Part shown: piece after piece, positions 1-64,000 of the stretch
How positions within the stretch are numbered: the stretch's first letter is position 1
How the letters are laid out: the number at the start of each line of letters is the position of its first letter
Assembly: GCA_934168005.1 (NCBI GenBank)
Contig: CAKPMN010000002.1
Coordinates: 13,876 to 77,875 of the forward strand
Direction of reading: 5' to 3'
Source of the DNA: an uncultured Bacilli bacterium
GTDB taxonomy: Bacteria; Bacillota_I; Bacilli_A; RF39; UBA660
DNA: 64,000 nt
Notes under the pieces: generated by a model
Told to the model about the DNA's origin: nothing
The model's input: the letters and a program-made list of their open reading frames with translations, nothing else
Databases searched by the model: none
Translations under genes and position numbers: made by a program

Positions 1-144
1 ATGTTCTACAGGATTGTATTGATGAGTAAATTCAAACTCTTTTATTAATACATCTAGTTGAGTCTCTAATGTTTTAAGAGCAAATTCATATTTCAACATC
101 AATTCTTGAATTTGACTTTTATTATCAATATCGCTAAAACTCAT
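1..144 (-). CDS. Partial CDS (N-terminus only, runs off window): small alarmone synthetase (RelQ/YjbM-like GTP pyrophosphokinase), tentative
   Basis: Minus-strand ATG at 144 with AGGAG RBS upstream. Translation MSFSDIDNKSQIQELMLKYEFALKTLETQLDVLIKEFEFTHQYNPVEH resembles RelQ N-terminal helix and the H-x-P-I/V-E motif. Confidence 0.4.
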   Translation of the reverse strand, partial: MSFSDIDNKSQIQELMLKYEFALKTLETQLDVLIKEFEFTHQYNPVEH

Positions 145-231
145 AAATCTCCTTTCTAGAAAATAAAGAAATCCTTAAAAAAGGATTTTAATACAACATA
201 ATACTGGATAAACATTATAACACGAAAAAAT

Positions 232-1158
232 TTAAATATCAAGTTGTTCATATTTTACTAAAACTTTATTTCTGCCAGACTCTTTAGCAATATATAATTG
301 CTCATCTGCTAATTGAATTGTTTTGTCAACCACATTGTCAATACCATTCTCTTTTACCAATTGTTGCAAGCAAGCATTGTTTACATGAACAACGCCGAAG
401 CTACAAGATAAGTCAATGAATTTATCCTTATATCTAAAGGGAATAACAGCAAGTCTTTTTCTTAAATTTTCAACTCTGTTAAATACACATTTTTGCTTCA
501 TATTTTTTAATATAAATAAGAATTCTTCTCCACCAAAACGTCCTATAATATCATTTTCTCTACCAAACCCATGACGAGAATTTCTTAGAAATAATTGCGC
601 TATATAATAAAGAGCAGCATCACCTGCTTGATGTCCATAAGAGTCATTAACTTTTTTAAAATGATCAATATCACTCATTACAACAGCGAAATCTTCCTCA
701 GTATCAATAGCACTAGCTAAATATATTTTATAATCTTCTAAAAGCTTACGTTTTAAAAATACACCTGTTGTCTCGTCTATTTGATATGCTAATTCTTTCT
801 TTTTATACTCAGTAATATCTGTAAATCTTAATATTGTATAAGTATGCTCATTTTCTGAATGTCTTATTTGACTAATTTTATAGTATCTTTTTGTTTGTGG
901 GTGATAATATTCATCATTAGTAACTGTAAGACAATTTCTCATATAACTAATAATGCCATTATCTTCTGGAAATATAATGTTTCCACTTTCGTCATAAACT
1001 ATGACTAATGTATCAGGAAAACATTCCAAAAAAGTCCTTAATTCCATATAATCCCCCTCTTTTTCAGCTAAATTTGTATTAATGTACAACGTTTTAAAAA
1101 TTTTGTCAACTTTACTAATCAAATATAACAAAAATGCATACATAGATATTATATTCAA
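232..1158 (-). CDS. GGDEF-domain diguanylate cyclase with N-terminal sensor-like region
   Basis: RFGGEEF active-site motif and surrounding GGDEF-domain context (HQAGDAAL, DIIGRFGGEEFLFIL). Confidence 0.8.
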   Translation of the reverse strand: MNIISMYAFLLYLISKVDKIFKTLYINTNLAEKEGDYMELRTFLECFPDTLVIVYDESGNIIFPEDNGIISYMRNCLTVTNDEYYHPQTKRYYKISQIRHSENEHTYTILRFTDITEYKKKELAYQIDETTGVFLKRKLLEDYKIYLASAIDTEEDFAVVMSDIDHFKKVNDSYGHQAGDAALYYIAQLFLRNSRHGFGRENDIIGRFGGEEFLFILKNMKQKCVFNRVENLRKRLAVIPFRYKDKFIDLSCSFGVVHVNNACLQQLVKENGIDNVVDKTIQLADEQLYIAKESGRNKVLVKYEQLDI

Positions 1159-1162
1159 AAAA

Positions 1163-1196
1163 AACTAATCTATTACAAGATTAGTTAATATATCAT
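1163..1196 (-). terminator. Rho-independent terminator hairpin (9-bp stem AACTAATCT/AGATTAGTT, T-run on minus strand); copy A of a duplicated 34-bp element
   Basis: Inverted repeat plus poly-A on plus strand (poly-T on minus). Near-identical copy at 3588-3621. Confidence 0.55.
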
Positions 1197-1214
1197 GAAA
1201 AAGCTCTAAATAAT

Positions 1215-3524
1215 TCAACTAAATATATCATCTATTTTATCCCACTCACTATTGCTTATTTCAAAAAAATATTCTTTCCCATAAGTATTAGCTTGCCAAT
1301 CATAGTATTCATTATCAATATAAGATTTAATAGAATCTTCAATATTAACGTTGCTTAGAATGTAATCTTCATCTATTTGTTTATTATTTAAATTAAATGG
1401 TAAAGCATCAGTAATGCGCTTAATTCTAACTCTGATTTTCTGTCTGATATCATCTCTTATATCATTGTAATATTTATTTATATATAATCTTTCTAAATCT
1501 TCTAGTTTTCCACTTGCAGGCATTCTTATGTCATAATTTATAGCAGATATTTCTGAAGTTACAAATTCCTGAATGTCATCATTAATGTTATCTAAAACAA
1601 AATTTTGTATAGCGTCTATAAATTGTTCATTAATAATATTATTTTCAGTATTAGTTAATTTTTGCGACTTTACCCATTTAGAGAATATTAATATATTGTC
1701 GTAAGAAAAATTATATAATGTATGTCTTAAATCTTTAAAGATTATCTCATTCAGTTCATAAAAATCGACATATCCTTTTTCTATTAATTCTATAAATAAA
1801 TCATCTTTTCCATAGTGATAATCACAACATAATTGTTCAAATGCTTTTTGAACAAATGATTTGATTTTTAAATCTTTAATTTGATATTCCAATATTATTT
1901 CAAAATAACGACATGAAGTAGACTTATCTACAGACTCTAAATTATTAATATGATTGTTATAAATTAATTCACAAATTATATCCTTATTTTGTTTAAATTT
2001 AATCAGTTGTTCAATATATTTAGCATTATTAATAATTACAAATTGTTCATTTAAATTAGCTGATATTTTTTTCTTCAAAAAATCATTAACAGATGGATTT
2101 ATAACAGAAACATATCTTTTTCGTCTATCAATTATTATCTTTATTAAAGAGTTATTTAATCTATTAATTACTTCATTGAAAATATTTAAAGTTGTATCCT
2201 TTGTATTAGATAGTATTCTTTTATTAAAAGCCTTTTCTAAAATTTCTATTTTGATTTTATCATTTGTGAGTGAATAAAGTGTATTCATTAAGATTCTATC
2301 ATCTTCACTAAGTCTATTTCTAAACTCGTCTTCCCATACACTATCAGGATTATCTAGTTTTGAAATAATATATTCTACATATTCATTTTTTAAAACTTTA
2401 CTATAGTTTTTTTCTTTAGTAACAAATTCTATAATTCTGGGATTATAGTTTTTATGTTTGACTATTGAAAGATAGTTTTTATTTTTTTTAACATCTAATA
2501 AATATTCTATAGGTATTTCATTAAAATAAAGATGATTATATAGTATCTGTGCTTTTTCTAAAAAAGACATTTTATCTAAGTCTATAAGATAATTATCTTT
2601 TTCATACTTATCAAATAAGTTTGCAAAATCTAGTGAAGAAGAATAAGCTTCATTAATTATAGTAATTCTACTATTCATAATTATCTTTTTATTGGGATTT
2701 TTTTCAATGAATGAAATTAAGGCTTTTAACTCATTAGGCTGTTTTTCACTTAATTTTAAATAATGCTGTCCTAAAAAATCATCCAGTAAAACTATCTCTT
2801 TTTTAGCAGGATCACGACTCAATATATTTTTAATATCTTTTATATTATTATCAGTAACATATCTAACAGTATAATTATTACTAGCAAAAAATAACAGTAA
2901 CATTTTAGAAATAGTACTTTTACCAACACCAGGTGCTCCTATAATAATTATAATGTTTTTATCTATTAACTTTTTTCTACATTCAAAATACGAATTTGTG
3001 GTAACAAATAACTTTGTATACTTTTCTATTTCACCTAATATTTCATTGCAATCAACAAAAATACTTTGATTTTGAATCATAGATAAAACATTAGTAGAAC
3101 ATAACCACAATTTATAGTTTTTTTCCAATATATCCTTATTGTTAGTATTAGATAAAAAATCATCAATATCAGTTTTATCAATTATGTAAGACATATCTTT
3201 CATATAGTTTGAAAATAATGAAAAAATCTCTTTTTTTTGCTTAGGAGTTAATTCTATACTACAACAAATATAATAGTTTTCTGGATTTATTTTTTCAATT
3301 TTTACTAGCTCAGATTTTAATGATGATTTTAAATTAGTGAAGTTGCTTTTAACATAATGCTTAACCTGTATAATATGATGAGGCGGAACTTTACTATCAC
3401 ATAAGTCTATTCCACCATCACGTCCCTTTGTAAAACGATGCAATTTCAAAGACAATTTAGCTTCCATTATATCTTTGCATAGAATTTCAAATTCATAATC
3501 ATTCAAATTTGCTAGGCTATACAT
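1215..3524 (-). CDS. Mrr-like restriction-endonuclease-fold domain fused to P-loop NTPase (STAND/AAA-like) with alpha-helical C-terminal region; candidate single-protein defence factor
   Basis: N-terminal FEILCKDIMEAKL...GRDGGIDL...IIQVKHY matches the Mrr_cat D-(E/Q)xK pattern. Walker A GAPGVGKST and Walker B IVLLDDFLG. Long K/N/E-rich helical tail. Confidence 0.6.
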   Translation of the reverse strand: MYSLANLNDYEFEILCKDIMEAKLSLKLHRFTKGRDGGIDLCDSKVPPHHIIQVKHYVKSNFTNLKSSLKSELVKIEKINPENYYICCSIELTPKQKKEIFSLFSNYMKDMSYIIDKTDIDDFLSNTNNKDILEKNYKLWLCSTNVLSMIQNQSIFVDCNEILGEIEKYTKLFVTTNSYFECRKKLIDKNIIIIIGAPGVGKSTISKMLLLFFASNNYTVRYVTDNNIKDIKNILSRDPAKKEIVLLDDFLGQHYLKLSEKQPNELKALISFIEKNPNKKIIMNSRITIINEAYSSSLDFANLFDKYEKDNYLIDLDKMSFLEKAQILYNHLYFNEIPIEYLLDVKKNKNYLSIVKHKNYNPRIIEFVTKEKNYSKVLKNEYVEYIISKLDNPDSVWEDEFRNRLSEDDRILMNTLYSLTNDKIKIEILEKAFNKRILSNTKDTTLNIFNEVINRLNNSLIKIIIDRRKRYVSVINPSVNDFLKKKISANLNEQFVIINNAKYIEQLIKFKQNKDIICELIYNNHINNLESVDKSTSCRYFEIILEYQIKDLKIKSFVQKAFEQLCCDYHYGKDDLFIELIEKGYVDFYELNEIIFKDLRHTLYNFSYDNILIFSKWVKSQKLTNTENNIINEQFIDAIQNFVLDNINDDIQEFVTSEISAINYDIRMPASGKLEDLERLYINKYYNDIRDDIRQKIRVRIKRITDALPFNLNNKQIDEDYILSNVNIEDSIKSYIDNEYYDWQANTYGKEYFFEISNSEWDKIDDIFS

Positions 3525-3587
3525 ATATGCCTCCTATATTCATACTAATATTTGTTTGTCTAATACAATTATAAATCTTTTTTTACA

Positions 3588-3621
3588 AAAAAACTAATCT
3601 ATTATAAGATTAGTTAATACT
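3588..3621 (-). terminator. Rho-independent terminator hairpin downstream of tRNA-His (minus strand); copy B of the duplicated 34-bp element
   Basis: Same stem AACTAATCT-loop-AGATTAGTT with a single loop substitution (c/t). Followed by T-run on minus strand. Confidence 0.6.
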
Positions 3622-3626
3622 CAATA

Positions 3627-3703
3627 TGGGGCGCTCTGTGGGGATCGAACCCACGCATGCCTGAGTCACAGTCAGGTGTGTTAACCGCTTCACCAAGAAC
3701 GCC
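3627..3703 (-). tRNA. tRNA-His (anticodon GTG)
   Basis: Reverse complement gives a cloverleaf: acceptor GGCGTTC.../...GCGCC-CCA, anticodon loop CTGTGAC, T-loop GGTTCGATCC. Confidence 0.8.
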
Positions 3704-3787
3704 ATTTCAAATACATACATATTTTAACAAGATATTTAAGATTTTGCAACCTTTTTTTTAAATATATATAAATTAAGTAAATTGCCT

Positions 3788-3817
3788 ATACGCAAATTTA
3801 CTATAAACCATATGATA
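3788..3817 (+). promoter_or_regulatory. Possible sigma-K-type sporulation promoter upstream of cotJB (AC ... CATATGATA)
   Basis: CATA-N3-TA -10-like element at 3809-3817 with AC about 17 bp upstream, ahead of the cotJB RBS GAGGAGG. Confidence 0.25.
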
Positions 3818-3836
3818 ATCTGAGGAGGAAAAAAGT

Positions 3837-4280
3837 ATGTATCAATACCCAAATGCAAATATAATAGATTATTATAATTATACAAACAATAATTATAATA
3901 AACCAAATTATTCAGAAGATGCAAATGCATCAAAATTATATGATCCATATCAAGGATTTATACGAGGAAATATGTTTCCAAATTTATATAATGGATATAA
4001 AATAAGTAATCCAATAAATATAGAACCAAAATCAGAAAAAGAGGAAATGTTAATATATTTAGACTATTTAGCTTTTGCTGCTCATGATATTAATCTATAT
4101 CTAGATTTATATCCAAAAGATAAAGATATGTTAGAAGCTTTCTCTATGTATAGAATAGAAGCAGATAAGGTAAGAAAACAATATGAAAAAAAATATGGTC
4201 CATTAGAGGTAAATAGTGAAGCAAATACTGTTTATCCTTGGGCATGGGATAATAAACCATGGCCTTGGGAAAAGATATAG
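3837..4280 (+). CDS. cotJB: Spore coat protein CotJB
   Basis: CotJB-like core (LAFAAHDINLYLDLYP, YPWAWD). Overlaps and precedes the cotJC-like gene. N/Y-rich N-terminal extension. Confidence 0.75.
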   Translation: MYQYPNANIIDYYNYTNNNYNKPNYSEDANASKLYDPYQGFIRGNMFPNLYNGYKISNPINIEPKSEKEEMLIYLDYLAFAAHDINLYLDLYPKDKDMLEAFSMYRIEADKVRKQYEKKYGPLEVNSEANTVYPWAWDNKPWPWEKI

Positions 4281-4861
4281 GAGGTTATAATATGTGGAGT
4301 TATCAAAAAAGATTACAATACCCTGTAAATGTAAAGAATAAAGATTTAACTATGGCAAATGCTTTACTTGCTCAATATGGAGGACCTGATAGTGAACTTG
4401 GAGCATGTCTTAGGTACTTAAATCAGAGATATACAATGCCGGATGATAAAGGTAAAAGTTTATTAACAGATATAGCAACAGAAGAAATTGCTCATTTAGA
4501 AATGATTGGAAGTTTAATATACCAACTAATGCAAGGAGCAACTATAGAAGAATTAAAAAGCTTAAATATGAGTGGAACATTTGCAATGCACGATGGAGCA
4601 CTATTTTTAAGTGATCCTAATGGAGTTCCATTTACCACATCTTATATAGAAGCAACAGGAGATTTTATTGCTGATATAGAAAGTGATATGGCTGCAGAGC
4701 AAAGAGCTAGAGCAACTTATGAACACCTAATGGATATGACAAATGATGAAACAGTATTAGGGCCACTATCATTTTTAAGACAAAGAGAAATAGTGCATTA
4801 TCAAAGATTTAAAGAATTAAGAGATTATTATTTAGAAAGTAAGATCCAAAATACTAATTAA
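4259..4861 (+). CDS. cotJC: Spore coat protein CotJC (manganese catalase family)
   Basis: MWSYQKRLQYPVNVKNKD..AQYGGPDSELGACLRYLNQRYTMP..EIAHLEMIG, typical CotJC/Mn-catalase fold motifs. Confidence 0.85.
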   Translation: MALGKDIGGYNMWSYQKRLQYPVNVKNKDLTMANALLAQYGGPDSELGACLRYLNQRYTMPDDKGKSLLTDIATEEIAHLEMIGSLIYQLMQGATIEELKSLNMSGTFAMHDGALFLSDPNGVPFTTSYIEATGDFIADIESDMAAEQRARATYEHLMDMTNDETVLGPLSFLRQREIVHYQRFKELRDYYLESKIQNTN

Positions 4862-4928
4862 AATAATTCACGCAAGGTATTTGTGTAATTAAAAAAAAAT
4901 GATATAATGAACATGTAGGAGGATTTAT

Positions 4929-5468
4929 ATGGAATTAAAAGGTAGTAAAACAGAAAAAAACTTAATAACAGCATTTGCTGGAGAATCTCAAGCAAGAAAC
5001 AAATATACATATTATGCTAGTAAAGCAAAAAAAGAAGGTTTTGAACAAATAGCTGCAATATTTGAAGAAACAGCAGGAAACGAAAAAGAACATGCAAAAA
5101 TATGGTTTAAATTATTACATGAAGGTACAATTCCTTCAACAGAAGAAAACCTTCTAGATGCTGCAAACGGTGAAAACTATGAATGGACTGATATGTATGC
5201 AGCTTTTGCAGAAGAAGCAAAAGAAGAAGGTTTCGATGAAATAGCAAGACTATTTGAAGGTGTTGGAAAGATAGAAAAAGCTCACGAAGAGCGTTATAGA
5301 AAGTTATTAGAAAATTTAAAAGCAAAAACAGTCTTTAAAACAGAAGAAGAAACAGTATGGATTTGTAGAAATTGCGGACACATTCACTATGGTACAGAAG
5401 CACCAGAAGTATGTCCAATTTGTGCACACCCACAAAGTTATTTTGAAAGAAAAAGTACAAATTATTAA
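4929..5468 (+). CDS. rbr: Rubrerythrin (ferritin-like diiron domain plus C-terminal rubredoxin CxxC...CxxC)
   Basis: [18 protein letters not shown], and C-terminal CRNCGH...CPICAH. Confidence 0.9.
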
Positions 5469-5518
5469 GAAAGATAAAATCTTTCTTTTTTTTATAGTAT
5501 AATGAACTTGGTGATAAT

Positions 5519-6106
5519 ATGAAACCATATATGTATGCTTTAAAAAATGCATTGCTATTGGTCCCAATAGTTTCATTAATATTTTTAATAATATACATTA
5601 AACAAGATAAAACAAAGATAAATCATAAGAAAATGATAAGCTTGTATTTCTTTATATTATATATAATTGTTATGTATTTTTTAGTAATATTTCCCCTACC
5701 ACCAATTAGTGAAGTAAAAAATTATACATCAAATTATGTTCAACTAGAGCCACTTTATACAATAAGATATCTAAAAGAAAATATGAGTTTTAACGTTTTT
5801 AATATTGATTCATACATACGCCTCATTAAAAATGCCTATTTTTACCAATTTATATATAATATCTTAATAACAGTTCCATTTGGAATGTATTTAAAAAAAT
5901 ACTTTAGATTGAACCTATTTAAAACAATATTATCTACATTTATATTAAGTTTATTTTTTGAACTAACACAGTTATCTGGTTTATATGGGGTATATCTAAG
6001 ACCATATAGAATATTTGATGTAGATGACTTAATAACAAATACGCTTGGAGGAATAATAGGATATTTTATAAGTGATATAATAAATAAAACAAGAAAGAAG
6101 TTTTGA
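5519..6106 (+). CDS. VanZ-like family membrane protein
   Basis: Multi-TM protein with VanZ C-terminal motif FDVDDLITNTLGGIIGYF. Confidence 0.65.
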   Translation: MKPYMYALKNALLLVPIVSLIFLIIYIKQDKTKINHKKMISLYFFILYIIVMYFLVIFPLPPISEVKNYTSNYVQLEPLYTIRYLKENMSFNVFNIDSYIRLIKNAYFYQFIYNILITVPFGMYLKKYFRLNLFKTILSTFILSLFFELTQLSGLYGVYLRPYRIFDVDDLITNTLGGIIGYFISDIINKTRKKF

Positions 6107-6124
6107 ACATAATGTTCAAAACTT
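6099..6124. terminator. 26-bp perfect palindrome AAGTTTTGAACAT/AATGTTCAAAACTT overlapping the VanZ-like stop codon; terminator and/or operator
   Basis: Perfect inverted repeat followed by T-rich tract. TGTTCAAAA/TTTTGAACA motif recurs at about 6186, 6235 and 6168 in the same intergenic region. Confidence 0.4.
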
Positions 6125-6289
6125 TTATTAAATAGCTATAAAAAAGAACAAAAAAGTGTTATAAATAGTTCAAAAAATGTTTAAATGTTCAAAAATAATA
6201 GAAAATTAGTAAAAAATAATAGAATAAATTGTATTTTTGAACATTTGATATTCAAAAATAACCAGTGTAAAATCTAAATTGGTGAAGTT

Positions 6290-7945
6290 ATGAACAATAT
6301 TAGGTATATATCATTAAAAGAGTTAGATAATCAGATTAATAATTTAAAAATAGATAGTAAAAATCCGATAAGAATATTGATAAACAAATATAAAGTAGTA
6401 AAAAAACAAAGAGAAAGAATCTTAAATAATAAAAAATATATAGAACAAAAAGTAATGGAAAATAAAGCGTTATTAGAAAATATAAAAGGTTGTAGATTAG
6501 ATAAAGAACAAACAAAAGCAATAATAATAGAAGAAGATAGTTGTCTTATAATAGCTGGAGCAGGTTCTGGAAAAACTCTAACTATGCTTGGGAAAATAAA
6601 ATATTTAATAGAAGTAAAAAAAATAGATCCATCAAAAATATTATGTTTATCATTTACTAATGCTATAACTGAGGATTTAAAAGAAGCAATAAGAGAAGAA
6701 ATAAATGTAGAAATGAATGTGTTAACTTTTCATAAACTTGGTTTAAAAGTATTAAAAGAAAACAATGTGAATGTAAAAATAATAGAAGAAAAAGAACTAA
6801 TAAATATAACAGAAAACCATGTAAAAAAATTGAATAAAAATGAAGTATCAAAATATTTTAAAACAGAATTGGATCTAGAAAAACTTATATTAACTTTTAT
6901 AAATTTGTATAAATCTGGAGAATACAAAGACTTAAAAGAAATAAGCAACAAAATAGAAACTGAAAAAAATAGATTTATTAAAAAAAGAAATAAGTATGTA
7001 TTTAAAATAATAACAGATATATACAATATATATCAAAAAAAATTAGAAATGGAAGAAAAAATTGATTTTAATGACATGATAAATGAAGCATCATCACTAA
7101 TAGAAGAAGGATATAATTACCCTAAATATGATTACATAATAGTAGATGAATATCAAGATACATCATATATTAGATATAAGTTATTAAATTTAATAAAAGA
7201 AAAAAACAACTGCCCTATCTTGGCTGTTGGAGATGATTGGCAATCAATATATAGATTTACAGGATGTAATATAGAAATGTTTATAAATTTCAAGAAATAT
7301 TTTAAATATAGTTATATTACCAAAATCCAAACAACATATAGAAATCCCCAAGAATTAATAGATATAGCAGGACTTTTTGTTATGAAAAATCCAAATCAAT
7401 ATAAGAAAAATTTAAAATCAAATAAGAGTTATAATAAACCAATAAAAGTATTTCTCTATGAGTCAGAAGAAGAAATAGATTATATACTAAAAGAAATACC
7501 AAAAGATAGAAAAAGAATCCTTTTATTAGGGAGAAATAATAACGATTTTAAAGATATCAACATAAAAGATAATAGAGTAGAAAAAATGACAGTTCATAAG
7601 TCGAAAGGATTACAATGTGATACGGCAATAATAATAAATCTAAAAAACAGTATAAATGGGTTTCCAAATCAAATGGTAGATGACATTATATTTAAATACC
7701 TATTAAAACAAGATATATATCCATTCGAAGAAGAAAGAAGATTATTCTACGTAGCATTAACAAGAACTAAAAATGAAGTATATCTTTTTTCTCCAAAAAA
7801 TAATCAATCTATTTTTGTAAAAGAACTAATTACATCATTTGAAAATAAAATAGAAATATTATCAAAAAATAATTATTGTCCTCTATGCAAAAATAGATAT
7901 ATTAATAATAAGTGTCCCATTTGTAAAAAGAAAAATATGTTATAA
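6290..7945 (+). CDS. Compact UvrD/Rep/PcrA-family SF1 helicase with C-terminal CxxC-N7-CxxC zinc ribbon
   Basis: Motif I AGAGSGKT, motif II IIVDEYQD, motif III VGDDWQSIYRFTG, motif V TVHKSKGLQCD, motif VI YVALTRTK. Terminal CPLCKNRYINNKCPICKK. Confidence 0.7.
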   Translation: MNNIRYISLKELDNQINNLKIDSKNPIRILINKYKVVKKQRERILNNKKYIEQKVMENKALLENIKGCRLDKEQTKAIIIEEDSCLIIAGAGSGKTLTMLGKIKYLIEVKKIDPSKILCLSFTNAITEDLKEAIREEINVEMNVLTFHKLGLKVLKENNVNVKIIEEKELINITENHVKKLNKNEVSKYFKTELDLEKLILTFINLYKSGEYKDLKEISNKIETEKNRFIKKRNKYVFKIITDIYNIYQKKLEMEEKIDFNDMINEASSLIEEGYNYPKYDYIIVDEYQDTSYIRYKLLNLIKEKNNCPILAVGDDWQSIYRFTGCNIEMFINFKKYFKYSYITKIQTTYRNPQELIDIAGLFVMKNPNQYKKNLKSNKSYNKPIKVFLYESEEEIDYILKEIPKDRKRILLLGRNNNDFKDINIKDNRVEKMTVHKSKGLQCDTAIIINLKNSINGFPNQMVDDIIFKYLLKQDIYPFEEERRLFYVALTRTKNEVYLFSPKNNQSIFVKELITSFENKIEILSKNNYCPLCKNRYINNKCPICKKKNML

Positions 7946-7961
7946 TATCAAAGGTGGTATT

Positions 7962-8228
7962 ATGAATTTAACAGATGAACAAATAAAAAAAATAGTAAAA
8001 GAAGAATATAATCAAAAACAAATGCATAAAATAAGAGAGAACGGATTATTCCTTTCAGATAATGAAATAGATTTATTGAAAAGATATGGTATAGATTATA
8101 AGAACTATTCAAATATTATGCAACTAATATATAAGATAGATGAGATAAATGAAGATGACGATGAAGAGCTAGATTCACTAGCATCATACTTGTCAGAACA
8201 ATACTACTATAATAATGTCAATAAATAG
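7962..8228 (+). CDS. Hypothetical small acidic protein, likely co-transcribed with the helicase (17-bp gap)
   Basis: ORF with upstream GGTGGT RBS. Asp/Glu-rich C-terminus. No recognisable motif. Confidence 0.4.
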   Translation: MNLTDEQIKKIVKEEYNQKQMHKIRENGLFLSDNEIDLLKRYGIDYKNYSNIMQLIYKIDEINEDDDEELDSLASYLSEQYYYNNVNK

Positions 8229-8301
8229 CGAAATTTGACTTTCAAAAAAGTATTTGATATGATATTGCCTGTCTGCTGTAAAAGTTGACAAGAGGTGAAA
8301 A

Positions 8302-8979
8302 ATGAAAATTCAACAAAAGCTGTATCAAAGATTAACGACAGTAGTAGTCTTATCAACAGCTATATTATGTGCTGTATTTGCATCATCACATAAAGATTAT
8401 ACTTATTCAATGCAAGACCTAAAAGAAGCATCGACAACAGAACAAGAAGACTTGCCCTCGTCGATAGAAATAGAAAAACAAATAAGAAATAAGGTTGAAA
8501 CATTAATATCAGATAGAAAAGCTCAAGATGAAGCCGAATATCAAGAATACCTAGCAAGTTTGACTGTATATGATGGACTTACAATGGATGAATTAGCCGA
8601 AAAGTTAGAAAAAAATTTAAATTCAACTTTAGATGGAACAGGAAGAATATTTGCAGAGCGATCTATAGAACTTGGATTAGACCCATATTTAGCCGTTTCA
8701 ATAGTCTTATTAGAAACAGGATGTAATTGGGAATGCAGTCAATTAGTAAAACAATGTTATAACGTTGGAGGTATAAAAGGCTCACCAGGATGTTTTGGAG
8801 GTTCTTACAAGAAATTTTCTTCACTAGAAGAAGGAATAACAAGTTATTTAAACATATTGTATAAAAATTATTATTCAAAAGGACTTACAACGCCAGAGTT
8901 AATGAACCCTAAATATGCTGAAAGTAAAACATGGGCTCAAAAAGTTAATAAGTATATAGAAAAAATAAAAGCAAGCTAA
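8302..8979 (+). CDS. Secreted mannosyl-glycoprotein endo-beta-N-acetylglucosaminidase-domain protein (glucosaminidase family peptidoglycan hydrolase)
   Basis: N-terminal signal/TM. Glucosaminidase-like core LDPYLAVSIVLLETGCNWECSQLVKQCYNVGGIKG. Confidence 0.65.
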   Translation: MKIQQKLYQRLTTVVVLSTAILCAVFASSHKDYTYSMQDLKEASTTEQEDLPSSIEIEKQIRNKVETLISDRKAQDEAEYQEYLASLTVYDGLTMDELAEKLEKNLNSTLDGTGRIFAERSIELGLDPYLAVSIVLLETGCNWECSQLVKQCYNVGGIKGSPGCFGGSYKKFSSLEEGITSYLNILYKNYYSKGLTTPELMNPKYAESKTWAQKVNKYIEKIKAS

Positions 8980-9059
8980 TTGCTTTTTTTTGTGAAAAAA
9001 AATGAATTTTGTTGAAAAGAAATACTAAATTTGTTAGAATTATTTAAGGAGGAGTTAAT

Positions 9060-9653
9060 ATGGCAGAAAAAAAAGTAAAAACAACAAAATCAGTATCAAG
9101 TAATCAAAACGTTAATATAAGAGAAAATACAACAAATGAATTAAATACAGAAATATTAAATAAAATATTAATTTGTCTATATGCGCTAATAGTAATATTA
9201 GTAGTTAATACAGCAATAATATTACTAAAAAATAATACAGTAACAAAAGACTCAACAACAGAAGAACAAGAAACAACAGAGTATGATGTTAGTATGTTTA
9301 CAAAAGTTACTGCTGATAACTTAAAAGAGGCAATTTCAAAGGACGAAGCACAAATAGTATATGTAGGAAGATCAACTTGTGGATACTGTGTAAAATTCTT
9401 ACCTGTACTACAACAAGCACAAAAAGATTATAAATATACTACTTTATATCTAGATATAACAACAGTTACTACAACTGAACAACAAAATAAGATTTTGGAA
9501 CTTGATAATGAAGATAAATTTTTAAGTGAAAACTTTGGAGGAACTCCAATGGTTCTACTAGTAAAAGATGGAAAAATAGTAGATACATGGATGGGATATT
9601 CTGAATATTCAACATATGCTACATGGCTTGAAAAAAATGGATTTACTAAATAG
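9060..9653 (+). CDS. Membrane-anchored thioredoxin-fold protein with CxxC (CGYC) active site
   Basis: N-terminal TM helix. VYVGRSTCGYCVKFLP thioredoxin motif. Similar to bacteriocin-transport-accessory-type thioredoxins. Confidence 0.6.
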   Translation: MAEKKVKTTKSVSSNQNVNIRENTTNELNTEILNKILICLYALIVILVVNTAIILLKNNTVTKDSTTEEQETTEYDVSMFTKVTADNLKEAISKDEAQIVYVGRSTCGYCVKFLPVLQQAQKDYKYTTLYLDITTVTTTEQQNKILELDNEDKFLSENFGGTPMVLLVKDGKIVDTWMGYSEYSTYATWLEKNGFTK

Positions 9654-9667
9654 TAAATCTTTTTTTA

Positions 9668-10207
9668 TTGAAAAATAATAAGAAAATTGATATTATAAGC
9701 TTGGTGATAAACGTGAATGGTATAAAAAGAATAGAAAATTTAATATATATAGTTATCTTTCTGTTAATTATAAATATTTTCGCTACTATTATAAAAAACA
9801 ATAGCGTGCAAACATCTCAAGGAATAAATTTTGACACATCAATGTTTAAAACTATAAATCTAAAGGATTTAGAAAGTTATATAAATGAAGAAAATTATAA
9901 AGTATTGGTAATAGGAAAAAATAACTGTGAATATACAATAGAAATGCTGCCAATATTAAGACAGGCCCAAGCTAACTATAATTATGAAACCTTATATGTA
10001 GATCAAAATAGTATAACAGAAGATGACAAAAATGTACTACTTAGATATGATGATGAAACAAAATTCATAGAGGAATACATAAATACAACTCCCCTAATAA
10101 TAGTTTTTAAAGATAATAGAATGGTAGATACTTGGGTTGGTTACCAAGAATATTCAGTATTTGAAAAGTTTTTGACAGGATTAGGAATAGAAAAAAAAGA
10201 AAATTAA
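9668..10207 (+). CDS. Membrane-anchored thioredoxin-fold paralog with degenerate active site (CEYT instead of CxxC)
   Basis: Collinear similarity to the preceding ORF (VLVIGKNNCEYTIEMLPILRQAQ.., DTWVGYQEYS). Second Cys replaced by Thr. Confidence 0.55.
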   Translation: MKNNKKIDIISLVINVNGIKRIENLIYIVIFLLIINIFATIIKNNSVQTSQGINFDTSMFKTINLKDLESYINEENYKVLVIGKNNCEYTIEMLPILRQAQANYNYETLYVDQNSITEDDKNVLLRYDDETKFIEEYINTTPLIIVFKDNRMVDTWVGYQEYSVFEKFLTGLGIEKKEN

Positions 10208-10268
10208 AAAAAGGTATTGCATAATTTTAAAATTTAATATATAATTAAAAGCGTTCTAGGAAGAACGC

Positions 10269-10357
10269 GCCTGAGTGGCGAAATTGGTAGACGCACAGGA
10301 CTTAAAATCCTGCGGGAGTCAAATCCCGTGCCGGTTCAAGTCCGGCCTTAGGCACCA
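10269..10357 (+). tRNA. tRNA-Leu (anticodon TAA), long variable arm
   Basis: Acceptor GCCTGAG/CTTAGGC-A-CCA, anticodon loop CTTAAAA, T-loop GGTTCAAGTCC. Confidence 0.85.
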
Positions 10358-10366
10358 TAGAAAATT

Positions 10367-10390
10367 AACGGACTTTGTCCGTTTTTCTTT
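10367..10390 (+). terminator. Terminator hairpin AACGGAC-TTTG-TCCGTT plus T-tract after tRNA-Leu
   Basis: Stem-loop followed by TTTTTC. Confidence 0.5.
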
Positions 10391-10427
10391 TGCAAAAATA
10401 CTTTTAATAAAAAAAATAAAAAAACTC

Positions 10428-10456
10428 TTGCCAAACAAAACACAACATGTTATAAT
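10428..10456 (+). promoter_or_regulatory. Sigma-A promoter (TTGCCA-17-TATAAT) for the tRNA-Ser...Pro transcription unit
   Basis: Near-consensus -35/-10 with 17-bp spacer, about 30 nt upstream of tRNA-Ser. Confidence 0.55.
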
Positions 10457-10487
10457 TTGTTATGTAATTGCCACAACTGGTGATATT

Positions 10488-10578
10488 GGAGAAATACCCA
10501 AGTTCGGTTGAAGGGACCGGTCTTGAAAACCGGGAGGTCGGAAACGGCGCGGGGGTTCGAATCCCTCTTTCTCCGCCA
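10488..10578 (+). tRNA. tRNA-Ser (anticodon TGA), long variable arm
   Basis: GGAGAAATACCCAAG... anticodon loop CTTGAAA... T-loop GGTTCGAATCC ... CTCCGCCA. Confidence 0.85.
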
Positions 10579-10587
10579 TTTAAATAT

Positions 10588-10664
<77 letters not shown>

Positions 10665-10665
10665 T

Positions 10666-10742
10666 GGTTCGTTAGTCTAGAGGCCTATGACGTCTGCCTG
10701 TCACGCAGAAGACCACGGGTTCGAATCCCGTACGAACCGCCA
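10666..10742 (+). tRNA. tRNA-Asp (anticodon GTC)
   Basis: Acceptor GGTTCGT/ACGAACC-G-CCA, anticodon loop CTGTCAC, T-loop GGTTCGAATCC. Confidence 0.85.
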
Positions 10743-10750
10743 TTTATTTT

Positions 10751-10826
<76 letters not shown>

Positions 10827-10866
10827 TTTATTTTTGATTAATATTACAATAATTGGTTTGGCAATT

Positions 10867-10943
<77 letters not shown>

Positions 10944-10946
10944 TAT

Positions 10947-11023
10947 CGGGAAATGGCTCAACTTGGTAGAGCACTTGGTTTGGGACCAAGGGGTTGCAGG
11001 TTCAAATCCTGTTTTCCCGACCA
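10947..11023 (+). tRNA. tRNA-Pro (anticodon TGG)
   Basis: CGGGAAATGGCTCAACTTGGTAGAGC, anticodon loop TTTGGGA, ...TTTCCCGACCA. Confidence 0.85.
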
Positions 11024-11033
11024 TTTAGAATTT

Positions 11034-11057
11034 AACGGATATAATCCGTTTTTTTTA
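11034..11057 (+). terminator. Terminator hairpin AACGGAT-ATA-ATCCGTT plus T8 after tRNA-Pro
   Basis: Stem-loop plus TTTTTTTT. Stem sequence related to the hairpin after tRNA-Leu. Confidence 0.55.
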
Positions 11058-11099
11058 TTGCAAAATCAAGTATATTTGGGTAAAATAATAGTATATATT

Positions 11100-11175
11100 G
11101 TTTACATAGCTCAGTTGGAAGAGCATTTCCCTCCGAAGGAAAAGGTCATCAGTTCAAATCTGATTGTAAACACCA
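11100..11175 (+). tRNA. tRNA-Arg (anticodon CCG)
   Basis: GTTTACATAGCTCAGTTGGAAGAGC, anticodon loop CTCCGAA, acceptor TGTAAAC-A-CCA. Own TTGCAA/TAAAAT promoter upstream. Confidence 0.75.
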
Positions 11176-11218
11176 TTGAAAATTAATCATTGTTTGACAA
11201 TAAGATAGTGGTGATAGT

Positions 11219-12295
11219 ATGACACAAGAATTAATAGTAAGAATAATTGGTATGATATTAGTACCATTTACAGTAGTTGTATGCTTTATTCCGTTTGTAA
11301 AAAAGATAGCATTTCAGATTAATGCAGTAGATACACCAAGAGGTGGAAGGCATATTCATAAAAAGATAACTCCAAAACTAGGAGGATTGGCTATATTTAT
11401 AGGATTCCTACTAGGATACATGATATTTGGTACTCATAGTGTACTAATGAATGCGGTATTAATAGGAAGTTTCATAATAATATTAACGGGTGTAATCGAT
11501 GACATAACCGAATTAACAGCTTTGCAACAGTTTATAGGACAAGTAGCAGCAGCGGCGGTATTAGTTTTCTATGGTGGCCTATCCATAAATGAACTAACCG
11601 CATTTGGGTTTAGAATAGATTTTGGAATCATATCACCTTTTGTAACTATGTTTTTTATAGTGGGATGCATTAATTGTATTAATTTAATAGATGGGCTCGA
11701 TGGTTTATCTGGAGGTATTAGTTCTATATACTTTTTAACAACAGGAATAATAGCTGTTATTCAACAAAAATCAGGATTAGACTTCATAATATCATTTATA
11801 ATGCTCGGTTCAACTCTTGGATTTCTTATATATAACTTTAATCCTGCAAGTATTTTTGCTGGTGACTGTGGATCTAATTTTATGGGATTTATGATTTCTG
11901 TAATAGCATTACTTGGATTTAAAAATGTTACATTGACTTCTTTATTTATACCACTTTTAATTATTGCTATTCCAATATTAGATACATTATTCGCAATAAT
12001 AAGACGAGCTCTTAAACATCAACCATTATTTAAAGGAGATAAATTTCATATTCATCATCAACTACTAAATAGAAATTTATCAGTTAAGACAACAGTTATA
12101 ATTATATATATAATAGATTCATTGTTCGCATTAGCGTCAATAGTTTATGTATTAAACGATAAATACCTTGGTTATTTTCTATATGGACTATTGTTATTAA
12201 TAGTAATAACTTTTGTTGCAAAAACAAATGTTGTATTTGATAGTGAAGACATAAAGAAAAAGATAAAAGAAAAAATTAGTAAAAAATCTGAGTAA
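11219..12295 (+). CDS. Glycosyltransferase family 4 undecaprenyl-phosphate GlcNAc-1-phosphate transferase (WecA/TagO/MraY-like)
   Basis: Polytopic membrane protein with NCINLIDGLDGL and DTPRGGRHIHKKITPKLGG motifs of the MraY/WecA family. Confidence 0.8.
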   Translation: MTQELIVRIIGMILVPFTVVVCFIPFVKKIAFQINAVDTPRGGRHIHKKITPKLGGLAIFIGFLLGYMIFGTHSVLMNAVLIGSFIIILTGVIDDITELTALQQFIGQVAAAAVLVFYGGLSINELTAFGFRIDFGIISPFVTMFFIVGCINCINLIDGLDGLSGGISSIYFLTTGIIAVIQQKSGLDFIISFIMLGSTLGFLIYNFNPASIFAGDCGSNFMGFMISVIALLGFKNVTLTSLFIPLLIIAIPILDTLFAIIRRALKHQPLFKGDKFHIHHQLLNRNLSVKTTVIIIYIIDSLFALASIVYVLNDKYLGYFLYGLLLLIVITFVAKTNVVFDSEDIKKKIKEKISKKSE

Positions 12296-12351
12296 TTCAG
12301 ATTTTTTTGTATATAAAAAGATAACTATCTCATAATAAAATAGGTGATAAT

Positions 12352-13074
12352 ATGGACTTTAATTTAGCGACATTTATGCAAGTAATACCACGAGGCTTAA
12401 TTTCTTTAATAACATTATTTTTTATTACAAAATTATTAGGAAAAAGACAAGTTTCAGAATTAAGTTTGTTTGATTATGTTATAGGAATATCAATTGGAAA
12501 TTTTGCTGCAGAAATAACTATCAATACCGACGTTCACTTAGCTAATGGTGTCTTTGCAGTTATATTATTTGGATTAGTTGCTTATATTGTGTCAAAATTG
12601 ACATTAAAAAGCGTATGGATGCGGAGAATAGTAAATGGTGTACCATCAATTCTTTTTGACAATGGAATGTTTATAACTAAAAATATGAAAAAAAATCATT
12701 TTGATGTAAATGATTTATTAGAAGAAGCTAGATTAAATGGTTATTTCAACATAGATGAAATTGAATGTGCAATATTAGAAACGAATGGAAAGGTTAGCTT
12801 CCTGCCAAAATCTCAAAACAAGCCAGTAACACAAAAGGATATGAAAATAAAATCAACTAAGAGTTGCTTATATGCAAATGTAATAATAGATGGAAAATAT
12901 ATGATTGATAATTTAAAAGAAATAAAAAAAGATAAAGGTTGGCTCGAATCAAAATTAAAAGCCAAGGGGTATAAATCCATAAAAAATATAGTATTAGCTA
13001 CAGTAGATAACCAAGACAAGATAATAATTTATGAACAAAAAAACTGTTCAAAAGTGTCAAGTATATTAGAATAA
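12352..13074 (+). CDS. DUF421 (YetF/YdfS-like) membrane protein
   Basis: N-terminal MDFNLATFMQVIPRGLISLITLFFITKLLGKRQVSELSLFDYVIGISIGNFAA pattern, as in B. subtilis YetF-type proteins. Confidence 0.65.
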   Translation: MDFNLATFMQVIPRGLISLITLFFITKLLGKRQVSELSLFDYVIGISIGNFAAEITINTDVHLANGVFAVILFGLVAYIVSKLTLKSVWMRRIVNGVPSILFDNGMFITKNMKKNHFDVNDLLEEARLNGYFNIDEIECAILETNGKVSFLPKSQNKPVTQKDMKIKSTKSCLYANVIIDGKYMIDNLKEIKKDKGWLESKLKAKGYKSIKNIVLATVDNQDKIIIYEQKNCSKVSSILE

Positions 13075-13120
13075 TAAACAAACAATGTAAAAAACTGGTA
13101 TAATCAACATAGGTGATAAT

Positions 13121-13555
13121 ATGAAAAGAGAATTTTGCGCATCAGTATTTGTTATAAATCCAGAAAATAAAAAAATATTATTAGTAAAACATCGTCATTT
13201 TAATAAGTGGGTCCAACCAGGAGGACATATAGAACATAATGAGGTTCCAGAAGAAACAGCTACAAGAGAAGCATATGAAGAAACAGGTATAAAAGTAAAA
13301 TTGCTAGGAGAGAGATTTCCAAGAGAAAATGATTATATAAGACCACTTGGAATACAAAAAAACAGAGGCTCACAAGGAGATATACATGTAGATGTCATTT
13401 ATGCAGCAGTTCCAATTGGAAACATAGAGCCAAATTATGATGATGAAGAAACAGCCAATGTAAAATGGTTTACGAGAGAAGAATTGGAAACATTAAATAT
13501 GTTTGAAGATATTAAAATAACATATGATTATATAATAGAAAAATTTTTCAAATAA
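13121..13555 (+). CDS. NUDIX hydrolase
   Basis: Nudix box GGHIEHNEVPEETATREAYEETGI (Gx5Ex7REUxEExGU). Confidence 0.85.
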   Translation: MKREFCASVFVINPENKKILLVKHRHFNKWVQPGGHIEHNEVPEETATREAYEETGIKVKLLGERFPRENDYIRPLGIQKNRGSQGDIHVDVIYAAVPIGNIEPNYDDEETANVKWFTREELETLNMFEDIKITYDYIIEKFFK

Positions 13556-13563
13556 AAAAGCAA

Positions 13564-14211
13564 TCAATGCTTTTCTTTTTTTACAATATCAACAATATAA
13601 TCTATTAAAAATATCTTTTTCTTTTTAATACTAGAGACTTTAGCAAGTACTAAAGTTTTTTCTCTGTACTTTTTATTATACATTGAATTTTCTAGTAAAG
13701 AGCAAACAAATATCCCGTCATTAATAGAGCAATCCTCAATGCGTGCCCATAAAAGTTCACTCTTTTTACCGGTATTTAAAGTCAATTCAACATCGTCTAT
13801 ATAAGTTTCATGTCTAAATTCATCGATATAATCGACTTTTCTAGATTCATTTATTGCTTTCTTTTGATAATAAGAATCAAAATGTTTTTCTAATTGATCA
13901 GTATGTTCGATATTTCTAATTATTATCTCATCAACATTATTAACTTTGTATTTTAGTTTATTAGAAAAAACAATAGAACTCTTATTATAAATAATTTCAG
14001 GATCAAGAGAATATGATTCATTTTCCTTATTTATAAAACCAGCAATTTTAATTTTTAATCCCTCATTGTGATTTATATAACCATAACCAATTAAAATACC
14101 ATCTTCTATATTTATTTTAACTTTTTTACATATTTTTTTAATATCTTTTTTTTCTGTGAAAACAAGCCATTTTCTATCAAGATCTCTAAATTTCATCTTT
14201 CCTAAAACCAT
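13564..14211 (-). CDS. Hypothetical protein (215 aa), no recognised motif
   Basis: Intact ORF convergent with the NUDIX gene. Lys-rich. No identifiable domain by eye. Confidence 0.4.
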   Translation of the reverse strand: MVLGKMKFRDLDRKWLVFTEKKDIKKICKKVKINIEDGILIGYGYINHNEGLKIKIAGFINKENESYSLDPEIIYNKSSIVFSNKLKYKVNNVDEIIIRNIEHTDQLEKHFDSYYQKKAINESRKVDYIDEFRHETYIDDVELTLNTGKKSELLWARIEDCSINDGIFVCSLLENSMYNKKYREKTLVLAKVSSIKKKKIFLIDYIVDIVKKEKH

Positions 14212-14325
14212 ACATCACCATTTTCTAGTTATATACATATTTTCATAATAACATTGTATAACTTTTTTTCTTTACATGCAATAATAAACTATGTTATAAT
14301 ACCTTGAGTTGAAGGAAGTGTAGCT

Positions 14326-16137
14326 ATGAAAAATATAAGAAATATTGCTATTATCGCGCATGTTGACCACGGTAAAACAACAATAGTAGACCAATTGCTA
14401 AAACAATCAGGAACATTTAGAGAAAATGAAGAAACAGAAGTAAGAATGATGGATTCTAATGATATTGAAAGAGAAAGAGGAATAACAATTCTTGCTAAAA
14501 CAACAGCTATCAATTATAAAGACTACAGAATAAATATCCTAGATACACCAGGCCATGCTGATTTTGGTGGAGAAGTAGAACGTATAATGAACATGGTAGA
14601 TGGAGTTTTATTAGTCGTTGATGCTTATGAAGGCGCTATGCCACAAACAAGATTTGTACTTAAAAAAGCATTAGAAGCAGGAGTAACTCCAATATTAGTT
14701 GTAAATAAAATTGATAAAGATACAGCAAGACCAAAAGAAGTAGTAGACGAAGTAATAGATTTGTTTATAGAGTTAGGAGCTGACCTAGAACAATTAGATT
14801 TCCCAGTTATTTACATGTCAGCAATAAACGGAACATCTTCATTAGATCCAGATGTATCAACACAAAAAGAAACTATGGATCCAGTATTTGATATGATTAT
14901 CGATACTATACCAGCACCAAAAGTAGATATAGAAGGTTCATTACAATTTCAACCAGCACTACTAGATTATAATGACTTTGTTGGAAGAATAGGTATTGGT
15001 GTTGTTAAAAGAGGAAAAATGAAAGTTAATGAACTAGTTTCTTGTGTTAGAGTAGACGGTTCTATAAAACAATTTAGAATTCAAAAAATGTTTGGTTTCT
15101 TAGGATTAAAGAGAATAGAAATAAATGAAGCTGAAGCAGGAGATATAGTTGCAATAGCAGGTTTACCAGATATTTGTGTTGGAGAAACTGTATGCGAAGT
15201 TGGAAAAGAAGAGGCATTACCTTTACTACGTATAGATGAGCCAACATTACAAATGACATTTGGAGTAAATACTTCACCTTTTGTAGGAAAAGAAGGAAAA
15301 ATAATAACAGCTAGAAAAATTGAAGAAAGACTTCTAAAAGAAACAGAAAAAGACGTTTCTTTAAGAGTTGAACCAAATGATAATGAATCATTTATAGTAT
15401 CAGGTAGAGGAGAACTTCACTTATCAATATTAATTGAAAATATGAGAAGAGAAGGTTTTGAATTACAAGTATCAAAACCAGCAATAATCAAAAAAGAAAT
15501 AAATGGAGTTGTATGTGAACCATTTGAAGATGTTCAAATAGATGTTCCAGAAGAATATGTGGGATCTGTAATAGAGGCACTAGGTAACCGTGAAGGAACA
15601 ATGGAAAACATGACTAATCATGAAAATCAAGTTAGATTGATTTACACAATTCCATCAAGAGGATTAATTGGATTTACTACAGAATTTATGACTTTAACAA
15701 AAGGATACGGTATTTTAAACCATACATTTAAGGAATATAGAAAAATGGCTGGGGCAACAGTTGGAGAAAGAAAACTTGGAGTTTTAGTTTCAATGGAAAA
15801 CGGAAAAGCTACAGCTTATGCTTTAGGTCAATTAGAAGATCGTGGAATTATGTTTATAGAGCCAACAGCTGATGTTTATGAAGGAATGATAGTTGGTGAA
15901 CATTCACATGAAAATGATTTAGCTGTAAATGTTGTTAAAGGTAAAAATTTAACAAATACAAGAAGCTCAAGTAAAGATCATACAGTAGTTTTAAAAAGAC
16001 CAAGACAAATGAGCTTGGAATATTGCTTAGATTATATTAATAGTGATGAATTAGTAGAAGTTACACCATTAAGTTTCAGATTACGTAAAAGAATATTAAA
16101 TACACAAGAAAGAAAGAAATTTGATAGTAAAAAATAA
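14326..16137 (+). CDS. typA: Translational GTPase TypA/BipA
   Basis: AIIAHVDHGKTT, DTPGHADFGGEVER, NKIDK. EF-G-like domain order. About 600 aa. Confidence 0.9.
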   Translation: MKNIRNIAIIAHVDHGKTTIVDQLLKQSGTFRENEETEVRMMDSNDIERERGITILAKTTAINYKDYRINILDTPGHADFGGEVERIMNMVDGVLLVVDAYEGAMPQTRFVLKKALEAGVTPILVVNKIDKDTARPKEVVDEVIDLFIELGADLEQLDFPVIYMSAINGTSSLDPDVSTQKETMDPVFDMIIDTIPAPKVDIEGSLQFQPALLDYNDFVGRIGIGVVKRGKMKVNELVSCVRVDGSIKQFRIQKMFGFLGLKRIEINEAEAGDIVAIAGLPDICVGETVCEVGKEEALPLLRIDEPTLQMTFGVNTSPFVGKEGKIITARKIEERLLKETEKDVSLRVEPNDNESFIVSGRGELHLSILIENMRREGFELQVSKPAIIKKEINGVVCEPFEDVQIDVPEEYVGSVIEALGNREGTMENMTNHENQVRLIYTIPSRGLIGFTTEFMTLTKGYGILNHTFKEYRKMAGATVGERKLGVLVSMENGKATAYALGQLEDRGIMFIEPTADVYEGMIVGEHSHENDLAVNVVKGKNLTNTRSSSKDHTVVLKRPRQMSLEYCLDYINSDELVEVTPLSFRLRKRILNTQERKKFDSKK

Positions 16138-16157
16138 AATATCTCATATGAGATATT

Positions 16158-16379
16158 TTATTTTTCGAAGAATTTACTTATTTCAACATTTAAAGAATCG
16201 GCAATCTTCTCTAATGTGTCAATTGATATAGATTGATAAGTAGTAGACTCTAATTTTGCTATAAAACTATCACTTAAAAAGTTTATTTCAGCAAGTTCTC
16301 TTTGAGTAATTCCTTTTTGTTTTCGATATTTTTTAATATTTTGACCAATAATATTGTAAATATTAATTTTTTGTTCCAT
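16158..16379 (-). CDS. XRE-family helix-turn-helix transcriptional regulator
   Basis: HTH_3 pattern KYRKQKGITQRELAEINFLSDSFIAKLE. Confidence 0.75.
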   Translation of the reverse strand: MEQKINIYNIIGQNIKKYRKQKGITQRELAEINFLSDSFIAKLESTTYQSISIDTLEKIADSLNVEISKFFEK

Positions 16380-16421
16380 ACTACCACCAATTTAATTTTC
16401 TCATGTTCTCAAAAATATAAT

Positions 16422-16440
16422 TATAGACAATTAGTCTATA
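16422..16440. promoter_or_regulatory. 19-bp palindrome TATAGAC-AATTA-GTCTATA in the XRE / ABC-F divergent intergenic region; candidate operator
   Basis: Perfect 7-bp inverted repeat arms between divergently transcribed regulator and ABC-F genes. Confidence 0.35.
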
Positions 16441-16500
16441 TATAGTATGACAAAATAAATAAAATCAATACATTTATGATATAATAAAGAAGGTGTTTTT

Positions 16501-18102
16501 ATGAGAGCAGATAAGATAACATTTAGTTATGGAACAGAACAAATATATGATAATGCAGAATTTTACTTAAATGAAAAAGAGAAGACTGGAATAGTAGGAG
16601 TAAATGGAGCCGGGAAAACAACTTTATTTAATGTACTATTAAAAAACATTGAATTAGATAGTGGCAAGATAACATGGGATGATAAAAAGAAAATAGGTTA
16701 TTTACCACAAGAAGTCACATACGAACAAGAAGAAACTGTCTTTGAATATTTATTAGAAGCAAGACCAATAAAAAAGCTAGAACAAGATCAAGTAAGAATC
16801 TATGAGAAGATAGCGCAAGATCCAAATAACAAAAGAAATTATAAAGAATTGGAGAAAATTGAGAATCTACTAAATTATTATGAACAATACAAAGCAGAAA
16901 ATGTATTATTCGAAATGATTGAAAATATGAAAATCGATTCAAACATGCTAGATATGAAAATGAAAGATTTATCAGGTGGTCAAAAGTCAAAGATCGCATT
17001 TTTACATCTTTTATATTCAAAACCAGATACTCTATTATTAGATGAACCCACAAATCATCTAGATAAAGATACCAGAGAATACATTACAAAGTATTTAAAA
17101 ATGTATAAAGGAATGATTTTAGTAATATCACATGATATAAAATTTCTAAATAGTATTGTTGATAATATATTATTTTTAGATAAAACGACTCATAAGGCAA
17201 AAGTATATAAAGGAGACTATACTTCATTCTTAAAACAAAGAGAAGAAGAAAAAAAGCAAAAAGAAAGAGAGATAGAAAAACAAGAGCAAACAGAAGAAAA
17301 ATTAAGAGAATTGGTATTAAAATATTCAAATTCATCTGGAAAAAGAAAACGAATGGCAGAATCAAGAGAAAAAGCATTAAAAAAATTAGAAGCAAATAAG
17401 ATCGAAAGAGATATAACCTATAAGACAGTTAAATTAAACTTAAAGCCAGAAAGAGAAATATCAAAAATACCAGTTAAAGTTAATAATATAGATTTTTCAT
17501 ATGAACAAGATAAGAAAATAATAAATAACTTGTCATTTACAATAGGTAAAAATGAAAGATTTTTAATAGTTGGAGAAAATGGAGTTGGTAAATCAACACT
17601 ATTAAAGTTATTGGTAGGTAAATTAAAACCAAATAATGGAAATATATGGTATGGATCAAAAACGGATATAGCATATTACGCCCAAGAGCAAGAAAACCTA
17701 GAACCAGGTAAAACAATTTTAGAAAATATAGACACAAAAGGATATTCAGAAAAAGAATTAAGAACATTACTTGGAAACTTCCTATTCTTTAAAGACGAAG
17801 TATTTAAAAAAGTTGAAGTATTATCTCCAGGTGAGAAGGCTAGAGTCTCATTAGCAAAAGTTTTATTAAAAAAAGCTAATTTAATTTTACTAGATGAGCC
17901 AACAAATCACCTAGATCCAGAAACACAAAGAATAATAGGAGAGAACTTTAAAAACTATGAAGGAACAATAATAATGGTCAGTCATAATCCTGATTTTGTA
18001 GAAAGTATAGGAATAGACAGAATGCTTATATTACCAAAAGGAAAAATAACAAATTATACAAAAGAAAGATTACTAGAAAATAGCAGTAAAAAAGATTTGT
18101 AA
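16501..18102 (+). CDS. ABC-F family ATPase (two tandem ABC domains with about 80-aa charged interdomain linker), ARE-like
   Basis: Two Walker A (GVNGAGKTT; GENGVGKST), two signatures (LSGGQKSK; LSPGEKARV), two Walker B. Long K/E-rich linker between the domains. Confidence 0.85.
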   Translation: MRADKITFSYGTEQIYDNAEFYLNEKEKTGIVGVNGAGKTTLFNVLLKNIELDSGKITWDDKKKIGYLPQEVTYEQEETVFEYLLEARPIKKLEQDQVRIYEKIAQDPNNKRNYKELEKIENLLNYYEQYKAENVLFEMIENMKIDSNMLDMKMKDLSGGQKSKIAFLHLLYSKPDTLLLDEPTNHLDKDTREYITKYLKMYKGMILVISHDIKFLNSIVDNILFLDKTTHKAKVYKGDYTSFLKQREEEKKQKEREIEKQEQTEEKLRELVLKYSNSSGKRKRMAESREKALKKLEANKIERDITYKTVKLNLKPEREISKIPVKVNNIDFSYEQDKKIINNLSFTIGKNERFLIVGENGVGKSTLLKLLVGKLKPNNGNIWYGSKTDIAYYAQEQENLEPGKTILENIDTKGYSEKELRTLLGNFLFFKDEVFKKVEVLSPGEKARVSLAKVLLKKANLILLDEPTNHLDPETQRIIGENFKNYEGTIIMVSHNPDFVESIGIDRMLILPKGKITNYTKERLLENSSKKDL

Positions 18103-18108
18103 AACTAA

Positions 18109-18756
18109 GTGATTTATAATATAATAAAAAACATTGGTGATGTTATGGAAGCAAAAGAATTAACAGAAGAAATTAAAACTTTACAAAAAGGAGATATTCT
18201 ATTTGTAATAGGAGAAAACAGTATAGGAAAGACAACTTTATTTAGCAAAGTAGATAAAAACATTATTTGTAAAGAATTAAATAAAAATACTGCTGTAAAA
18301 AATCTTATAAAAAATGATGAAATAATCAAAGAATTTAATATAGAAGATTTACTGGAAAGAAAAATTAATACTCTATCAACAGGAGAAAAGACACTAATAA
18401 CAATATTATCAAATCTAGAAAATGAGATTTTAATAGTCGATGACATATTGAAAAACTTAGATAGTAAAACAAAAGAAAAACTACTAAAGAAAATAAAAAG
18501 GTTAAGAAAAGATAAAATAACTATTTTTTTAACAACAACATCAGATGACATACTTTTTGGAAATAAAACATTGATAATGTCAAAAGAAAAGTATTTACTA
18601 CTAGATACAAAGAAAATATTAGAAGAAAAGAATTTTAAAGAAGCAAATATCACATTACCATTTGTAATAGATTTATCAAAGAAACTGTCCTATTATGGAT
18701 TAGTAAATAAAAATTATTATGAAATAGATAAGTTGGTGAATGACTTATGGAAATAA
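18109..18756 (+). CDS. ABC-ATPase-like protein with degenerate signature/Walker B (LSTGEK; ILIVDD); true start possibly the internal Met at about 18145
   Basis: Walker A GENSIGKTT intact. Signature LSTGEK instead of LSGGQ. No H-loop His recognisable. Confidence 0.5.
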   Translation: MIYNIIKNIGDVMEAKELTEEIKTLQKGDILFVIGENSIGKTTLFSKVDKNIICKELNKNTAVKNLIKNDEIIKEFNIEDLLERKINTLSTGEKTLITILSNLENEILIVDDILKNLDSKTKEKLLKKIKRLRKDKITIFLTTTSDDILFGNKTLIMSKEKYLLLDTKKILEEKNFKEANITLPFVIDLSKKLSYYGLVNKNYYEIDKLVNDLWK

Positions 18757-19577
18757 ATAATTTAAGCTATACATATAAAAATACTGATAAAGAAGTATTA
18801 AAAGATATTACATGTAAAATAAAACAAGGAGAAATAACATGTATAATAGGTAAAAACGGTAGTGGAAAAACAACTTTTTTAGAACTGTTAGCAAATTTAA
18901 GAATACCAACCGAAGGAGAAATTAAGTATCAAAAATATAGTATAAATAAAGATAGTAGTTTATTAGGACATGATTTTTGGTTTGAAGTATCATACTGTTC
19001 TATCAGCAATGATAATCTATTAAATACATCCATAAGAGACAATTTTATGTTGAGACTAAAGCAATTTAATTATAATGCATCAAAGATAAAAGAAAGAGTA
19101 ATAAATTCATTAAAAATGTTAGAATTGGATGAATCATATTTAGAAAAGAATGTAAAAGACTTATCACATGGAGAAAAACTAAAAATTCAAATAGCATATT
19201 CGTTACTTCAAAATCCTAAAGTACTTTTAATTAACAATCCAACAGTATCACTAGATGAAAAAGGAACAAAAAATTTAATAAGAATTATTAAATTATTAAA
19301 AAGAAGATACAATAAAACAATTGTTATCGCAACAAATGATATGGAATTTGTAAATAAAATAGCAGACAGAGTAATTCTATTAGATAAAACAAAAATAGTA
19401 TTAGATGATGGTAAATACGAAGTATTTAAGCAAGAAGATAAAATAAAAAAATTAAACATTCTTCCTCCAAAAACAATTGCTTTTTCAAATAAAGTATTAA
19501 AAGAAAAGAACATAAAAATAGGATATAGAGATGAAATAAATGATTTAATAAAAGATATTTATAGATATGTTAAGTAG
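18747..19577 (+). CDS. ABC-ATPase-like protein with degenerate catalytic motifs (LSHGEK; Walker B LLINNPT; H-loop His to Asn)
   Basis: Walker A GKNGSGKTT intact. Walker B acidic pair replaced by NN. Overlaps the previous ORF by 10 nt. Confidence 0.55.
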   Translation: MEINNLSYTYKNTDKEVLKDITCKIKQGEITCIIGKNGSGKTTFLELLANLRIPTEGEIKYQKYSINKDSSLLGHDFWFEVSYCSISNDNLLNTSIRDNFMLRLKQFNYNASKIKERVINSLKMLELDESYLEKNVKDLSHGEKLKIQIAYSLLQNPKVLLINNPTVSLDEKGTKNLIRIIKLLKRRYNKTIVIATNDMEFVNKIADRVILLDKTKIVLDDGKYEVFKQEDKIKKLNILPPKTIAFSNKVLKEKNIKIGYRDEINDLIKDIYRYVK

Positions 19578-19584
19578 GTGAACT

Positions 19585-20316
19585 ATGAGATATTTAATGA
19601 CTTTTTCATATGATGGAACTAACTTTAGTGGATATCAAATTCAAAACAATAAAAGGACAATAGAAGAAGAAATAGAAAAACAACTAACAAAAATAAATCA
19701 TAATGAAAATATAAGAATTATCGCATCAGGAAGAACAGATGCACATGTACATGCGTTGAGTCAAAAGGCCCATTTTGATATGGATAATATATCAGAATAT
19801 GATCTGAAGTTAAAATTAAATAAAATGCTTCCTCAAGACATATACATAAAAAATATAGAAAAAGTAGATAAAAACTTTCATGCTAGATATAACTCTAAGG
19901 AGAAAGAATATATTTATAAAATCAATTTAGGTGAATATAATCCTTTAGAAGTTAATTATGTGTATCAATATAATAAAGATTTGAACATAAAAAATATGAT
20001 TGAAGTATCAGAAATATTGAAAGGCACACATGATTTTACTTCATTCACAGCTTCATCAGGAAAAAAGGAAAATATGGTAAGAACAATAACAAATATAACA
20101 TTTAATATGGAAAATAATGTATTAATAATATCATTTAAAGGTAATGGTTTTTTAAGATACCAAGTAAGAAATATGGTAAGTATATTAGTAGAAGCAGGAG
20201 AAAATAAAAAAACAAAAGAAGAAGTTAAAGAAATATTAGATTCAAAAGATAGAAAAAATGCTTCAAAAACATTTTCTCCAGTTGGTCTGTACCTAAAAGA
20301 AGTTAAATATTTGTAA
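19585..20316 (+). CDS. truA: tRNA pseudouridine(38-40) synthase TruA
   Basis: SGRTDAHVHAL catalytic motif. Conserved position upstream of rplM-rpsI. Confidence 0.9.
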   Translation: MRYLMTFSYDGTNFSGYQIQNNKRTIEEEIEKQLTKINHNENIRIIASGRTDAHVHALSQKAHFDMDNISEYDLKLKLNKMLPQDIYIKNIEKVDKNFHARYNSKEKEYIYKINLGEYNPLEVNYVYQYNKDLNIKNMIEVSEILKGTHDFTSFTASSGKKENMVRTITNITFNMENNVLIISFKGNGFLRYQVRNMVSILVEAGENKKTKEEVKEILDSKDRKNASKTFSPVGLYLKEVKYL

Positions 20317-20455
20317 ATAAATTCAAGAATAAGTTATTTTTCTTGACTTTTTGTATTCTTTTTAATATAATTTTAATTGGTACATTTTTAATTATCCCAT
20401 ATATAGTTATTGCTGGGAACAATAACTAGAATCTATTTTAGAAGGGAAATGAGTT

Positions 20456-20890
20456 ATGAAAGATACATATATGCCAACAAAAGCAACTATCGAACGTAAT
20501 TGGTATGTAATTGACGCTGAAGGTGAAAATCTTGGACGTTTAGCTGTTAAAGCAGCAAATATCTTGAGAGGAAAACATAAGCCAACTTATACACCAAATA
20601 TGGACTGTGGAGATTACGTTATAGTAATTAATGCATCAAAAATCAATTTAACTGGAAACAAATTAGAAGATAAAATCTATTATGATCACAGTGGATACAC
20701 TGGAGGATTAAGAGAAAGAACAGCTAAAGTTATGAAAGAATCATATCCAGAAGAAATGATCGAAAGAGCAGTTAAAGGTATGCTTCCAAAAGGAAGACTT
20801 GGACGTCAAATGTACAAAAAATTATTTGTTTATGCAGGTAGTGAACATCCACATCAAGCTCAACAACCTGTTGAGATGAAAGTTAAATAA
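20456..20890 (+). CDS. rplM: 50S ribosomal protein L13
   Basis: [18 protein letters not shown]...[13 protein letters not shown]. Confidence 0.95.
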
Positions 20891-20902
20891 GGAGGGTTTT
20901 AA

Positions 20903-21322
20903 ATGGCTAACAATAAAGTTTATACCGGAACAGGTAGAAGAAAATCATCTATCGCACAAGTAAAAATGGTTCCTGGAAAAGGAAAAATAACTGTAAATGG
21001 TAGAGATGTAAATGAATTCTTTCCATACGAAACAAACGTTATGGATTTAAAACAACCTTTAGTAGCTACAGATACTGTTGAAACATTTGATATTGACGTA
21101 AAAGTAAACGGTGGTGGGTTCACTGGTCAAACTGGTGCTATCCGTCTTGGAATAACAAGAGCTTTATTAGATTATGATAAAGATAATGATCCAACAAGCG
21201 AAACAAGCTTTAGAAAAATTCTAAAGAGAGCTGGATTTGTTACTAGAGATGCAAGAATTAAAGAACGTAAGAAACCAGGTTTAAAAGCTGCACGTCGTGC
21301 TCCACAATTTTCAAAAAGATAG
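20903..21322 (+). CDS. rpsI: 30S ribosomal protein S9
   Basis: [21 protein letters not shown]...[25 protein letters not shown]. Confidence 0.95.
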
Positions 21323-21415
21323 TATGTATCAAAAAGCCATTTATTTGGCTTTTTTTCATCTACAAGTAATTTAATAAAAATAATATGTTATAATAAAAAA
21401 GAAATTATATAAAGT

Positions 21416-22312
21416 TTGGAGAGAAATATGAAAATAAGTAACGAATGGAAAGATTATATTTGCCTAGATGCAGGTGATGGAGAAAAACTGGAGTCTTGGA
21501 ATGGAATAATTTTAAGAAGACCAGATCCACAAGCAATATGGAAAGTTGAAAAAAACAACATGTGGAAAAATGTAGACGGACATTATCATAGAAGTACTAC
21601 AGGTGGAGGTTCATGGGAATATAAGAAAAACATAAAAGAATCTTGGACAGTAAGCTATAAAGATCTAGTTTTTAAAATAGCCCCAACACCATTTAAACAT
21701 ACAGGATTATTTCCAGAACAAGCAATTAACTGGGATTATATGATAGATAAAATAAGAAAATCAAATGGAGATGTAAAAGTATTAAATCTTTTCGCCTATA
21801 CAGGAGGGGCAACAATGGCATGTTCATATGCTGGAGCAGAAGAAGTAGTTCATGTTGATTCCTCAAAAGGAATGATAGAATGGGCTAAAGAAAACATGAG
21901 ATTATCAAATTTAGAAAATAACCATATCAGATTTATTCAAGATGACTGTTTGAAATTTGTGGAAAGAGAAAAAAGAAGAGGAAGAAAATACGATTGTATA
22001 ATCATGGATCCACCATCATACGGGAGAGGGCCAAATGGAGAAGTATGGAAATTTGAAGATAGCGTATATAAACTTATAGATGCGTGTATGGATATATTAA
22101 GTGATGACCCACTATTTTTTACAGTAAATTCATATACAACAGGAATATCTCCAATAGTTCTAGACAATATCTTAACAACAACTATATTAAAGAAATACCC
22201 AAATGGAGTAGTAGAAGCAGGAGAAGTTGGACTTCCTATAAAAAGAGATAATTTAATACTACCATGTGGTATATATGGTAGATGGGAAAAAAATAACAAT
22301 ACCGACAATTAG
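21416..22312 (+). CDS. Class I SAM-dependent methyltransferase (YbaJ/RlmI-like)
   Basis: LNLFAYTGGATMA...VHVDSS...DCIIMDPPSYGRG. Same position as the B. subtilis ybaJ methyltransferase between rpsI and cwlD. Confidence 0.7.
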   Translation: MERNMKISNEWKDYICLDAGDGEKLESWNGIILRRPDPQAIWKVEKNNMWKNVDGHYHRSTTGGGSWEYKKNIKESWTVSYKDLVFKIAPTPFKHTGLFPEQAINWDYMIDKIRKSNGDVKVLNLFAYTGGATMACSYAGAEEVVHVDSSKGMIEWAKENMRLSNLENNHIRFIQDDCLKFVEREKRRGRKYDCIIMDPPSYGRGPNGEVWKFEDSVYKLIDACMDILSDDPLFFTVNSYTTGISPIVLDNILTTTILKKYPNGVVEAGEVGLPIKRDNLILPCGIYGRWEKNNNTDN

Positions 22313-22362
22313 TAATAAATAATAAAAATGAAAAAGAAACATATAGTTAAATAGGTGATAAT

Positions 22363-23025
22363 ATGTCAAAAAAACTATATATTTCTTTTTTTATTGTATT
22401 AATAATTTTTCAATTCATAGTAATAAAATCATTTAAAGCTTTAGAAAAAAATGATTTTCCACTATTAGGTATAACTATTTATTTAGATCCAGGTCATGGT
22501 GGAATTGATAGTGGTACAACATATAAAGATATATACGAAAAAGATATTAATTTATCAATATCAAAAAAAATAAGAACCTATTTAGAAAAGGAAGGCGCAA
22601 CAGTATATTTAACTCGAGATGGAGATTACGATATATCGGTACCAGGATCAACCAATAAAAAAAGAAGCGATCTAACAAAAAGAAGCGAATTAATAAATAG
22701 GTCAAAATGTAATTTATTTATATCAATTCACCAAAATTCAGATACATCATCAACATGGAGAGGGCCACAAGTATTTTATACACATGATTACAATAAAAAA
22801 ATAGCAGAATTATTTCAAGAAGAAATGAATAAGAAATTAAAAGGTGATAGAAAAGCTAAAGAAGTAAATTCGTTATTTTTACTTAATAAAATTAATGTTA
22901 AAGGAATACTCTTAGAAACAGGTTTCTTAAGTAATAGTCAGGATAGATATTTATTAAGACAAGAAGAATATCAAAATAAAATAGCATTTGTTGTAACTAA
23001 CACGGTAAAAAAGATATTTAATTAA
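22363..23025 (+). CDS. cwlD: Germination-specific N-acetylmuramoyl-L-alanine amidase CwlD
   Basis: N-terminal TM, IYLDPGHGGIDSG, FISIHQNS, LLETGFLSN (Amidase_3). Conserved synteny after rpsI. Confidence 0.8.
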   Translation: MSKKLYISFFIVLIIFQFIVIKSFKALEKNDFPLLGITIYLDPGHGGIDSGTTYKDIYEKDINLSISKKIRTYLEKEGATVYLTRDGDYDISVPGSTNKKRSDLTKRSELINRSKCNLFISIHQNSDTSSTWRGPQVFYTHDYNKKIAELFQEEMNKKLKGDRKAKEVNSLFLLNKINVKGILLETGFLSNSQDRYLLRQEEYQNKIAFVVTNTVKKIFN

Positions 23026-23107
23026 AATAAAAGTGAAGCTTATGTGAAATTTGATAAAATTTATATAAAGTGTGGTATAATTACTTTGATGATAAGGAGA
23101 GATCTCT

Positions 23108-24040
23108 ATGTCAAAGAAGGTATTTAGAAGTTTAGACGAGCAAATTGAAATTTTAAAGTCTAAAGGTTTAGTAATAGAAGATGAGCAATTAGCAAAAGAA
23201 ATATTATTTCGCGAAAATTACTTTTTTATAAGTGGATATCGCCACTTATTCATGCGTTCGTTTCATGATAGACAGTTTATAGAAGGAACAACATTTGATG
23301 AACTATATACAACATTTTTATTTGATAGAAAAATAAGAAATATAATGTTTCAGTATATATTAGTTGTTGAAAACAATGTTAAATCAATAGTTAGTTATCA
23401 ACTATCAAAAAAATATGGTATAAAAGAGAAAGACTATTTAAATCCAAAAAACTTTACTCAAGATAGATTAAAGCAAAGACAAGTTCACGATATAATAGAA
23501 AAAATGAAAAGACAAATCAGAGTTAATGGTAGACAACACACAGCAACAATGCACTACATAGATAATTATGGTTATATACCATTATGGATATTAGTTAAAG
23601 TCTTATCATTTGGAATATTATCAGAATTTTATAACATATTAAAAAGTGAAGATGCACTAGCTATAGCTGATATATACAACATAGAAATAGAAGAGATGAG
23701 TATATATTTATCAATACTTGCAAATTTTAGAAATTTATGTGCTCATGAAGACATTTTATATGATCATAGAACACAAAGAGAAATTCCAGATACAAAATAT
23801 CATCATTTTTTAAATATAGAAATGACAGATGATCATTATAATTATGGGAAAAATGATTTGTTTGCCGTTATCATTATAATGAAAAGAATGCTAACAAAAG
23901 ATGAATTTAATGACTTTTTATTCCAAATAGGATATGAAATAGATATTCTAGAAAGTTCTATAAAAAGTGTCCCAGCATCACTTATCTTAAACAAAATAGG
24001 ATTTCCTGATAACTGGAGACAAATAACAGAAATAGATTAG
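23108..24040 (+). CDS. Abi_2-family abortive-infection protein (AbiD/AbiF-like)
   Basis: N-terminus SLDEQIEILKSKGLVIEDEQLAKEILFRENYFFISGYRHLF matches the Abi_2 family signature. Confidence 0.75.
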   Translation: MSKKVFRSLDEQIEILKSKGLVIEDEQLAKEILFRENYFFISGYRHLFMRSFHDRQFIEGTTFDELYTTFLFDRKIRNIMFQYILVVENNVKSIVSYQLSKKYGIKEKDYLNPKNFTQDRLKQRQVHDIIEKMKRQIRVNGRQHTATMHYIDNYGYIPLWILVKVLSFGILSEFYNILKSEDALAIADIYNIEIEEMSIYLSILANFRNLCAHEDILYDHRTQREIPDTKYHHFLNIEMTDDHYNYGKNDLFAVIIIMKRMLTKDEFNDFLFQIGYEIDILESSIKSVPASLILNKIGFPDNWRQITEID

Positions 24041-24048
24041 GAGGAAAT

Positions 24049-25161
24049 ATGAAGGATAAGAAAAAAATAGTAATCATTATAATAATATTAATTCTAATAC
24101 TAACAGGATATTATGTTTACAAAAAAGACTTGTTAAGTAAACTCTTTAAAGAAAAAGTAACAACAGTAACAAATAAAGAAGTTACAGTAACAGATAAAGG
24201 AATAGCAGACGCAGTAGACAAGCTATATGATGCTACTGTAATAGTTGAAGTCGGAAACAATAGCGATCAAATATCAGGATGGGGAAGTGGTTTTGTATAT
24301 AAGACAGACTCAAAATACGGGTACATATTAACAAACCATCATGTCATTGAAGATGCGAGATATATAAAAGTAGTAAGTACAAATGAAAAAGAAGTAGAAG
24401 GAACACTTATAGGAAGCGATAAATATATGGATGTTGCAGTAGTAAGGGTTCCATTAGATAGTGTACAAAAGGTCGCATCAATTGGAAAAAGTGAGGATTT
24501 AAGACTTGGAGATACTGTATTTACAGTTGGAACACCAGTAAGTACAAACTATTCATTTACAGTAACAAGAGGAATATTAAGTGGTAAAAACAGATTATGT
24601 GAAATGTCATCTTCAAATAATCAGTTATATCAATATAGTCAAGAATCTTGGTATATAAATTTACTTCAAATAGATGCATCAATAAATGGAGGTAATTCAG
24701 GAGGCCCATTAGCTAACTCAAATGGAGAAGTAGTAGGTATTACAAATAGTAAATTAACAAGCTATTATTCTAGCTCTACAATTGAAAATATGGCTTTTGC
24801 AATTCCAATAGAAGATGCAATAAATGTAGCAGAACAATTATTGGAAGATGGAGAAGTAACAAGACCATTACTTGGCGTTTCAACAGCAGAAGTTGATGCT
24901 GCTGTATCTGCTGGATTAATATCAAATTCTAATTCTAAGGGAGCAGTAGTTGTAAAAGTAGCTGACGATTCAGTCGCAGATAAAGCTGGATTAGAAGAAG
25001 GGGATATTATCTTAAAATTAGGAGACTATGAAGTAACTAATACTAAGTATTTAAAATATTATTTATATCGTTATAATGTTGGTGAAACTGTTAAAATAAC
25101 ATACCAAAGAAATGGTAAATCAAAAACAGTAGACGTAAAATTAACAGATGAAGCAAAATAA
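24049..25161 (+). CDS. htrA: HtrA/DegP-family serine protease with C-terminal PDZ domain
   Basis: N-terminal TM. Catalytic H (TNHHVIE), D, S (GNSGGPL). PDZ-like GLEEGDIILKLGD. Confidence 0.85.
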   Translation: MKDKKKIVIIIIILILILTGYYVYKKDLLSKLFKEKVTTVTNKEVTVTDKGIADAVDKLYDATVIVEVGNNSDQISGWGSGFVYKTDSKYGYILTNHHVIEDARYIKVVSTNEKEVEGTLIGSDKYMDVAVVRVPLDSVQKVASIGKSEDLRLGDTVFTVGTPVSTNYSFTVTRGILSGKNRLCEMSSSNNQLYQYSQESWYINLLQIDASINGGNSGGPLANSNGEVVGITNSKLTSYYSSSTIENMAFAIPIEDAINVAEQLLEDGEVTRPLLGVSTAEVDAAVSAGLISNSNSKGAVVVKVADDSVADKAGLEEGDIILKLGDYEVTNTKYLKYYLYRYNVGETVKITYQRNGKSKTVDVKLTDEAK

Positions 25162-25223
25162 GATGGATAACATCTTATTTTTTGTTCCTAAATATAAAGA
25201 ATAATCATAAAATTTTATGAGGA

Positions 25224-26432
25224 GTGATAAAATTGACGAAAATTGTAATAGATCCAGGTCATGGTGGTAGTGACAACGGAGCAAGTGGTAATGGGATTAT
25301 TGAAAAAAATCTAACATTAGATATATCAAAATATATGTATGATCAGTTTGATAAGTTAGGTATTCCAGTAAGTATAACAAGGACAACAGATGAAACATTG
25401 ACCCCAACAGAAAGAGTAGAAAGAATACTAGCGCCATATGGAAATAGTTCCGATGTGATTATAATATCAAATCACATAAATGCCGGAGGTGGTGATGGTG
25501 CAGAAGTAATATATGCATTAAGAAATAATGGCACATTAGCTAATAAAGTTTTAGAAGAAATTCGTCTGGCAGGTCAAAATGTAAGAAAAGCATACCAAAG
25601 GAGATTACCAAGTGATACATCAAAAGACTATTATTTCATACACAGAAATACAGGAATTACAGAACCAATAATAGTAGAATATGGTTTTTTGGATAGTACA
25701 TCAGATGATGTCAGCCAATTAAAGAATAATTGGAGAGATTATGTAGATGCTGTTGTAAGAGGAGTTGCAGATTACACAGGGGTTGCCTATGATCAAGATG
25801 TAGAAGGAATATATGTAGTAAAAAGTGGAGATACGTTATACTCAATAGCTAGAAAATACAACACAACAGTAGATGAAATAAAAAGATTAAATGATTTGAC
25901 TTCAAACACATTAACAATAGGAACAAAGCTTATAGTTCCAACAGAAAAAGAAGATGAATCAAAAGGAACTTATGTGGTTAAAGCAGGAGATACATTATAT
26001 AAAATAGCAAATGCTAACAACGTAACAGTAGCGGACATAATAAATGCTAATAATTTAACAAGTAATGTACTAAGTATAGGTCAAAAACTAATAATTCCAT
26101 CAAAAAATCAAAATGTGCCAGATTCAAATTACATAAACCATACAGTAATAAAAGGAGATAATTTATATTCAATAGCTAGAAAGTATAACACAACAGTCCA
26201 AGAATTAATGAATATAAATAATCTAAAAAGCAATTTACTAAGTATAGGTCAAGTAATTAAAGTTCCAAAAACAACAAGCGATTCAAATACATCAAACAAT
26301 GTTTACACAGTAAAATCCGGGGATACACTTTACAGTATAGCCCGTAAATTTGGAAAAACAGTATCTGATATACAGAAAAATAATAATCTGTCTACAACAA
26401 CACTATCAATAGGTCAAGAATTAATAATATAA
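25224..26432 (+). CDS. N-acetylmuramoyl-L-alanine amidase (Amidase_3) with four C-terminal LysM repeats
   Basis: VIDPGHGGSDNG. Four repeats of YxVKxGDTLYSIARKYNTTVxEL..NNL...L.IGQ. Confidence 0.85.
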   Translation: MIKLTKIVIDPGHGGSDNGASGNGIIEKNLTLDISKYMYDQFDKLGIPVSITRTTDETLTPTERVERILAPYGNSSDVIIISNHINAGGGDGAEVIYALRNNGTLANKVLEEIRLAGQNVRKAYQRRLPSDTSKDYYFIHRNTGITEPIIVEYGFLDSTSDDVSQLKNNWRDYVDAVVRGVADYTGVAYDQDVEGIYVVKSGDTLYSIARKYNTTVDEIKRLNDLTSNTLTIGTKLIVPTEKEDESKGTYVVKAGDTLYKIANANNVTVADIINANNLTSNVLSIGQKLIIPSKNQNVPDSNYINHTVIKGDNLYSIARKYNTTVQELMNINNLKSNLLSIGQVIKVPKTTSDSNTSNNVYTVKSGDTLYSIARKFGKTVSDIQKNNNLSTTTLSIGQELII

Positions 26433-26480
26433 TTTAATAAAATATAAAAAGCCAAGAATAAGTTTCTTGACTTTTATTTT

Positions 26481-26909
26481 TTAATGTATTTCTGGACAGA
26501 CACCGACATCTGGTTCATAAAAACAATGATTTTTATACCTTCCTGTATTTCTCTGATTCCACCAAGTGCTTTTACATGCATCATTCCCACTAGGTGCATA
26601 AAACCACAAAGCATTTGTTGCAGGATAATAATATTCTCCATTTAAAATTCTGTCAGCTAATTCACGCTCTTTAGTTGTAGGGTTAGAAAAAAACAAAGAA
26701 CTATTAGTACCAGAGAATCCACCAGGATTTTGATAAACAACATCAGAAATAGTTCTGATATCTTTAAAAGTTAAACAAGATGCCAAAGCTCTATTTAGTA
26801 TTACATTGCCAACCATAAGCATCCCTAGATTTCCTTCCCCAAGAGCCTCAGCTCTCATAAGTCTGGCAAGCAAATCTTTTTCTTTTGAAGTGTACTTTAT
26901 TATACCCAT
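26481..26909 (-). CDS. Spore cortex-lytic enzyme CwlJ/SleB-family cell wall hydrolase (Hydrolase_2 domain)
   Basis: LARLMRAEALGEG...GMLMVGNVILNR...DVVYQNPGGFSG. 142 aa, like B. subtilis CwlJ. Confidence 0.8.
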   Translation of the reverse strand: MGIIKYTSKEKDLLARLMRAEALGEGNLGMLMVGNVILNRALASCLTFKDIRTISDVVYQNPGGFSGTNSSLFFSNPTTKERELADRILNGEYYYPATNALWFYAPSGNDACKSTWWNQRNTGRYKNHCFYEPDVGVCPEIH

Positions 26910-26948
26910 ATAATCACCTATTTAATTATATTCATTCAATATCCTTCG

Positions 26949-26977
26949 TTGACAGCTTTATTAGATTATAGTATAAT
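26949..26977 (+). promoter_or_regulatory. Consensus sigma-A promoter TTGACA-17-TATAAT upstream of the pilin-like gene
   Basis: Perfect hexamers with 17-bp spacer about 25 nt upstream of the AGGAGGG RBS. Confidence 0.55.
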
Positions 26978-26999
26978 TTGATTATAAAATAGGAGGGAT

Positions 27000-27377
27000 A
27001 TGATGAATAAAAAGGGTTATACTCTAATTGAATTGTTAGCAGTATTATCAGTAATGGCTATCATTCTTTTAATTGCTATTCCTTCTATAACTAAACAACT
27101 GTCAGATATAGAAGAAAATAAGTATACACAGTTTAAACAAAATGTTTATCTAGCTGCAGAATCATATATAAACGCATATCCAACAAATTATGAAGTGTTA
27201 AAAATGGATGGTGGTACAGCTTGTATAAATATAGCAAGTCTAATAGAAGATGGATGGATAAAAAGTTCATTTTCAAATCCAAAAACAAATAAAGCTATAT
27301 CTTTAAAAAGCTCAGTAAAGGTTACAAATAATTCCGGAGAATATATTTATAGATATTATCCAGATAAATTATGTTAA
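27000..27377 (+). CDS. Type IV pilin / pseudopilin-like protein (prepilin N-terminal methylation domain)
   Basis: MMNKKG|YTLIELLAVLSVMAIILLIAIP class-III signal with Gly at -1 and Glu at +5. Confidence 0.7.
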   Translation: MMNKKGYTLIELLAVLSVMAIILLIAIPSITKQLSDIEENKYTQFKQNVYLAAESYINAYPTNYEVLKMDGGTACINIASLIEDGWIKSSFSNPKTNKAISLKSSVKVTNNSGEYIYRYYPDKLC

Positions 27378-27434
27378 ATAAAAGGTTTTAAACCTTTTTT
27401 TCTTTTTTAATAGTATAATAAAGTAGGTGATTAA

Positions 27435-28373
27435 ATGAATAAGAAAGTTGTAGTACTAGGTGGTGGGACAGGAATGTCGACCCTACTTAGAGGTTTAAAG
27501 AAATTTCCAGTTGATATAACAGCTATAGTATCAGTATGTGATGATGGAAGTAGTACAGGATTACTTAGAGAAGAATTTAATATAATAGCTGTAGGAGATA
27601 TAAGAAAAGTTATAATTGCGCTTTCAGAAACAGAACCGCTTTTTGAAAGATTATTAAATTATAGATTTTCTAAAGAAAGCACATTGAATGGGCATCCTGT
27701 AGGAAATCTTCTTTTAACAGCCTTATCAGATATAAGTGGAAATATGTCAGAGGGAATTGAAACAATAGGAAAAGTATTAAAGCTTAAAGGAAAAGTTTTA
27801 CCATTAACTGATGATAGAGTTACACTTATGGCAAAGATGAAGGATGGAGAAATTGTTGAAGGAGAACACAATATAACTGATTGTGAAAAAGTAATAGAAA
27901 AAGTATTTTATAAAGAAAATCCCAAAATAAATGATAAAGCATTACAAGCAATAGAAGAAGCTGATTTGATAATACTAAGTATGGGTAGCTTGTATACAAG
28001 TGTTATACCGAATTTACTGTCAGAAGAAATATTGAATAAGCTAGATGAAAGTAAAGCTAAGATAATGTATGTATGCAATATGATGACACAACCTGGAGAA
28101 ACAGATCACTTTAAAGTAAGCGATCATATAAATGTATTAAATAAATATCTTGGAAAAAAGAAAATAAGTGTCGTTTTAACTAATAAAGGAAGAATAAAAG
28201 AAGATATCTTAAAAGAATATGAGATAAAGGAACAAAAAGATCAAGTAGAACTAGATAGAAAAAATATTAAAAATGTTAAGATAATTGCTTCAAATTATGT
28301 TACAATAGAAAACAATGTAATTAGACACGACGCCGACAAAGTTTCTCTAGACATATTTAGCTATTTACTATAA
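27435..28373 (+). CDS. yvcK: YvcK-family (UPF0052/CofD-like) gluconeogenesis factor
   Basis: VVVLGGGTGMSTLLRGLK..ITAIVSVCDDGSSTGLLR. Conserved position upstream of whiA. Confidence 0.85.
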   Translation: MNKKVVVLGGGTGMSTLLRGLKKFPVDITAIVSVCDDGSSTGLLREEFNIIAVGDIRKVIIALSETEPLFERLLNYRFSKESTLNGHPVGNLLLTALSDISGNMSEGIETIGKVLKLKGKVLPLTDDRVTLMAKMKDGEIVEGEHNITDCEKVIEKVFYKENPKINDKALQAIEEADLIILSMGSLYTSVIPNLLSEEILNKLDESKAKIMYVCNMMTQPGETDHFKVSDHINVLNKYLGKKKISVVLTNKGRIKEDILKEYEIKEQKDQVELDRKNIKNVKIIASNYVTIENNVIRHDADKVSLDIFSYLL

Positions 28374-28385
28374 GGAGGTAATAAA

Positions 28386-29318
28386 ATGTCATTTACAAGT
28401 GAAGTTAAAAATGAAGTAAGTAAATTAGATACAATGACATTAGAAAATGTTACCGAATTATCTGCAATATGTAGAAATATAGGAAATGTCACAAAGACTT
28501 CTTTAAAAATAACAACAGAAAATGCTGCAGTAGCAAGAAGAATATTCAACTTAATTAAAGAAACATATTTTGTTACTTGTAAGACAACAGTCAGAAGAGG
28601 ATATAATTTTACTAAAAACTATATTTATATATTGGAAATACACTCTAAACAAAAAGAAATAATAGAAGATCTAAACTTAAAAAATAACATTCCAGAAGAG
28701 TATATGTACGCAGATGAATCTCTTAAAAGAGCATACCTAAGAGGTGTATTCTTAAGTTGTGGAAGTATAAATGACCCTAAAAAATCAAGATATCATTTAG
28801 AATTTTTAGTAGACAACCTTGAATATGCAAATTTCGTATCAAATATGTTAAACGAATTTTATTTAAACAGTAAAGTAATACGCAGACAAAATAAATATAT
28901 GATATATATGAAAGAAGCAGAAAAAATAGGAGATTTTTTAAGAATACTAGAAACAAAAAACGCATTATTCTATTATGAAGATATGAGAATATATAGAGAT
29001 CATAAAAATATGACAAATAGATTAAATAATTGTGAACAAGCAAATGTAGATAAAATGATTTCAACAGCTTCATCACAAGTAAACGACATACTTTATCTAC
29101 AAAAAAGATGTGCATTTGAATTACTAGATGAAAAGGTAAGAGAAGTGGCTGAATATAGATTGAAATATAAAGAAGCCTCACTTTTAGAATTAAGTGAAAT
29201 AATAAGCCTAGAAACAGAACATAAAATTACAAAGTCAGGTGTATACCATAGAATGGAAAAAATAAAAGAATTAGCTTCTAAAATAAGAGAAAAAGAGGAC
29301 AACTTGAGGAAATTTTAG
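28386..29318 (+). CDS. whiA: DNA-binding protein WhiA
   Basis: LAGLIDNDP-like core (AYLRGVFLSCGSINDP) and C-terminal HTH. Follows yvcK. Confidence 0.85.
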   Translation: MSFTSEVKNEVSKLDTMTLENVTELSAICRNIGNVTKTSLKITTENAAVARRIFNLIKETYFVTCKTTVRRGYNFTKNYIYILEIHSKQKEIIEDLNLKNNIPEEYMYADESLKRAYLRGVFLSCGSINDPKKSRYHLEFLVDNLEYANFVSNMLNEFYLNSKVIRRQNKYMIYMKEAEKIGDFLRILETKNALFYYEDMRIYRDHKNMTNRLNNCEQANVDKMISTASSQVNDILYLQKRCAFELLDEKVREVAEYRLKYKEASLLELSEIISLETEHKITKSGVYHRMEKIKELASKIREKEDNLRKF

Positions 29319-29341
29319 TATAATAAAAAAGAGGTGGACTT

Positions 29342-29785
29342 ATGAGAGTAATATTTTTAAAAGACGTAAAAGGTCAAGGTAAAAAAGATGAAATAAAAGA
29401 AGTAAAAGATGGTTATGCAATGAACTTTTTGATAAAAAAAGGATATGCAACCAAAGCAGATGAAACAGGATTAAAAAACTTATCAAGAGAACAAGAAACA
29501 AGAAAACTAGAAGAATCTCTACTAGTTAAAGATATGGAATCATTAAAGGGTAAGATTGAAAAAGTAACATTAACATTCAAAGTAAAAACAGGAAAAGAAG
29601 AAAGAATGTTTGGACAAATATCAGTAAAACAAATCAAAGAAGAATTACAAAAAAAAGGCTTTAATATAGATAAGACAAAGATAAAGCTAGATCATCCTAT
29701 AATGAGTTTAGGATGCCATGAAATAGATATAAATTTACATAAAGAGGTAGTTGCAAAACTAAAAATACAAGTAAAAGGTGCGTGA
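29342..29785 (+). CDS. rplI: 50S ribosomal protein L9
   Basis: [30 protein letters not shown]. Confidence 0.9.
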
Positions 29786-31127
29786 TAATATGAATAAAGA
29801 AATGCCAAATGACATAGCAGCAGAACAAGCAGTATTAGGTTCAATGTTTATGTCAAAAAAAGCATGCGAAAAGGTAATAGAAAGACTAAATCCGGATGCT
29901 TTCTATCTAGATAAACATGCTAAAATATTTAAGGCAATCGCATCTTTAAAAGAAGCAGGAAGTCCAATCGACATAACAATAGTAACTAATGAACTAGAAA
30001 AAAGAAAAGAATTATCAAGTGTAGGTGGAGTAGAATATTTAAGTGACATAGTAATGATCGTTCCATCAGCAGCAAATGTAGAAGAATATATAAAAATAGT
30101 AGAAGAAAAATCAATTAGAAGAAGACTTATAGAAGCAGCTTTATCAATAGAAACAGATAGTTATAACTGGAATGACACATTAGATGAACTATTAGATAGA
30201 TCTGAAAAAAATTTAATGAATATTTCAAAAGCTAGAAGTGGTTCAGAATTTCAAGCAATATCAGATGTATTATATAGAGCCCAACTAAATCTAGAGAAAC
30301 TATCACAAGTAAAAGGAGAAATAACAGGATTACCAACAGGTTTTTATGACATAGATAAGATAACATCAGGTTTACATGAAAATGAATTGATCATTATAGC
30401 TGCTCGTCCAGCCATGGGAAAAACAGCATTTGCTTTAAACATTGCAACAAACATAGCAATGAATACAAAAAAAACAGTTGCATTATTTAACCTTGAAATG
30501 GGTGCAGAACAATTAGCAACTCGTATGTTAGCATCAGTTGGACAAATTGAAGGTATGAGATTATCTTCTGGTAAACTAGAACATAATGACTGGAAGAGAG
30601 TAAATGAAGCTATATCTAGATTGGCAGATACAAGTATTTTTATTGATGATACTCCAGGTATTTCTATAGGTGAAATAAGAGCAAAATGTAGAAGATTAGC
30701 AAGTGAAGAAGATTTGGGAATAATAATAATTGACTACTTACAATTGATTAGTGGTTCTGAAAAAACACAAAATAATAGACAATTAGAAATATCAGAGATA
30801 TCAAGATCACTTAAAACTCTAGCAATGGAACTTAGAATTCCTATCATTGCCTTAGCGCAATTATCTCGTAGTGTTGAATCAAGAGATGACAAAAGACCTA
30901 TTCTAAGTGACTTAAGAGAGTCAGGATCAATCGAACAAGATGCCGATATAGTTGCATTCTTATATCGTGATGATTATTATAACAAAGACACTGCAATAGA
31001 TGAATCAACAAGTAAAAGTGAATTTATTATAAGAAAACATCGTAGTGGTCCAACAGGAACAATAGATTTGATATTCAAAAGAAATACATCAACTTTTTTA
31101 AATTTCATAAATAAAGAAGAAGTGTAA
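29778..31127 (+). CDS. dnaB: Replicative DNA helicase DnaB
   Basis: [43 protein letters not shown]. Follows rplI as in Firmicutes. Confidence 0.95.
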
Positions 31128-31891
31128 TGAAAGTATCAGTTTTAGCGAGTGGTTCTAAAGGAAATTCAACTTATATTAGTACAAAAGATTTAGATTTGCT
31201 AATAGACCTTGGGCCAACATGTCTTTATATAGAAAATAAATTGAAAGAGTTAGATGTAGAACCAAAGAACATAAAAGCAGTTTTAATAACCCATACTCAT
31301 TCTGACCATACAAAAGGATTAAGAGTTTTCTATAAAAAATACAATCCAAAAATTTATTTAACTAAGAAGATGTATGATGATTTAAGTATGGAATTTGAAA
31401 TAACCAATTACTGTCTAATTGAAAAAGATTTTAATATAGAAAATACTCATATAAAAGTAGTTAAAACATCTCATGATGCAAGTGATTCAAATGCATACGT
31501 TGTAGAAGAAGATAATAAATCGGTAGTTTATATAACAGATACTGGGTTTATTAACCAGAAATTTTTTAATGTTTTAAAAAATAGAAATGTTTATATAATG
31601 GAAAGTAACCACGATATAGAGATGCTTTTAAATGGAAGATATCCTTATCATTTAAAACAAAGAGTTCTAAGTGATAGGGGCCATTTATCAAATATAGACT
31701 CAGCTCATTATTTAAAAGAATTTATAGGAAAAGATACAAAAAAAATCTTTTTAGCCCATTTAAGTGAAGAAAATAATACTTATGAAAAAGCTATTAATAC
31801 ATTAAAAGGAGTATTAGAAGAACATGATATAAAATTTGATGATATTGAAATAGCAAAACAAAATGAAAAGACGGAGTTAATTAACTTATGA
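31127..31891 (+). CDS. MBL-fold metallo-hydrolase (YycJ/WalJ-like)
   Basis: ITHTHSDHTKGL metallo-beta-lactamase motif. Confidence 0.8.
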   Translation: MKVSVLASGSKGNSTYISTKDLDLLIDLGPTCLYIENKLKELDVEPKNIKAVLITHTHSDHTKGLRVFYKKYNPKIYLTKKMYDDLSMEFEITNYCLIEKDFNIENTHIKVVKTSHDASDSNAYVVEEDNKSVVYITDTGFINQKFFNVLKNRNVYIMESNHDIEMLLNGRYPYHLKQRVLSDRGHLSNIDSAHYLKEFIGKDTKKIFLAHLSEENNTYEKAINTLKGVLEEHDIKFDDIEIAKQNEKTELINL

Positions 31892-32337
31892 AAATAATAT
31901 GTATTGGAAAAGTTAAAGAAGAATATTTTAAAAATGGAATAAAAGAATATCAAACAAGATTGTCAAAATATACAAAACTAGATATTATTGAACTAAATGA
32001 TTATGCCTTAACTCCTTCTTTAAATAAGCAAAAAGAAGGAGAAGAAATATTAAAAAATATAAAAGAAAAAGATTATGTAATAACCTTAGAAATAAATGGT
32101 AAAAAATATAATTCAAAAGATCTATCAGATAGAATAAATAAAATTCAAATTATAAATAGTAATATAGTATTTGTAATAGGTGGATCAGACGGACTATCTG
32201 ATGAGGTTAAGAAAAGAAGTAATGAAGCTATATCTTTTTCAGATTTAACATTTCCTCATCAATTATTCAGAGTAATGCTATTAGAACAAATATACAGGTC
32301 ATATAAAATTTTAAATAATGAATCATATCATAAATAG
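31888..32337 (+). CDS. rlmH: 23S rRNA (pseudouridine1915-N3)-methyltransferase RlmH
   Basis: SPOUT-type pattern KIICIGKVKEEYFKNGIKEY..VFVIGGSDGLSDEV. About 150 aa. Confidence 0.85.
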   Translation: MKIICIGKVKEEYFKNGIKEYQTRLSKYTKLDIIELNDYALTPSLNKQKEGEEILKNIKEKDYVITLEINGKKYNSKDLSDRINKIQIINSNIVFVIGGSDGLSDEVKKRSNEAISFSDLTFPHQLFRVMLLEQIYRSYKILNNESYHK

Positions 32338-32396
32338 TTATGAACATAAACAGTGTAAAAAACTGTTTTTTTTAATAAAAAGATGTAGAAAAATAT

Positions 32397-33305
32397 CTAC
32401 ATCTTAATAGAGTTAATAGCTTCTTTAATTAAATCAATAGAATTTTGTAATCTTCTTTCTTCATCTTTATTTAAATTGACATAAATTTTATGAGATACAC
32501 CATTTTTATTTATAACAGAAGGAAGACTAACATAGACATCATTATCTTTATCATAAGTAGAAACAGTTAAAATAGTATTTTCGTCATTTAAAATAGCGTT
32601 AGTAATTCTAACTAGACACATACCAATACCATAATAAGTTGCGCCTTTTTTATTTATTATTTCATAAGCAGCGTTTCTAACATCATTTTCTAAAGAATTA
32701 AGTTCATCATCATTTAGAAACATACTTATATTTTGAAGTCCTATATTAGCATTACTCCAAGGAATAAATTCAGAGTCTCCGTGTTCTCCCATAACATATG
32801 CATGAACATTTTTAGGGTTGATTTTTAATTTATCACCAATCATAAAGCGTAATCTAGCAGTATCTAGACTAGTACCACTACCAATAACTCTACTAGAATC
32901 AATATTAGCATATTTCCATGTAATGTAAGTCATAACATCAAGAGGGTTGGTGGCAATTAAAAATACACCTTTAAATCCATTAGCCATAACATTATCAATA
33001 ATACCTTTGAAAATAGCACTATTTTTATTAATTAAATCCATTCTAGTTTCACCAGGTTTTTGATTAGCACCTGCTGCAATACAAACCAAAGATGCGTCTT
33101 TACAATCTTCATAAGTTCCACTTTTAATTTTCATTTTATTAGGACCGACAGCTAAGCAATGATTTAAATCCATTACTTCACCTTCAACTCTATCCATATT
33201 TAGATCAATAAGTGCAAGTTCATTTACACTATTTTTTTGGTTAAGCAAAGCATAAGCATAACTCATACCAACATTACCGCAACCGATAATAACTACTTTA
33301 TTCAT
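32397..33305 (-). CDS. ldh: L-lactate dehydrogenase
   Basis: KVVIIGCGNVGMSYAYAL, catalytic H in VMGEHGDSE, IAAGANQKPGETR. Confidence 0.9.
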   Translation of the reverse strand: MNKVVIIGCGNVGMSYAYALLNQKNSVNELALIDLNMDRVEGEVMDLNHCLAVGPNKMKIKSGTYEDCKDASLVCIAAGANQKPGETRMDLINKNSAIFKGIIDNVMANGFKGVFLIATNPLDVMTYITWKYANIDSSRVIGSGTSLDTARLRFMIGDKLKINPKNVHAYVMGEHGDSEFIPWSNANIGLQNISMFLNDDELNSLENDVRNAAYEIINKKGATYYGIGMCLVRITNAILNDENTILTVSTYDKDNDVYVSLPSVINKNGVSHKIYVNLNKDEERRLQNSIDLIKEAINSIKM

Positions 33306-33366
33306 ATAATCACCTAATAATATTATAACTATTTTTTATTTCTTTTTTTACAAAATATACAAAACT

Positions 33367-33609
33367 TTACATTTTTTCTTTTTTACAAGCTGCATATGGT
33401 TTCTTTTCGTCGGTACGACATATCAAATAATCAACAGATGTGTGATAATAGTCAGCAAGCTTACATAAAATTTCAATAGGAATACCTCGTTTTCCAATTT
33501 CATAATATGAGTAAGTAACTTGTGAAATATATAAAATTTCACTTATTTTTTTTTGACTTAAATCATTATCTTCCCTTAAATCTTTCAATCTTAATCTCAT
33601 AAAAATCAC
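33367..33609 (-). CDS. Small XRE-family HTH transcriptional regulator with Cys-containing C-terminal tail
   Basis: LRLKDLREDNDLSQKKISEILYISQVTYSYYEIGKRGIPIE HTH_3 pattern. Divergent from the Gly-rich gene. Confidence 0.7.
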   Translation of the reverse strand: MIFMRLRLKDLREDNDLSQKKISEILYISQVTYSYYEIGKRGIPIEILCKLADYYHTSVDYLICRTDEKKPYAACKKEKM

Positions 33610-33627
33610 CTGTTATTAATTTTAATT

Positions 33628-33698
33628 AAAACAATATGTTTTATTGACTTTTAAAACAGAGTGTTTTATAATTGAATTAAATTAAAACAATACGTTTT
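33628..33698. promoter_or_regulatory. Array of three 15-bp palindromes AAAACA-N3-TGTTTT (33628-33642, 33653-33667, 33684-33698); candidate operator sites
   Basis: Perfect 6-bp inverted arms three times within 71 bp between the divergent XRE regulator and the Gly-rich gene. Sites 1 and 3 share extended flanks AATTAAAACAATAYGTTTTA. Confidence 0.5.
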
Positions 33699-33856
33699 AA
33701 TAATAGGGACAATTAATACATTATTATGAGAGAAGGATATGATATGAAAAATGTTAGCAATAACGTTGTTTTTCGTTAAGCCAACAGTGCAATATCTAAT
33801 TGCACTGTTTTTGTCATATTCTCACTTAACTAATAATTAGCTGAGGGAGGAATTAT

Positions 33857-36800
33857 ATGAAAAAGGGTAAAAAAGGATTTGTAGTAAGTGCGGTATTGTA
33901 CCCATTACTAGTATTGTTTCTAGCGATAATCATGGGATTACTTTCCATGACAGATACAAGAAAAAGAATATTAGATAAAATGAAGTTAGAAATAACAGAT
34001 AATATATTTGATGATGCAGCATGCTCATGCGATACAATACTAGCAAAATTAAACTATATTATCGCAAATGGAACTGGAGGATCTGGTGGAGACACAGGAT
34101 CATATGCATATAACAAATTAACACTAAATGTAAAAACATATGAAGCATATAGTGACTTTCCGGTAGTAGGAAACATAATAGGAGATATCGCAGTATTGTC
34201 AACAACCCCAATAAAAAACTATTATGTATCAACAAGTGTACCAAAAAGTCCACAAGAAGGAACAGTATGGATAGTACAAGATAATACAAGTAATTATTAT
34301 GTAACATCAGATTGGAATAGGATTGGTATAAGTTATGTAATGCAGTATGAGAATAGTAAATGGGTATTAAAAAAATCATATGTTTATAACGGTGAATCAT
34401 GGACAATGTTATACTATGTTAATTTAAAGAATGGATATGTAGATTTAACAAAATCAGATATAAATGCTGAGATAACAAAAACATATGACTATACAGGAGA
34501 ATACCAAACATTTAAAGCAGTATTTTCAGGATACTACAAGATAGAGTTATGGGGAGCTCAAGGTGGAAGCTATTCATCTAGTGTAGTTGGTGGATTAGGA
34601 TCATATACGTCTGGAGAAATATACTTAGATGCTGGTGAAATTTTATATGTATATATAGGTGGACAAGGAAAAAATCCATCAGGACTAGGTCCTGATTATA
34701 CAGGAGGAACCGGTGGCTGGAATGGTGGCGGTGACGGAATAAGAAATGCTGGTAACAATGCAAACAAAGCAGCAGAAGGTGGCGGTGGAGCAACAGATAT
34801 AAGACTTATTGGAACATCAGATAAGAAAAATTGGGATGAGTTTGATTCGTTAAAAACTAGAATTATGGTTGCGGCAGGAGGCTCAGGATCAGCATATTAT
34901 GTAGATGCAGCAACAAATGGAACAGCCGGAGGCGGATTAAATGGATACGAAGGAATGTGTGATGGAGGTGCATGTTCAACAACACTTGAATCAAAATATG
35001 GTGGAATAGGTGCAACACAAACATTAGCTGGGTATAGTCCATATTCAAAGATATCAACAATGGGTGGCTTTGGATATGCTGGTAGTGGTGCAAAATCAAA
35101 TTATGATGCTACTGGTGGAGGCGGTGGTTACTACGGAGGCGGAGGAGCTTTTGCCGGTGGTAATGGTAGAACAATCGGAGGATCAGGCTCAAGTTATATT
35201 TCAGGATTTAATGGTTGTAATTCTATAAAAGAAGAAAGCAGTGCAGATAATATAATACATACAGGAAGTGCATATCACTATAGTGGCAAATATTTTTTAA
35301 ATTCTATAATGGTTGACGGAAAAGGAAGTTCATGGGGAGAAGCATATGCAACAGCAACCAAAAATCAACCAACTTATGATGGTAAGTCAACTCAAATAGG
35401 AAATAGTGGAAATGGCTATGCAAAAATTACACTAGAGACAGTTGAGGTAATATCTAAATCTGATATCGAGAAAAAACAGACAGAAGTAGAAAATAAATGG
35501 ATATACAATTATTCAGGAACTTATCAAATATTTACAGCTCCAACAAGTGGATACTATAAAGCTGAATTGTGGGGAGCCCAAGGAGGAAGCTATTCTTCTA
35601 GTGTGATAGGAGGATATGGTTCATATACAACAGGTGATATATATCTAAATAAAAACGAAAAATTGTATATATATGTAGGCGGACAAGGAACAAATCCGCT
35701 AGGTCTAGGTACTGACTATTCCGGAGGAACCGGAGGTTGGAATGGTGGTGGAGATGGACTTAGAAATTCAGGCAACACTGCAAACAAAGCAGCAGAAGGT
35801 GGCGGTGGAGCAACAGATATAAGACTTGTATCTACATCAAGTCTAGGTAATTGGCTTGATTTTGAAAGTTTGAAATCACGAATCATGGTTGCAGCTGGAG
35901 GCTCTGGTTCAGCATATTATGCAGATGCAGCAACAAATGGATCTGCCGGAGGTGGAATAAATGGATATGATGGAATGTGTGATGGTGGAGCTTGTTCGGC
36001 ATCATCCGAATTAAATTACGGTGGAATAGGTGCTACACAAGCCCTAGCAGGATATAGTCCAGTGTCAAAAACTAGTACAATAGGAGGATTTGGATACGCC
36101 GGAAGTGGAACTCCATCAAATTATGACGCTACTGGCGGAGGCGGTGGTTACTATGGAGGTGGCGGAGCATTTGCTGGAGGAAATGGTAGAACTGTTGGTA
36201 GTACAGGTTCAAGTTATATATCAGGATTTAATGGCTGCAATTCAATAGCAGAAGAGAGTACATCTACAAATATTTTACACACAGGGAGTGCATATCACTA
36301 TAATGGATACTATTTTAAATCTGGCGTTATGATAGATGGAAAAGGTCAATCTTGGAACGAGGCTTATGCAAAAACATCACCATTACAACCAAATTATGAC
36401 AATTCTGGTTCTATGACAGGAAATAGTGGACATGGATATGCTAAAATAACTAAAATTTCGACAGAAGAAAAATCTTCAGATGAAATTAGTGGCTATGAAG
36501 AAAAAAATAATAGTATATATGTATATAACTATTCAAGTACATATCAGACTTTCATAGCCAGTAAATCAGGATATTATAAGATAGAACTATGGGGAGCTCA
36601 AGGTGGAAATTATAATACGAATGTAATTGGTGGAAAAGGTGCATATACATATGGAAAAATTTACTTGGCAAAAGGTCAAAAACTATACGTATATGTAGGA
36701 GGTCAAGGAGAAAATCCAAGAGGTTTAGGAACAAATTATTCCGGAGGAAGCGGTGGCTGGAATGGCGGTGGAGATGGTATGAGAAATTCAGGAAACTCAA

Positions 36801-38506
36801 ACAATAAATTTGCCGGAGGCGGAGGTGGCGCTACGGATATACGTTTGGAAGTAACGCCAAGTTTAAGCAGTTGGTCAGATTTTAATAGTATAAAATCAAG
36901 AATTATGACTGCATCAGGTGGATCCGGAGCGGCTTATTATGCAGAAGCAGCAACAAATGGAACAGCCGGTGGCGGATTAACTGGGTATGAAGGAATGTGT
37001 GACGGTGGATCATGTACATATTCAAGCGATCTTAGATATAGTGGTCTTGGCGCAACACAAACATTAGCTGGTTATAGTCAAGTTTCACAAACCGCGACAA
37101 ATGGCGGCTTTGGTTATGGGGGAAGTGGTTCCCAATCAAACTACGATGCTACCGGAGGTGGTAGTGGTTACTATGGAGGCGGAGGAGCATTTTCTGGTAG
37201 TAATGGTAGAACAACCGGAGGATCTGGTTCAAGTTATATTTCAGGATTTACAGGATGTAATTCTATAGCAGGCGAATCAACTGCATCAAACCTTTTACAT
37301 ACAGGAAGTGCATATCACTATAGTGGATATTATTTTACTGATGCTATTATGATAGACGGAAAAGGTTATAAGTGGCAATCAGGAAAAGCATTATCTGCTA
37401 TTAACCAGCCAACATACGATGGAACTAGTACAATGGTTGGAAATAGTGGAAATGGATATGCTAGAATAGAATTTATCGAGGCTGCTAATGTTTCAGAAGA
37501 AACATTAAATAATGATAAATTGAATGCAGAAAAAAATTGGAATTTTACTTATTCAAAAAGTTACCAAGAATTTACAGTTCCAAAAACAGGAACATATAAA
37601 ATAGAACTATGGGGAGCCCAAGGAGGAAGTTATACAACATCAGTTATAGGTGGATTAGGATCATACACATCAGGTCAAATTTCTCTTACTAAGGGAACAA
37701 AATTATATGTATATGTTGGAAGTCAAGGAACAAATCCATTAGGTTTAGGTGATACTTATTCTGGAGGAACCGGTGGCTGGAATGGCGGAGGCGATGGTCT
37801 AAGAAATACAAATACAAGCAATGACAAAGCAGCAAATGGCGGAGGTGGTGCAACTGATGTTAGAACGATAAAGACATCATCCCTTTCAACATGGAATACA
37901 AGAAATTCTATAATTTCGAGAATTATGGTCGCAGCCGGAGGATCTGGCTCTGCATATTATGCAGATGCAGCAACAAATGGCTCTGCCGGAGGTGGATTAA
38001 AAGGGTACAATGGATATTGTGATGCAACAGAATGTACTACATCTGGTGGAAGTGGAGGAACACAAATTGCTGCAGGTTCAGCATCTTACAATGCAACAGC
38101 TACATCATTAACAAAAGGAGATTTTGGCTATGGAGGAAATGGTGCAAAATCTAATTACAATGCAACCGGAGGCGGAAGTGGTTGGTATGGTGGAGGTGGA
38201 GCATACTCAACTGGAAATGGTAGAACAACTGGAGGATCTGGATCAAGTTATATTTCAGGATTTGCAGGATGTATAGGTGTAAATTCATCAGGTAATCCAC
38301 TCGTAACAAAGTATTCAAAATTAGAAGATTCAATTTCAAATACAGGATATAAGTTTACAAATTCCATAATGATAGATGGAAAAGGATATTCATGGAATCA
38401 GACATCTGCAGTATCTGTCGTTAAACAACCAACTCCGGATGGTACATCAACTCAAACAGGTCAAAGTGGAAACGGTTATGCCAAGATAACATACCTAGGA
38501 GCATAA
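33857..38506 (+). CDS. Membrane-anchored giant glycine-rich repeat protein (1549 aa): N-terminal TM/signal anchor, about 200-aa unique region, then four 340-aa Gly-rich repeats
   Basis: Single uninterrupted ORF with AGGGAGG RBS. Each repeat carries YYKIELWGAQGG, GGTGGWNGGGDG, AAEGGGGATDIRL, RIMVAAGGSGSAYY, CDGGACS, ATGGGGGYYGGGGAF, GNSGNGYAKIT. Confidence 0.7.
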   Translation: MKKGKKGFVVSAVLYPLLVLFLAIIMGLLSMTDTRKRILDKMKLEITDNIFDDAACSCDTILAKLNYIIANGTGGSGGDTGSYAYNKLTLNVKTYEAYSDFPVVGNIIGDIAVLSTTPIKNYYVSTSVPKSPQEGTVWIVQDNTSNYYVTSDWNRIGISYVMQYENSKWVLKKSYVYNGESWTMLYYVNLKNGYVDLTKSDINAEITKTYDYTGEYQTFKAVFSGYYKIELWGAQGGSYSSSVVGGLGSYTSGEIYLDAGEILYVYIGGQGKNPSGLGPDYTGGTGGWNGGGDGIRNAGNNANKAAEGGGGATDIRLIGTSDKKNWDEFDSLKTRIMVAAGGSGSAYYVDAATNGTAGGGLNGYEGMCDGGACSTTLESKYGGIGATQTLAGYSPYSKISTMGGFGYAGSGAKSNYDATGGGGGYYGGGGAFAGGNGRTIGGSGSSYISGFNGCNSIKEESSADNIIHTGSAYHYSGKYFLNSIMVDGKGSSWGEAYATATKNQPTYDGKSTQIGNSGNGYAKITLETVEVISKSDIEKKQTEVENKWIYNYSGTYQIFTAPTSGYYKAELWGAQGGSYSSSVIGGYGSYTTGDIYLNKNEKLYIYVGGQGTNPLGLGTDYSGGTGGWNGGGDGLRNSGNTANKAAEGGGGATDIRLVSTSSLGNWLDFESLKSRIMVAAGGSGSAYYADAATNGSAGGGINGYDGMCDGGACSASSELNYGGIGATQALAGYSPVSKTSTIGGFGYAGSGTPSNYDATGGGGGYYGGGGAFAGGNGRTVGSTGSSYISGFNGCNSIAEESTSTNILHTGSAYHYNGYYFKSGVMIDGKGQSWNEAYAKTSPLQPNYDNSGSMTGNSGHGYAKITKISTEEKSSDEISGYEEKNNSIYVYNYSSTYQTFIASKSGYYKIELWGAQGGNYNTNVIGGKGAYTYGKIYLAKGQKLYVYVGGQGENPRGLGTNYSGGSGGWNGGGDGMRNSGNSNNKFAGGGGGATDIRLEVTPSLSSWSDFNSIKSRIMTASGGSGAAYYAEAATNGTAGGGLTGYEGMCDGGSCTYSSDLRYSGLGATQTLAGYSQVSQTATNGGFGYGGSGSQSNYDATGGGSGYYGGGGAFSGSNGRTTGGSGSSYISGFTGCNSIAGESTASNLLHTGSAYHYSGYYFTDAIMIDGKGYKWQSGKALSAINQPTYDGTSTMVGNSGNGYARIEFIEAANVSEETLNNDKLNAEKNWNFTYSKSYQEFTVPKTGTYKIELWGAQGGSYTTSVIGGLGSYTSGQISLTKGTKLYVYVGSQGTNPLGLGDTYSGGTGGWNGGGDGLRNTNTSNDKAANGGGGATDVRTIKTSSLSTWNTRNSIISRIMVAAGGSGSAYYADAATNGSAGGGLKGYNGYCDATECTTSGGSGGTQIAAGSASYNATATSLTKGDFGYGGNGAKSNYNATGGGSGWYGGGGAYSTGNGRTTGGSGSSYISGFAGCIGVNSSGNPLVTKYSKLEDSISNTGYKFTNSIMIDGKGYSWNQTSAVSVVKQPTPDGTSTQTGQSGNGYAKITYLGA
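34450..38506 (+). repeat. Four in-frame tandem repeats with exact 1020-bp period inside the Gly-rich gene
   Basis: Identical 47-mer caaacaaagcagcagaaggtggcggtggagcaacagatataagactt at 34761 and 35781. Homologous blocks at 36801 and 37821. tggggagc(t/c)caagg at 34550, 35570, 36590 and 37610. Confidence 0.85.
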
Positions 38507-38510
38507 CAAT

Positions 38511-39107
38511 ATGAAGAATATAAAGAATAAAAAGATAATAAAAACATTACTAGTACTTTTAATAGTATTAGTAATGTTAATACTTATCATAAATATAATA
38601 AGAAAAGAAAATAATAAAAAAATAGAGCTAGGAAGTTCTATATATGAAGAAATACACAATTTATACTTGTATGGAAAAGGTATTGAATATGTATATGATG
38701 AAGCAAATAATAGAAAGTATATAGAAGAAGATACAAAATATTATGAAGTAAAAGAAAAAAGTGTATTTGAAGATATAATAGCGGAAGAATCACGAGAAAA
38801 ATTACTAAAAATATTTAATATAAAAGAAAAGAATAATAAATATTATATAAGTGATTTTGGAAGAGGAATGACAAATACCTATTATGGAACTATATTAAAA
38901 ATAAAAAATAGAAGAAAAAATAAAATAGAATATACTGCAGTCTCTACTCTATGCAGGATAGATAAAATAGTAACATATGGAGAAGGATGTACAAGAGATG
39001 GCTATTATGAAATAGAAAAACCATTTACTATAGTAAAAGAGGATAATAAATGGAAAGTATTAGAATATACATCTGTATTCCAATTTAGTGATCGAGAAAT
39101 AAAATAA
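38511..39107 (+). CDS. Hypothetical membrane-anchored protein, 4 bp downstream of the Gly-rich gene
   Basis: N-terminal TM helix, K/E/Y-rich soluble part, no known motif. Tight linkage suggests co-transcription. Confidence 0.45.
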   Translation: MKNIKNKKIIKTLLVLLIVLVMLILIINIIRKENNKKIELGSSIYEEIHNLYLYGKGIEYVYDEANNRKYIEEDTKYYEVKEKSVFEDIIAEESREKLLKIFNIKEKNNKYYISDFGRGMTNTYYGTILKIKNRRKNKIEYTAVSTLCRIDKIVTYGEGCTRDGYYEIEKPFTIVKEDNKWKVLEYTSVFQFSDREIK

Positions 39108-39157
39108 ATGAATAAAATAAGAAAATCATCTCAATATTAAATAGGAGATGATTTTTT

Positions 39158-39688
39158 ATGAAGAAATTAATGATAATAGCAGTCATACTTTTAATATTTT
39201 ATTTAAGCATGAATAGAGTAAATTCAAAAGAATATAAAATTCCAGATGAAGCAATAAGACTTAGAGTAATTGCATCTTCTAATTCAAATATAGATCAAAA
39301 AGTAAAATTCAAAGTAACAGATACAATGGAAAATGTAATATATGAACTTCTAAAGAACGCTAAAGGAGTAGAAGAGGCAAGAAAAATAATTAACGACAAT
39401 ATGCAATACATTGATGGAAAAGTTTTAAAAACACTACAAGATGAAAAATACCCACTATCTTATGAAATAAAATATGGATTAAATTTTTTTCCGGAAAAAA
39501 AGTATAATGGAGTAACATATGATGAAGGATACTATGAATCACTCGTTGTAACATTAGGAGAAGGAGAAGGCAACAATTGGTGGTGTGTTTTATTTCCTCC
39601 CCTTTGCATGATGGAAGCAGAAGAAACAGAAAAAGATGATGTAGAATATAAATTTCTCATAAAAGAAGTCATTGATAAATATTTGTAA
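39158..39688 (+). CDS. spoIIR: Stage II sporulation protein R (SpoIIR)
   Basis: Signal peptide, IRLRVIASSNSNIDQKVKFKVTD, and C-terminal GEGEGNNWWCVLFPPLC characteristic of SpoIIR. Confidence 0.8.
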   Translation: MKKLMIIAVILLIFYLSMNRVNSKEYKIPDEAIRLRVIASSNSNIDQKVKFKVTDTMENVIYELLKNAKGVEEARKIINDNMQYIDGKVLKTLQDEKYPLSYEIKYGLNFFPEKKYNGVTYDEGYYESLVVTLGEGEGNNWWCVLFPPLCMMEAEETEKDDVEYKFLIKEVIDKYL

Positions 39689-39716
39689 AATAGTATAATA
39701 TCAGAAAGGTGATATT

Positions 39717-40454
39717 ATGCAGAAAGAAAACTTACACATTCATAGTGAATATTCTTGGGATTCTAATCTAAAAATAGAAGATATAGTAAAAAAGGCAAGA
39801 GAATCCTCATTTGGTACAATTGCCATTACAGATCATGTTGAGATGTATGAGAATGTAATAGGATTAATAAATAAGTATTCAATAGAATCTGAGAGATATA
39901 AAAAAATAGAAAGTTTAAAAAAAGATATCGAAATATTACATGGAATAGAACTATCAGAACCTCATTTAAGAACAAGCGATATAAAATTAATAGATGAGCT
40001 TCCATTAGATATAGTTTTAGGTAGTATCCACGATATAGATAAAACTCAAACAGAAGAAGAAAAAATAATAGAAGCTTATAAGAAATATTATTTAAAGGTT
40101 AAAAACTCAGTTTTAGCAGGTAACTTTGATGTTTTAGCTCATCTTGGATATATAGATAGATACTATAACTATCCATATAAAAATCAAGAACTACTAGATG
40201 AAATATTAAATGAAATAATAAGAAAACAAATTGCTCTTGAAATAAATACATCAGGACTTAGAAGAAAAACAACTCCAACAATTCCTAAGATAGATATAAT
40301 AGAAAGATATAAAAAATTAGGTGGAGAAATAGTAACAATAGGATCAGATGCACATAGAGAAGAAGAAATAAACGATAATATAGAAGCTTCCTATGATATA
40401 GCAAAAACTTTAAAATTAAGACCTGTAACATATAAAAATAGAAGAATTAGATAA
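39717..40454 (+). CDS. PHP-family metal-dependent phosphoesterase (histidinol-phosphatase-like)
   Basis: LHIHSEYSWDS N-terminal PHP motif, ITDHVEM, GSIHD, GSDAHRE. Confidence 0.7.
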   Translation: MQKENLHIHSEYSWDSNLKIEDIVKKARESSFGTIAITDHVEMYENVIGLINKYSIESERYKKIESLKKDIEILHGIELSEPHLRTSDIKLIDELPLDIVLGSIHDIDKTQTEEEKIIEAYKKYYLKVKNSVLAGNFDVLAHLGYIDRYYNYPYKNQELLDEILNEIIRKQIALEINTSGLRRKTTPTIPKIDIIERYKKLGGEIVTIGSDAHREEEINDNIEASYDIAKTLKLRPVTYKNRRIR

Positions 40455-40497
40455 TATATCTTGTCCTCCTAACATATAATTAATAGGAGGTTTTTTT

Positions 40498-41028
40498 ATG
40501 TCCTTAATTATTGTAATATTAATAGCATTAAGTTTAAGTATGGATGCATTTTCGTTGTCGTTAGCTTATGGTACTTTAAATATTAAAGAGAAAGATATGA
40601 GAATTTTAGCGGTAATAGTAGGAATATTTCACTTTTTTATGCCACTTTTAGGATTAAGTATAGGAGAAATAATCTTAAATATACTACCAATAAAAGCAGA
40701 ACTAGTTGTAACTATAGTTTTACTAATAATAGGCCTACAAATGATTTTCTCAAATGAAAAAGAAGAATTACTAGAATTAATGAATTTAATGTCAATGATT
40801 ATGTTTGCCTTCGCAGTTAGTATAGATAGCTTTTCAGTAGGAATAACATTAAGAACAATATACACTCATCCAATAGTAAGTGTAACAGTATTTATGATAA
40901 TCAGTTCAATATGTACATATATAGGATTAAAACTAGGCAAAAAAGTAAATCAGTTAATAGGAACAAGAGCAACTAAACTAGGTGGAATTATGCTTATCAT
41001 ATTGGCAATATTTTTTTATCTAAAATAA
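40498..41028 (+). CDS. MntP/YtaF-family (DUF204) membrane protein
   Basis: Duplicated LSMDAFSLSLAYG / AVSIDSFSVGITL motifs in a 6-TM protein. Confidence 0.6.
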   Translation: MSLIIVILIALSLSMDAFSLSLAYGTLNIKEKDMRILAVIVGIFHFFMPLLGLSIGEIILNILPIKAELVVTIVLLIIGLQMIFSNEKEELLELMNLMSMIMFAFAVSIDSFSVGITLRTIYTHPIVSVTVFMIISSICTYIGLKLGKKVNQLIGTRATKLGGIMLIILAIFFYLK

Positions 41029-41069
41029 TCATAAAAATATGATATAATTATTTTAGGCTAGGTGATAAA

Positions 41070-41918
41070 ATGATAGTAAATAGTAAAGAAATACTTATAA
41101 AAGCAAAAAATAGTGGTTATGCAGTTCCACATTTTAATATAAATAATCTAGAATGGACACGTTTCATACTAGAAGAATGTAACGAAAATAATAGCCCTGT
41201 AATACTAGGAGTATCAGAAGGAGCAGCTAAATATATGGGCGGCTTTAATGTAGTTAGTAGCATGGTAAGAAATTTAGTAAAATCACTTGATATAAATGTT
41301 CCTGTAGTTATTCATTTAGATCATGGGAGTAGTGTTGAATCATGTATTAATGCAATAGATAATGGTTTTACATCAGTAATGATAGATGCCTCTAAATATT
41401 CATTAGAAGAAAATATTAAGATGACAAAAGAAGTTGTGGATTACGCTCATCAAAGAAATGTAACAGTAGAAGCAGAAATAGGCCATGTTGGTGGAGAAGA
41501 AGATGGAATTTTAGATGAACTTGCATATGCTAAAGTAGAAGATGCAGTAAAACTTGCAAAAACAGGTATAGATACAATTGCCCCAGCACTTGGTAGTGTC
41601 CACGGAATATATAAAGGTGAACCAAAATTAGATTTTGGTAGAATGAGAGAAATCAAAGATTTAACTGATATGCCATTAGTTCTACACGGAGGTTCTGGAA
41701 TAGATGATGATAAGATAAAAAAAGCAATTGAATCTGGAATATCAAAAGTAAATATTAATACAGAATTACAACAAGCATGGTCATCAGGTGTTAGAAAATA
41801 CTTAGAAGAAGACAAAAAAGTATACGATCCAAGAAAAATAATAAAATCTGGTGAAATAGAAATGAAAAAAACAATTAAAGAAAAAATTATATTATTAAAC
41901 AGTCAAAATAAAATTTAA
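41070..41918 (+). CDS. fba: Class II fructose-bisphosphate aldolase
   Basis: VIHLDHGSS, HVGGEEDG, LVLHGGSG motifs. Confidence 0.9.
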   Translation: MIVNSKEILIKAKNSGYAVPHFNINNLEWTRFILEECNENNSPVILGVSEGAAKYMGGFNVVSSMVRNLVKSLDINVPVVIHLDHGSSVESCINAIDNGFTSVMIDASKYSLEENIKMTKEVVDYAHQRNVTVEAEIGHVGGEEDGILDELAYAKVEDAVKLAKTGIDTIAPALGSVHGIYKGEPKLDFGRMREIKDLTDMPLVLHGGSGIDDDKIKKAIESGISKVNINTELQQAWSSGVRKYLEEDKKVYDPRKIIKSGEIEMKKTIKEKIILLNSQNKI

Positions 41919-41928
41919 GGGGGACAAC

Positions 41929-43182
41929 ATGAAGAAAATGATAATAGAAGGCGGAAAAAAATTATCTGGAACAATTGAAATAAGTGGGTCAAAGAATAGT
42001 GCGGTTGCATTAGTTCCAGCTTCACTTTTAAGTAATGGAATTGTAAAAATAGACAATATTCCAAATATTTCAGATATAGATGCCCTAATAGAAATATTAA
42101 AGTATCTAGGAGCAAAAGTAACAAGAGAAGGTAAATTAATGACGATTGATTCTAGGTACATAGAAAATAAGGAAATACCAGAAGAGATATCTAAAAAGCT
42201 AAGAGCATCATATTATTTTATGGGTGCACTTTTGGGAAAATATAAAAAAGTAGAAATGTATTTTCCAGGAGGTTGCTCAATTGGAGAAAGACCTATTAAT
42301 CTACATCTAAAAGGATTTGAAGAATTAGGAGCAAAAGTAACTAATGTTGGTAATAAATATAAAGTAGAAGCAGAAAAACTAGTAGGAAATAAGATATATT
42401 TAGATATTGCCTCAGTTGGAGCTACTATAAATATTATGCTAGCTGCAACATATGCAGAAGGAATAACAACAATAGAAAATGCAGCAAGGGAACCCCATAT
42501 CGTTAACGTAGCAACATTCCTAAATCAAATGGGAGCATCAATTAGAGGAGCAGGAACAAGTACAATTACAATAAAAGGTGTAGATTCACTAAATGGAGCA
42601 TTTACAGAAGTAGTACCAGACTACATAGAAGCAGGTACATATGTATTAGCAGGAGCATTAATAGGTGATAATCTAACTATAGAAAATCTAATTCCATCAC
42701 ATATAGAGTCATTAACATCAAAATTAAAAGACATGGGTGTAGAATTAGAAATAAAAAATAATAGTATAAAAGTAAGTTCAAAAAAAACTTATAAACCAGT
42801 TAATATAAGAACAGCTGTATACCCAGGATTTCCAACAGATCTTCAACAACCATTTAGTGTTTTATTAACTAGATGTGACGGAACTTCAAAAATAAAAGAA
42901 ACAATCTGGGAAAATAGATTTATGCACATACCATATTTAGAAAAAATGGGAGCAAATGCAGAGATAAATGGTAATGAAGTGAAAATAACAGGAATTACAG
43001 ATTTAAAAGGAACAGAAGTAGTAGCTACTGATTTAAGAGCAGGTGCTGCCATGATTTTAGCAGGGTTGGTAGCAGAAGGTAAAACTGAAGTAACTTCAAT
43101 AGAACATGTTCTTAGAGGATATGAAAATATTGTAGAAAAATTAGTTAATGTAGGTGCTAAAGTAAAAATAGAAGAAATATAA
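41929..43182 (+). CDS. murA: UDP-N-acetylglucosamine 1-carboxyvinyltransferase MurA
   Basis: KLSGTIEISGSKNSAVALV. Catalytic Cys in GGCSIGERPIN. Full-length 417 aa. Confidence 0.95.
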   Translation: MKKMIIEGGKKLSGTIEISGSKNSAVALVPASLLSNGIVKIDNIPNISDIDALIEILKYLGAKVTREGKLMTIDSRYIENKEIPEEISKKLRASYYFMGALLGKYKKVEMYFPGGCSIGERPINLHLKGFEELGAKVTNVGNKYKVEAEKLVGNKIYLDIASVGATINIMLAATYAEGITTIENAAREPHIVNVATFLNQMGASIRGAGTSTITIKGVDSLNGAFTEVVPDYIEAGTYVLAGALIGDNLTIENLIPSHIESLTSKLKDMGVELEIKNNSIKVSSKKTYKPVNIRTAVYPGFPTDLQQPFSVLLTRCDGTSKIKETIWENRFMHIPYLEKMGANAEINGNEVKITGITDLKGTEVVATDLRAGAAMILAGLVAEGKTEVTSIEHVLRGYENIVEKLVNVGAKVKIEEI

Positions 43183-43222
43183 TTAAAGTAGATTAGATAT
43201 CTACTTTTTTTATGGAGGAAAT

Positions 43223-43825
43223 ATGAAAAAGAAAAAAATTTTAATCATAATATTAATAACAATGATAGTATTTCTTATAAGTGATAAAATTAAAGATAAA
43301 GAGATATATTATGTTAATATTAATGAAAATTATTTAAAAGAAATAGGAAATAATTATCATAATGAACTTATAGATTATTATAAGAAGAATAAAATATTAG
43401 AAGAAGTAGTAGAGTTTGGTTATGAAAACTCAAGAATAGTAGAAATATTAAATGCTATAAATAACAACGATTATATATATATAAAAAATAAAAAACACAC
43501 AATTCAAAATGCTTTAATAAAAGCAGATTTATTAATACTAGAAATAGGCAAAAATGACTTAGATTACTCACTAGAAAAGAAGAATAAAGAAGATATATAT
43601 AATTATTTAGATACTCTATTACAAGATACAGAAACGCTTTTAAAAACAATAAGAAAGTATACAAAAGAAAAGATAATATTACTAGAATTTAAAAGTGAAA
43701 ACGAATATATCGACTATTTTTATAAAAAGTTAGAAAAAATCTGTACAAATAATAAAATAGATTATATAAATGCCGACAAAAACATAAAAGAGCAGGTTCT
43801 ATTAAAATTTGATTTTTTAAAATAG
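43223..43825 (+). CDS. Hypothetical membrane-anchored protein (possible degenerate SGNH-like: GKND block only)
   Basis: N-terminal TM. LLILEIGKNDL resembles SGNH block III, but no GDS(L) block is seen. Confidence 0.35.
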   Translation: MKKKKILIIILITMIVFLISDKIKDKEIYYVNINENYLKEIGNNYHNELIDYYKKNKILEEVVEFGYENSRIVEILNAINNNDYIYIKNKKHTIQNALIKADLLILEIGKNDLDYSLEKKNKEDIYNYLDTLLQDTETLLKTIRKYTKEKIILLEFKSENEYIDYFYKKLEKICTNNKIDYINADKNIKEQVLLKFDFLK

Positions 43826-43853
43826 TGTGATAAAATTATATTGAGGTGAAAAA

Positions 43854-44498
43854 ATGGTACAAAATTATTTATCAAAAGTATTTCTATGGATGTTCATAGG
43901 ATTATTAGTGACTTTCTCAACAGGAGTATTAGTTGCTGGAAATGCTAATGCACTAGAAACAATATTTTCATCAGGAATGTATTGGTTAATTATAGTTGCA
44001 GAGTTTATAACAGTAATAGTTTTATCAGCAAGAGTTAATAAAATGACTCCAACAGGAGCAAAGTTTGGTTTTGTTTTATATTCTTTCTTAACAGGTTTAA
44101 CATTCTCAGCAGTATTTGTTGTATACAATATAACATCAATTATATCAGTATTCTTAATTACTGCCGTATTAATGTTAATATTCTCTGTTATAGGAGCTAG
44201 AACAAATCTAGATTTATCTAAATTTGGAACATACTTATTGATGGCATTATTAGGAATAATAATAGCTTCAATAATAAATGTTTTTGTTGGAAGTGAAGCT
44301 TTTGACTTAGGATTAACAGTTTTAAGTATAATTATATTCCTTGGATACATCGCTTTTGATGTTCAAAAAATAAAAGAATTTGCTACAAATGATCCAGATA
44401 ATGAAAATTTAGCAATCTATGGGGCATTACAACTATACTTAGACTTTATTAACATTTTCTTAGACTTATTACGTCTAATAGGAAATAATAAAGATTAA
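43854..44498 (+). CDS. Bax-inhibitor-1/YccA (YetJ-like) family membrane protein
   Basis: Seven predicted TM segments and C-terminal LQLYLDFINIFLDLLRLIG motif typical of BI-1 family. Confidence 0.75.
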   Translation: MVQNYLSKVFLWMFIGLLVTFSTGVLVAGNANALETIFSSGMYWLIIVAEFITVIVLSARVNKMTPTGAKFGFVLYSFLTGLTFSAVFVVYNITSIISVFLITAVLMLIFSVIGARTNLDLSKFGTYLLMALLGIIIASIINVFVGSEAFDLGLTVLSIIIFLGYIAFDVQKIKEFATNDPDNENLAIYGALQLYLDFINIFLDLLRLIGNNKD

Positions 44499-44611
44499 AT
44501 GTAAGGATTTTCTTTTGAAAATCCTTGCTTTTTTTCAAAAAGATTGTTATACTATGAAAGTAATTAAATTTCTATGGCCGAATTAGGTCATGGCGGAAGG
44601 AGACTAAAAGT

Positions 44612-44827
44612 ATGAAAAAAGGAATTCATCCAGATTATAAAGACATGAAAGTAACATGTGCTTGTGGAAATACGTTCACAGTAAAATCTACAAATGAAGA
44701 ACTACACGTTGAAACTTGTAACAAATGTCATCCATTTTATACAGGAAACCAAACTTCAAATGTACAAAGAGGACGTATTGAAAAATTCAACCAAAAATAC
44801 GGATTTACACAAAAAGAAGGAAAATAA
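44612..44827 (+). CDS. rpmE: 50S ribosomal protein L31 (zinc-ribbon type)
   Basis: MKKGIHPDY...CACGNTF...[10 protein letters not shown]. Confidence 0.9.
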
Positions 44828-44884
44828 GGGATATCTCTTATTTTTTTTTACTATATATGCTAAAATTAAAAGGGAAGTGATAAA

Positions 44885-45325
44885 TTGAAAATAGCGTTAG
44901 GAAATGACCATAGAGGTTATATTTTAAAAAAACAATTATTATTATATTTAAATAATTTGGGATATGAAACTATAGATATGGGATGCGATAGTGAAGATTC
45001 AGTTGACTATCCAGTATATGCCAAAAAAGTATGTGAAAAAGTAAAAGAAGGATACGATTTTGGAATTTTAATATGTGGAACAGGTATAGGAATGTCAATT
45101 GCAGCCAATAAGATAAAAGGAATTAGATGTGCAAAAGTATCAACAGAAGAAGAAGCATCATTAACAAGAATAGATAATGACGCAAATGTAATCGCATTAT
45201 CTTATAAAACACAAAGAGATGATGCATTCAAAATAGTGAATACATTTATAACAACTTCTCCTTCAACAGAAGAAAGACATGTAAGAAGAAGAAAAATGTT
45301 AGAGGATTTAGAAAATGAATCTTAA
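44885..45325 (+). CDS. rpiB: Ribose-5-phosphate isomerase B (RpiB/LacAB family), TTG start
   Basis: KIALGNDHRGY...ILICGTGIGMSIAANK. Confidence 0.85.
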   Translation: MKIALGNDHRGYILKKQLLLYLNNLGYETIDMGCDSEDSVDYPVYAKKVCEKVKEGYDFGILICGTGIGMSIAANKIKGIRCAKVSTEEEASLTRIDNDANVIALSYKTQRDDAFKIVNTFITTSPSTEERHVRRRKMLEDLENES

Positions 45326-45520
45326 AACAATTTTGTATTTTTTAATAATACCAATATCAATTTGGGCAATAGATAGTATAAATTTTGAAGGAAAATTTAA
45401 AAAGAATAGATTTTTACAAGCAAGAGTTTTATACATTTTAGTTGCGTTAGCTTTATCTTATTTAGTTGTTAATTTTTTCTTTGATTTTTATACATATTCA
45501 AACTTTTTATAGGAGGAAAT

Positions 45521-45910
45521 ATGTTAAAAGAATTCAAACAATTTATATCAAGAGGAAATGTCTTAGATATGGCAGTTGGTGTTATAATTGGTTCAGCATT
45601 TGGAAAAATAGTAACATCACTAGTAGATAATATTTTAATGCCTTTAATAGGAATAATAATTGGAGGAATAGATTTTACTTCATTATCTATAAAAATTAAT
45701 GAGGCAACAATTAATTATGGAATATTTATTCAATCAGTCATAGACTTTCTAATAATAGCTGCATGCATTTTCTTTATAACAAAGGTAATAAATAAACTAG
45801 AAAATATCAAACAAAAAGAAGAAAAAAAAGAAACGAAAAAGAAAGAAGAAATTCTTCTTTTAGAAGAAATAAGAGATTTATTAAAAGAAAAGACAAAAAA
45901 AGACAAGTAA
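45521..45910 (+). CDS. mscL: Large-conductance mechanosensitive channel MscL
   Basis: MLKEFKQFISRGNVLDMAVGVIIGSAFGKIVTSLVDNILMP. Confidence 0.9.
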   Translation: MLKEFKQFISRGNVLDMAVGVIIGSAFGKIVTSLVDNILMPLIGIIIGGIDFTSLSIKINEATINYGIFIQSVIDFLIIAACIFFITKVINKLENIKQKEEKKETKKKEEILLLEEIRDLLKEKTKKDK

Positions 45911-45947
45911 TTTGTCTTTTTTATTTTACCATTAAAATGGTGATAAC

Positions 45948-46865
45948 ATGAAACAAATAATTATCTACTTTTTGCTCATAATATTAATACCATCAATTAT
46001 GATTTTGTCTTTTAAAAAGGAAATAGAAAAAAACACTTTAACTAAAATAACTAATGATAAAGTAAGAGTAAATAGGACAAAGTTAAATAAAATAGAAGAA
46101 GTAGAATTAGAAGAATATGTAAAAGGAGTAGTAGCATCAGAAATGCCTATAACATTTGATATAGAAGCCTTAAAAGCCCAAGCGGTATGTGCTAGAAGTT
46201 ATGTGTTAAGAAAAAAAGAACAAAATAAAGATAAAGAATATGATGTAGTAGATACAATTCAAAATCAAGTTTATCAAGATATGGATGAGTTAAAAAATAG
46301 ATGGAAAGATAAATATGATGAATATATAGAAAAGCTAAATAAAGTAGTAGAAGAAACAAAAGGAGAGTTCATAACATATAATAATGAAATAATAGAAACT
46401 TTCTTCTTTTCAACAAGTAATGGGCATACAGAAAATAGTGAAGAAGTATTTCAAAAAAAATTGCCTTATCTAAGAAGTGTCGATTCATCATGGGATGAAG
46501 AAACTTCACCAGTATTTCATGCAACCAAAGAAATGAGTTTAAGTGATTTATATACGAAACTTAGTTTGCCATACAATAAAAATCTGACATATAAAATATT
46601 AGAAAAAACAGAATCTGGGAGCATAAAAAAAATAAGTATAAATGGTAAAGAATTTAAAGGAACAGTAGTAAGACAAAAGTTAGGATTAAGATCAACTTAT
46701 TTTGAAATTGAACAGAATGGAAGTAATATAACATTCAAAACAACAGGAAATGGACATGGTGTAGGAATGAGTCAATATGGAGCACTATCAATGGCAAAAA
46801 AAGGGTATAAATATGATGAAATAATAAAATATTACTTTAAAGATACTGAAATTTCAAAAAGATAG
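45948..46865 (+). CDS. spoIID: Stage II sporulation protein D (SpoIID) lytic transglycosylase
   Basis: LEEYVKGVVASEMPITFDIEALKAQAVCARSY, GHGVGMSQYGA. Confidence 0.85.
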   Translation: MKQIIIYFLLIILIPSIMILSFKKEIEKNTLTKITNDKVRVNRTKLNKIEEVELEEYVKGVVASEMPITFDIEALKAQAVCARSYVLRKKEQNKDKEYDVVDTIQNQVYQDMDELKNRWKDKYDEYIEKLNKVVEETKGEFITYNNEIIETFFFSTSNGHTENSEEVFQKKLPYLRSVDSSWDEETSPVFHATKEMSLSDLYTKLSLPYNKNLTYKILEKTESGSIKKISINGKEFKGTVVRQKLGLRSTYFEIEQNGSNITFKTTGNGHGVGMSQYGALSMAKKGYKYDEIIKYYFKDTEISKR

Positions 46866-46909
46866 TATAAAAACCTTCAAACTGCTCACACTTAAAATGA
46901 GGTGAGAAA

Positions 46910-47554
46910 ATGGAAGGAAGAAAAATAAAAGATTCAGTTATTTATGGAATATATATAGTTTCATTTATATTAATACTAGCGTCAATATACTTGATGGGTT
47001 TAAGCTCAAATAGTAAGATGAAAAGCGAAGATACACCAAATAAATATGTATCAAAGTCAATATTTGATAATACAGTAAGTGTTGTATCACAAACAAAAAA
47101 CTTCAAGTTTATAAAGCCCGTTACAAGAGAAGATATAACAATAAAAAAGACATACTATGATAAAGATAGCGATGAAAAAGAACAAGAAAACGCAATAATT
47201 TATTATGAAAATACATATATGCAAAGTACAGGAATATTATATACATCAAATACAAGCTTTGATGTATCAGCAGTATATGATGGTACAGTAACAGAGATAA
47301 AAGAAGATGACCTTCTTGGAAAAACAATTGTAATAACACATGAAAATGGAATGAGCAGTATATATCAATCATTATCTGAAGTAAAAGTAAATCAAAATGA
47401 TCAAGTAAAACAAGGAGATATAATTGCGTCAAGTGGTGTTTCAAATTTATTTAAAGATGATGAAAATTCTTTATACTTTGAAATGGTAAATGATGGAAAA
47501 AATATCAACCCACTTCTTTGCTATGATAAAACAATTAGTGAAATAAAGGGGTAA
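46910..47554 (+). CDS. LytM/M23-peptidase-domain protein, SpoIIQ-like by position
   Basis: N-terminal TM. M23-like GKTIVITHENGMSSIYQSL...GDIIASSG. spoIID-M23-spoIIID-mbl order as in Clostridioides (CD0124-0127). Confidence 0.6.
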   Translation: MEGRKIKDSVIYGIYIVSFILILASIYLMGLSSNSKMKSEDTPNKYVSKSIFDNTVSVVSQTKNFKFIKPVTREDITIKKTYYDKDSDEKEQENAIIYYENTYMQSTGILYTSNTSFDVSAVYDGTVTEIKEDDLLGKTIVITHENGMSSIYQSLSEVKVNQNDQVKQGDIIASSGVSNLFKDDENSLYFEMVNDGKNINPLLCYDKTISEIKG

Positions 47555-47611
47555 CCCTTTTTTTTAGGAATAAAAAATTACTCTATTTATATAATGAATT
47601 AAGGGGGATAT

Positions 47612-47857
47612 ATGAATTATATAAATAAAAGAGTCATTGATGAGGCATCAAGAATGATAGAAACAGAAAAGACAATAAGAGAAATAGCCAAAGAATTTCA
47701 TGTTTCTAAAAGTACAGTACATAAAGATCTACAAGAAAGACTTAAAAAGTTAGATAAGATTAAATATGAAGAGATAGAAAAAATATTAAAATTTCATACC
47801 GATATAAGACATATTAGAGGAGGAAATTCAACAAAAATAAAATATATGAAGAACTAA
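47612..47857 (+). CDS. spoIIID: Stage III sporulation protein D (SpoIIID) transcriptional regulator
   Basis: RVIDEASRMIETEKTIREIAKEFHVSKSTVHKDL HTH. Confidence 0.85.
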   Translation: MNYINKRVIDEASRMIETEKTIREIAKEFHVSKSTVHKDLQERLKKLDKIKYEEIEKILKFHTDIRHIRGGNSTKIKYMKN

Positions 47858-47867
47858 TGGAGGAAAT

Positions 47868-48857
47868 ATGTTTGCAAAAGATATAGGAATAGATTTAGGA
47901 ACAGCCAATGTACTAATCTATATAAAAGGAGAAGGAATTGTATTAAATGAACCAAGCGTAGTAGCAGTGGATTCGGTTACAAAAAAGCCACTAGCAGTAG
48001 GCACAGCGGCACATGAAATGTTGGGAAGAACACCAGGAAAAGTAGAAGTAATAAAGCCTATGAAAGATGGTGTTATAGCCGATTTTGATGTTACGGAAAT
48101 AATGTTAAATTATTTTATAAACAAAGTGAATGGAAAAGGAATACTATCAAAACCAAGAATTTTAATATGTTGTCCTTCAAATATAACACAAGTTGAAAAA
48201 AATGCCATAAAAGAAGCTGCAGAAAGGACAGGGGCTAGAAGAGTATTTTTGGAAGAGGAACCTAAAGTAGCTGCAGTAGGTGCCGGACTAGATATATCAA
48301 GACCAAGTGGCAATATGGTCATAGACATTGGAGGAGGAACAACAGATATAGCTGTGTTATCACTTGGAGACATAGTAACAAGTTCATCAATTAAAGTTGC
48401 CGGTAATTTATTTGATGAAGATATAGCAAAATACATAAAGAAAAAGTACAAGCTTTTAATAGGAGAAAAGACAGCAGAAGAAATTAAACTAAAAATAGGT
48501 ACAGTACTTCCGGATAAAAAGGAACAAAAATTAGTAGTAAGAGGAAGAGATCTAGTAACAGGACTTCCCAATAAAATAACAATTAGTAAAGAAGAAGTTG
48601 AAGAAGCATTAAGAGAAAGTGTTTATATAATTGTACATACTGCAAAAACAGTATTAGAAAATACTCCTCCAGAACTTGCAACAGATATAATTGATAAAGG
48701 AATAATATTAACAGGAGGAGGAGCTTTAATAGATGGAATAGATAGACTTTTATCAAGAGAGTTAAAAGTAAAAGTAGAAGTTGCGACTTCCCCATTAACT
48801 TGTGTAGCAGAAGGAACAGGAATAATGTTAAATAATTTAAATTTGATAGATAAATAA
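47868..48857 (+). CDS. mbl: Rod-shape-determining actin homologue MreB/Mbl
   Basis: IGIDLGTANVLIY, VIDIGGGTTDIAV, LTGGGALI. Confidence 0.9.
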   Translation: MFAKDIGIDLGTANVLIYIKGEGIVLNEPSVVAVDSVTKKPLAVGTAAHEMLGRTPGKVEVIKPMKDGVIADFDVTEIMLNYFINKVNGKGILSKPRILICCPSNITQVEKNAIKEAAERTGARRVFLEEEPKVAAVGAGLDISRPSGNMVIDIGGGTTDIAVLSLGDIVTSSSIKVAGNLFDEDIAKYIKKKYKLLIGEKTAEEIKLKIGTVLPDKKEQKLVVRGRDLVTGLPNKITISKEEVEEALRESVYIIVHTAKTVLENTPPELATDIIDKGIILTGGGALIDGIDRLLSRELKVKVEVATSPLTCVAEGTGIMLNNLNLIDK

Positions 48858-48903
48858 TTGTATTTTATATGAAAAACGATATAATGTAATTAGGAGGTAT
48901 TTT

Positions 48904-49644
48904 ATGTATTTAATAGTTATAATTATTATCGTTTTATTATGTTCAATAAGACAAATAAATGAATATGAAAGAGGTATCAAATTTACTTGTGGTAAATTTA
49001 CAGGAATAGTAAATCCAGGATGGAAATTAGTATTTCCAATATTTCAGAGTTTAAGAAAAGTAGATGTTAGAACAAAAGCAGTAGATGTTCCAGAACAAGA
49101 AGCAATAACAAAAGACAACGTATCAATAAAAATAAATGCAGTAATCTATTACAAAGTATTTGATGCATCAAAAGCAGTATTAGCTGTAGAAAACTTCTAT
49201 TATGCAGTTAGTCAATTGGCACAAACAACAATGCGTAATGCAGTAGGATCTGTTTCATTAGATGAACTATTAGGAGAAAGAGAAAAGATCTCAACAGAAA
49301 TTTGTAAAATAATAGATGCAGCTACAGATGCATGGGGAATAAAAGTTGAAAATGTCGAATTAAAAGATATCGCACTACCAGAAGAAATGAAAAGAGTTAT
49401 AGCAAAAGTAGCAGAAGCCGAAAGAGAAAAAGAAGCAGTTATAACAAAAGCAAGAGGAGAAGTAGAAGCATCAGAGAATTTAGCTAAAGCAGCCGAAACA
49501 ATGAGCAATTCTCCAGGAGCATTACATTTAAGAACATTATCAACAATAAACGATATATCATCAGATCAGTCAAATACAATAGTTTTTGCTATTCCACTTG
49601 AAGTATTACGCGCTATGGAAAGCATGAGCTCAAAAGAAAAGTAG
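48904..49644 (+). CDS. SPFH/band-7 (stomatin/prohibitin-like) membrane protein
   Basis: N-terminal TM, EYERGIKFTCGKF, and Ala/Glu-rich coiled-coil tail typical of slipins. Confidence 0.8.
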   Translation: MYLIVIIIIVLLCSIRQINEYERGIKFTCGKFTGIVNPGWKLVFPIFQSLRKVDVRTKAVDVPEQEAITKDNVSIKINAVIYYKVFDASKAVLAVENFYYAVSQLAQTTMRNAVGSVSLDELLGEREKISTEICKIIDAATDAWGIKVENVELKDIALPEEMKRVIAKVAEAEREKEAVITKARGEVEASENLAKAAETMSNSPGALHLRTLSTINDISSDQSNTIVFAIPLEVLRAMESMSSKEK

Positions 49645-49699
49645 TAATACTTTTTTTTTATTGTTCTTTTTGATATAATATTTTAAAGTAGGTGGTCAG

Positions 49700-50413
49700 A
49701 TGTTTAAAGTAGCAATTTTTTCAGATATTCATGGAAACCAAGAAGCTTTAGAATCAATTCTATCTAGTATTGAAAAAGAAGAATATGATGAAATAATATG
49801 TTTAGGAGATGTAATAGGACTTGGCCCATCACCAAGAGAATGCTTAGACATTATAAGAAATAATAATATAAAAATGGTTTTAGGAAATCATGAACGTTAT
49901 TACTTAAATGGTGTACACAATGAACAAAAGATGAGTGAAGAAGAAAAAGAATACCATCGATGGGTAAGAGACTTTTTAGGTAATGATTTTGAAGATTTCT
50001 TATCAAAAAAAGATATAGATATAACAATAACTGTAGATGATAAAAAAATAGGATTTATGCATTATCCATTTGATAGAGTAACTGAAAATTTTTATTCTCC
50101 AAGAGTATTAACAGAAGATAATGTTAAGCTATTATTTAGAAATTATACAAATCAATTTAATTTTTTTGGCCATTCTCACTCAGAACAGTTCTTTAAAGAT
50201 AGTAATGACTTTGTATATGTAAATGTTGGAAGCTCTGGTTGTACAAATAATGATATAACAAGTTATACAGTATTAGAATATGATGGAAAAGATTATAAAG
50301 TTTATAAGAAAAAATGTATATATGATAGAGATAAATTTCTAGAAAAATTAAAACAAATAAATTTTCCAGAAAAAAAGAATATCGTCAAAGTATTCTTTGG
50401 AGTAGATATATGA
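49700..50413 (+). CDS. Calcineurin-like metallophosphoesterase (YfcE/MJ0936-like)
   Basis: VAIFSDIHGN, CLGDVIGLGP, GNHE. Confidence 0.75.
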   Translation: MFKVAIFSDIHGNQEALESILSSIEKEEYDEIICLGDVIGLGPSPRECLDIIRNNNIKMVLGNHERYYLNGVHNEQKMSEEEKEYHRWVRDFLGNDFEDFLSKKDIDITITVDDKKIGFMHYPFDRVTENFYSPRVLTEDNVKLLFRNYTNQFNFFGHSHSEQFFKDSNDFVYVNVGSSGCTNNDITSYTVLEYDGKDYKVYKKKCIYDRDKFLEKLKQINFPEKKNIVKVFFGVDI

Positions 50414-51540
50414 TAACATTTGATTTCGAGACATATATGAAAAAGCCAACAAAAGAAGTAGATGTACAAAATCTAATAGAGAAGTTAAAACAAGATGAAT
50501 TAAATGCTTGGTATGAATCTTTAGAAGAAACATATAGTATAAAAAATCTAGCAAATAATATAAGAGACAACTTTGATGTATTTTTAGTAATCGGAATAGG
50601 TGGTTCAATATTAGGATCAAAAGGAATAATAGAAGCGCTAACACCATATATAAATTCCAAAAAAATAATATATGTAGGAAATAATTTATCAAGTGAATAT
50701 ATAAATGAAGTCATTGAATATATAAAAGATAAAAAAGTTTTTGCAAATGTTATATCAAAATCAGGCGATACAATAGAGGTCAATATTGCATTTGAATTAC
50801 TTTACCCATATTTAGAAAAAGAAAATATTTTAATAACTACATCAGGTGGAAAACTTTATGAGGCATCTTTAAAAGAAGGAATAAAAGTGCTTCCTTTTCC
50901 TAAAAATGTTGGAGGAAGATATTCTGTATTTAAAATATCAAGCTTACTACCAATATCGGTTGCAAAAATAGATATAATAGAGCTTTTAAAAGGAGCAGAA
51001 AAAGCAAAGACAGATATTAAAAATATCAAAAAATATTTGGAAATAAGGCAGTCTTTTTATGATGAAGGGTATAGTGTTGAATTTATAAACGTATATGAAC
51101 CAAAATTAGCCAGTCTAATTGAGTGTATAGAACAAATACTAGCAGAAACACAAGGAAAAGAAAATAAAGGATTATTACCAGTCTCAGTAGTAAATACGGG
51201 AAAACTACATTCTTTAGGGCAATATATAGAAGAGGGAAAAAATATAGGATTTGAAACAACTATACTAGTAGAAAACACCAATGATATCTTTGTTAAAAGT
51301 TATAATAAAAATCTAAATCAAATTAATACACTAGCAGCAACAAGTGTAGCTAAATCACATTTTATAAAGAATAGATACACATCACTTATAAAATTAGATA
51401 AATTAAATGAATATAATATAGGATATCTAATAATGTTTTATATGATGATATCTTCACTTGGAAGCTACCTTTTAGATGTAAATTATTATGATCAACCAGG
51501 TGTTAGTAAATATAAAGAAATATTATCTCAAAATTTATAA
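50410..51540 (+). CDS. Short-form glucose-6-phosphate isomerase family protein (SIS domains)
   Basis: IGIGGSILGSK and PGI signature-like KNVGGRYSVF. Start ATG overlaps upstream stop (ATGA). Confidence 0.55.
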   Translation: MITFDFETYMKKPTKEVDVQNLIEKLKQDELNAWYESLEETYSIKNLANNIRDNFDVFLVIGIGGSILGSKGIIEALTPYINSKKIIYVGNNLSSEYINEVIEYIKDKKVFANVISKSGDTIEVNIAFELLYPYLEKENILITTSGGKLYEASLKEGIKVLPFPKNVGGRYSVFKISSLLPISVAKIDIIELLKGAEKAKTDIKNIKKYLEIRQSFYDEGYSVEFINVYEPKLASLIECIEQILAETQGKENKGLLPVSVVNTGKLHSLGQYIEEGKNIGFETTILVENTNDIFVKSYNKNLNQINTLAATSVAKSHFIKNRYTSLIKLDKLNEYNIGYLIMFYMMISSLGSYLLDVNYYDQPGVSKYKEILSQNL

Positions 51541-51615
51541 TTTTGAGATTTTTTAATGATAAAAAATATTGAAAGAAAAACATAAATTTGATAAACTTTT
51601 ATAAAGTAGTAGGAT

Positions 51616-52131
51616 GTGAAAAAATTGAAGAAAGTAGTAATATCAGTAATAGTAGTAACAATAGTATTTATATCATTATTTATATGTGCATTCAAAGCAT
51701 TAAAAAAAGATAAAAAGAATTCAGAATTAAAAGAAATAGAAGTAAATGAGTACTATAAATCATTTAATGAAACAGCCAGTAATTTCAATAATCAAGAAGA
51801 AAAATATAAAGAAATAATAGAAAATATTTACTATTCAACAGTAAAAGATGAAAAAGAAAAACTATTAAAAACAATAAAAGAATATGATGAAACATTAACA
51901 AAACTAACACAAGAAAAAGAAGAATTAGAAAAAAGATGTAATATATATTATGAAAATATTGAAACAAGAAAAAAATGTGATTCATATAAGATTAGCTATG
52001 AACAAGCAAAACAAGTATTTAAAAATGACATAAAATTATACAACAAACTTGTAGAAGAATACAATGCTTGGACGAAAACTAAGAATATAAACGATTCATT
52101 AGAAAAATATAAAACTAAAAATATAGAATAG
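51616..52131 (+). CDS. Hypothetical membrane-anchored coiled-coil protein
   Basis: N-terminal TM then K/E-rich heptad-like sequence. No known motif. Confidence 0.4.
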   Translation: MKKLKKVVISVIVVTIVFISLFICAFKALKKDKKNSELKEIEVNEYYKSFNETASNFNNQEEKYKEIIENIYYSTVKDEKEKLLKTIKEYDETLTKLTQEKEELEKRCNIYYENIETRKKCDSYKISYEQAKQVFKNDIKLYNKLVEEYNAWTKTKNINDSLEKYKTKNIE

Positions 52132-52139
52132 AGGTATAT

Positions 52140-53567
52140 ATGAAACCTTATATAACAGAAAAAGAAGAAGAAAAGATAGAATACACAAATAGTATTCTAA
52201 TACCAGAAGAAATGTTAGTAGATAATAGTAAGCCGGAAAAAAAAGAACAGCCGAAAGAAGAAATAAAAGAAATAGAGTTTGTAGATATAGAAGAACCAAT
52301 TTTAGAAGAAGAATCGCCAAAAAAATCATATAAAAGAGTAATTATGTCAATGATAATCCCACTACTATTAGCTATAATAATAGTGGGAATAAATAGTGAT
52401 AATTTAATAAAATTACCAATTCTTATACTAACAGTAGCGCTATTAATAATACTATTGATATTAACAGTAAAATCAAAAAAATCAGAATTAAACAAAGTTT
52501 CTAAAATATTATATAGACTATTTATGGCAATATATATATCATCTGAGTTAGCTGTGTTATTTTTACTTTATGGGCCATATACCAATTTCAAAAATTGGCT
52601 TATAACAACAGCTATGACAACAATGAATCATCAATACTTAGCCACTTGGTTTTATAATAATGAAGAAATAGAAAAAGTATTATCAAAAAATACAATTATA
52701 GAATCAAAAGAAGATAGTAATTTAAATCTAATAACAGTAGGTAAAGCAGATTTTACAACTACGTTTTATGAAAATAAATATGAAAAAGAAATATTGCAAA
52801 AAGATGAAGGTAATGATCTATACAAAATAATCAAGATTACTGGAAAAGGATATAATGGATATTTAGTTGCAATATATGATCCTTCAAGAATAAAAGTAGC
52901 GACAACACAATACTTAAATATAAGAGGAGAATATGTCACTGACATGGCCAAAAAAAGCGATGCCATATTAGCTATAAATGGAGGAGGATTTGTAGATCCA
53001 AATTATAGTAGTAATGGTGGAACACCACAAGGAGTAGTTATAAAAGATTCAAAAATAGTATCAGATAGACCATATACAAAAGCTGGTGGAATAATAGGTA
53101 TCACCAAAGATAATAAATTGATACTAGGACACATGTCATCAAGTGAAGCATTAAAAAAGAATGTAAGAGATGCCGTTAGTTTTGGACCATTTTTAATCGT
53201 AAATGGAGTTAAATCATTTGTGTCAGGAAATGGCGGATGGGGAACTGCTCCAAGAACTGCAATAGGACAAAGAAAAGACGGAATAATGCTATTCTTAGTA
53301 CTCAATGGAAGAACACTAAAAACACCAGGTGCAGATATGAATGACCTAACAGAAATAATGAGCAATTACGGCGCTTATAATGCTTCTAATTTAGATGGAG
53401 GAACATCAAGTGTATTAGTATTTAAAGAAGAAATAGCTAAAAAATATCTAACAGATTCAGAGTTAAAAACACACTGTAACAATTCATATTGCTATATAAA
53501 TGATCCAATAGATGGTGGGGGAAACCACGAAACAAGATGGATTTCAACATCAATAATAGTAAAGTAG
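52140..53567 (+). CDS. Phosphodiester glycosidase (NAGPA-domain) family protein with N-terminal multi-TM region
   Basis: C-terminal domain with YNASNLDGGTSSVL and ILAINGGGF motifs. Confidence 0.65.
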   Translation: MKPYITEKEEEKIEYTNSILIPEEMLVDNSKPEKKEQPKEEIKEIEFVDIEEPILEEESPKKSYKRVIMSMIIPLLLAIIIVGINSDNLIKLPILILTVALLIILLILTVKSKKSELNKVSKILYRLFMAIYISSELAVLFLLYGPYTNFKNWLITTAMTTMNHQYLATWFYNNEEIEKVLSKNTIIESKEDSNLNLITVGKADFTTTFYENKYEKEILQKDEGNDLYKIIKITGKGYNGYLVAIYDPSRIKVATTQYLNIRGEYVTDMAKKSDAILAINGGGFVDPNYSSNGGTPQGVVIKDSKIVSDRPYTKAGGIIGITKDNKLILGHMSSSEALKKNVRDAVSFGPFLIVNGVKSFVSGNGGWGTAPRTAIGQRKDGIMLFLVLNGRTLKTPGADMNDLTEIMSNYGAYNASNLDGGTSSVLVFKEEIAKKYLTDSELKTHCNNSYCYINDPIDGGGNHETRWISTSIIVK

Positions 53568-53656
53568 GTATTCCTACTTTTTTTGTCGATAAAATTAAAT
53601 CAAAAAAAATTCTAATCAAAAAAATACCTAATATAGTTTTACTATAGGAGGTATAT

Positions 53657-56263
53657 ATGGAAATATTAAATGGATTAACAGAAGAAGAAGTGCAAGAATC
53701 TATAAAAAAGCATGGAATAAACAAAATAGATTCTAGAGAAGAAACTACATTTTTTAAGAAGTTTATAGAATCTTTAGGAGACCCAATAATTAGAATACTT
53801 TTAATAGCTTTAGGAATAAAATTATTATTTTTGATAAAAGATTTTGATTGGTATGAAACTATTGGAATAGTAATAGCTATATTTGTTGCATCATTTATAT
53901 CAACTATATCAGAGTATGGAAGCGAAAAAGCCTTTATTAAATTGCAAGATGAAGCTTCAAAAATTAAATGTAAAGTTAAAAGAAATAATAAGCCAGAAGA
54001 AATAACTATAGAAGAAGTAGTTGTTGGAGATATTATAAAATTATCAGCAGGAGATAAAATACCTGCGGATGGGATACTAGTAAAAGGTAATATAAGTGTA
54101 GATGAATCATCATTAAATGGAGAAGCTAGAGAAATATATAAAGAACCTGTAAAAAACTATGTAACAGATAAAAATAAGTTATATAGAGGAACAGTAGTAT
54201 ATTCAAAAGAAGGATATATGAAAGTAACAAAAGTTGGAAATGATACAATGTATGGAAAACTCGCAAAAGAATTACAAGAAAAAACAGGAGATAGCCCATT
54301 AAAGATAAAATTAACACATTTAGCTAAATTAATAAGTAAGATAGGATATATAGGAGCCTTCTTAGTAACTGTATCATATCTATTTTCTGTTATCGTAATT
54401 CAAAATAACTTTGAATTAGATAAAATTGTTAGTACATTAACCAATTTTCCTTATATTCTAGGACAAGTTTTATATGCATTAACACTTTGTGTTACTGTAA
54501 TAGTAGTAGCGGTTCCAGAAGGATTACCAATGATGATAACATTAGTATTATCATCAAATATGAAAAGAATGTTAAAAAATAATGTATTAGTACGAAAATT
54601 AGTGGGAATAGAGACTGCAGGTAGTTTAAACATACTATTTACAGATAAAACAGGAACATTAACAAAAGGTAAATTAGAAGTTGTATCATATATCTCACCA
54701 AATTTAAAAGAGTTTTTAAATGAAGCAGAATTATCAAAATATAAAAAATTATACGAATATGTAAAAAATAATATTATTTATAATAATGAATGTGAATATA
54801 GTGAAAATAAATATATAGGTGGAAACATAACAGACAAAGCTTTATTAAAGTTTATAAAGACAGATAAAGAAAAAAAACATAAGATATTAAAAGAAATGCC
54901 TTTTGATAGTAAGAATAAATATTCTTATGTACAAGTGGATATAGAAGGTAAAAAGAAATTTATCAAAGGAGCCCCAGAAAAAATAATAGAATCATCAACT
55001 GAGTACTTAGATGAATTTGGAATAAAAAGAAGATTTATTAATAAAGAAAAAATAAAAGATGAGATAAAGAAATATACCAAAAATGGAATAAGAGTTTTAG
55101 CGTTATCAGTAGATGAACACTATGAACAAAAAGACGGAATAGATAATTCATGTTTTATAGGATTTGCTCTAATAAAAGATGAAATAAAAGAAGAAGCAGT
55201 AGAGGGAGTAAAACTAGTTAATAATGCTGGAATACAAGTAGTAATGATAACAGGAGATAATAAAGATACAGCAATGGAAATAGCTAGAGAAACAAATATA
55301 TTAAAAGAAGATGGGCTAGTATTAACCAGTGATGAATTCAATAAGTTAACAGATGATGAAGTTAAAAAAATATTGCCAAGACTTAATGTATTAGCTAGAG
55401 CATTACCCCTAGATAAAAGTAGATTAGTTAAGCTAAGTAAAGAATTAGATCTTGTGGTTGGAATGACAGGAGATGGGGTAAATGATGCTCCTGCACTAAA
55501 ACAAGCAGACGTTGGTTTTGCAATGGGAAGTGGAACAGAAGTATCAAAAGAAGCAAGTGATATAGTAATACTAGATGACAATCTATTATCAATAGCTAAG
55601 GCTGTATTATTTGGAAGAACAATTTTTAAAAGTATAAGAAAATTTATAATAGTTCAATTGAGCATAAACTTCTGCGCATTAAGTCTATCAATATTAGGAC
55701 CATTTGTAGGAATAAAAACACCAGTAACAGTAGTACAAATGTTATGGATAAATATGGTTATGGATACATTAGCAGGCCTAGCATTCGCATTTGAACCTCC
55801 GCTTTTAGAATATATGAAAGAAAAGCCAAAATCAAAATGTGAATCAATTATTAATAGATACATGGCTTCATCAATTATATCGACAAGCGTATATGCTTCA
55901 ATATTATGTTTTATATTTTTAAAGCTACCATATCTAAGAACTATTTATCAAAGTAATGAAAGACTCATGACAGCATTTTTTGGATTATTTATATTTATTG
56001 ATATATTTAATAGTTTTAATGCCAGAACTAGCAGAATAAATATTTTTGCCAATATATTGAAAAATAAAATATTTTTAGGAATTATTATTTTTATAGCGGT
56101 AGTTCAAATATGTATGATATATTTTGGAGGAGAAGTATTTAGAACAACAGGATTAACTTTCTATGAGTTACAGATAATGATTTTGATTGCCGCAACAGTA
56201 ATACCTATAGACTGGATTCGTAAATATATTTACAAAAAAGTTTACAAGACAATAGGTGTATAA
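53657..56263 (+). CDS. Calcium-translocating P-type ATPase (PMCA/SERCA-like)
   Basis: DKTGTLT phosphorylation motif, TGDN, GDGVNDAPALK, 10 TM. Confidence 0.9.
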   Translation: MEILNGLTEEEVQESIKKHGINKIDSREETTFFKKFIESLGDPIIRILLIALGIKLLFLIKDFDWYETIGIVIAIFVASFISTISEYGSEKAFIKLQDEASKIKCKVKRNNKPEEITIEEVVVGDIIKLSAGDKIPADGILVKGNISVDESSLNGEAREIYKEPVKNYVTDKNKLYRGTVVYSKEGYMKVTKVGNDTMYGKLAKELQEKTGDSPLKIKLTHLAKLISKIGYIGAFLVTVSYLFSVIVIQNNFELDKIVSTLTNFPYILGQVLYALTLCVTVIVVAVPEGLPMMITLVLSSNMKRMLKNNVLVRKLVGIETAGSLNILFTDKTGTLTKGKLEVVSYISPNLKEFLNEAELSKYKKLYEYVKNNIIYNNECEYSENKYIGGNITDKALLKFIKTDKEKKHKILKEMPFDSKNKYSYVQVDIEGKKKFIKGAPEKIIESSTEYLDEFGIKRRFINKEKIKDEIKKYTKNGIRVLALSVDEHYEQKDGIDNSCFIGFALIKDEIKEEAVEGVKLVNNAGIQVVMITGDNKDTAMEIARETNILKEDGLVLTSDEFNKLTDDEVKKILPRLNVLARALPLDKSRLVKLSKELDLVVGMTGDGVNDAPALKQADVGFAMGSGTEVSKEASDIVILDDNLLSIAKAVLFGRTIFKSIRKFIIVQLSINFCALSLSILGPFVGIKTPVTVVQMLWINMVMDTLAGLAFAFEPPLLEYMKEKPKSKCESIINRYMASSIISTSVYASILCFIFLKLPYLRTIYQSNERLMTAFFGLFIFIDIFNSFNARTSRINIFANILKNKIFLGIIIFIAVVQICMIYFGGEVFRTTGLTFYELQIMILIAATVIPIDWIRKYIYKKVYKTIGV

Positions 56264-56329
56264 TGACTAAATGTCGGTAAAAATTTGAAAAAATCTTAAA
56301 ATAGTGTATAATCAATATGAGGTGGTAAT

Positions 56330-56887
56330 ATGATTTACCTACATAATGACTTTACAAAAAGAGGATATAAAGATTATCATGTAAAAAGATTAGTAAAAGA
56401 AGGTAAACTTTATTTCATAAAAAAAGGAGTTTATTCAACAACAAAAGAGATAAACTATCTTGAATATATTACAAAAAAACATCCAAATGGAGTATTAGAT
56501 TTATGGACAGCTGCATACTGTTATGGATTTATAAAAGAAAATAAAGAACCTTATGTAATAGCTACTAAACAAAAAGATAGAAAAATTAAAGATGAAAAAA
56601 TAAAACAAATATTTATGACAGATGAACTCCATTCATTGGGATTAAATATTTTAAAGCATGATAAACTTATGCTTCAAACTTTTGATATTGAAAGATTACT
56701 TATAGAAGTAGTAAGAAATAAAACAAATATAGAATACGATACTTATAAAGAAATTATAGAAAGCTATAAAAAGATAGCTAGAGTTCTAAATAAAAGAAAA
56801 CTTCAAACATATCTTCCATATTTTAAAGATAAAAGAATACAGGAAAGAATCGAAAAAGAAGTATTTTTAAATAATATAGACAAATAG
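56330..56887 (+). CDS. Hypothetical protein, possibly AbiEi-antitoxin-like N-terminal domain
   Basis: VKRLVKEGKLYFIKKGVYS resembles the AbiEi N-terminal motif (L-x-K/R-x-G-x-L-x-R-I-x-R-G-V-Y). No adjacent AbiEii-like gene. Confidence 0.35.
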   Translation: MIYLHNDFTKRGYKDYHVKRLVKEGKLYFIKKGVYSTTKEINYLEYITKKHPNGVLDLWTAAYCYGFIKENKEPYVIATKQKDRKIKDEKIKQIFMTDELHSLGLNILKHDKLMLQTFDIERLLIEVVRNKTNIEYDTYKEIIESYKKIARVLNKRKLQTYLPYFKDKRIQERIEKEVFLNNIDK

Positions 56888-56995
56888 TGAAAAGTCACTA
56901 TTTGTAATAGCAAAAATAATATACAAGCTTTGCAAAACAAAGCTTTTTTATTGAAAATAAATGCTAAAAATGTTAATATTAATTAAGGTGAGTTT

Positions 56996-57706
56996 ATGAA
57001 GTTTGTAGTGTATGATGACCATAAGGAATTTAGAGATACAATAGAAAGTATCATTAAAAGTTTAAACTATGAAGATTCAATAATAAAACTATATAGTAAA
57101 TACGATGAAAAACTAAAAGAAGAAATAAAAAATGATCAAAAGAAAATTTATATTCTAGATATAGAAGTGCCAAATAGTATATCAGGTTTAGAGTTAGCTA
57201 GAAAAATAAGAATGACAGACTGGAAAAGTGTTATCATAATGGTAACATCACATAATGAATTAGGTTATGAAGCATTAAAATCACAAATAATGTTATTAGA
57301 TTTTATATCAAAATTTAGTCCGACATGGAAGACAAATTTAAAAAACACAATAAAGAAAGCTATGAATAAAACTAAAGAGATACCAGTCTTAATTTTAGAA
57401 ACACCAAACATGATATATAGAATTTATACAGATGATATTTTATATATCTTAAGAGATCAAGTAGAAAGAAAATGTAAAATTAAAACAATAAATGATGAAA
57501 TATATTTTCCAAAGAGTATTAAAGAGTTTAGTACTTTATTAGATGATAGATTTTTCTTAAGTCATAGAAGCTGTTATATAAATTTAAAACAAGTTAAGAA
57601 AGTAGATTTTAAAAAATTGAGAATATATTTTAATAATGGTGAATTTATAGATTACTTATCAAGAGATAAAAAGAAGGAATTGAAAGAGTATGTTAGAAAT
57701 AATTAG
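56996..57706 (+). CDS. agrA: LytTR-family response regulator (AgrA-like)
   Basis: N-terminal receiver (ILDIEVP) and C-terminal LytTR DNA-binding domain (LSHRSCYINLKQV). Confidence 0.8.
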   Translation: MKFVVYDDHKEFRDTIESIIKSLNYEDSIIKLYSKYDEKLKEEIKNDQKKIYILDIEVPNSISGLELARKIRMTDWKSVIIMVTSHNELGYEALKSQIMLLDFISKFSPTWKTNLKNTIKKAMNKTKEIPVLILETPNMIYRIYTDDILYILRDQVERKCKIKTINDEIYFPKSIKEFSTLLDDRFFLSHRSCYINLKQVKKVDFKKLRIYFNNGEFIDYLSRDKKKELKEYVRNN

Positions 57707-58976
57707 TCATTTTTTATTAGCGATAGTAACTTATTTTATGAATTGCTATATGTATTGCAAGATAAATAAAAAGAAATTTCAAATAACACCAAAATTAATA
57801 ATATTTGTAGTATTTGTCGCTATGATAAATACTTATAGTCGCCAACACTATAATTCTACAATAGACCTAGTTATTAGTAATTTAGAATTAGTTTTTTTAC
57901 TAAAATATATTTATAATGAGTCAATAATAAAAGTAATAGTTTCAGTTTTGATTATTTTAATTTTATACACATTAGGTGAATTAGTATATGCTCTAATAAC
58001 AATATATATTTTACAAATAGAAAAATTAGCTTTAACAGAAACAATATCAGGACATTGTATAACTAACCTGTCTATTTTAGCTATAGTATTGTTACTTTCT
58101 AAAAACAAAAAGATAATGGCAATATCCAATAAGATTATCAATTGGCAAAAGGATAATAAATATATAAATACTACATTATTAGTTGTTTTAGCTTTTATTA
58201 CTTTAGCGGCTTTATTATATCCAATATCTACAAATTCAAATTCTCCAAGTAGTACATTTTTATTTGTATTATTCATATTATGTACAATAATATTTGTAAC
58301 TGGATTCTTTAATGAAAAGTCAGAAAATAATAAACTTAATGAAAATTATGATACATTAATAGATTATTTAAAAGTATATGAAAAAGAAATAAATGAGAAG
58401 TCAAAATTACAACATGAGTTCAAAAATCAATTGATATTAATAAAAGAGATGGATACATCTAAAAAGGTAAAAAACTATATATCTAATTTACTTGGAGAAG
58501 ATGAAGAAACTCAAAACAAGTTATTATTATCTTCATTAAAAGATGTTCCAAATGGTGGGCTAAAGGGTCTTATATATTATAAGTTAAATCATTTATCAGA
58601 AGATGTTGAATTACATATTCATGTTGGAAGTGATATTGATCAGAAAGTTTGGGATAAGATAAATTTGAATGACGCAAGTAAGATAGTTGGTATATTACTA
58701 GATAATGCGATTGATGCGATAAATAAAGAAGATAAAAAATATTTAGTTTTAGATTTAGACGAGTGTGATGATAATCTTATATTTACTGTATCAAATTCGT
58801 GCACTAAAAAAATAGATTTTGATAATTTAGATAAAGAAGGCTATTCAACCAAAGGTAAGAATCATGGATATGGATTACCTCTTTTGAACGATATAATAAG
58901 AAAAAATAAGAATGTAAAAATTAAAAGAGAATTAAATGGAATAATGTTTTCTACAAAAATATATATGAAGATATAA
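57690..58976 (+). CDS. agrC: AgrC-like membrane sensor histidine kinase (HPK10 subfamily)
   Basis: Six or seven N-terminal TM helices. H-box HEFKNQL. GHKL ATPase motifs NAIDA, GYGLPL. Confidence 0.8.
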   Translation: MLEIISHFLLAIVTYFMNCYMYCKINKKKFQITPKLIIFVVFVAMINTYSRQHYNSTIDLVISNLELVFLLKYIYNESIIKVIVSVLIILILYTLGELVYALITIYILQIEKLALTETISGHCITNLSILAIVLLLSKNKKIMAISNKIINWQKDNKYINTTLLVVLAFITLAALLYPISTNSNSPSSTFLFVLFILCTIIFVTGFFNEKSENNKLNENYDTLIDYLKVYEKEINEKSKLQHEFKNQLILIKEMDTSKKVKNYISNLLGEDEETQNKLLLSSLKDVPNGGLKGLIYYKLNHLSEDVELHIHVGSDIDQKVWDKINLNDASKIVGILLDNAIDAINKEDKKYLVLDLDECDDNLIFTVSNSCTKKIDFDNLDKEGYSTKGKNHGYGLPLLNDIIRKNKNVKIKRELNGIMFSTKIYMKI

Positions 58977-59068
58977 AAAGAAGCCGTAATTGGCTTCTTT
59001 AACTTTTAAAGTAAAATAGTTGGAATTTACTTTATTTAGTTTGTTATGGATTATTTAAGATTTTAGGA

Positions 59069-59188
59069 CTATTTTTCAATTATGCTTCTAGGCATTTCTG
59101 GTTCATCTAGCCATAGCATTATACAACCTACATTTCCACCAATACCTAACCCAGCAATACTTTTTAGCACTCTAGCTAAGAAAGACAT
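59069..59188 (-). CDS. agrD: AgrD autoinducing-peptide precursor (39 aa), not in supplied ORF track
   Basis: Minus-strand ATG at 59188 with AAGGAG RBS. MSFLARVLKSIAGLGIGGNVGCIMLWLDEPEMPRSIIEK has amphipathic leader, single Cys, and acidic tail with Pro. Lies 16 nt downstream of agrB. Confidence 0.7.
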   Translation of the reverse strand: MSFLARVLKSIAGLGIGGNVGCIMLWLDEPEMPRSIIEK

Positions 59189-59204
59189 AGCACCACTCCT
59201 TCCA

Positions 59205-59810
59205 TTAAAAGTTTAAACCATATGTCTTATAGTTATTGTAACTATGATTAAACATATGATAAGTAATAGGAAGTATTAAAATAACTTCAATAATCATTCC
59301 AAACAAAATCAAATTAGATAAGACATAATCTTTCATGAAAAGTATTATTAGCGATAGCAGTAGAGCACTAATAAAAGCTTTTCTTTTTTTTAGTAAACGT
59401 TTTTCCAATCTAATTATAGGAGCCTTTTTTGTATCTGCGGGTGCATATATGAATATACATATTAGACAGATACAAATAAGAAGAAATTTTAAAATTATTG
59501 ATATTTTGATGATTTTCCCAATATAAGAAGAAAAAAGAAACAAAGCAGAAGAAGCAATCAAACAACTAAAGCTATTAGAAGCATGCATTCCACATGCATA
59601 TTTTCTTATGAGGTTAAATGCTATTAAAACAATTATGAGCTCTTTAAATATTCCAAGCAATAATGCTATTGGAAATATAACAATAGTTTTTTGTATTGTT
59701 AAGTAAACTCCTTCCAATCCGTATCGATATTCATCAAGTTCAACATCAGTAATATTTGGATTATCATTTTTAATGACCCCAAGAGCCATTGATAAAAATT
59801 TCAACTTCAT
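59205..59810 (-). CDS. agrB: AgrB accessory gene regulator protein B (AIP-processing membrane peptidase); probable start at internal Met MKLKFLSM
   Basis: Polytopic membrane protein with AgrB-family conserved region (KYACGMHASNSFSCLIAS). Confidence 0.75.
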   Translation of the reverse strand: MKLKFLSMALGVIKNDNPNITDVELDEYRYGLEGVYLTIQKTIVIFPIALLLGIFKELIIVLIAFNLIRKYACGMHASNSFSCLIASSALFLFSSYIGKIIKISIILKFLLICICLICIFIYAPADTKKAPIIRLEKRLLKKRKAFISALLLSLIILFMKDYVLSNLILFGMIIEVILILPITYHMFNHSYNNYKTYGLNF

Positions 59811-60014
59811 CCTATCACCAAAAACATAGTAACACAAAAAATTTTTATAATTACGATATCGGTCTCTAATGTAAAAAAGCAAGTTTCAATTGAAAAAACA
59901 AATAAATAAAATTAAAAAAATATACATTTAAGACATAAATATTAACGTTTCGAACAAATCCTATTGTTAACTCAAAATAAAATTGGTATATTTATTAAAT
60001 CAAGGAGGTACACC

Positions 60015-60263
60015 GTGGTAGGGAAAGTAAAATGGTTTAATGATAGAAAAGGATATGGATTTCTAACAAACGAAAAAAACGAAGACATATTTGTTCATTT
60101 TACCACAATAAAATCAGAAGGTCATAGAACACTTATTCAAGGCGAGAAAGTTGAATTTACTTTAGTTGAAACAGAAAGAGGACTACAAGCAAAAAACGTT
60201 GTTGAAAAATCTGTTATTAGAGACTTAGATGAAGAATCCTGTGAATTAAGCAAGGAGCTATAA
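60015..60263 (+). CDS. csp: Cold-shock protein (CspA family) with short C-terminal extension, GTG start
   Basis: GKVKWFNDRKGYGFL (RNP1) and VHFT (RNP2-like). GGAGGT RBS 5 nt upstream of GTG. Confidence 0.85.
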   Translation: MVGKVKWFNDRKGYGFLTNEKNEDIFVHFTTIKSEGHRTLIQGEKVEFTLVETERGLQAKNVVEKSVIRDLDEESCELSKEL

Positions 60264-60331
60264 ATTCATAAGGATTTTTTTATTGAAAAAAATAAAAAAT
60301 ATGATATACTTAAAGTAGAAAGGATGATCTT

Positions 60332-60859
60332 ATGAAAATGAATATTCGTGGCAGTAAATTAGATGTAACATCTGCCATCCAAACATATGCTGAAAAGAAA
60401 ATAAGTAAACTAGACAAATACTTTTCTAATTCAGAAGAATTAACAGCAAATGTTTTAATTAAAACACATGGAGAAAGGCAAATTGTAGAAGTTACAATAC
60501 CAGCTAACAGAATGATTTTAAGGGCAGAAGAGTCAAGCGATGACTTATATAAGTCAATAGATTTAGTCTCAGAAAAACTTGAAAGACAAATCAGAAAAAA
60601 TAAAACAAGAATGAAACAAAAACGAAATATTCCAAATGTAACTATGTTTGTAGACTTTGATACAGAAGAAGAACAATCAGAAGAAATGGTTACAAAAAGA
60701 AAAGTTGTTGATTCAAAACCAATGAGCGAAGAAGAAGCTATTCTTCAAATGAATTTAATAGGACACGATTTCTTCATTTTTAGAAATGTTGATACAACAA
60801 CAGACTGTGTTATCTATAGAAGAAAAGCAGGAGATTATGGATTAATAGAAATAAAGTGA
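60332..60859 (+). CDS. hpf: Ribosome hibernation promoting factor (long HPF)
   Basis: MNIRGSKLDVTSAIQTYAEKKISKLDKYF and C-terminal dimerisation domain. Upstream of secA as usual in Firmicutes. Confidence 0.9.
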   Translation: MKMNIRGSKLDVTSAIQTYAEKKISKLDKYFSNSEELTANVLIKTHGERQIVEVTIPANRMILRAEESSDDLYKSIDLVSEKLERQIRKNKTRMKQKRNIPNVTMFVDFDTEEEQSEEMVTKRKVVDSKPMSEEEAILQMNLIGHDFFIFRNVDTTTDCVIYRRKAGDYGLIEIK

Positions 60860-60905
60860 TATAATCACTTTTTTTCTTTATAATGCTATTATTTTTCATA
60901 TATTT

Positions 60906-63428
60906 TTGATAAAATATAACTTGTGGAAGGTGATAAAATTGAAATTTTTAAAAAAGATTTTTAATACAGAATACAAAGAATTAGAAAAATTTAAGAAACT
61001 TGCAAATGAAGTTATAAGTATAGATGATGAATATAGTAAATTAACAGATGAAGAATTAAAACATAAAACTATAGAATTTAAAGAAAGATTAAATAATGGA
61101 GAAACATTAGATGATATAAAAGTAGAAGCTTTTGCAACAGTAAGAGAAGCTGCCTATAGAGTTATAAAAGAGAAACCTTTCTTTGTTCAAATAGTAGGTG
61201 GTTTTGCAATTCATGAAGGTAATATAGCAGAAATGCGTACTGGTGAAGGTAAGACCTTAACATCAACAATGCCAGCATATTTAAATGCATTAACAGGTGA
61301 AGGGGTACATATAATCACTGTAAATGAATATCTAGCTGGTCGTGATGCAGCTTGGATGGGAGAAATATATCGTTTCTTAGGATTAACCGTTGGAGTAAAC
61401 TATAGAGAATTATCTCCAAAAGAAAAACAAGAAGTTTATAATGCAGATATAACATACACAACAAATAATGAAGTTGGTTTTGACTACCTAAGAGATAATA
61501 TGGTTGTAAAAGCATCAGATCGTGTTCAACGACCACTTAATTATGCAATAATTGATGAAGTTGACTCAATTTTAATTGATGAAGCAAGAACACCACTTAT
61601 TATTTCAGGTGGAAGAGTTGATTCAGCAAACCTATATATTGATACTGATAAATTTGTAAAAACATTAAAAGAAAATAATGGTTATATTTATGATGAAAAA
61701 ACAAAAACAGTAACATTAGATGATGACGGAATGAAAAAAGGTGAAAGTTATTTCAAGGTAGATAATTTATATGATATAAATAATACAAACTTAGTTCATT
61801 TTATAAATCAAGCATTAAAAGCAAATTATGCCATGAAGCGTGATGTAGACTATGTTGTAAAAGATGGAAGAGTAGTTATTGTAGACCAATTTACAGGAAG
61901 ATTAATGGAAGGAAGAAGTTTTTCTGATGGATTACATCAAGCAATAGAAGCAAAAGAAGGCGTAGAAATTCAAAGTGAAATGAGAACACTTGCCACTATA
62001 ACATTCCAAAACTTATTTAGAATGTATAAAAAGTTAGCTGGTATGACAGGTACTGCAAAAACAGAAGAAGAAGAGTTTAGAGATATATACAACATGTATG
62101 TTATACAAATTCCAACAAATAAACCAGTTGCAAGAATTGACTATGGAGATTTAATATTTACAACTCAAAAAGGTAAATATAAAGCTATAATAAATGAAAT
62201 TAAAGAACGTCATAAAACTGGTCAACCAGTACTAGTTGGAACAATTGCTGTAGAAACAAGTGAACTTCTAAGCTCAATGCTAAAAAAAGAAGGAATTAAG
62301 CATGAAGTATTAAATGCTAAAAATCATGCAAGAGAAGCAGAAATAATAGCTCAAGCTGGTAAAAAAGGTGCAGTAACAATTGCAACAAATATGGCTGGTC
62401 GTGGTACAGATATAAAAATAGATGATGAAGTTAGAGCTTTAGGCGGACTATTTGTTATTGGTACTGAAAGACATGAATCAAGACGTATAGATAACCAATT
62501 AAGAGGTCGTTCAGGTCGTCAAGGAGATCCTGGTGAATCACAATTCTGTGTATCATTTGAAGATGAATTAATGGTAAGATTTGGGGGAGACAGAGCAAAA
62601 GCTGCTTTAGCACGTGTAGGAGCAGACGAAGATATGTCATTAAGACTAGGCTTTGTTTCTAAATCAGTGGAATCAGCTCAAAAAAGAATTGAAGGTAATA
62701 ACTTTGATGCTAGAAAGAATTTGCTTCAATATGATGATGTAGTAAATCAACAAAGAGAATACATATATGAAAGAAGAAATGAAATACTAGATTCAGAATC
62801 AATTCATGATATTGTTATAGATACAATTAAGAACTTTATATGTAGTTTTGTAGAAAACCATATAGCTCCAGAAAATACATTAACAGAAGACGATCTAAAT
62901 GAAATATTAGAATACACAAATGAACATTTATTAAAAAACAAATTATCTATTAGTGATTTAGAATCAAAGGGAATAGAAGAAGTAGAAGTTACAATAATAG
63001 ATAGAGTTTTAAAAGAATATGAAGATAAATTAAGCAAGATACCCACAGATGTAGCAAATGAATTTGAAAAAGCTATAATGTTAAGAGTAATAGATACTAG
63101 ATGGACAAATCATATAAGTACAATGTCTAATTTAAGAGAAGGTATAGGATTACGTGGTTATAGCGAAAACCCACTACGAGCATACACAGTTGAAGGATAT
63201 GAATTATATGAAAATCTACTTGATTCAATAGATCAAGAAGTTACATTATTTTTACTTAATGCAGAAATAAGACAAAATATAGAAAGAAAACAAGTTATTA
63301 AAGGAGAAGCTGTAAACGATTCAACAAAGTTAAAAAAAGCCGCACCAAAAAGAACTAATAAAATAGGTAGAAATGACCCATGTCCTTGTGGCTCAGGAAA
63401 AAAATATAAGCAATGTTGTGGCAAGTAG
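60906..63428 (+). CDS. secA: Preprotein translocase ATPase SecA (true start possibly TTG at about 60939)
   Basis: DEAD-like motifs and C-terminal zinc finger CPCGSGKKYKQCCG. Confidence 0.95.
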   Translation: MIKYNLWKVIKLKFLKKIFNTEYKELEKFKKLANEVISIDDEYSKLTDEELKHKTIEFKERLNNGETLDDIKVEAFATVREAAYRVIKEKPFFVQIVGGFAIHEGNIAEMRTGEGKTLTSTMPAYLNALTGEGVHIITVNEYLAGRDAAWMGEIYRFLGLTVGVNYRELSPKEKQEVYNADITYTTNNEVGFDYLRDNMVVKASDRVQRPLNYAIIDEVDSILIDEARTPLIISGGRVDSANLYIDTDKFVKTLKENNGYIYDEKTKTVTLDDDGMKKGESYFKVDNLYDINNTNLVHFINQALKANYAMKRDVDYVVKDGRVVIVDQFTGRLMEGRSFSDGLHQAIEAKEGVEIQSEMRTLATITFQNLFRMYKKLAGMTGTAKTEEEEFRDIYNMYVIQIPTNKPVARIDYGDLIFTTQKGKYKAIINEIKERHKTGQPVLVGTIAVETSELLSSMLKKEGIKHEVLNAKNHAREAEIIAQAGKKGAVTIATNMAGRGTDIKIDDEVRALGGLFVIGTERHESRRIDNQLRGRSGRQGDPGESQFCVSFEDELMVRFGGDRAKAALARVGADEDMSLRLGFVSKSVESAQKRIEGNNFDARKNLLQYDDVVNQQREYIYERRNEILDSESIHDIVIDTIKNFICSFVENHIAPENTLTEDDLNEILEYTNEHLLKNKLSISDLESKGIEEVEVTIIDRVLKEYEDKLSKIPTDVANEFEKAIMLRVIDTRWTNHISTMSNLREGIGLRGYSENPLRAYTVEGYELYENLLDSIDQEVTLFLLNAEIRQNIERKQVIKGEAVNDSTKLKKAAPKRTNKIGRNDPCPCGSGKKYKQCCGK

Positions 63429-63516
63429 TAGGAAATATAAGGGCTTGTGAGATTTATAAAAATTAAAAAATTGATAAAAATGGCCAATTATTGTCCAAAA
63501 AAGCAATTTTGTGTGC

Positions 63517-63555
63517 AAAATGTGTGCATAAATAAAAAAACTATGCACACATTTT
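63517..63555. terminator. 14-bp-stem hairpin AAAATGTGTGCATA-loop-TATGCACACATTTT downstream of secA
   Basis: Perfect inverted repeat with 11-nt loop. No clear T-tract, so may also serve as a protein-binding site. Confidence 0.35.
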
Positions 63556-64000
63556 ATAAAAACCTTTATTTATAATGATTTAAGCTATGTAAAAAAATAA
63601 ATTTATAATAAAATTTTATGTGATGAAGTAGTATTATGTCACTTTAGAGGGATAATACTGTTTTTTAGTAGTAAGGAGTGAAAAAAATGTTTAATTCAAA
63701 GAAAATATGGATAAAAAGATTAGACAAAGTAATGTTATGAAAAATCCAATTACACTTATCATAGAAGATAATGAAAGAGATAATAATTTAATTAGTTATC
63801 GTAAATATGGAAGTGAAGAAACTTACTCAATGTCTATTGATGAATTTATAGAATTTATGAAACAAGAAATAAAAAAAGATAAGAGGTGTGATAATGGAAT
63901 ATATTATTAGAAAAAAAGAGTTAAAAGATTGTGAAGATTGGATTAATGTAAATATTTCTAGTTGGAATGATAACTTGAAAGGGATAGTATCTGATAAATT

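Follow-up and report, generated by a model that had tools for sequence, protein, structure and literature searches.

An AbiD/AbiF-family gene next to htrA in uncultured gut Bacilli: inserted defence gene or candidate core-genome ribonuclease?

Is a gene for an abortive-infection protein that lies between cwlD and htrA a mobile defence gene that entered a conserved neighbourhood, or does it belong to the chromosome of its lineage? This question was raised by a gene, here called abi, in a stretch of 64,000 nucleotides (the window) from an uncultured Bacilli bacterium, and the original prediction had favoured the insertion of a defence gene. The annotation of the gene itself could be reproduced. 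An ATG-initiated ORF of 310 aa, encoding an Abi_2 / AbiD-F family HEPN protein, was found at exactly 23108..24040 on the + strand, and the N-terminal string that had been quoted as the Abi_2 signature (SLDEQIEILKSKGLVIEDEQLAKEILFRENYFFISGYRHLF) corresponds to residues 8-48 of its product. The gene was also said to have its own RBS, and this is present as the Shine-Dalgarno sequence AAGGAGAG at 23094-23101 (+ strand), 6 nt 5' of the ATG at 23108. The assignment to Abi_2 was clearly supported by the search against PF07751, with an E-value of 2.6e-40 and 139.1 bits at a cut-off of 25.6. The match covers the full model, as residues 31-219 of the abi protein align with profile positions 1-184 of 184.

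Among the PADLOC models, AbiD gave the best match (E=4.5e-62, 208 bits), aligning residues 2-308 with positions 3-276 of 277. The profile match to the PDB entry 8vz6_A, which is PbAbiF, reached an E-value of 1.2e-20, and phiC2 AbiF is 27% identical to the abi protein from end to end (304 columns, E=4e-31). The AF2 model of the abi protein as a monomer (pLDDT 81.4, pTM 0.81) suggests an AbiF-like all-alpha fold. When this model was submitted to Foldseek, 8vz6_A was the sole significant fold match in the PDB (E=4.6e-9, TM 0.72/0.74, 321 columns), and the corresponding search in BFVD returned just one fragment of 128 aa with an E-value of 4.8e-3.

The HEPN catalytic motif (R-phi-xxx-H) is encoded by the codons at 23729..23746 (+ strand) as R208-N-L-C-A-H213, and it aligns with RNSCCH of 8vz6_A. 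Within the extended pattern RN.CAHE, the residues R, N, C, A, H and E are each shared by 98% or more of the 136 orthologues, a level of conservation that is reached by 111 of the 310 positions of the protein in the same set. The counterparts of R208 and H213 are R202/H207 in AbiFCd and R210/H215 in PbAbiF, and mutants in these residues lose toxicity or activity (PMC12373285). From its sequence, it can be concluded that the abi product is a genuine AbiD/AbiF-family (Pfam Abi_2) HEPN protein with predicted ribonuclease activity. From the homology to PbAbiF (8VZ6) and AbiFCd, we infer that it forms a homodimer and cleaves RNA in a composite HEPN active site, to which both R/H pairs would contribute.

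The placement of abi between cwlD and htrA was correct as well. On its 5' side, a gene for a CwlD-like N-acetylmuramoyl-L-alanine amidase with an N-terminal membrane anchor is found at 22363..23025 (+ strand; Amidase_3, PF01520, E=3.7e-45). Its product scores 190 bits with TIGR02883 (spore_cwlD), which is below the equivalog cut-off of 221.55, and the next NCBIfam match is at 65 bits. On the 3' side, htrA (24049..25161, + strand) encodes a membrane-anchored HtrA/DegP-type serine protease with Trypsin_2 (PF13365, E=2.8e-28) and PDZ (PF13180, E=4.8e-18) domains, which also matches TIGR02037 with 262.8 bits. The description of the gene as flanked by gaps of 80 bp had to be revised, since the upstream gap measures 82 bp and the downstream gap just 8 bp. 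The stop codon TAG of abi at 24038-24040 is directly followed by GAGGA (24041..24045, + strand), the RBS of htrA, and then by the htrA ATG at 24049. A gap of 8 bp points to a two-gene operon and not to a free-standing abi insert. The same junction, which can be written as TAG/TAA-GAGG-N4-6-ATG, was seen in 12 of the 18 loci inspected, and in loci with listed ORFs, abi and htrA either overlap slightly or are separated by up to 15 nt. An operon of abi and htrA is predicted from these sequences, and it appears to be kept in ~80% of the orthologous loci.

The other genes around this pair are of a housekeeping type, namely TypA, ABC-F, EcfA, TruA, L13, S9 and an rRNA-type MTase besides CwlD and HtrA, as well as amidase-LysM, SleB-like, YvcK, WhiA, L9 and DnaB. 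Neither defence genes nor mobile-element genes were found as neighbours within the window. A defence island was considered and rejected, as PADLOC gave only partial generic matches (ABC ATPase, MTase, trypsin domain) for ten neighbours.

A predicted promoter element of the extended -10, sigma-A type, TGgTATAAT, is located at 23073..23081 (+ strand), 26 nt 5' of the abi ATG. It is preceded by a weak -35-like TTGATA at 23051-23056 (+ strand) with a spacer of 19 nt. In the orthologous loci, the 120 nt upstream of codon 6 were inspected for each locus, and a perfect TGnTATAAT was present in 84 of 95 distinct loci, ~20 nt 5' of the start codon and at a median distance of 34 nt from codon 6. With a background of 0.35 occurrences per kb, ~4 of the 95 loci would be expected to carry it by chance. 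The generic promoter scan showed no enrichment, and the extended -10 was missed because of the 19-nt spacer. No terminator-like site was reported by the scan, and the upstream sequence beyond the -10 element is not conserved among the orthologous loci.

The short distance between this -10 and the abi ATG leaves no room for the ~100-nt ncRNA antitoxin of AbiF systems, which is encoded directly 5' of the toxin gene in a leader of ~100-130 nt with a terminator at its end. In line with this, the abiF RNA motif RF03085 had no match with E<=10 in the 20-27 kb region, in the full 64-kb window or in five orthologous loci; the positive control phiC2 scored 37.6 and 19.5 bits. The motif was also not found in eight mobile or outgroup Abi_2 loci, comprising four phage or plasmid loci and the four loci of the nearest outgroups, so its absence is not diagnostic. 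Only part of the family carries RF03085, and its absence alone does not set the clade apart from mobile relatives. Moreover, a divergent RNA antitoxin, or one encoded in trans outside the 64 kb of the window, would have escaped this search. An RNA element could also be embedded in the abi ORF. Here, no significant suppression of synonymous-site variation was detected in 97 orthologues, with the lowest window at -0.186 bits against a 5th percentile of -0.209 in the permutations.

Whether abi had been wedged into a conserved block was judged from two sets of loci, namely 80 species-level MAG loci anchored on the MT gene and 80 metagenome loci anchored on Abi. The comparison turned against an insertion. 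In all 16 of the 16 genome loci that contain cwlD, abi is located directly 3' of it, and htrA directly follows abi in 11 of 16 genome loci. In these relatives, which are MAGs or metagenome contigs throughout, the gene thus appears to be essentially core at this position. In 64 of the 80 MT-anchored loci, neither cwlD nor abi is present within 7 kb. For the Abi-anchored metagenome loci, htrA is the next gene in 46 of 57 testable cases (81%) and cwlD the preceding one in 35 of 62 (56%). A cwlD-htrA junction without abi was seen in none of the genome and metagenome loci compared. The complete order rplM-rpsI-MT-cwlD-abi-htrA of the window is repeated in P0012 (82%) and P0061 (72%). Shortened forms are rpsI-abi-htrA in L148-L154, from which cwlD is absent, and an MT-abi arrangement in L102, again with cwlD absent from the neighbourhood. 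The synteny of abi holds in metagenome loci down to a protein identity of 59%.

These loci come from a lineage of low-GC Bacilli of the gut and rumen that are uncultured, with Candidatus Aphodocola (excrementigallinarum) as one named member. Some of its members carry further genes near this region. In L005, rpsI and MT are separated by a prophage lysis module together with an RT, and the sequence 3' of htrA in L004 and L001 contains TnpV/HsdM or an AEP-TOTE helicase with SLFN/AlbA_2.

For abi itself, the data argue against a mobile gene. Its GC content of 25% is close to the 26% of cwlD, so there is no compositional anomaly. A scan of IMG/VR with the orthologue alignment, for which narrow patterns were used, returned no relative, and the phage and plasmid homologues, including those from lactococci, are at most 32% identical to the abi protein. 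As for the four nearest outgroups that were looked up, three are in prophage or mobile-element contexts. Two of these (P0275 and P0277) come after lysis genes, CHAP+LysM in one case and Amidase_2+holin in the other, and the third (P0446) comes after ChW, SocA_Panacea and HTH genes. The upstream spacers in all four outgroups are ~290-540 nt long.

The rate of evolution was compared with that of the neighbours. Across the relatives, the identity to the window protein is 59-87% for Abi, compared with 40-61% for CwlD, 43-46% for HtrA and 48-58% for TruA; in the same relatives, MT is 62-83% and RpsI 78-89% identical. The divergence of Abi correlates with that of RplM (r=0.74), RpsI (0.60) and HtrA (0.66), each with a Mantel p of 0.001. 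On average, it is 1.4x as large as for the ribosomal proteins, whereas for CwlD, HtrA and TruA the corresponding factor is 0.73-0.78x. The dN/dS ratios of abi were 0.03-0.14, while the same pairs gave 0.08-0.40 with htrA and 0.06-0.33 with cwlD; these values are rough because dS is ~1 or higher in most pairs. These data suggest that abi is under strong purifying selection, with omega to be read as an approximate value. At 50% identity, the clade collapses into a single cluster with one full-length representative (63%, 454 bits), and the next relative beyond the clade is found at 42% and 230 bits.

With regard to synteny, the slow rate that tracks the ribosomal proteins, the GC content and the lack of close mobile copies, we consider abi to be an ancestral, vertically inherited chromosomal gene of this lineage, and not an inserted mobile defence gene. 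Its product would be a host-fixed HEPN RNase that is co-expressed with HtrA, and we put the odds for our explanation as a whole at about even. It includes a history. A prophage-type Abi_2 toxin would have been fixed in the lineage and then re-purposed; such an origin is suggested by the three of four nearest outgroups that are in prophage or mobile-element contexts. Its protein may now have a conserved RNA substrate or partner in the host and would be expressed constitutively with HtrA, the envelope protein-quality-control protease. It could, for instance, be an RNase that is coupled to stress or arrests growth. The main role would then no longer be that of a mobile abortive-infection module, while phage resistance may have been kept as a secondary or original function. 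For a fixed and re-purposed prophage-type toxin with a host RNA target and constitutive expression with HtrA, we estimate a probability of 45-50% from genomic context and evolutionary rate. A more far-reaching version, in which abi encodes a domesticated, constitutive, antitoxin-less host RNase coupled to HtrA and thereby a bacterial counterpart of Ire1/RNase L, is drawn by analogy and remains tentative, being rather doubtful in our estimate. A role in defence is entirely possible, considering the intact motif and the fact that the characterised family members are all Abi or toxin proteins.

A mobile defence gene that was recently wedged between cwlD and htrA is highly improbable. The family name, the AbiD match in PADLOC and the gene's own promoter and RBS would fit such an event, and mobile or defence DNA has indeed entered the flanks in L005, L004 and L001. 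However, abi occupies its position in 16 of 16 cwlD-bearing genomes as well as in dozens of loci from metagenomes, it has diverged in step with the ribosomal proteins, its GC content equals that of the neighbours and it shares the 8-bp junction with htrA; moreover, close phage, plasmid or viral copies are lacking, and no cwlD-htrA junction without abi was seen. A true abortive-infection or toxin module that was fixed in the core genome and kills or arrests infected cells deserves more attention, and we regard it as a realistic, if less than probable, alternative. Such a toxin would be held in check by an ncRNA that is trans-encoded or highly divergent, by a cellular RNA, by weak translation as in the case of AbiD1, or by its need for a phage trigger, and the linkage to htrA would be a historical accident of the landing site. 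The full-length AbiD/F homology and the intact R-N-xxx-H motif agree with this, as do the mobile contexts of three of the four nearest outgroups and the toxicity of every characterised relative, all of which are toxic Abi proteins (PMC12373285, PMC13064643). The closest mobile relatives are likewise without the abiF motif, so a toxin-antitoxin arrangement would be compatible with the locus. On the other hand, a defence gene would typically have a patchy distribution, evolve fast and lie beside other defence or mobile genes. In contrast, abi is syntenic in relatives whose RpsI is just 69-89% identical, has a lower rate of evolution than truA, cwlD and htrA with an omega of ~0.1, and falls into a single cluster at 50%. 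In addition, the tight and conserved htrA junction and the strong promoter near the ATG argue for constitutive co-expression instead of silent storage of a toxin, and the upstream sequence is unconserved except for the -10, unlike in the AbiD/F group.

The neighbourhood also invites a link to sporulation. In that case, abi would encode an RNase of the spore-cortex or mother-cell-lysis set, together with cwlD, the amidase-LysM gene and the SleB-like hydrolase gene, and would act in sporulation or germination, for example in the degradation of mother-cell RNA. It is consistent with this that abi is directly 3' of cwlD in every locus that contains cwlD, that htrA is followed by an Amidase_3-LysM gene and a SleB-like Hydrolase_2 gene in the window and in several relatives, and that prophage Abi_2 genes likewise adjoin peptidoglycan amidases (PMC12373285). 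Nevertheless, the promoter that is conserved 5' of abi has an extended -10 of the sigma-A type and not a sporulation-sigma motif, abi persists where cwlD is not nearby (rpsI-abi-htrA in L148-L154 and MT-abi in L102), and the linkage to htrA (81%) exceeds that to cwlD (56%), all of which makes a role in sporulation unlikely.

The preferred reading of abi as a fixed and possibly re-purposed gene has consequences for the annotation of defence systems. By default, Abi_2/AbiD-F proteins are counted as defence or toxin genes, and PADLOC, and probably pipelines of the DefenseFinder type, would report an 'AbiD system' for all genomes of this lineage. If abi is a core gene in an htrA operon, defence censuses count one 'system' too many for each genome of these abundant gut Bacilli. 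The clade would then also provide a clean natural case of a prophage-type HEPN toxin that its host has fixed and may have re-purposed. To our knowledge, all characterised relatives need an upstream RNA antitoxin. If our reading is true, it raises the question of how the cell tolerates an RNase that resembles AbiF and has kept its active site intact when such an RNA is missing, and with hundreds of natural abi variants the clade itself offers the material to tackle it.

A literature search for a link between Abi_2 and htrA or for a domesticated HEPN Abi protein found nothing relevant, so the comparison has to be made with systems that resemble abi in part. HEPN RNases with host roles include the eukaryotic KEN domains of Ire1/RNase L, Las1 and Swt1 (PMC3710099), and Abi2/Swt1 were grouped together by Anantharaman et al. 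(2013, PMC3710099). Ire1/RNase L, Las1 and Swt1 serve as precedents for HEPN RNases in RNA processing or stress signalling, and they are compared with abi here at the level of the superfamily. The abi protein differs from Ire1 in that it is without a membrane or sensor domain. Ire1 is a HEPN RNase tied to protein quality control, and it resembles the pairing of abi with htrA by analogy alone.

Much closer relatives are PbAbiF and AbiFCd with its ncRNA RCd22, which share the family, the full-length fold and the RNxCAH motif in an equivalent position with abi. The sequences of phiC2/AbiFCd and abi also have LDEQIxILKSxGL at the N-terminus and IGFPxNW at the C-terminus in common. Unlike the type III toxin-antitoxin systems of AbiF, abi is found without RF03085 and without a long terminated leader. 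The AbiF family is thought, together with AbiD, to be ancestral to Cas13. AbiFCd is a prophage-borne AbiF of C. difficile, and AbiF genes are patchy even inside one species (PMC12373285). In contrast, abi has a fixed chromosomal site in an htrA operon with slow vertical evolution, and no prophage or plasmid is involved. The lactococcal AbiD, AbiD1 and AbiD-like proteins resemble the abi product as single proteins of ~300 aa with a HEPN domain. Their genes are plasmid-borne, weakly transcribed and in need of a conserved upstream RNA, and in the AbiD/F group the conservation of this RNA exceeds that of the gene (PMC13064643). For abi, the opposite was found, with an upstream sequence that is unconserved save for the strong -10 element.

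Finally, the Abi_2 genes at prophage ends in Bacillota represent the nearest outgroup. Unlike abi, they follow endolysin/holin or mobile-element genes with spacers of ~290-540 nt, have a scattered occurrence in unrelated taxa (Natranaerovirga, Anaeromusa, Bacilli MAGs) and show a steep divergence, with 72, 56, 49 and 46% in the first few matches. Yet they encode proteins of equal length and domain at 35-42% identity to that of abi, and both they and abi are located just 3' of a peptidoglycan hydrolase gene.

The Abi_2 gene is an ATG-initiated ORF of 310 aa on the plus strand (23108..24040), preceded by a Shine-Dalgarno sequence of its own (AAGGAGAG, 23094-23101, +) 6 nt before the ATG. Upstream lies a gene for an Amidase_3 protein (22363..23025), whose best NCBIfam match is the spore protein CwlD at 190 bits, under the equivalog cut-off of 221.55, and downstream follows htrA (24049..25161), encoding a membrane-anchored HtrA-type protease with Trypsin_2 and PDZ domains. 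The original prediction was therefore right about the ORF, its RBS, its place between cwlD and htrA and the quoted N-terminal string (residues 8-48), while the gaps of 80 bp it described on both flanks hold for the cwlD side (82 bp) but not for the htrA side, where only 8 bp remain. There, the abi stop codon is followed at once by GAGGA and then by the htrA ATG, a junction more in keeping with an operon than with a gene inserted on its own. No terminator-like hairpin was predicted between cwlD and htrA. An extended -10 element, TGgTATAAT, is located at 23073-23081, 26 nt before the abi ATG. In 84 of 95 distinct orthologous loci (approximately 4 expected by chance), the 120 nt ahead of codon 6 contain a perfect TGnTATAAT, at a median distance of 34 nt from this codon. 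The conserved element is predicted to be a sigma-A-type promoter, and together with the RBS, abi and the 8-nt junction containing the htrA RBS it indicates a putative bicistronic abi-htrA unit.

The assignment to Abi_2 (AbiD/AbiF-like) was borne out. The Pfam model PF07751 was matched over its full length at 139.1 bits (cut-off 25.6; E=2.6e-40), and the PADLOC AbiD model covered residues 2-308 (E=4.5e-62). A profile of ten orthologues retrieved a single PDB sequence, 8vz6_A 'Abi family protein' (E=1.2e-20), and the same entry, 'PbAbiF dimer bound to ncRNA', was the one significant PDB neighbor of the AlphaFold2 model (pLDDT 81.4, pTM 0.81), with TM scores of 0.72/0.74 over the whole length. 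Identity to AbiF of the C. difficile phage phiC2 was 27% from end to end. The HEPN motif R208-N-L-C-A-H213 is present, and R208/H213 are the counterparts of R202/H207 in AbiFCd and R210/H215 in PbAbiF, the mutation of which abolishes toxicity or activity (PMC12373285). Across 136 orthologues, 111 of the 310 positions are at least 98% conserved, RN.CAHE among them. By every testable criterion, Abi is a member of Pfam Abi_2 and of the AbiD/F protein group, and the protein itself is an ordinary member of its family. Two segments of the model fell below a pLDDT of 50, residues 215-223 (window 23750-23776) and 241-249 (window 23828-23854). Despite this, the former (DILYDHRTQ), which directly follows the HEPN motif, hardly varies among the 136 orthologues, and this unmodelled loop beside the active site may bind RNA or a partner.

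Abi orthologues are very numerous, with at least 8000 significant proteins in a word-indexed search, and of the best 120, almost all have lengths of 308-324 aa and identities of 69-100%. Two looked-up relatives (82% and 72% identity) show the order rplM-rpsI-(methyltransferase)-cwlD-abi-htrA as in the window, with htrA starting 9 nt after abi in both, and a third, a Bacilli MAG, has one minus-strand gene between cwlD and abi. A scan anchored on the methyltransferase, with one genome per species, was aimed at loci possibly without abi and covered 80 loci, all from MAGs and most labelled uncultured. In the 16 loci with cwlD within 7 kb, abi followed directly in every case, and htrA came after abi in 11. 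The remaining 64 had neither cwlD nor abi in this neighborhood and may carry abi at another site in the genome. A metagenome scan anchored on Abi itself yielded 80 loci with proteins 59-74% identical to that of the window; htrA directly follows abi in 46 of the 57 with enough downstream sequence, and cwlD lies upstream in 35 of 62. The proposal that a defence gene had been placed into a housekeeping block was thus not supported: none of the 80 methyltransferase-anchored loci has cwlD without abi, and no locus examined has cwlD next to htrA without it. In most metagenome loci without an adjacent cwlD, either two inserted genes lay between it and abi (L130, L135 and others) or it was absent, as in the rpsI-abi-htrA order of L148-L154, and the abi-htrA pair was kept in such cases. 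All relatives compared were MAGs or contigs, with Candidatus Aphodocola excrementigallinarum (Bacilli incertae sedis) as the one named member of a clade of uncultured Bacilli.

Several of these loci showed further rearrangements. One sub-clade (L110, L118, L121, L130, L135, L136, L138) carries two large genes upstream of abi (about 300-4650 per locus; about 455-475 aa and about 830-1060 aa) without a match in the window; a cwlD-like gene precedes the pair in L130, L135, L136 and L138, and htrA follows abi in all but L118. In a strain with an identical Abi (P0061; L005 1-4100, ERZ1310643 NODE_425), a prophage end with RVT_1 reverse transcriptase, XhlA, holin and CHAP/CW_7 endolysin lies immediately upstream of the methyltransferase, in place of truA-rplM-rpsI in other strains (L004 and L006 compared), and the cwlD-abi-htrA block is intact despite it. 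Immediately past htrA, the gene content is variable and in relatives includes candidate defence or mobile genes: L001/L002 (8800-12868) carry an AEP-TOTE/ResIII/DEAD helicase (787 aa) and an SLFN_AlbA_2/HATPase_c_4 protein (557 aa), and L004/L005 (10307-12933) carry TnpV and a type I R-M HsdM. In the window, an Amidase_3-LysM gene occupies this position. A Bacilli-type low-GC methyltransferase (56-71% identity) also occurred in MAGs titled Muribaculaceae (L023, L035, L054, L061, L083) or Actinomycetes (L032), in L032 and L054 next to an rplM-rpsI pair of 78-84% identity, and these bins seem to be mislabelled or chimeric.

With regard to the rate of evolution, Abi is 63-82% identical to the window protein in the genome and look-up loci (up to 87% among database matches), compared to 78-89% for RpsI, 62-83% for the methyltransferase, 48-58% for TruA, 40-61% for CwlD and 43-46% for HtrA. 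Across pairs of loci, the divergence of Abi was correlated with the divergence of RplM (r=0.74), RpsI (0.60), HtrA (0.66), CwlD (0.62) and TruA (0.70; Mantel p=0.001 each). On average, Abi has diverged 1.4 times as much as the ribosomal proteins and 0.73-0.78 times as much as CwlD, HtrA and TruA. In 49 moderately close pairs, dN/dS (NG86) was 0.03-0.14 for abi, apart from two pairs with the low-coverage contig L113, against 0.08-0.40 for htrA, 0.06-0.33 for cwlD and 0.04-0.18 for the methyltransferase, all values being rough because dS was often approximately 1 or more. Among 1.84 billion 50%-identity representatives searched exhaustively, 5931 Abi_2 clusters reached E<=1e-3; one full-length representative (63%, 454 bits) plus fragments account for the entire syntenic clade, and the next beyond it is down to 42% and 230 bits. 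Judged by these sequence comparisons and the residue conservation, abi has the profile of a constrained, vertically inherited orthologue and not that of a diversifying defence gene.

The GC content of abi (0.25) is like that of cwlD (0.26) and other non-ribosomal neighbors. A scan of IMG/VR with the orthologue alignment, using narrow patterns, found no relative of the clade, and the top matches in phage (75 records) and plasmids (319 records) reached at most 32% identity. The surrounding genes encode TypA/BipA, ABC-F, EcfA-like ATPases, TruA, L13, S9, the rRNA-type methyltransferase, CwlD, HtrA, Amidase_3-LysM, a SleB-like hydrolase, a pilin-like protein, a CofD-family (YvcK-type) protein, WhiA, L9 and DnaB, and PADLOC gave only partial generic domain matches among them. 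Hence, abi does not belong to the class of mobile defence genes or defence islands, and a recent insertion between cwlD and htrA is effectively refuted by the 16/16 synteny, the housekeeping-like divergence, the GC content and the 8-bp junction. Four looked-up outgroups, the nearest, resemble ordinary Abi_2 genes: P0275 (42%) lies downstream of a CHAP+LysM endolysin, P0277 (35%) downstream of an Amidase_2 endolysin and holin, P0446 among ChW, SocA_Panacea and HTH genes beside two tRNA genes, and P0498 among unrelated chromosomal genes, all four with upstream spacers of about 290-540 nt. An ancestor of the lineage likely captured and fixed a prophage-end Abi_2 gene. Mobile Abi_2 genes also adjoin tRNA genes (L169 1267-1340; L174 6331-6486): in Enterococcus phage IME197 a tRNA lies approximately 150 nt upstream, where AbiF systems carry the ncRNA, and in a Bacilli MAG element two tRNAs just downstream probably mark an integration site.

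Elsewhere in the window, a 1549-aa ORF (33857-38506, +) has four stretches of the ALK/LTK glycine-rich domain as its sole Pfam match (PF12810, E=1.6e-164), unusual for a bacterial protein, and approximately 1200 N-terminal residues without annotation. A 215-aa GTG-initiated ORF (18109-18756, +) at the position of the first EcfA ATPase matches ABC_tran only over a short P-loop stretch (residues 24-46, 28.7 bits); it shares 10 nt with the following EcfA-like gene, which is intact, and may be a degenerate or truncated ATPase. Further features are a cluster of eight tRNA genes (10269-11172, +), an isolated tRNA (3630-3702, -) and an L31-Firmicutes ribosomal leader (44572-44602, +; 36.1 bits against a gathering score of 33.3).

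By homology, Abi would be an all-alpha, AbiF-like homodimer whose two chains contribute R208 and H213 to a composite, RNA-cleaving HEPN site. Considering evolutionary rate and context, we tentatively assign a probability of 0.45-0.5 to an RNase that now serves the host. It would have a conserved RNA of the cell as its target or work with a conserved partner, and would be expressed together with HtrA, the protease for protein quality control in the envelope. This would explain the housekeeping-like evolution and the lack of need for a cis antitoxin. The main rival, serious if somewhat less probable, is an abortive-infection toxin that was merely fixed and is restrained by a factor outside the window. 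The AbiD/F systems characterised so far have two components, with an upstream ncRNA as antitoxin occupying the HEPN site (PMC12373285, PMC13064643). The Rfam abiF motif RF03085 gave no match at E<=10 in the 7-kb region, the whole window or five orthologous loci, and in the phiC2 control it was detected directly ahead of abiF at 37.6 and 19.5 bits; nor did the abi ORF show evidence of an embedded RNA element. However, eight mobile or outgroup Abi_2 loci also lacked RF03085, so that the motif covers only part of the family, and a trans-encoded RNA antitoxin elsewhere in the genome is possible. Membership of abi in the 'AbiF type III TA system' class is unestablished because the defining upstream RNA was sought and not found. 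A sporulation-specific role, which the neighboring cwlD might suggest, is improbable given the predicted sigma-A-type promoter and the persistence of abi-htrA without cwlD.

No publication that links Abi_2 with htrA, or reports domestication of an AbiD/F protein, turned up in a literature search; Saunier et al. go no further than noting an enrichment of translation and post-translational-modification genes downstream of abi_2 genes. The AbiFCd RNA comprises about 100-130 nt with two abiF motifs and a terminator at its end (PMC12373285), whereas the leader ahead of the window abi is approximately 20 nt long. In lactococcal AbiD/F systems, conservation is higher in the upstream RNA region than in the gene itself (PMC13064643), whereas no conservation beyond TGnTATAAT was found upstream of abi in the orthologous loci. 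As an apparently antitoxin-less, slowly evolving core gene in a predicted htrA operon, abi would be out of the ordinary for its family.

Follow-up and report, generated by a model that had tools for sequence, protein, structure and literature searches.

Putative operators of a small XRE repressor on back-to-back promoters beside a giant Gly-rich gene in an uncultured Bacilli bacterium

Three AAAACA-type palindromes lie between a small XRE-family regulator gene and a divergently transcribed giant Gly-rich gene in the stretch of DNA analyzed here (the window, 64,000 nucleotides from an uncultured Bacilli bacterium). Their location raises the question of which protein reads these sites and which of the two genes they control. 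The initial annotation took the array for an operator of the adjacent XRE repressor, placing both the regulator and the Gly-rich gene under the same switch. Our results point in the same direction: the three palindromes are very probably operators for dimers of the adjacent 77-aa XRE repressor, acting on back-to-back promoters. A repressor on a divergent promoter is textbook biology; in this case, the comparison with relatives supports it unusually well.

Regulator gene, palindromes, and promoters

The locus contains the following features.
33367..33600, minus strand: XRE (Cro/CI-type HTH_3) regulator gene, 77 aa (Pfam HTH_3, RBS, N-termini of homologs)
33619..33624, minus strand: predicted -10 (TAAAAT) of the regulator promoter, from the position of the hexamer in the family and the window sequence
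33627..33643, strand-neutral: O1, TAAAACAATATGTTTTA, 17-bp palindrome with 0 mismatches
33644..33649, plus strand: -35 hexamer (TTGACT) of the divergent promoter P_div (promoter scan)
33652..33668, strand-neutral: O2, TAAAACAGAGTGTTTTA, 17-bp palindrome with 0 mismatches
33667..33672, plus strand: -10 hexamer (TATAAT) of P_div (promoter scan; fixed position across the family)
33683..33699, strand-neutral: O3, TAAAACAATACGTTTTA, 17-bp palindrome with 1 mismatch
33730..33779, plus strand: leader RBS and ORF (RBS GAGAAGGA at 33730-33737, ATG at 33744, TAA at 33777-33779)
33783..33814, plus strand: intrinsic-terminator-like hairpin and T run (terminator scan; centroid fold)
33857..38506, plus strand: giant Gly-rich gene, 1549 aa, presumed target of P_div (Pfam, E=1.6e-164)
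38511..39107, plus strand: gene for a 198-aa N-terminally anchored protein of no known family, 4 nt past the Gly-rich gene

Residues 8-62 of the regulator form an HTH that matches the HTH_3 family of Pfam (PF01381, E=3.5e-12, above the cut-off). The protein consists of this HTH only, with no sensor domain and no C-terminal oligomerization or self-cleavage domain. Its likeliest start is the ATG at 33600, which has an RBS (AGGTGA) 5 nt upstream. Because this RBS and the N-terminus M[KR]LRLKDL, common to all homologs, favor that ATG, a start at the GTG at 33609 is unlikely. On these grounds, the product first annotated as 80 aa (33367-33609) is corrected to 77 aa (33367-33600), and the intergenic region, previously given as 247 bp, measures 256 bp.

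The nearest solved relatives of the regulator are the DNA-binding domain of ICEBs1 ImmR, a Listeria protein, PezA, the 434 repressor, P22 C2, and CylR2. Its top PHROG matches are transcriptional regulator and repressor families. The top NCBIfam model is phage RstR, at 46 bits against a cut-off of 80, so that membership in RstR is not established. Homologs are numerous, mainly in uncultured Clostridia and Bacilli of the gut, with 116 close ones in the protein collection and at least 578 loci in species-representative genomes; the closest match in the genome collection is only ~70% identical. The window encodes one other member of the HTH family, a distant gene (16161-16379) with a different palindrome of its own. 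The surroundings are those of an ordinary chromosome: whiA, rplI, dnaB, a metallo-beta-lactamase-fold gene, and rlmH are followed by ldh and the XRE gene (minus strand), and then by the Gly-rich gene, the gene of the 198-aa anchored protein, spoIIR, and more housekeeping genes. None of the genes flanking the regulator is of phage, plasmid, restriction, or toxin type.

The 15-bp cores of the palindromes are AAAACAATATGTTTT (O1, 33628-33642), AAAACAGAGTGTTTT (O2, 33653-33667), and AAAACAATACGTTTT (O3, 33684-33698), with center-to-center distances of 25 bp between O1 and O2 and 31 bp between O2 and O3. The two outer sites have AATTAAAACAATAYGTTTTA in common (33624-33643 and 33680-33699); 19 of their 20 bases are identical, and the promoter core lies between them. 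Inspection of the sequence confirmed the palindrome coordinates, the spacings, and the sharing of flanks by the outer sites that had been reported for the array. The accompanying description of three perfect 6+6 inverted repeats holds for O1 and O2 but not for O3, which has one mismatch, its right arm reading CGTTTT instead of TGTTTT. All three sites are perfect when scored as AAAAC-N5-GTTTT, and when one base is added per side, they fit the 17-mer TAAAACA-N3-TGTTTTA with 0, 0, and 1 mismatches (O1, O2, and O3, respectively).

Since the intergenic region has a GC content of 24%, in a window of ~27% GC, the motif might simply reflect AT-rich background, as the initial annotation had allowed. 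This concern was not borne out within the window. The window contains four copies of AAAAC-N5-GTTTT against 0.18 expected, a count that none of 100 shuffles reached; the fourth copy, at 15771, lies within a coding region, has three mismatches to the 17-mer, and was taken as chance. No further 17-mer with one mismatch or fewer was found across the 64-kb window. Two sites within 100 bp of each other arose in none of 400 first-order Markov simulations of the window, and the real DNA has three. A looser whole-window count (6+6, up to one mismatch) gave 3 sites against 1.43 expected, which alone is not significant; the signal rests on clustering and conservation, not on this count.

A promoter scan detected P_div as TTGACT-17-TATAAT (33644-33672), with 11 of 12 consensus matches and a 17-nt spacer. 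O1 abuts its -35, ending one base short of it, while O2 fills the spacer, with its last bases overlapping the -10. Transcription is predicted to start near 33679-33680, which puts O3 at about +4 to +20 of the transcript. On the regulator strand, a TAAAAT is separated from the 15-bp core of O1 by 3 nt (33625-33627) and lies ~10 nt ahead of the regulator RBS. The promoter that it would define has no good -35: the position 17 nt upstream reads TCAATA (33642-33647), which overlaps the -35 of P_div. O1 would be located in the spacer/-35 zone of this predicted promoter. The assignment would leave a leader of only ~10 nt before the RBS, which counts against the model. We rejected another candidate for the regulator promoter, TTTTCA-16-CATAAT at 33750-33723; its -10 falls in an 8-nt stretch that is deleted in two relatives (L004/L005), and its 9 of 12 matches correspond to chance frequency.

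Because no conserved promoter for the Gly-rich gene was found between the terminator and 33857 in the alignment of relatives, this gene seems dependent on read-through from P_div. The placement of the sites, which overlap the P_div core and abut the -10 of the regulator, thus agrees with a single switch for the regulator and the Gly-rich gene, for which there is no closer conserved promoter. Operator control of ldh was considered and rejected: ldh has its own conserved TATAAT with no operator nearby, and some relatives have a terminator-like hairpin between XRE and ldh, so that read-through is the most that would reach it.

Conservation of the sites and co-variation with the recognition helix

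The lineage of the window comprises contigs L001-L006, L090-L093, and L095, whose regulators are 76-97% identical to that of the window. In these contigs, the ldh-XRE synteny is retained, as are the three sites. In a five-way alignment within this lineage, the segment that begins with O1 and ends shortly after O3 hardly varies: differences are confined to the Y position of O3 and to the three central bases of O2, either GAG or GTA. The 5' leader of the regulator and the sequence past the terminator are variable, with indels. Namely, L004/L005 keep the arms of O2 around a central GTA in place of GAG, and they have T at the Y position of O3, which makes this site perfect. O1 is conserved in L090, L001, L095, and L004/L005, and O3 was found in all five of the five relatives that have the Gly-rich gene.

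Two other contigs represent natural experiments. L094 encodes a 78% identical regulator in the same ldh-XRE-spoIIR neighborhood but without the Gly-rich and 198-aa genes. Its intergenic region is 120 bp long and has a single site, AAAACATAATGTTTT, at the position of O1, preceded by a canonical TTGACT-17-TAAAAT on the regulator strand (a new promoter). O2, O3, and P_div are absent, so this relative lost or lacks the divergent half of the array together with the Gly-rich gene and keeps O1, which again speaks for the proposed common switch. L098 has a diverged Gly-rich locus (71% identity in the N-domain) with the promoter TTGACA-17-TAAAAT, whose spacer holds a different palindrome, ATCACAATTTGTGAT. 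A second copy of that palindrome, ATCACAATATGTGAT, lies 33 bp downstream of the first, and a leader ORF and a hairpin come next. Taken together, L094 and L098 link the operator-in-spacer promoter and the downstream operator to the Gly-rich gene and O1 to the regulator. The synteny of XRE and ldh is conserved in L001, L004, L090, and L094. Metagenome scans with the DNA pattern of P_div and O2 and with the Gly-rich N-domain added no relatives from that collection.

Over all loci, the 250-bp regions upstream of the regulator homologs contain 2.65 A[AT]AACA-N3-TGTTTT-like sites per kb (up to two mismatches), versus 0.24 per kb elsewhere in the same loci. Homologs that are 60-80% identical and have the same helix, ISQVAYSYYE, in other contexts again carry A[AT]AACA-N3-TGTTTT sites upstream. 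Two of these genomes (L030 and L031) have a GC content of 55-58%, where such an AT-rich site is very unlikely by chance. We also scanned each upstream region with a single requirement, namely that two 6-N3-6 palindromes resembling each other lie 25 bp apart. This unbiased search yielded 33 nonredundant loci with a palindrome pair exactly 25 bp apart, and among 90 loci, 44 showed the same layout in an anchored search.

In the direction of the regulator, the consensus of the 33 loci reads ATtaT, A-palindrome-T, aaaaGTCAAT, A-palindrome-T, N4, TATAAT. The shared layout (palindrome, N4, GTCAAT, palindrome, N4, TATAAT) occurs in genomes of 24-59% GC as well as in a small filamentous phage. On the strand opposite to the regulator, TTGAC[TA] lies between the paired sites in 26 of the 33 loci; a 17-nt spacer with the distal palindrome comes next, and TATAAT, TAAAAT, or TATTAT overlaps the distal site in 24. 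On the regulator strand, a TATAAT-like hexamer is found 4 nt past the proximal palindrome in 24/33 loci and at 3 nt, the spacing of the window, in 4 more. The pair conserved in the family is therefore O1-O2, at 25 bp, and O3 is specific to the lineage.

The half-site differs among homologs according to the recognition helix of the linked regulator, as listed here (helix, half-site).
ISQV[AT]YSYYE, A[AT]AACA
IKQNTYSQYE, ATC[TA]CA
CDQSLYSKYE, AGGACA
xHQTTYSDYE, AAGGGA
MSQTGY.., AACTTA
CSQVCYSRYE, A[AT]ACCA
IPQRTYAYYE, AGAACA

Half-sites of the same helix class share an identity of 0.93, and those of different classes 0.54; none of 2,000 label permutations was as extreme, in a comparison uncorrected for shared descent. 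In the AAAACA class, the arms are fixed while 7 different central triplets occur across 12 loci. This co-variation is the strongest non-experimental evidence that the linked XRE protein reads the sites. XRE repressors with palindromic operators are recognized by dyad sites of ~14-18 bp that adjoin the regulator gene and overlap the core promoter, and by a site sequence that follows the recognition helix of the linked regulator; the locus has three 17-bp palindromes in this position, and its family shows the second property, uncorrected for descent. Overall, the original proposal of an operator for the adjacent XRE repressor is well supported by these comparisons: homologs in unrelated contexts carry paired 6-N3-6 palindromes 25 bp apart upstream, the half-site tracks the helix, and the arms are near-invariant in the window lineage.

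Leader ORF, terminator, and the Gly-rich gene

Downstream of O3, the leader ORF of the window consists of 11 codons (MKNVSNNVVFR) of an ancestral 29-codon frame (33744-33833). It is cut short by the TAA at 33777-33779, where the 97% relative L090 has TAC. The ORF is intact, with 29-30 codons, in L090, L001, L095, and L005; these sequences show several synonymous differences and no indels, and their stop position is the same save for one extra codon in L005. In L098, the RBS block, which is conserved in all, is followed by a leader ORF that likewise has 29 codons, essentially unrelated in sequence.

The hairpin (33783-33809), with an 11-bp stem and a 5-nt loop, precedes the Gly-rich gene and is contained in the ancestral leader frame. 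Across six sequences, 98.5% of cells are paired, and compensatory changes affect 4 of the 11 pairs; in L098, an unrelated hairpin followed by T5 occupies the same place. A conserved, RBS-bearing short leader ORF that overlaps a terminator, the arrangement expected of an attenuator, is thus present in five lineages including L098, and the ORF is truncated in the window. The Gly-rich gene probably has a second control layer in this leader ORF spanning the terminator, and formation of the terminator may depend on translation of the leader, a mode of action proposed for the orf12 leader of tet(M). Given the leader ORF and the terminator hairpin, the Gly-rich gene does not appear to be under operator control alone. 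RNAalifold also predicts pairing between the leader RBS and the bases that immediately follow the terminator, with almost no covariation. A scan of 33200-34100 against Rfam (E up to 1) returned no family.

The Gly-rich protein contains four ALK_LTK_GRD (PF12810) stretches and has a hydrophobic, prepilin-like N-terminus. Its N-terminal domain has seven relatives among 5.8 billion proteins. The gene is present in L090, L095, and L005 and absent from L094. No terminator was found in 38400-39800, which covers the junction with the 198-aa gene, and the two genes are probably cotranscribed. A partial downstream gene is seen in L090 and L095, and in L094 the 198-aa gene is absent together with the Gly-rich gene.

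Proposed mechanism, alternatives, and comparison with known systems

The comparison of sequences shows the sites, where they lie relative to consensus promoter elements, how far they are conserved, and that half-site and helix co-vary; from these observations we infer binding, cooperativity, start sites, and the direction of regulation in the following model. Two promoters with overlapping -35 regions would lie back to back: a strong one, P_div, reading toward the Gly-rich gene and a weak, -10-only one for the repressor. Repressor bound to O2 in the spacer and to O1 at the -35 would keep RNA polymerase off P_div. A third dimer on O3 would be a roadblock, a cooperative partner of O2, or both; O3 could stabilize O2 because 31 bp corresponds to three helical turns. 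Cooperativity between O1 and O2 is not a given, because a spacing of 25 bp puts the dimers on different helical faces. Occupation of O1 would also lead to negative autoregulation, since this site would fall in the spacer/-35 zone of the promoter of the repressor gene. Transcripts from P_div would have to pass the leader ORF and the intrinsic terminator before reaching the Gly-rich and 198-aa genes. The operators may control initiation only, with expression of the Gly-rich gene decided mostly downstream.

The same operators and protein could also form a concentration-dependent switch. Little regulator, bound to O2, would shut P_div and help its own promoter directly or indirectly, and much regulator, bound to O1, would repress that promoter; polymerase at the strong P_div would exclude polymerase from the overlapping weak promoter, comparable to pLS20 Rco, lambda CI at PRM, and the controller proteins of restriction-modification (R-M) systems. 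The overlapping -35 regions and the -10-only regulator promoter fit such a scheme, and there are precedents with unequal overlapping divergent promoters and dual activator/repressors in pLS20 Rco (PMC4207663) and the C proteins (PMC6237814). Yet neither O1 nor O2 has a mismatch in the window, O2 is centered near -49 of the regulator promoter, which is no classical activation position, and the argument is purely inferential; we consider this variant possible but rather unlikely. It is very improbable that an unlinked transcription factor, such as a global regulator, binds the palindromes and that the XRE gene is a bystander. While AT-rich palindromes are common motifs of many regulators, these sites accompany the XRE gene into unrelated contexts, including the 55-58% GC genomes L030 and L031, and their sequence changes along with the XRE recognition helix. 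Moreover, the 64-kb window has no further site, and its only other family member, the distant HTH gene at 16161-16379, has a different palindrome.

Even less probable is that O1 and O3 are recombination sites of an invertible promoter cassette, in which phase variation flips TTGACT-17-TATAAT between the Gly-rich side and the regulator/ldh side. The two sites are inverted repeats of each other, the 19 of 20 bases that they share bracket the promoter core, the target is a large, variable surface protein of the kind typically subject to phase variation, and the leader has a terminator. We rejected this switch given that the promoter has one orientation in six of six related sequences, that no recombinase gene occurs among the flanking genes examined, and that the segment between site centers measures only 56 bp; in addition, the pair conserved in the family is O1-O2 (25 bp), O3 being lineage-specific. 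Least credible of all is the idea that the palindromes arose by chance in AT-rich intergenic sequence or serve as RNA hairpins only. It draws on the 24% GC of the region and on O3, whose sequence would be part of the transcript, with a weak A-U hairpin predicted from it at the leader's 5' end. The shuffle and Markov statistics, the conserved arms with varying triplets, the fixed geometry that recurs across the family, and the absence of an Rfam match all go against it, and O1 and O2 would not be transcribed at all, because they lie upstream of both predicted start sites.

With the palindromes read as operators of the adjacent repressor, a broader interpretation can be put forward, which we hold only tentatively. 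The locus may be one case of a widespread, portable repressor-promoter cassette of Firmicutes and small phages, with a fixed scaffold whose specificity is often rewritten via the recognition helix. In this scaffold, a pair of 17-bp palindromes spaced by 25 bp would enclose an invariant GTCAAT (-35), with a -10 to each side. Here, the cassette may have come to control a rare protein, the giant Gly-rich, prepilin-like surface protein, by way of a second, previously undescribed layer, in which translation of a 29-codon leader ORF over a covarying terminator would decide read-through; the window strain would then carry a natural nonsense allele of this ORF.

The regulatory map of sites, both promoters, leader, and terminator is concrete and testable for a giant Gly-rich surface-protein gene. 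Beyond this local map, the value of the analysis lies in the helix/half-site table and in the candidate leader attenuator ahead of a very rare giant Gly-rich protein. The table covers a very common class of small XRE regulators in gut Clostridia; it could be used to predict operators for hundreds of regulators that lack annotation and is a potential source of orthogonal repressor/operator pairs.

Phage repressors are among the known systems that the locus resembles. RstR of the filamentous phage CTXphi represents the best NCBIfam match of the regulator, below the cut-off, and its best matches in the phage collection, "repressor proteins" of bajarodino inoviruses of ~5 kb, are 52-58% identical to it; one of them, at 56%, has the layout of the family. 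Bajarodino virus 37 shows this layout as a palindrome, AAAAGTCAAT, a palindrome, and ATTAAAAT, with a third site 30 bp upstream. In contrast to these phages, the regulator of the window has no Rep, Zot, or coat genes next to it, and the half-site differs. The lambdoid CI/Cro systems (lambda OR1-3, 434, and P22 C2) share a small Cro/CI-type HTH, with the 434 repressor and P22 C2 among the nearest solved sequences, and tripartite, ~17-bp palindromic operators on back-to-back promoters, which implies autoregulation. Neighboring lambda operators are about 24-25 bp apart. Unlike these systems, the divergent gene here encodes a chromosomal surface protein rather than a Cro-like antagonist, the flanks (whiA, rplI, dnaB, rlmH, ldh, and spoIIR) are not those of a prophage, and the 77-aa protein is without a C-terminal oligomerization/self-cleavage domain. 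A temperate-phage immunity switch of the CI/Cro or RstR type was rejected in view of the housekeeping neighbors, the Gly-rich divergent gene, and the RstR match below the cut-off.

The order of parts matches that of prgX/prgQ in pCF10, where a repressor gene is followed by operators on a divergent promoter, a small peptide ORF, a terminator, and large surface-protein genes. PrgX belongs to the RRNPP proteins and has a peptide-binding domain, whereas the regulator of the window has 77 aa and an HTH only. An RRNPP regulator (PrgX, Rgg, or PlcR) was rejected accordingly, as there is no C-terminal TPR-like domain and the HTH occupies residues 8-62 of 77.

The leader resembles that of leader-peptide transcription attenuators such as E. 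coli pyrBI, in that the frame of the leader ORF covers an intrinsic terminator ahead of the regulated gene. It differs from them in having no evident antibiotic or nucleotide link and in following a repressor-controlled promoter. The orf12 leader of tet(M) in Tn916 has been proposed as a leader-peptide attenuator, although the leader peptide itself has been questioned (bioRxiv 10.1101/2021.03.24.436905).

The XRE-type conjugation master repressor Rco of pLS20 controls a strong outward promoter and its own weak promoter, which are overlapping and divergent (PMC4207663). The window likewise has overlapping divergent promoters of predicted unequal strength, both presumably under the repressor. 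Rco is tetrameric and loops DNA between two distant multisite operators, in contrast to the three simple palindromes within 71 bp found here, and no conjugation genes are present. In R-M systems, the C-box of C proteins comprises two adjacent dimer sites that overlap the weak promoter of the C gene and a strong divergent promoter, and a downstream site can be a roadblock (PMC6237814). The ~80-aa XRE protein and the adjacent sites over a weak own and a strong divergent promoter are alike in both cases. An R-M controller was rejected because no restriction or methylase genes are adjacent, with ldh downstream of the regulator and the Gly-rich gene divergent from it, and an XRE antitoxin of a type II toxin-antitoxin system (HigA/MqsA-like) because no toxin ORF is present and the XRE-ldh synteny is conserved. 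Overall, the operator array belongs to a well-known kind of bacterial regulatory element, and by analogy, the predicted system would work like a phage-type immunity operator.

Surface-protein genes facing the regulator

The Gly-rich surface-protein gene, which faces the XRE regulator gene across the divergent promoter, encodes products of highly variable length in the window and in two loci with relatives of the regulator.

33857-38506 (+), window: Gly-rich gene, 1549 aa
109-4245, L090: Gly-rich gene, 1378 aa
384-2552, L095: Gly-rich gene, 722 aa

Locus L094, otherwise syntenic, lacks both this gene and the 198-aa anchored-protein gene that follows it. The N-terminal domain is rare: a collection of 5.8 billion proteins yielded just 7 homologues. 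Several contigs (L001-L004, L006, and L093) break off where the Gly-rich gene starts or just inside it, at a distance of ~170-290 bp from the regulator gene on its upstream side; with a repetitive gene, such breaks are to be expected.

We compared the divergent genes of the closest relatives in the genome collection (L010, L012, L013, L014, L016, and L019). There, the gene facing the regulator encodes a large, variable surface protein, with DUF285/PARCEL repeats and Big_2, fn3, and GH5 domains found among these products. A prepilin-like N-terminus, KGITLIALVVTI..., occurs in most of them (L012-L016 and L019, L010 being the exception), and four of these give N_methyl matches, all below threshold. 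The N-terminus of the Gly-rich protein in the window is alike: KKGFVVSAVLYPLLVLF (33857-33950). A prepilin peptidase gene lies near the L012 copy, and the window carries a pilin gene at 27000-27377.

Leader ORF and leader RNA

A short leader ORF with a conserved RBS lies between the divergent promoter and the Gly-rich gene.

33744-33833, window: leader ORF, full 29-codon frame
33777-33779, window: stop codon within the leader ORF

The ORF is uninterrupted in every relative that has the Gly-rich gene; in the diverged locus L098, it has the same length and an unrelated sequence. In the window, TAA replaces TAC and shortens it to 11 codons; this may be a naturally occurring nonsense allele, or the base may have been misread in sequencing.

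RNAalifold paired the RBS and start of the leader ORF, AGGATATGATA (33734-33744), with TGTCATATTCT (33812-33822), directly 3' of the terminator-like hairpin. This 11-bp complementarity is retained in four lineages; covariation in the predicted pairing is almost nil. Between the third predicted operator (O3) and the leader RBS, AGGGACAATTAATAC (33704-33718) shows no variation among relatives, and its counterpart is still discernible in L098 as AGGACGATCATTAA.

The ldh side of the regulator

32397-33305 (-), window: ldh
33306-33366, window: gap between ldh and the XRE gene

The order XRE then ldh, in the same direction, is kept in L001, L004, L090, and L094. A conserved TATAAT of ldh itself lies ~20 nt upstream of its start, with no operator near ldh. 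A weak terminator-like hairpin separates the two genes in some relatives (L004 and L095); since the window lacks a hairpin of this type, transcription from the regulator's promoter could read through into ldh.

Probable further regulator-operator pairs

16161-16379 (-), window: second small HTH gene

This gene is a distant relative matching the same profile (E about 1e-5). Upstream of it (16392-16470), a perfect palindrome, TATAGAC-N5-GTCTATA, overlaps a TATAAT; gene and palindrome look like another self-contained regulator/operator pair.

Bajarodino virus 37 (L099; PQ006158.1), an inovirus of ~5.4 kb, encodes a "repressor protein" 56% identical to the regulator. At 1380-1460, it carries two palindromes, GTCAAT, and a -10 element in the same layout, and a third site besides. 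This shared layout suggests that the regulator-operator cassette moves between phages and chromosomes.

Follow-up and report, generated by a model that had tools for sequence, protein, structure and literature searches.

Does the short minus-strand reading frame located behind an agrB gene in this genome encode the precursor of an autoinducing peptide, and if so, is the kinase-regulator pair that runs towards it on the opposite strand its receptor? These questions concern a locus within a 64,000-nt stretch of DNA, referred to here as the window, from an uncultured low-GC (27.7%) member of the human-gut Bacilli. Based upon the comparisons described below, the locus very probably constitutes a complete agr-type peptide quorum-sensing system (Table 1), and we are more confident still that the reading frame is agrD and that the AgrCA pair next to it acts as its cognate receptor system. 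In its overall features, the locus is typical of a known system, exhibiting expected variation and no new mechanism. With it, a large clade of gut Bacilli that are uncultured and low in GC gains a well-supported agr quorum-sensing system. The literature searched yielded no publication on agr in this clade (RF39) and nothing on the follower motif DEPKMPKS or similar motifs.

Table 1. Features of the agr locus in window coordinates.
Feature	Position	Strand	Description	Basis
candidate agrAC promoter	56951..56979	+	sigma-70-type, TTGAAA-17-TAATAT, TG before second hexamer	consensus match only
agrA	56996..57706	+	predicted 236-aa response regulator, receiver and LytTR domains	Pfam, PDB matches
agrC	57690..58976	+	predicted 428-aa AIP receptor histidine kinase	Pfam HATPase_c_5, structure match, hydropathy, allelic analysis
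predicted terminator hairpin	58977..59000	.	AAAGAAGCC-AATTAC-GGCTTCTTT, between convergent stop codons, abuts agrC stop	fold, T-run
agrD	59069..59188	-	39-aa autoinducing-peptide precursor MSFLARVLKSIAGLGIGGNVGCIMLWLDEPEMPRSIIEK; leader residues 1-21; follower D28-K39, DEPEMPRSIIEK	translation, comparison
predicted AgrD core	59108-59125	-	codons of C22-L27, CIMLWL	
agrD Shine-Dalgarno site	59196..59201	-	AAGGAG, 7 nt 5' of ATG, 3 nt past agrB stop	
agrB	59205..59810	-	predicted membrane cysteine peptidase/cyclase processing AgrD	Pfam PF04647, catalytic residues, hydropathy
predicted AgrA (LytTR) binding site	59917..59950	-	half-sites AAACGTTAATATT and AAATGTATATTTT, 13 nt each	motif model

The original prediction described a 39-aa minus-strand ORF, 16 nt past agrB and preceded by an AAGGAG ribosome binding site, whose product would carry a single cysteine, an amphipathic leader, and an acidic, proline-containing tail. 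Both the translation and the coordinates were reproduced: agrB terminates with the last base of its stop codon at 59205, leaving a 16-nt spacer to the agrD ATG, with both genes on the minus strand. The peptide likewise bears out its description, as C22 is its only cysteine, D28-E29-P30 begin the acidic follower, and the N-terminal leader reaches a maximum muH of 0.69 over residues 1-11, a value attained by ~1% of shuffles. The length of the ORF is by itself poor evidence, because the same 9-kb stretch contains 47 ORFs of at least 30 aa. The match of the peptide to the NCBIfam AgrD model TIGR04223 reaches 14.9 bits (E 0.022) and falls beneath the curated cutoff of 19 bits, an operational threshold that corresponds to no biological feature; for each of the four locus proteins, the top NCBIfam model is the corresponding Agr model. 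By profile comparison, the window AgrD is a low-scoring member of the AgrD family. One part of the prediction did not survive, namely that the ORF is unannotated and lies under the size cutoff of gene callers. Public gene callers already predict it, and the exact 39-aa protein has been called on 18 contigs (NCBI, ENA, and Logan) with no name attached. The identical four-gene layout is present on eight human-gut metagenome contigs from this species, and the 39-aa gene is called on all 8. Given its sub-cutoff NCBIfam score, the window protein is likely to receive a hypothetical label, and annotation pipelines may encounter the same situation with other members of this AgrD subfamily, which can score just beneath the curated model cutoff.

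Relatives of the locus were collected with an AgrB profile search, which returned 80 loci from other species, with a best AgrB identity of 50%. The window's own species is absent from this set, and its taxonomy therefore rests on how these relatives are labeled. All 80 derive from uncultured gut genomes labeled as Bacilli, Tenericutes, Mollicutes, Clostridium sp. CAG:594, CAG:302 or CAG:762, Ca. Aphodocola, or Ca. Scybalousia, and their AgrB proteins are 38-52% identical to that of the window (tblastn). AgrD relatives were then gathered by their position after agrB, yielding 87 scored copies comprised of the window, the 8 same-species contigs, and 78 other-species loci; two further loci (L013 and L082) extend just 79-107 nt beyond the agrB stop and were left out of the scoring. 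In all 87 copies, an ORF of 34-42 aa with a Shine-Dalgarno site directly follows agrB on the same strand, and it is intact in every related locus examined, with no instance of a lost or disrupted ORF beside a retained agrB. The copies encode 79 distinct peptides, 77 of them from other species, and all share one design: a leader of 16-24 residues, one Cys, five variable hydrophobic residues, and a follower of the form DEPxMPKSxIEK, with C22, D28, E29, and P30 invariant or nearly so. Among the 77 distinct sequences, positions 1 and 2 of the Cys, Asp, Glu, and Pro codons are constant, while position 3 varies (0.35-1.1 bits), and this restriction of variation to the third position of invariant codons points to selection on the translated product. 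Furthermore, 78 of the 79 distinct peptides match TIGR04223, with a best E of 1.7e-10. The notion of an untranslated chance ORF in the AT-rich spacer between agrB and the kinase gene, to which the frequency of short ORFs and the sub-cutoff score of the window peptide might lend some color, is effectively refuted by these comparative data and merits practically no credence, since the position, length, and Shine-Dalgarno site have been kept even at such low AgrB identities, the invariant residues vary solely at third codon positions, and the AgrD model is matched almost throughout the family. The identification of the ORF as an AgrD precursor has accordingly held up.

AgrB matches Pfam PF04647 with 121.2 bits (cutoff 23; E 4.3e-35), and its hydropathy profile contains several hydrophobic segments, indicative of a multi-pass membrane protein. 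The gene encodes 201 aa when read from the ATG at 59810, and public gene callers start at a TTG at 59804, which results in 199 aa. Residues R69, G74, H76, and C83, found in the sequence context LIRKYACGMHASNSFSC, are invariant in 22 homologues and correspond to R70, G75, H77, and C84 of S. aureus AgrB (PMC10196373). In S. aureus, Cys84 cuts AgrD between Met32 and Asp33, with Asp33 and Glu34 of the substrate both essential, and Arg70, Gly75, and His77 are also required beside Cys84 (PMC10196373). No AgrB homologue was found in a phage collection, and we found no solved AgrB structure.

As for the opposite strand, the original prediction placed a LytTR regulator and a kinase at 56996-58976, facing agrB-agrD, and both the coordinates and the protein families were reproduced. 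The two reading frames overlap by 17 nt and therefore presumably form one operon. The polytopic sensor of AgrC spans about residues 1-205, with at least five hydrophobic peaks in residues 1-207, and is followed by the H-box histidine, H242, in the motif KLQHEFKN and then by a GHKL ATPase domain (HATPase_c_5, E 3.4e-13). Among solved structures, the best match is the kinase module of S. aureus AgrC (6e52, E 1.5e-14), in which HDYxN aligns with HEFxN of the window protein. AgrA combines Response_reg (E 1.7e-10) and LytTR (E 3.7e-15) domains, and its PDB matches include ComE, which is the best, and the AgrA LytTR domain. Neither protein reaches its equivalog cutoff: AgrC scores 70.7 bits against the staphylococcal AgrC model NF046015 (cutoff 500) and AgrA scores 69 bits against the NCBIfam AgrA equivalog (cutoff 400). 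As judged by these scores, the two are Agr-like proteins and not orthologues of proven function, and the kinase is not a staphylococcal AgrC orthologue.

The ComE match also bears upon another explanation of the small peptide, in which it would be a double-glycine pheromone or bacteriocin precursor of the ComC/BlpC/PlnA kind, sensed by an HPK10 kinase and LytTR regulator. Cleavage after Gly17-Gly18 would release the linear peptide NVGCIMLWLDEPEMPRSIIEK, and a ring made by AgrB would not be needed. The window peptide does contain the sequence GIGG, and the Com, Blp, and Pln systems also employ pairs of HPK10 kinases and LytTR regulators. However, the Gly-Gly is not kept in the family, as ATSG, GTQG, or GTKA occurs there in other members; the locus contains no C39-peptidase ABC transporter; and the peptide, in every case accompanied by agrB, carries an invariant Cys together with an AgrB-type acidic follower. 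We consider a double-glycine precursor to be highly improbable and retain the assignment of the peptide as AgrD.

The arrangement of the two gene pairs is as consistent as the peptide itself. In all 72 other-species loci of sufficient extent, agrC lies on the opposite strand and converges on agrD, and agrA was also seen on the opposite strand in 68 of these; in the remaining 8 of the 80 loci, the contig ends before the orientation of agrC can be read. The convergent agrAC/agrDB architecture emphasized in the original prediction is thus real, but it is not noteworthy, being common to every readable relative and present on RefSeq-annotated Clostridium plasmids as well. Separate agrBD and agrCA operons are a recognized clostridial variation (PMC12312760, PMC10301443), and explicit discussion of convergent agr loci was not found in the literature searched, in which the Gray 2013 review, a paper on C. 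difficile diversity, and one on phiCDHM1 gave nothing usable about strand orientation. The intergenic hairpin, with its T-run on the minus strand, is the predicted terminator of agrBD, and it probably also ends agrAC transcription, because it directly abuts the agrC stop codon. In related loci, the stop-to-stop gap has a median of 42 nt and a median MFE of -10.4 kcal/mol, with a stable fold in most. On the other side of agrB, a divergent csp-hpf-secA block is found in 61 loci, and this fixed association indicates vertical inheritance at a fixed chromosomal site. The neighbors of the window locus are an AbiEi-like gene, a P-type ATPase gene, csp, hpf, and secA, the divergent neighbor being the cold-shock protein gene.

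The region between agrB and csp, at 59811-60014, also contains the predicted AgrA site. A two-half-site motif was derived with an in-house EM model fitted, in 78 loci, to the 250 nt that precede agrB, and the motif found was AAA[T/G]GT[A/C]A-TTTTT, repeated at a spacing of 21 bp. Its score at this spacing was 1020, compared to 749-884 at spacings of 19, 20, 22, and 23 bp and ~575 for shuffled sequences. The repeat occurs between -140 and -160 in about 48/78 loci, a motif that is AT-rich and clear in only ~60% of loci. By motif comparison, such a 21-bp-spaced repeat has the geometry of LytTR regulator sites. A leave-one-out model, applied to both strands, gave the site in Table 1 a score of 17.0 and the first rank among 127,932 window positions; its half-sites start 21 nt apart, and it begins 140 nt 5' of the agrB ATG. 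The second-best LytTR-like site in the window, at 9302-9335, lies inside a coding region and is probably due to chance. We could not identify promoter elements with confidence downstream of the agrB repeat. Scores upstream of agrA were at background (median 3.7 vs 3.4 for shuffled sequence; 5.5 in the window), and no LytTR repeat was found upstream of agrA in the window. Two terminator-like hairpins at 56880-56945 lie upstream of the candidate agrAC promoter. Taken as a prediction from these sites, agrAC is likely transcribed independently of the feedback upon agrBD, and we moderately favor a feedback by AgrA that acts on agrBD only. No Rfam family reached the gathering score in 56000-60400, where an RNAIII-like RNA was sought, and across the whole 64-kb window, Rfam yielded only tRNAs and an L31 leader.

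It is conceivable that the convergence is itself regulatory, with read-through from the induced agrBD promoter entering the 3' end of agrC in antisense and thereby lowering receptor expression, which would give the circuit a negative feedback or a switch not present in co-directional agr operons. The strict retention of the layout, the short gap between the stop codons, the presence of a good terminator T-run on the agrBD strand only, and the restriction of the predicted feedback site to agrBD could all be reconciled with such a role. We nonetheless judge it improbable, as the stable intergenic hairpin of most loci fits simple bidirectional termination, and a gene order kept within one clade may be mere inheritance. 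The preferred reading is that of two convergent transcription units, which would be separated by a shared hairpin.

The size of the peptide ring requires closer consideration. The original prediction took the Cys as the ring former, as we do, but the core it gave, CIMLW, counts only four residues after the Cys and is probably one residue short, since five residues lie between the Cys and the Asp-Glu. A Cys-x5-[DE]E spacing occurs in 82/87 copies; 3 more exhibit it if the count starts at the first of their two Cys residues, and 2 have six residues. Within the family, the fifth residue after the Cys varies by 2.95 bits, compared to 2.4-3.3 bits at the other ring positions and ~0 at the Asp-Glu-Pro. 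From this family-wide spacing and from the S. aureus cleavage right before Asp33-Glu34, we consider it likely that the macrocycle is the six-residue ring CIMLWL, with cleavage at Leu27/Asp28. C. acetobutylicum and R. cellulolyticum (CWFWSY) are proven producers of six-residue AIPs devoid of an N-terminal extension, which convert spontaneously from the thiolactone to a homodetic cyclopeptide (PMC8251862), and six-residue rings are a recognized clostridial variation (PMC12312760, PMC10301443). The principal competitor is a five-residue thiolactone, CIMLW, perhaps tailed, for which AgrB would cut at Trp26/Leu27, as in staphylococci, Listeria, and C. perfringens. Five-membered rings are far commoner among characterized AIPs (PMC10301443), six-residue rings being described as the rarer kind (PMC10301443, PMC12312760), and position 5 is always hydrophobic in this family, so it may belong to the follower. 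Conversely, position 5 varies like positions 1-4, whereas the follower is conserved, and both the placement of the invariant Asp-Glu (85 copies if counted from the first Cys) and the S. aureus cut immediately N-terminal to its essential Asp-Glu, as well as the proven clostridial examples, argue against it. The five-residue ring is therefore unlikely, albeit an alternative of some weight, and the six-residue ring CIMLWL remains our preferred structure. The calculated masses are 759.38 Da ([M+H]+ 760.388) for cyclic CIMLWL and 646.30 Da ([M+H]+ 647.304) for cyclic CIMLW, and tails of one or two residues would correspond to [M+H]+ values of 817.410 or 916.478. For annotation purposes, ring size should be taken from the Cys-to-Asp-Glu spacing rather than presumed to be five. 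Preceding the Cys, 71/77 peptides have G or A at position -1, and 67/77 have T or S at position -3. Small residues at -1 and -3 suggest that the leader may be removed directly before the Cys. Whether the mature peptide is both tail-less and homodetic is close to evenly balanced in our estimation, with the scales tipping slightly to the negative.

The gene identities, the catalytic residues, the conservation of and selection on the ORF, the repeat motif, and the ring-sensor co-variation described below rest on sequence comparison, and we infer from there the cleavage sites, the final peptide chemistry, the feedback logic, and the downstream regulon. In the proposed pathway, agrB and agrD would be co-transcribed from the minus strand, and the 39-aa AgrD would attach to the membrane via its amphipathic leader. 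Its acidic, proline-containing follower would be recognized by AgrB, with Cys83 as the catalytic residue alongside His76, Arg69, and Gly74. AgrB would cut between Leu27 and Asp28 and join Leu27 to the Cys22 thiol, thus creating the six-residue macrocycle. A second protease would presumably remove the leader directly before the Cys to yield a tail-less peptide, and this thiolactone would probably rearrange to a head-to-tail cyclic hexapeptide, as has been shown for clostridial AIPs. Once extracellular, the peptide would bind the polytopic AgrC sensor, resulting in autophosphorylation of His242 and transfer of the phosphate to AgrA. AgrA bound to the direct repeat upstream of agrB would then increase agrBD transcription, a positive feedback on the signal, with agrAC being driven by its own promoter, from which the repeat is absent.

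The window locus shares features with several known agr systems. Like the C. acetobutylicum type, it has a Cys-x5 core and an acidic, Pro-containing follower that predict a six-residue ring, as well as agrBD and agrCA as separate transcription units and no RNAIII-like effector (PMC8251862, PMC10301443, PMC12312760). A tail-less peptide able to rearrange to a homodetic cyclopeptide is likely in both, the type also including Rc-AIP1 (CWFWSY) of Ruminiclostridium cellulolyticum. Unlike the window units, which converge, clusters of the C. acetobutylicum type are written agrBDCA, with CA_C0082 right after agrCA; no homologue of this LanM-like protein adjoins the window agr locus, and the host is a member of the uncultured gut Bacilli, not of the Clostridia. 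The identical convergent layout is present on two RefSeq plasmids from cultured species, pCEST-001C of C. estertheticum and pCM022-183 of C. tagluense, which also encode the same AgrD subtype (…TQA-C-IAYAL-EEPKMPKSLL…), named by PGAP on both plasmids as 'AgrD family cyclic lactone autoinducer peptide'. These loci differ in being plasmid-borne beside radical-SAM/SPASM and ABC-transporter genes, whereas that of the window is chromosomal and adjoins csp-hpf-secA, and their AgrB is only about 36% identical to the window's. With the agr2 locus of Clostridioides difficile R20291, the window shares four genes in an order other than agrBDCA and the absence of RNAIII (PMC3754575). That locus (agrACDB) is reported to have a 'reverse order' and is thought to produce a single transcript (PMC3754575), and it encodes a 46-aa AgrD of another subtype. 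S. aureus has in common with the window the four proteins, the catalytic residues, and the Asp-Glu cleavage signal (PMC10196373), along with a LytTR direct repeat of ~21-bp periodicity upstream of agrB. It differs in having one co-directional agrBDCA operon under P2 feedback, compared to agrBD on the minus and agrAC on the plus strand of the window, and in having a five-residue ring with a tail of 2-4 residues and a divergent RNAIII effector.

The most interesting by-product of the analysis is a ring/sensor polymorphism in this uncultured gut lineage. Variants in the 90% cluster of the AgrD peptide differ mainly in the ring. Locus L097 belongs to the window's species, as evidenced by Hpf and Csp (100%), AgrB and AgrA (99%), and flanks of at least 99% nucleotide identity. 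Its ring, CVHLWL, carries two substitutions relative to CIMLWL, and while the kinase half of its AgrC is 98% identical to that of the window, sensor residues 1-180 are only 47% identical. At the nucleotide level, identity drops to 52-72% only in 57701-58200, which is about where the hypervariable stretch of agrC is encoded, and it is 94% in 59101-59200. A sister lineage is further removed from the window (Hpf 95%, AgrB 79%, AgrA 81%, kinase domain 72-73%), and its members carry the rings CIMLWL (L100), CVHLWL (L089), and CMHFWL (L101). Sensor identity is 68% between the two lineages where both have CIMLWL (window vs L100) and 65% where both have CVHLWL (L097 vs L089), compared to 41-49% for any pair with mismatched rings. 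It is the sensor that sorts with the ring sequence, while AgrA, AgrB, and the kinase domain sort with the lineage. Not every ring substitution is accompanied by a new sensor: CIHLWL is paired with a sensor 96% identical to that of CIMLWL, so some ring changes occur without receptor change. At least three ring types (CIMLWL/CIHLWL, CVHLWL, and CMHFWL) change in step with the AgrC sensor domain in the two lineages, and this co-variation argues strongly, if indirectly, for the ring being the ligand of the AgrC receptor encoded next to it.

Several inferences might be combined in a joint reading, in which one uncultured human-gut species and its sister lineage would maintain at least three mutually specific types; these would predate the split of the lineages as a trans-lineage balanced polymorphism and be kept matched across ~0.9 kb. 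As tail-less homodetic cyclic hexapeptides, the signals would in this reading serve cross-talk or interference between strains in the gut. We offer this reading tentatively and lean somewhat against its being correct in its entirety. The cyclic peptides CIMLWL, CVHLWL, and CMHFWL, together with their matched receptor alleles, are synthesizable candidate signals that might help to cultivate or manipulate these organisms. A comparable polymorphism exists among S. aureus groups I-IV, in which changes in the AgrD core go together with divergence of the AgrC sensor while AgrA and the kinase domain are conserved, and the polymorphic agr proteins are AgrB, AgrD, and AgrC (PMC8919982). In the window alleles, AgrB is by contrast 99% conserved, and the variable islands are non-contiguous because agrC is inverted. 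In S. aureus, the hypervariable block is contiguous: it starts in the 3' part of agrB, takes in agrD, and ends in the 5' part of agrC. The two variable islands observed here, the agrD core and the 5' half of agrC, are ~0.9 kb of conserved kinase-coding DNA apart, and between L097 and the window this intervening DNA is slightly more diverged (95-98%) than the flanks.

The kinase-coding part of agrC (58301-58900) is located between the two hypervariable islands of the locus, namely the sensor-coding 5' half of agrC and the core of agrD. Over this segment, alleles of the same species share 95-98% identity, whereas identity in the flanks is at least 99%. This lower identity is consistent with hitch-hiking or linkage of matched ligand and sensor segments. 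Among the related agr loci of other species, several carry additional receptor or regulator genes. Two agrC genes are encoded in tandem downstream of agrBD in L020 and L040, the agrC-agrA pair is present twice downstream of agrBD in L087, and L081 has an additional agrA-like gene upstream of agrB. The duplicated receptor modules of some relatives suggest multiple receptors for one peptide locus.

Directly upstream of agrA in the window is an ORF encoding a full-length AbiEi-like protein, although its Pfam match is weak and limited to AbiEi_4. An AbiEi-like gene was detected by tblastn near agrA in 23 of the fetched copies, comprising that of the window itself, 7 on contigs of the same species, and 15 in loci of other species. 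No AbiEii toxin gene is found beside the ORF in the window. It is possible that the AbiEi-like protein represents an orphan regulator of the antitoxin type with a link to the agr locus.

On the other side of the locus, the start of agrB is ambiguous, with three candidates between 59804 and 59882; the 201-aa version of AgrB has no exact copy in the protein collection. The agrB-csp intergenic region spans 204 nt in the window, compared to about 265-360 nt in most relatives. Due to this short distance, the predicted AgrA site ends only 14 nt from a sequence that resembles a promoter of the divergently oriented csp gene (59964-59992). In this species, csp might be under the influence of AgrA as well. 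The second-best match to the LytTR-type repeat model in the window is probably due to chance. It sits within the first of two adjacent ORFs (9060-9653 and 9668-10207) encoding membrane-anchored paralogues with similar C-terminal halves.

Selected features of the window
Feature	Position	Strand	Details
agrB start, longest ORF	59882	-	TTG
agrB start, original prediction	59810	-	ATG; 201 aa
agrB start, public gene callers	59804	-	TTG; 199 aa
AbiEi-like protein, full-length	56330-56887	+	185 aa; PADLOC PDLC02238, E 1.2e-41
Second-best LytTR-type repeat match	9302-9335	-	score 14.8
Nine-tRNA gene cluster	10269-11172	+	
Single further tRNA gene	3630-3702	-	
L31-Firmicutes ribosomal-protein leader	44572-44602	+	

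The tRNA genes and the L31 leader are unremarkable and assign the window to a Bacillota chromosome. A Bacilli-type csp-hpf-secA-agr block is also encoded by several MAG records titled "uncultured Muribaculaceae bacterium" (including those of the related loci L011, L014, L021, L030, and L031). The taxonomic labels of these assemblies look wrong, and their SecA proteins are 66-78% identical to that of the window.
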